From an uncultured bacterium (GTDB lineage Bacteria; Abyssobacteria; SURF-5): a stretch of DNA of 10,047 bases. The notes under the pieces are model-generated. The model worked only from the letters and a program-made list of their open reading frames with translations. It ran no database searches and was not told the origin of the DNA. A program made the translations under genes and the position numbers. The stretch is from assembly GCA_964510165.1 (NCBI GenBank), contig CAZEBC010000149.1, positions 1 through 10,047 on the forward strand, given 5' to 3'. Positions 1 to 10,047 of this stretch are shown here, one piece after another. Every line of letters begins with the position of its first letter. The stretch's first letter is position 1.

Positions 1-1155
1 TTTGTCGCCGCGCTGTGCGTGACATTGTCGCCGCAGCATACCTTCAGATGTCTCCGCTGGCTCCAGTCGGACATCAAGGATTACGAGAAATTCCCTGCGC
101 GCGAGATCGCCAACCAGCCGCCCGTGTTCCATTTTCAGAAGAACCCCCAGGAATCCTTGCCGTCGGCGCTGAGCGGCATCGGGTATACGCACAAGGGCCA
201 AGAAAAGAAGATAGATGATCTCGACGAATTTCTCAGGTCGAACCAATCAACTGCCTTCATCGTGATCAAGGACGACCAGATACTCTATGAGAATTATTTC
301 AACGGATATACCCGCGATTCGATCAACACCTCGTTCTCCATGGCGAAGTCATTCGACTCGGCGCTGGTCGGCATCGCAATTGACGAAGGCTACATAAGGA
401 GCGTGGACGATCCCGTCATCGAGTACATACCAGAACTGAAGGGGCGGAGTCTGGACACAGTCACCGTCCGCCATTTGCTGATGATGGCCTCCGGAATCAA
501 CTATTACGAAAATGGTCTGCCCTGGGGGCATGACGCGCTCACCTACTATTATCCTGACCTCCGAAAGATCGCGCTTACCGTGAGACCGGTGGAAGAGCCT
601 GGCAGGCATTTCCTCTATGATAATTATCATCCCCTGCTCATCGGGATGATCCTCGAACGCGCGACAGGACGTTCCGTCTCCGAGTATCTGGCCGAAAAAA
701 TCTGGAAACCGCTCGGGATGGAATATCCGGCAAGCTGGAGCCTCGACAGCGAGCGGACCGGCTTCGAGAAGATGGAGAGCGGCATCAACGCGCGCTCGAT
801 TGATTTCGCGAAATTCGGCAGGCTTTTCCTCAACAAGGGCGAGTGGAACGGCAGGCGGATCATCTCGGAGGAATGGGTGCTTGAATCAACGAGTCCGCCG
901 AGCGTTGCCGATTACGGCGAATATTACAAGTCGCAGATAAAAGGGTTCTTCCATTCCGGCAAGGGGTACTATAAATATTTCTGGTGGGGTTACCAGAAGG
1001 AAGACGGCGCGTATGATTTCATTGCGGCGGGTCACCTCGGCCAATATGTTTACGTCTGCCCGGCGAAAAAGTTGATCCTTGTTCGGAACGGAAAAAAGCT
1101 CGGCAAAGTCGACGACTGGAGAGAAGTGTTGCGCACCATGACTGAAAAGCTGTGA
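1..1155 (+). CDS. Serine hydrolase, beta-lactamase/class C fold (NylB/AmpC-like), probably 5'-partial
   Basis: SxxK motif S-M-A-K (337-348), YxN motif Y-D-N (616-624), 'HLLMMASG', 'ARSIDFAKFGRLFLNKGEWNGRRII' and C-terminal 'AAGHLGQY'. The frame is open from base 1 (FVAALCV..., hydrophobic), so the true start is probably upstream of the window rather than GTG 19. Confidence 0.9.
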   Translation, partial: FVAALCVTLSPQHTFRCLRWLQSDIKDYEKFPAREIANQPPVFHFQKNPQESLPSALSGIGYTHKGQEKKIDDLDEFLRSNQSTAFIVIKDDQILYENYFNGYTRDSINTSFSMAKSFDSALVGIAIDEGYIRSVDDPVIEYIPELKGRSLDTVTVRHLLMMASGINYYENGLPWGHDALTYYYPDLRKIALTVRPVEEPGRHFLYDNYHPLLIGMILERATGRSVSEYLAEKIWKPLGMEYPASWSLDSERTGFEKMESGINARSIDFAKFGRLFLNKGEWNGRRIISEEWVLESTSPPSVADYGEYYKSQIKGFFHSGKGYYKYFWWGYQKEDGAYDFIAAGHLGQYVYVCPAKKLILVRNGKKLGKVDDWREVLRTMTEKL

Positions 1156-1172
1156 AATTGATCACCATATTG

Positions 1173-1178
1173 AAAGGA
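1173..1178 (+). promoter_or_regulatory. Shine-Dalgarno site for the dehydratase gene
   Basis: AAAGGA 7 nt upstream of ATG 1186. Confidence 0.75.
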
Positions 1179-1185
1179 AACAACC

Positions 1186-2862
1186 ATGAGCGAAACAAAG
1201 GAACGAAGCCAGATTTACACCGGCGGCGATCCGACCGCGCGCGGCCACAGGGCGTTGCTGTATGCGCTGGGAATGACGCGCGAGCAGATCGAGCGCCCGC
1301 TCGTCGCGGTCGTCAACACATGGAATGAAATTCATCCCGGCCATGTTCATCTGAACCGGCTCGCGGCGAAGGTGAAGCAGGGAGTGCTGATGGCTGGCGG
1401 CATGCCCGCCGAGTTCAACACGATAAGCCTGTGCGACGGCCTGTCGGTCGGCCAAATGACCATGCGTTACGTGCTTCCGAGCCGCGAGATCATCGCCGAC
1501 TCCGTCGAGCTCGCGGTTGAGGGGCACGCCTTCGACGCGATGGTGCTCATTGGTTCCTGCGACAAAATCATCCCTGGCCTGCTCATGGCGGCGGCGCGGG
1601 TTGACATCCCGGCAGTTGTTGTGGCGGGCGGGCCGATGTTCGCGGGCTACCTGCCGAAGCTGAAGTTGCGCTGGGGCGAGCATGCGATGGACGTCGTGGG
1701 CGGCCTGCTCAACCAGGGAGAGTTGTCGGACGAAGACCTGGAGGAGATCACGCGCTGCATCTATCCGTGTGCGGGCGCATGCTACGGCATGGGCACCGCC
1801 AACACAATGGCGTGCCTGACCGAGGCGGTCGGTATGTCGCTGCCCGGCGACGGCACCGCGCATGCGACCACCGCCAAGAAAGAGCGCCTGGCCGTCGAAG
1901 CGGGAGTCGCGGTCATGAATCTGTTGAAGAACGGCATCACGCCGTCGCGCATCATGAGCGAGGCCGCGCTCGAGAACATGCTCAAGGTGGATATGGCCAT
2001 CGGCGGCTCCCTCAACACGGTTCTGCACATTCCGGCCATCGCTCACGAACTGGGCATCGCTATCCGGATGGACAAGTTCGACGAAATATCGCGCAAGACG
2101 CCGCACCTGTGCAATATCGAGCCTGCGGGCCATCACAATCTCACCGACCTTGATATTGCCGGTGGTATCCAGGCGGTCATGAAGAACCTTGGAGACCATC
2201 TGGACCTGGACGTCATCACCGCTACCGGCGCCACCCTCCGTGAGAACCTGCTGCGAGCCGAAGTGTTCGATGAAGATGTGATCCATCCTCTTTCTGCTCC
2301 CGTCCACAAATACGGCGGCATCGCCGTCCTTAAGGGCAGCCTCGCGCCCAAGGGCGCGGTCATCAAGCAGGTGGCCGTTGACCCAACGCTCTGGAAGTTC
2401 GAGGGACCGGCCCGCGTGTTCGACTGCGAGGAAGACGCCAACCAGGCTCTCATGTCACAGCAGATTCAGCCGGGCGACGTCATCGTCATCCGTTACGAAG
2501 GCCCGAAGGGCGGTCCCGGCATGCGCGAGATGCAGATGTTTCGCGCGCTGCTGAAGTTTGTGGGACTGCTCGACAAGGTGTATCTGATCACCGACGGCAG
2601 ATATTCCGGCTACACGGGAGGCCCCTGCATCGGCTATCTCTCGCCCGAGGCCGCCGACGGCGGCCCAATCGCGGTCGTGCAAAACGGCGACACAATCTCG
2701 ATCGATATCGAGGCGCGAAGGCTCGATGTAAAGGTGTCAGACCGCGAGATGAAGAAGCGACAAAGCGAGTGGAAACGCCCGTCCGCGCGAATCACTAAGG
2801 GGTACCTCGCGCGATATGCCAATAGCGCCTCGTCCGCCGCCGAGGGCGCGATTATCCGCTGA
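1186..2862 (+). CDS. ilvD: Dihydroxy-acid dehydratase (IlvD/Edd family), divergent paralogue
   Basis: 558 aa with family motifs NEIHPGHVHL, CDG, SREIIADS, CDKIIPG, GGPM, CxGMGTANTM, RYEGPKGGPGMREM, TDGRYSG and SPEAADGG. Good RBS. Family is secure; substrate is not. Confidence 0.9.
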   Translation: MSETKERSQIYTGGDPTARGHRALLYALGMTREQIERPLVAVVNTWNEIHPGHVHLNRLAAKVKQGVLMAGGMPAEFNTISLCDGLSVGQMTMRYVLPSREIIADSVELAVEGHAFDAMVLIGSCDKIIPGLLMAAARVDIPAVVVAGGPMFAGYLPKLKLRWGEHAMDVVGGLLNQGELSDEDLEEITRCIYPCAGACYGMGTANTMACLTEAVGMSLPGDGTAHATTAKKERLAVEAGVAVMNLLKNGITPSRIMSEAALENMLKVDMAIGGSLNTVLHIPAIAHELGIAIRMDKFDEISRKTPHLCNIEPAGHHNLTDLDIAGGIQAVMKNLGDHLDLDVITATGATLRENLLRAEVFDEDVIHPLSAPVHKYGGIAVLKGSLAPKGAVIKQVAVDPTLWKFEGPARVFDCEEDANQALMSQQIQPGDVIVIRYEGPKGGPGMREMQMFRALLKFVGLLDKVYLITDGRYSGYTGGPCIGYLSPEAADGGPIAVVQNGDTISIDIEARRLDVKVSDREMKKRQSEWKRPSARITKGYLARYANSASSAAEGAIIR

Positions 2863-2871
2863 CGCCGGCGG

Positions 2872-2901
2872 TTGACGGTCGCGCAGAGCGGCGAATATAA
2901 T
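2872..2901 (+). promoter_or_regulatory. Sigma70-type promoter for acylase-MFS-MFS
   Basis: TTGACG (2872-2877), 18-nt spacer, TATAAT (2896-2901) in the intergenic region, oriented toward the acylase. Confidence 0.75.
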
Positions 2902-2961
2902 GATTCATGTCCAGGATGAGAGAAAGGTTTGCGAACCTCAGCAACAGTCCCAGCTTATCGA

Positions 2962-2984
2962 GGACACCATGAACCGTGGTGTCC
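2962..2984. repeat. Short inverted repeat/hairpin in the acylase 5' leader (possibly REP-like)
   Basis: GGACACCATG-aac-CGTGGTGTCC: 10-bp stem with one G-U pair. Confidence 0.55.
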
Positions 2985-3017
2985 CCGAATAACCAGTGGG
3001 TCACGAAGGGAGAAATC

Positions 3018-5162
3018 ATGCGCAAGACACTGATCGCGCTTGTGGCGCTGTTCCTCGCATTCAGTTGCTCCCATCCATTTGACAGGGCTGACATCATAGC
3101 CCAGGCAGGCAGAGACACGCGCGTCTTCGACGGCAGGCAGTACGACGTCCGAATCCTGCGCGATAGCTGGGGCGTGCCGCATATTTTCGGGAAGACAGAC
3201 GCGGACGTGGCGTTCGGGCTTGCGTATGCCCACTGTGAGGACGATTTCGAGACGATACAGGATGCGGTGCTGGCGTCCAGAGGCAGGCTGGCTTCGGTAC
3301 ACGGGAAAGAGGCGGCCCCCAACGACTATATGGTGCATCTGATGCGGGTATGGGATGTCGTCAATGCGAAATACGAAACCGACCTCAGCCCCGATACGCG
3401 CGCCATCTGCGAGGCCGCCGCCGTCGGCGTCAATCACTATGCGCTGGCGCATCCGCGGGAAGTCAGGCCGGGCGTTTTTCCCGTCACCGGAAAGGACGTG
3501 GTGGCCGGCTTTGTCCATCGGGGGCCTTTCTTTTTCGGGCTTCATCACACGCTGGAGGAACTGTTCGCCAAAGAAAGAAAGCGGCAGGTGTCTGAGAAAG
3601 CCGCGCGCGGCGTTTCAGCCCTGGAGCTGGCATCCATTGGGTCCAACACGTTCGCAGTTGCACCCAGTCGCGCAGCGAACGGCGAGACATTCCTTGCCAT
3701 CAATTCACATCAACCGTGGACGGGGCCGGTGGCGTGGTACGAGGCCCACCTGCACAGCGAAGAGGGCTGGGACATGGTAGGCGGCGTGTTCCCGGGTTCG
3801 CCGGTCGTCTTGCATGGGCACAACCGCCATCTGGGCTGGGCGCATACGGTGAACTTTCCCGACCTTGCCGATGTGTATGTGTTGGACATAAATCCGGACA
3901 ATCGGAATCAGTACCGGTTTGATGGCGAATGGCGAACCCTTGAAGCGCGCACCGCTCCGATAAGGGTGAAGCTGTTCGGGCCGATTTCGTGGACGTTCAG
4001 GAAAGAGGTTTTGTGGTCGGTCTATGGCCCCACTGTCCGCACGCCGCATGGCACATACGCCCTTCGATATGCCGGCATGGGTGAAGTGCGGCAGATAGAG
4101 CAGTGGTATCGGATGAACAAGGCCCGCAATTTCGACGAGTGGATCGAGGCCGTCAAGATCAGGGGTGTTCCTTCTCTCAACATCGGGTACGCCGACGAGG
4201 ACGGGAATATCTTCTATCTTTACAACGCGCTGCTTCCCGTGAGGGCCGAGGGTTATAACTGGCGCGAATATCTTCCGGGCGACACCTCGGAAACGCTTTG
4301 GACCGAATATGTGCCATTCGAGAAATTGCCGCACGTCAGGAATCCCGCCTCGGGCTTCATCCAGAACTGTAATAGCTCGCCCTACCAGACCACCATCGGA
4401 AATGAGAATCCGAAGCCCGAGGAGTTCTCGGCGACATGTGGAATCGAGACATTCATGACGAATCGGGCGCTTCGGGCGCTGGAGTTGTTCGGGTCGGACG
4501 AGTCCATCACCGAAGACGAGTTCTTCACGTACAAATACGATATGACATATTCGAAGGACTCGTTGATCGCGAGATGCGTCGAACAGGTCTTGAGCGCGCC
4601 TCCTCCGGACGATCCGGTCGCTCAGGAAGCCTTGGGCGTGTTGCGAGCGTGGGACCTGCGCACCAACCCCGAGAACACGAGCGCGGCCATCGGCGTGCTC
4701 ACCGCGAGGCCCGTCGTCGAGGCTCTGTATCGCCACAGGGAGCCGCCGGACCCGATGAAGACGTTCGCCGACGCCGCGCACAAGCTCAAGAAAGCGTATG
4801 GCCGCGTTGACGTGCCCTGGAGCGAGGTGAACCGGCTGCGACGCGGCACGCTGGACTTGGGCGTTGGCGGCGGGCCGGACATACTGCATGCGGTCTCGGG
4901 CGAGTTCGACGGCGCGCACATCACGGGCGACTCGGGCGATTGCTACGTGCTTCTTGTCAAGTGGGACCACAACGGGGTTTCGTCGCGGAGCATCCATCAG
5001 TTTGGGAGCGCGACGCTGGACGAGACCTCGCCTCATTACGCCGATCAGTCTCCGCTGTTCGTGAAGCGCCAGACCAAGCCGGTCTGGCTCGATGAGGCCG
5101 ACATCCGCGCCCACCTCGAGCGGGAATACCATCCGGGCGAAGAACTGCAAACAAACAAGTAG
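3018..5162 (+). CDS. Penicillin acylase family Ntn-hydrolase (cephalosporin/AHL-acylase-like), probably exported or lipoprotein
   Basis: Alpha-chain motif 'ILRDSWGVPHIFG...AFGLAYAHCED'; beta-chain start G|SNTFAV with nucleophile Ser codon at 3642-3644; 'NSHQPW', 'WAHTVN', 'QNCN'. Start at ATG 3018 (AAGGGAG RBS) is preferred over 2976 and gives the signal peptide MRKTLIALVALFLAFSC. Confidence 0.92.
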   Translation: MRKTLIALVALFLAFSCSHPFDRADIIAQAGRDTRVFDGRQYDVRILRDSWGVPHIFGKTDADVAFGLAYAHCEDDFETIQDAVLASRGRLASVHGKEAAPNDYMVHLMRVWDVVNAKYETDLSPDTRAICEAAAVGVNHYALAHPREVRPGVFPVTGKDVVAGFVHRGPFFFGLHHTLEELFAKERKRQVSEKAARGVSALELASIGSNTFAVAPSRAANGETFLAINSHQPWTGPVAWYEAHLHSEEGWDMVGGVFPGSPVVLHGHNRHLGWAHTVNFPDLADVYVLDINPDNRNQYRFDGEWRTLEARTAPIRVKLFGPISWTFRKEVLWSVYGPTVRTPHGTYALRYAGMGEVRQIEQWYRMNKARNFDEWIEAVKIRGVPSLNIGYADEDGNIFYLYNALLPVRAEGYNWREYLPGDTSETLWTEYVPFEKLPHVRNPASGFIQNCNSSPYQTTIGNENPKPEEFSATCGIETFMTNRALRALELFGSDESITEDEFFTYKYDMTYSKDSLIARCVEQVLSAPPPDDPVAQEALGVLRAWDLRTNPENTSAAIGVLTARPVVEALYRHREPPDPMKTFADAAHKLKKAYGRVDVPWSEVNRLRRGTLDLGVGGGPDILHAVSGEFDGAHITGDSGDCYVLLVKWDHNGVSSRSIHQFGSATLDETSPHYADQSPLFVKRQTKPVWLDEADIRAHLEREYHPGEELQTNK

Positions 5163-5212
5163 GTAGGGGGCGATTCATCGCGCCTGCGCGGGCGCAATAG
5201 ATTGCGATCCAC
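5163..5212. repeat. Degenerate inverted pair of GTAG/GTGG-family REP elements (REPIN-like)
   Basis: GTAGGGGGCGATTCATCGCGCC (5163-5184) faces GTGGATCGCAATCTATTGCGCCC on the minus strand (5212-5190). Each has a GTRG tetranucleotide followed by an imperfect palindrome (GCGAT-tc-ATCGC; CGCAAT-ct-ATTGCG). The pair starts immediately after the acylase stop codon. Confidence 0.7.
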
Positions 5213-5233
5213 CAAATGGGGGGATTAGCGTTC

Positions 5234-6505
5234 ATGAAAACCACGGAAGCAAAGCTGTTCTATGGCTACTATATTGTGGGCGCCTGTTTCCTGATCCTGT
5301 ACATGCTCTGGGGTATGGTGCTGAATACCTTCCCCATCTTCTTCAGACCCATCTCCGAAAACATGGGTTGGAGCAGGGAGGGACTGTCCTATGCGCTGCT
5401 GTCGGGTGCAGTAGGCATCATCATCGCCGCCCCTATCGCTGGAAAGCTGATCGACCGCATCGGCGCGAAGCCGGTGATGATTGCAGGCACGTTAATCATC
5501 GGGGTCGGCCTTCTATTGGGCAGTCAGGTGAAGGAGCTTTGGCATATATGCGCGATTTTCGGATTTATTGGGGCCGGACTCATGTGCGCCTCGATCATTC
5601 CATGCTCGTTTATCATCTCGAACTGGTTTGTCTCACGCAGGGGAACCGCGATGGGCATCGCCTTCGTGGGAACAAGCGTGGGCGGCGCCATCATGAGCCT
5701 TGTCGCCAACGAGATCATTCTCAAATGGGGGTGGCGAACGGCGTTTACATTCAGTGGAATCCTGATCCTGCTCACGGTCATCCCTGCGATACAGTTTGTT
5801 ATTCGCACGCATCCCTCGGAGATGGGGCTCAAGCCGTATCGCACATCGGAGCCGGAGGAAGGCGTCGACGATAACTGGGGCCTGAGCGTGAAGGAAGCGT
5901 TCTCGCAGATTTCGTTTTGGCAGATTGCGGCGATCATGCTCATCGTCGGACTCGTGAGCGGGGGCATGGGCAATCACATGCCAAGCTTCCTTCAGGATCA
6001 GGGGCATTCGGAACGGGCCTCTTCGTTCGCGTGGAGTTTTATTATGGGAGTTATGATCCTTGGAAAGCTGGCGGTCGGTCCAATCTGCGACCGGTGGGGC
6101 GCGAAGAACGCCATGGCCGGCGCCTGCTTGCTATTCGCCGCTTCCATTCCCATACTCTCGCTCGGCAATCCTTATGCGCTTGTGCTTTTTGCGGCGGCAC
6201 TGTACGGGTTTGCGTCAGGGGCTCCGCTCACGGTCAATCCTTTGTTAATAGCCGAAAACCTCGGGACAAAGAACTTCGGCGCGCTGTATGGTGTGCTCAA
6301 TATCCTTGGTACCGTCGGCGGCGCCGTCGGCCCGGTGGTCGCGGGCGCCTCATTCACGAGGCTCGGCAGTTATCTGCCTGTGTTCTACGCGTTCGCCGGC
6401 TTCGGGATTGTGGCCGCTTTATGCGCAATATCGATAAGAGCAAAGGGAGATAAGAGCGGGAAAGAAGGAAAAAAGAAGGTCTTCGACGCTGTGGAAGCGA
6501 GGTAG
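5234..6505 (+). CDS. MFS transporter (OFA/monocarboxylate-type)
   Basis: About 12 hydrophobic segments; motif A 'GKLIDRIGAK' and 'GPICDRWGAK'; N-terminal 'FYGYYIV'; 'WFVSRRGTAMGIA'; 'GWR'. ATG 5234 follows GGGGGA; alternative start 5216. Confidence 0.9.
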   Translation: MKTTEAKLFYGYYIVGACFLILYMLWGMVLNTFPIFFRPISENMGWSREGLSYALLSGAVGIIIAAPIAGKLIDRIGAKPVMIAGTLIIGVGLLLGSQVKELWHICAIFGFIGAGLMCASIIPCSFIISNWFVSRRGTAMGIAFVGTSVGGAIMSLVANEIILKWGWRTAFTFSGILILLTVIPAIQFVIRTHPSEMGLKPYRTSEPEEGVDDNWGLSVKEAFSQISFWQIAAIMLIVGLVSGGMGNHMPSFLQDQGHSERASSFAWSFIMGVMILGKLAVGPICDRWGAKNAMAGACLLFAASIPILSLGNPYALVLFAAALYGFASGAPLTVNPLLIAENLGTKNFGALYGVLNILGTVGGAVGPVVAGASFTRLGSYLPVFYAFAGFGIVAALCAISIRAKGDKSGKEGKKKVFDAVEAR

Positions 6506-6512
6506 TTGATTC

Positions 6513-7787
6513 ATGTCGGATTCAAAGGTGTTTTCGAAGTGGCTGATAGCGGCGACGGGATTTCTCAGTCTGACCGTGGCAGGCGGGATCGGCTGGTTTG
6601 TGTTTCCGGTGTATCTCACTCTGATAGAAAGCGATCTCGGCGCCACGCGGTCGGAGATGGGATTTGCGGTGACGGTGTGGGCGCTGACGGGCGCGGCGTG
6701 CTCGCCTCTGGTGGGCACATGGATTGACAAGTACGGCCCCCGGAGAGTGATGTTGATCGGCACAGTTTGCCAATTCGTAGCCGCCTTCTTTCTGGGACGC
6801 ATCACATCGCTCTGGCACATGTATGCGCTCTTCATTCTGTCCTCGTTCGCGAATGCCTCGAACACCTACATCCCCATCGGGGCTGCAATCTCGCAGAATT
6901 TCCACAAAAATCGCGGGAAGGCGATGGGGCTTGCATTGCTCGGCATGGGCACGGGCGGATTCGCGGCGCCTTATCTGGCCGATGTTTTTCTGCGTCATTA
7001 TGGGTGGAGGACCGGTTACCCGATTTTTTCTCTGTTCCTGCTCGGCCTGCTCGTGCCGATCGCTCTCTGGATACCGGCGAAGAGGCGTGCGACGGTCTCT
7101 GCGGACGTCATGGACGAAATGGAGAATTCCGCCGATGGCAGCGGAATTGGAAATGAAGGGGTCGCGCTGAACAGCTTGAACATAGGGCAGTCGGTCAGGA
7201 CGCGAAGTCTCTGGGCTCTCAGCGCGGGCGATTTCCTCATTGCGGTCGTGTACACCTCGATGCTTGTGCACCTGGTTCCCTTCGCGACCGACAACGGGGT
7301 TTCGCAATCGAATGCCACGTACATCTATATCGCGATGCAGGGTTTCATATTGGTCGGGACCTTCCTGTTCGGGGCGGCGGCGGACAAACTCAAGGTCAGA
7401 ACCATGATGATACTCTGCTATGGCGGAACAGGACTCGCGATGCTCCTGTTGCTCCGCAATCCAACCATAGGCGCGCTCTACACGTTTGCCGTTCTGCTGG
7501 GGCTTCCGGGCGGCGGGCGTAACGCATTGTGGCCGCTGGCCCTCGGTGAGAGCTTTGGCGTGGCGCACCTTGGCTCGATTCTGGGCTGGCTCAACATCCC
7601 GTTCACGCTCGGCAATGCAATTGGTCCCTACCTTGCCGGATACATCTTCGACAGCGCCGATAGCTACCGCCCGTTCTTTCAACTTGGCATCGGCATATCA
7701 CTGCTGGCCGCCTTATTCATATCCGGCATGCGCAACGAGCGGCGTCCCCGAGTGCAAGCGGAGCCTGTCAGGGAGTTGGTGGGTTGA
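6513..7787 (+). CDS. MFS transporter (OFA/monocarboxylate-type), second copy
   Basis: Motif A 'GTWIDKYGPRR' and 'GAAADKLKVR'; 'RGKAMGLA', 'YGWR', 'GPYLAGYIFD'. Starts 7 nt after the preceding stop, with GAGGT upstream. Confidence 0.9.
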   Translation: MSDSKVFSKWLIAATGFLSLTVAGGIGWFVFPVYLTLIESDLGATRSEMGFAVTVWALTGAACSPLVGTWIDKYGPRRVMLIGTVCQFVAAFFLGRITSLWHMYALFILSSFANASNTYIPIGAAISQNFHKNRGKAMGLALLGMGTGGFAAPYLADVFLRHYGWRTGYPIFSLFLLGLLVPIALWIPAKRRATVSADVMDEMENSADGSGIGNEGVALNSLNIGQSVRTRSLWALSAGDFLIAVVYTSMLVHLVPFATDNGVSQSNATYIYIAMQGFILVGTFLFGAAADKLKVRTMMILCYGGTGLAMLLLLRNPTIGALYTFAVLLGLPGGGRNALWPLALGESFGVAHLGSILGWLNIPFTLGNAIGPYLAGYIFDSADSYRPFFQLGIGISLLAALFISGMRNERRPRVQAEPVRELVG

Positions 7788-7829
7788 TGCCCGATCCGGG
7801 CGCCATAGCGCCATAGCCGCAGCCGAGGG

Positions 7830-8330
7830 TTATTCTATCAAAACGATTTCGGCGCGGGGCCGTTTGCCGGGCTCAAGCGTGAGGATGGCGACGGAGGCGG
7901 GCAGATCGAACATCGGCCGGCTTGCCGAGCCGGGATTGACGGTGAGCATTCCGTTAACGTGCTTGACTTCCGCGCGGTGGGTGTGCCCCCAGACGAACAC
8001 ATCGGGCCGCTTGGGGCCGCAGCGAGCCTTGAATTCGCTGGGGCTTCGGAGCAGCATGCCGCCGTTGTGAGTCATGAAAATGTCGGCGCCCGCCAGTTGA
8101 ACTCTCTGGTCAACCGGATAGCGTTCGGTGACGGGGGGCGTGTCCATGTTGCCGCTGACGGCGACGATGGGCGCGATGGCGCTCAACTGGATTATGACGT
8201 CCGCCGAGCCGATGTCGCCCGCGTGGAGGATTCGCTCGACATGCTTGAACACGTCGAACACCTTCGGGTTCAGGTAATCGTGAGTATCTGATATTACACC
8301 GACCTGCATCTGCATTCGGCGCCTGGTCAC
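7830..8330 (-). CDS. Metallophosphoesterase, YfcE/MJ0936/Vps29 family
   Basis: Motifs SDTH, HAGD, GNMD, GHTH and NPGS in ~160 aa. GTG 8330 overlaps the glyQS stop (GTGA); alternative ATG starts at 8315 and 8309. Confidence 0.92.
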   Translation of the reverse strand: MTRRRMQMQVGVISDTHDYLNPKVFDVFKHVERILHAGDIGSADVIIQLSAIAPIVAVSGNMDTPPVTERYPVDQRVQLAGADIFMTHNGGMLLRSPSEFKARCGPKRPDVFVWGHTHRAEVKHVNGMLTVNPGSASRPMFDLPASVAILTLEPGKRPRAEIVLIE

Positions 8331-9652
8331 TCGGCAGTGCGTTTTAGTAGTTCGTCCTTGAGCGCGGAAATCTTCAGCCGCACTTGCTGCATCGAATCCC
8401 GTTCGCGAAGGGTGACGGTCTCATCCTGAAGTGTTTGCGAGTCCACGGTAATTCCGAAGGGGGTGCCTGCTTCGTCCTGTCTGCGGTAACGGCGCCCGAC
8501 GGAACCACCGTCGTCGTAGAAAACCTTCAAGTGCGGCCTCAGTTCGTCAGCTATCTTTCTCGCAATCTCCGGCATGCCGTCTCGGTTGACGAGGGGGAGC
8601 ACCGCCGCTTTGATGGGGGCGATTCTTGGTGAGAGCCTCAGCACCTTGCGCTCTTCCTTCGCACCGGGGTTCTCGACCTCGTAGGCGTCAATGAGGCACG
8701 TGAGCAGCGTGCGGTCAACGCCCGCCGACGTCTCGATTATATACGGGATATACCTCTGGTTGAGTTCCTGGTCGAAGTAGGTGAGGTCCTTGCCGGAATA
8801 CTCCTGATGGCGCGAGAGGTCGAAATCGGTTCGGTTGTGAATGCCCTCGAGTTCTTTCCAGCCGAACGGGAACTCATATTCGATATCGAACGCCTTGCGC
8901 GCGTAATGCGCCAGTTCTGCGGGGCTGTGTTCGTGGAAGCGCAGCCGTTCCTTCTTGACGCCGAGGTCCAGATACCACTGCATCCGCTGTCCCTTCCAGT
9001 ACTCGAACCACTCGTCATCGGCGCCGGGTCGGACGAAGTATTGCATCTCCATCTGCTCGAACTCGCGCATGCGGAACACGAAGTTGCCGGGCGTGATCTC
9101 GTTTCGGAAGGCTTTCCCGATCTGGGCGATGCCGAACGGTATCTTTTGACGTGAAGGGCCAAGCACGTTCTGGAAATTCACGTAGATGCCTTGGGCCGTC
9201 TCGGGCCGCAGGTATACCACGGCGGCCTCTTCCTCAACTGGCCCGATGAACGTCTTGAACATCAGGTTGAACTGGCGCGGGTCGGTGAGCTCGCCGCCGC
9301 AGTCGGGACAGACCTTATCCTCCACTTCGTCGGCGCGGAAGCGGTGCTTGCACTGCTTGCAATCGACCAGCGGGTCGTGAAATCCGGCCACGTGGCCCGA
9401 CGCTTCCCACACGCGCGGATGCATGATGATGCTGGCGTCGAGCCCTTCGACGTCCTCGCGCAGTTGCGTCATGGTCTTCCACCAGAACCGCTTGATGTTG
9501 TTCTTCAGCTCGACCCCGAGTGGGCCGTAATCCCAGCAACTTGTGATGCCGCCGTAGATGAGGCTGCTCTGAAAGATAAAGCCGCGTCTGCGACACAGCG
9601 AGACCAGTTCTTCCATTCTCTTGTCGGCCTCGGTAATCTTCTTCTTGGCCAT
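8327..9652 (-). CDS. glyQS: Glycine--tRNA ligase, homodimeric alpha2 type
   Basis: 'RRGF...IYGG...WDYGPLGVELKNN', 'YLRPETAQG', motif 2 'GKAFRNEITP...FRMREFEQME', 'ELEGIHNRTDFDL', 'IETSAGVDR', anticodon domain 'GRRYRRQDEAGTP'; CxxC...CxxC in the insertion domain. Start at ATG 9652 (GGAAGGCGG upstream, 441 aa) is preferred over 9730. Confidence 0.97.
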   Translation of the reverse strand: MAKKKITEADKRMEELVSLCRRRGFIFQSSLIYGGITSCWDYGPLGVELKNNIKRFWWKTMTQLREDVEGLDASIIMHPRVWEASGHVAGFHDPLVDCKQCKHRFRADEVEDKVCPDCGGELTDPRQFNLMFKTFIGPVEEEAAVVYLRPETAQGIYVNFQNVLGPSRQKIPFGIAQIGKAFRNEITPGNFVFRMREFEQMEMQYFVRPGADDEWFEYWKGQRMQWYLDLGVKKERLRFHEHSPAELAHYARKAFDIEYEFPFGWKELEGIHNRTDFDLSRHQEYSGKDLTYFDQELNQRYIPYIIETSAGVDRTLLTCLIDAYEVENPGAKEERKVLRLSPRIAPIKAAVLPLVNRDGMPEIARKIADELRPHLKVFYDDGGSVGRRYRRQDEAGTPFGITVDSQTLQDETVTLRERDSMQQVRLKISALKDELLKRTAE

Positions 9653-9728
9653 ATACTGTAAACCGCCTTCCCTGCCCAAGTTCAGGTTGTCCAAATCAGA
9701 AATATTTGAGGGGAATCTTCCGCGTCTC

Positions 9729-9774
9729 AATAAAAAGCCCTTCTCGCCGAAAGTTCGGTTTCGGCGAAAAGGGC
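9729..9774 (-). terminator. Intrinsic terminator inside the glyQS 5' leader
   Basis: Minus strand GCCCTTTTCGCCGAAA-ccgaac-TTTCGGCGAGAAGGGC-TTTTTATT: 16-bp stem followed by a U tract. Its one imperfect pair is G-U on the minus strand but C-A on the plus strand. Confidence 0.9.
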
Positions 9775-9830
9775 GAACCTGCCCGCGGATTCACCCCATC
9801 GGCCTGGCTCGCGCCAAACCGCTCATAATC
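9729..9830 (-). promoter_or_regulatory. Candidate transcription attenuator/leader RNA of glyQS
   Basis: Between promoter and terminator: hairpin CGGUUUGGC-GCGA-GCCAGGCCG (9821-9800) and antiterminator GGGGUGAAUC (9797-9788) pairing with GGUUCGCCCU (9779-9770), which overlaps the terminator 5' arm. Confidence 0.6.
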
Positions 9831-9835
9831 AACGC

Positions 9836-9865
9836 ATTATATCCCTTGCAGTTACGATATGTCAA
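9836..9865 (-). promoter_or_regulatory. Consensus sigma70 promoter upstream of glyQS (proximal)
   Basis: TTGACA (9865-9860), 18-nt spacer, TATAAT (9841-9836). Both hexamers are perfect. Predicted TSS about 9830-9829. Confidence 0.85.
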
Positions 9866-9899
9866 ACGCGATCTATGGTTTCCCTTCTTAATAGCGAGA

Positions 9900-9974
9900 G
9901 CGCCTGGCCGGGAGGATGGCTCCTTGCGAAATAGAGGGAGGGACGGAAAGAGTCGCCCTGCGCCGGCCAGGCGC
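9900..9974. repeat. 75-bp element bounded by a perfect 12-bp inverted repeat
   Basis: GCGCCTGGCCGG (9900-9911) and CCGGCCAGGCGC (9963-9974). Confidence 0.75.
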
Positions 9975-9980
9975 AGGCAT

Positions 9981-10009
9981 ATTATGTCATATGCTTGTCC
10001 CAAACACAA
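9981..10009 (-). promoter_or_regulatory. Possible distal sigma70 promoter (extended -10)
   Basis: TTGTGT (10009-10004), 17-nt spacer, CATAAT (9986-9981) preceded by TGn, in a locally AT-rich patch. Confidence 0.35.
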
Positions 10010-10047
10010 GTCAACCCTCGAAATAACCGTTCTCGGACGGCGCCCGC

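Follow-up and report, generated by a model that had tools for sequence, protein, structure and literature searches.

What controls the expression of glyQS in this uncultured bacterium, and is the short leader ahead of the gene one more T-box or a regulatory element of some other kind? glyQS is the classic target of T-box regulation, and in the window (by which we mean the whole 10,047-nt stretch of DNA analysed here) the minus strand carries, one after the other ahead of this gene, a strong promoter, a hairpin, a G-rich word reminiscent of the T-box core and an intrinsic terminator. The original prediction saw in this arrangement either a miniaturised or repurposed T-box remnant or an attenuator of a different class. 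In the present study, both ideas were followed up together with the possibility of an independent small RNA gene.

The gene itself (8327-9652, minus strand; ATG at 9652, stop at 8329-8327) encodes a glyQS-type glycine-tRNA ligase, a single-chain class II enzyme of 441 aa with the Pfam domains tRNA-synt_2b and HGTP_anticodon, and homologues 81-89% identical to it are named glycine--tRNA ligase. As for its start codon, 18 of 21 close homologues begin with M[A/G](N)KK at residue 1, while the other three consist of one with a 15-residue extension and two starting at an internal Met. At its 3' end glyQS overlaps, by positions 8327-8330, the start of a gene for a calcineurin-like metallophosphoesterase (7830-8330, minus strand), with which it is probably co-transcribed.

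We considered and rejected the reading that the terminator ahead of glyQS closes an upstream gene stopping at the UGA at 9791. The minus-strand frame at 9791-10045 lacks the signature of a coding region: its GC3 is 0.56 and its codon log-odds -0.20, whereas the seven real genes give 0.70-0.80 and +0.30 to +0.43, respectively. For the minus-strand ORF at 9794-10045 only two proteins were matched, one of 3791 aa over 19 residues and one of 377 aa in six stretches, and we take both to be low-complexity matches; the plus-strand ORF at 9621-10046 has no homologues among proteins of near length or shorter. Since the upstream frame has neither a coding signature nor homologues, the terminator is not the end of an upstream gene. 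Indeed, no gene on either strand ends there, and the window contains no tRNA gene.

On the glyQS side lies a sigma-70-type promoter at 9836-9865 (minus strand), with TTGACA at 9865-9860 and TATAAT at 9841-9836, matching the consensus at 12 of 12 positions and scoring highest of all promoters in the window. It had been described as perfect, which holds for the two hexamers, whereas the spacer measures 18 nt and not the optimal 17. Judging from promoter spacing, the transcript is predicted to start at about A9829/G9830. A second near-consensus promoter, TTGACG-18-TATAAT (11/12; 2872-2901, plus strand), lies between the genes for dihydroxy-acid dehydratase and penicillin amidase; its spacer is likewise 18 nt, and its presence in another intergenic gap suggests that the organism uses this consensus. 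Nearer to glyQS, 3' of the terminator, there is a promoter-like site TTGAGA-18-AATATT (9701-9730, minus strand) with 9 of 12 matches. Sites of this quality number five in the whole window, against 3.6 expected by chance, so that it gives no evidence of a promoter, and the 12/12 site is the only good promoter predicted upstream of glyQS.

Directly upstream of the consensus promoter, a long hairpin occupies 9900-9974 (minus strand), with some 26 bp in total interrupted by 1x1 mismatches, a perfect GC-rich base of 12 bp (GCGCCUGGCCGG/CCGGCCAGGCGC) and a pyrimidine-rich loop of 15 nt. A weaker promoter-like TTGACT at about 10013 stands ahead of it.

The predicted leader contains a set of mutually exclusive hairpins, P1, X, AT-B and the terminator, and ends in the last of these. 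P1 (9800-9821, minus strand) consists of 9 bp (9821-9813/9808-9800, CGGUUUGGC/GCCAGGCCG) closed by a GCGA tetraloop of the GNRA type at 9812-9809, has an energy of -16.1 kcal/mol and, in folding, is the first structure of the growing transcript; it sits where a T-box would carry Stem III. In the antiterminator hairpin AT-B (9770-9797, minus strand), GGGGUGAAUC at 9797-9788 pairs with GGUUCGCCCU at 9779-9770, giving 10 continuous base pairs around the 8-nt loop CGCGGGCA at -14.3 kcal/mol and taking up the first 5 nt (9774-9770) of the terminator 5' arm. In the growing transcript, AT-B becomes the minimum free energy (MFE) structure once the RNA end has reached 9768, and does so again for ends at 9744-9740. 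The alternative hairpin X (9775-9810, minus strand; GAGCC..CCG.UGGG / UCCG CGG..GGUUC) excludes both P1 and AT-B and belongs to the MFE fold of the complete leader (-50.8 kcal/mol). Because it excludes AT-B and is compatible with the terminator, X is a possible anti-antiterminator.

The intrinsic terminator (9729-9774, minus strand) has a 16-bp stem (9774-9759/9752-9737), 9 of the 16 pairs being G-C, with the 6-nt loop CCGAAC and, after the stem, UUUUUAUU. Its energy is -29.2 kcal/mol, and the U-run TTTTTATT ends about 77 nt before the glyQS ATG at 9652. The window has no second strong terminator-like site, and this one holds the top score of its kind. Everything that the original prediction had placed here on the minus strand, namely the GCGA-tetraloop hairpin, the T-box-like segment and the 16-bp terminator some 77 nt before glyQS, is present. 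The terminator stem (9737-9774) is also nearly palindromic, and its complement scores as a plus-strand hairpin (24.4 bits); as the plus-strand copy has no U-run, termination should occur in one direction only.

How evenly matched are antiterminator and terminator? Co-transcriptional folding passes from P1 to P1 with AT-B, then to P1 with AT-B and the upper terminator, and at last to the full terminator, which replaces AT-B only once the transcript end reaches 9736. P1 with AT-B and the upper terminator (-45.7 kcal/mol) and P1 with the full terminator (-45.3 kcal/mol) are isoenergetic. At the global minimum of -50.8 kcal/mol P1 melts in favour of X, and the terminator state with X is ahead by 5.1 kcal/mol at equilibrium. 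Blocking the terminator base costs a ddG of 5.1 kcal/mol, compared with 9.6 +/- 2.4 kcal/mol in 1000 shuffles, of which 3.7% show an antiterminator competition as close; in other words, the competition is closer than in 96.3% of them. A cruder test, which considers pairing to the terminator 5' arm, was not significant, being equalled by 22% of 1000 shuffles. The folding of the whole leader reaches z = -3.99 against 200 shuffles.

We then come to the T-box question proper. The T-box-like word GGGGUGAAUCCGCG lies at 9784-9797 (minus strand), with a "bulge" UGAAUCC at 9793-9787. According to PMC11404447, the conserved T-box bulge is 5'-UGGNACC-3', in which UGGN pairs with the tRNA NCCA and ACC is highly conserved. 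Two of these six specified positions differ in UGAAUCC, with one change in the GG that pairs with CCA and another in ACC, which agrees with the earlier remark that two bulge positions deviate and that one of them breaks CCA pairing: C74 of UCCA has no partner in UGAA, and UCC stands where ACC is conserved. The core GGGTGGNACCGCG, if up to two mismatches are allowed, occurs twice in the window, against 1.77 occurrences expected. Locally, 177 of 20,000 dinucleotide shuffles of the 56-nt leader reach the 13-nt core at this level of mismatch, a suggestive figure for a motif that was sought only after the attenuator had been seen.

Both pairings that had been drawn for this segment exist; in energy they are very unequal. 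The T-box-like fold, made up of A1 (9797-9794/9772-9769, 4 bp), the 7-nt bulge and A2 (9786-9782/9777-9773, 5 bp), attains -3.6 kcal/mol and is 10.7 kcal/mol weaker than the continuous AT-B helix formed from the same nucleotides. Of the pairs expected at the base of A2, G-U or more rarely G-C, the leader has the latter (G9786-C9773), a variant reported for S. pneumoniae glyQS (PMC11404447); of the T-box features compared, this is the one that the leader displays. The flanks of Stem III are expected to be 5'-RRRxG and AA-3' according to section 12 of PMC7583486; those of P1 are AUGAG, whose second base is a pyrimidine, and AU.

No Stem I, specifier loop, K-turn or AG bulge was recognised, nor does AGUA occur anywhere in 10047-9798. 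Only 32 nt separate the predicted transcription start from the T-box-like word, too few for the predicted transcript to accommodate a Stem I, just as the original prediction had maintained in giving about 30 nt and no Stem I. The hairpin at 9974-9900 was tried as a Stem I and rejected, as it has a near-continuous stem and a pyrimidine loop and is devoid of a specifier-type internal loop or motifs. Separately, GAAGGGA at 9881-9887 (minus strand), upstream of the -35 box, takes the form "GAA + Gly codon + purine" of a specifier loop; situated outside any stem context, it is probably there by chance. Rfam, the scan of which had been called for at the outset, returned no T-box in the whole window at gathering score (Rfam 15), and none at E<=10 either on 9600-10047 or on the 111-nt leader alone (9722-9832). 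The notion of a miniaturised or repurposed T-box remnant thus found no support, given the lack of an Rfam match, the deviation of the bulge at 2 of 6 positions, the missing Stem I and a fold 10.7 kcal/mol weaker than its competitor; judged by its sequence, a recognisable T-box is not supported for this leader.

The closest GlyRS proteins (81-89% identity) stem from metagenomes, and two are named by their source as Candidatus Poribacteria and Candidatus Lindowbacteria. As comparison DNA we used 80 glyS loci among the matches listed, 532 kb in total, whose products share 58-70% aa identity and which belong to other phyla, including Gemmatimonadota, Ignavibacteria, Spirochaetes and Bdellovibrionota. 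The T-box-like word was found in the 0.4 kb before glyS in none of the 80 listed loci, and none of them yielded an Rfam T-box. A leader terminator comparable to ours was likewise absent from all 80, the best hairpins being much weaker and no more than five of them lying within 90 nt of the matched start. In a search with a covariance model built on the leader of the window, 0 of 80 listed loci matched upstream of glyS, the only match (L072, E = 1.6) falling inside the coding region. The element is thus not shared generally across this GlyRS clade, as sampled by listed loci of other lineages at 58-70% identity.

In the same loci, c-di-GMP-I riboswitch aptamers (44-66 bits) were noticed at L003 1672-1751, L013 1026-1101 and L070 922-1010, all on the minus strand in locus coordinates; they are located 0.6-2 kb upstream of glyS and on the opposite strand, in three unrelated loci, two from Gemmatimonadota and one from Bdellovibrionales. 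Among the open-access papers searched, none listed for riboswitches of Poribacteria, non-T-box attenuators of GlyRS genes or T-boxes without Stem I describes an element of the present kind. It seems very improbable to us that the leader is all that remains of a T-box, its discriminator half, in a lineage beyond the phyla known to have T-boxes, either still reading tRNA-Gly without Stem I or founding a new compact class of synthetase attenuators common to Poribacteria/Lindowbacteria-like relatives.

What, then, is the element? Since the competition between antiterminator and terminator is less close in 96% of shuffles, a transcription attenuator other than a T-box is the best reading: the element would be the 5' leader of the glyQS mRNA carrying a conditional intrinsic terminator, an interpretation that we put forward tentatively and with somewhat less than even confidence. 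The "different attenuator class" proposed originally fits the anatomy (a consensus promoter, no comparable promoter after the terminator, and a balanced pair of antiterminator and terminator). Its support from shuffling is weak (3.7% in one test and a non-significant 22% in the other), and the absence of the element from all 80 listed loci and the lead of 5.1 kcal/mol that the terminator state with X has at equilibrium likewise speak against it.

In such an attenuator, transcription would start at the consensus promoter, at about 9829, and P1 would form first. AT-B (9797-9770) would come next and would hold the first five nucleotides of the terminator 5' arm, and the upper 11 bp of the terminator could still form, then 5-6 nt away from the U-run. 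Because P1 with AT-B and the upper terminator equals P1 with the full terminator in energy, read-through into glyQS would depend on a free AT-B 5' arm. As an effector, the sequence offers a single visible candidate, a ribosome on an 11-codon ORF at 9791-9826 (minus strand; AUG AGC GGU UUG GCG CGA GCC AGG CCG AUG GGG UGA = MSGLARARPMG*), whose UGA (9793-9791) lies inside the AT-B 5' arm (9797-9788). A ribosome reaching this UGA would cover the arm, upon which the terminator would form and glyQS would be switched off; a ribosome delayed early in the ORF, e.g., at GGU codon 3 under a shortage of Gly-tRNA, would not occupy the arm, allowing AT-B to form and glyQS to be switched on. The parts, their energies and the order of folding are what the analysis gives directly, and we infer the transcription start, the function of the terminator, the translation of the ORF and the direction of regulation.

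This logic is coherent, but the case for the leader ORF, as far as its sequence goes, is thin. The ORF sits in the longer frame 9791-10045, which lacks a coding signature, and has no Shine-Dalgarno sequence; its AUG, 3-4 nt from the predicted transcription start, does not coincide with the predicted 5' end and has no normal leader ahead of it either. Initiation of the leaderless type is described by PMC9031893 as occurring "at or near" the 5' end, and 10.1101/834739 presents short ORFs in such a position as amino-acid-responsive attenuators of mycobacteria. Gly is encoded by the third and the last sense codons, i.e., by two of 11 residues and no more often than Ala, Arg or Met, so that MSGLARARPMG displays no enrichment of Gly codons and glycine specificity would be poor. 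A further point against the ribosome version is that stalling at the final codon, GGG, would cover the arm and so regulate in the wrong direction. The anatomy is accounted for just as well by a trans-acting protein or RNA on the AT-B arm, or by no regulator at all.

One rival keeps the attenuator and changes what sets it. A trans-acting factor, such as surplus GlyRS or another RNA-binding protein on P1 or on the G-rich arm, might block AT-B and so bring about feedback repression; or there might be no regulator at all, the terminator damping a very strong promoter. Its anatomy and energies would be those set out above, and it would account for an ORF as weak as this one, with no Shine-Dalgarno sequence and only 2 Gly of 11. 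Some synthetase genes are controlled by their own product binding the leader, e.g., E. coli thrS, and autoregulation of this type is thus established in other bacteria. No feature of the sequence points to a particular protein, however, and no mimic of an anticodon loop or an acceptor end was recognised beyond what any GC-rich hairpin offers; we regard this explanation as unlikely. The main rival of the attenuator reading does away with attenuation altogether: an independent sRNA gene of about 100 nt (~9829 to 9730) would act in trans, and glyQS would be transcribed from a weak promoter of its own in the 77-nt gap. An sRNA gene is usually recognised by a strong promoter, some 100 nt of RNA and a strong terminator with a U-tail, all present here; the leader is well structured (z = -3.99), the equilibrium favours the terminator state by 5.1 kcal/mol, and TTGAGA-18-AATATT follows right after the terminator. 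Yet this last site, at 9/12, does not exceed chance (5 vs 3.6 expected per window), and the sRNA reading would deprive glyQS, an essential gene, of any good promoter. Nor does any Rfam sRNA family rise above noise: the best match, RNA-OUT at 23.4 bits, covers the terminator hairpin only, microRNA precursors and CrfA are similar look-alikes of that hairpin, and the other matches (HgcC, and c-di-GMP-I-GGC at 9.3 bits) are weak noise. No homologue was found in the 532 kb of listed glyS loci either, and a competing antiterminator would be purposeless in a plain sRNA. Such a gene is possible in our estimation, though rather unlikely.

A descendant of the T-box keeping only the discriminator half (Stem III as P1, the bulge, A1/A2 and the terminator) is the remaining rival, and we consider it the most improbable of all. 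It might still sense the 3' end of uncharged tRNA-Gly without Stem I, or it might be a fossil in which two substitutions zip the bulge into a constitutive antiterminator. The identity of the gene, a classic T-box target, is in its favour, and so is the succession of hairpin, G-rich word and terminator, which reproduces the order of Stem III, T-box and terminator; the word comes within 2 mismatches of the 13-nt core, a level attained by 177 of 20,000 local shuffles, a 7-nt bulge can be drawn between helices of 4 bp and 5 bp, and the G-C at the base of A2 is a tolerated variant (PMC11404447). As the fossil version predicts, the deviating bases A9791 and U9789 both pair in the continuous helix. 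The discriminator alone is moreover said to be necessary and sufficient for sensing aminoacylation in section 12 of PMC7583486, although the same source reports that transcriptional T-boxes need the long Stem I. Here Stem I is absent, with 32 nt before the word, no specifier-type loop in the upstream hairpin and no AGUA. Rfam is silent on T-boxes at gathering score and at E<=10, even for the leader alone; UGAA/UCCA stays unpaired at C74 with UCC in place of ACC, and the presumed Stem III is flanked by AUGAG and AU in place of RRRxG and AA. The T-box fold falls 10.7 kcal/mol behind AT-B, the word is no commoner than chance window-wide, and 0 of 80 listed glyS loci have a T-box.

Should the leader prove to be a working attenuator, it would offer a first look at the control of an aminoacyl-tRNA synthetase gene in this uncultured lineage, and a switch of about 100 nt would be small enough for complete dissection. 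If the link to T-boxes were true after all, it would illustrate how a tRNA-sensing riboswitch shrinks or decays. As read from its sequence, the element is one instance, unconserved so far among 80 distant listed loci, of a common architecture composed of a promoter, competing hairpins and a terminator, and its value is that of a lead for comparative work, not of a discovery.

Three known systems invite comparison. Like Hfq-type sRNAs, the leader has a strong promoter of its own and measures about 100 nt, with a hairpin at the 5' end, then G-rich single-stranded RNA, and a U-tailed terminator; unlike them, it stands head-to-tail 77 nt before an essential gene lacking a convincing promoter of its own, and it matches no family in Rfam. 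To T-boxes of the glyQS class (RF00230) it is related by its place upstream of a GlyRS gene, by a hairpin followed by a G-rich word like the T-box core, and by an antiterminator that shares nucleotides with an intrinsic terminator. It departs from them in lacking a covariance-model match, Stem I, specifier, K-turn and AG bulge, and in its bulge, which reads UGAAUCC where the T-box has UGGAACC, so that the tRNA CCA end cannot pair fully; furthermore, the nucleotides of its bulge are paired within the leader itself, in a plain hairpin of far greater stability. T-box leaders usually extend over 200-300 nt, whereas ours is about 100 nt long. Candidates shorter than 100 nt or longer than 500 nt were dropped from TBDB, according to PMC7778990.

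With leader-peptide attenuation the picture is again divided. The leader ORF contains no run of regulatory codons (2 Gly of 11) and no Shine-Dalgarno sequence, and P1 is not in direct competition with the antiterminator. The ribosome-mediated attenuators of this class include those of trp, his and pheST of enterobacteria. They also include the mycobacterial attenuators with short 5'-end ORFs (10.1101/834739); the leader AUG, for its part, stands 3-4 nt from its predicted 5' end and not at it. What our leader does share with leader-peptide attenuators is a short putative leader ORF at whose stop codon a terminating ribosome would mask the antiterminator strand, a set of mutually exclusive hairpins (P1/X/AT-B/terminator), and a downstream gene of amino-acid or tRNA-charging metabolism.
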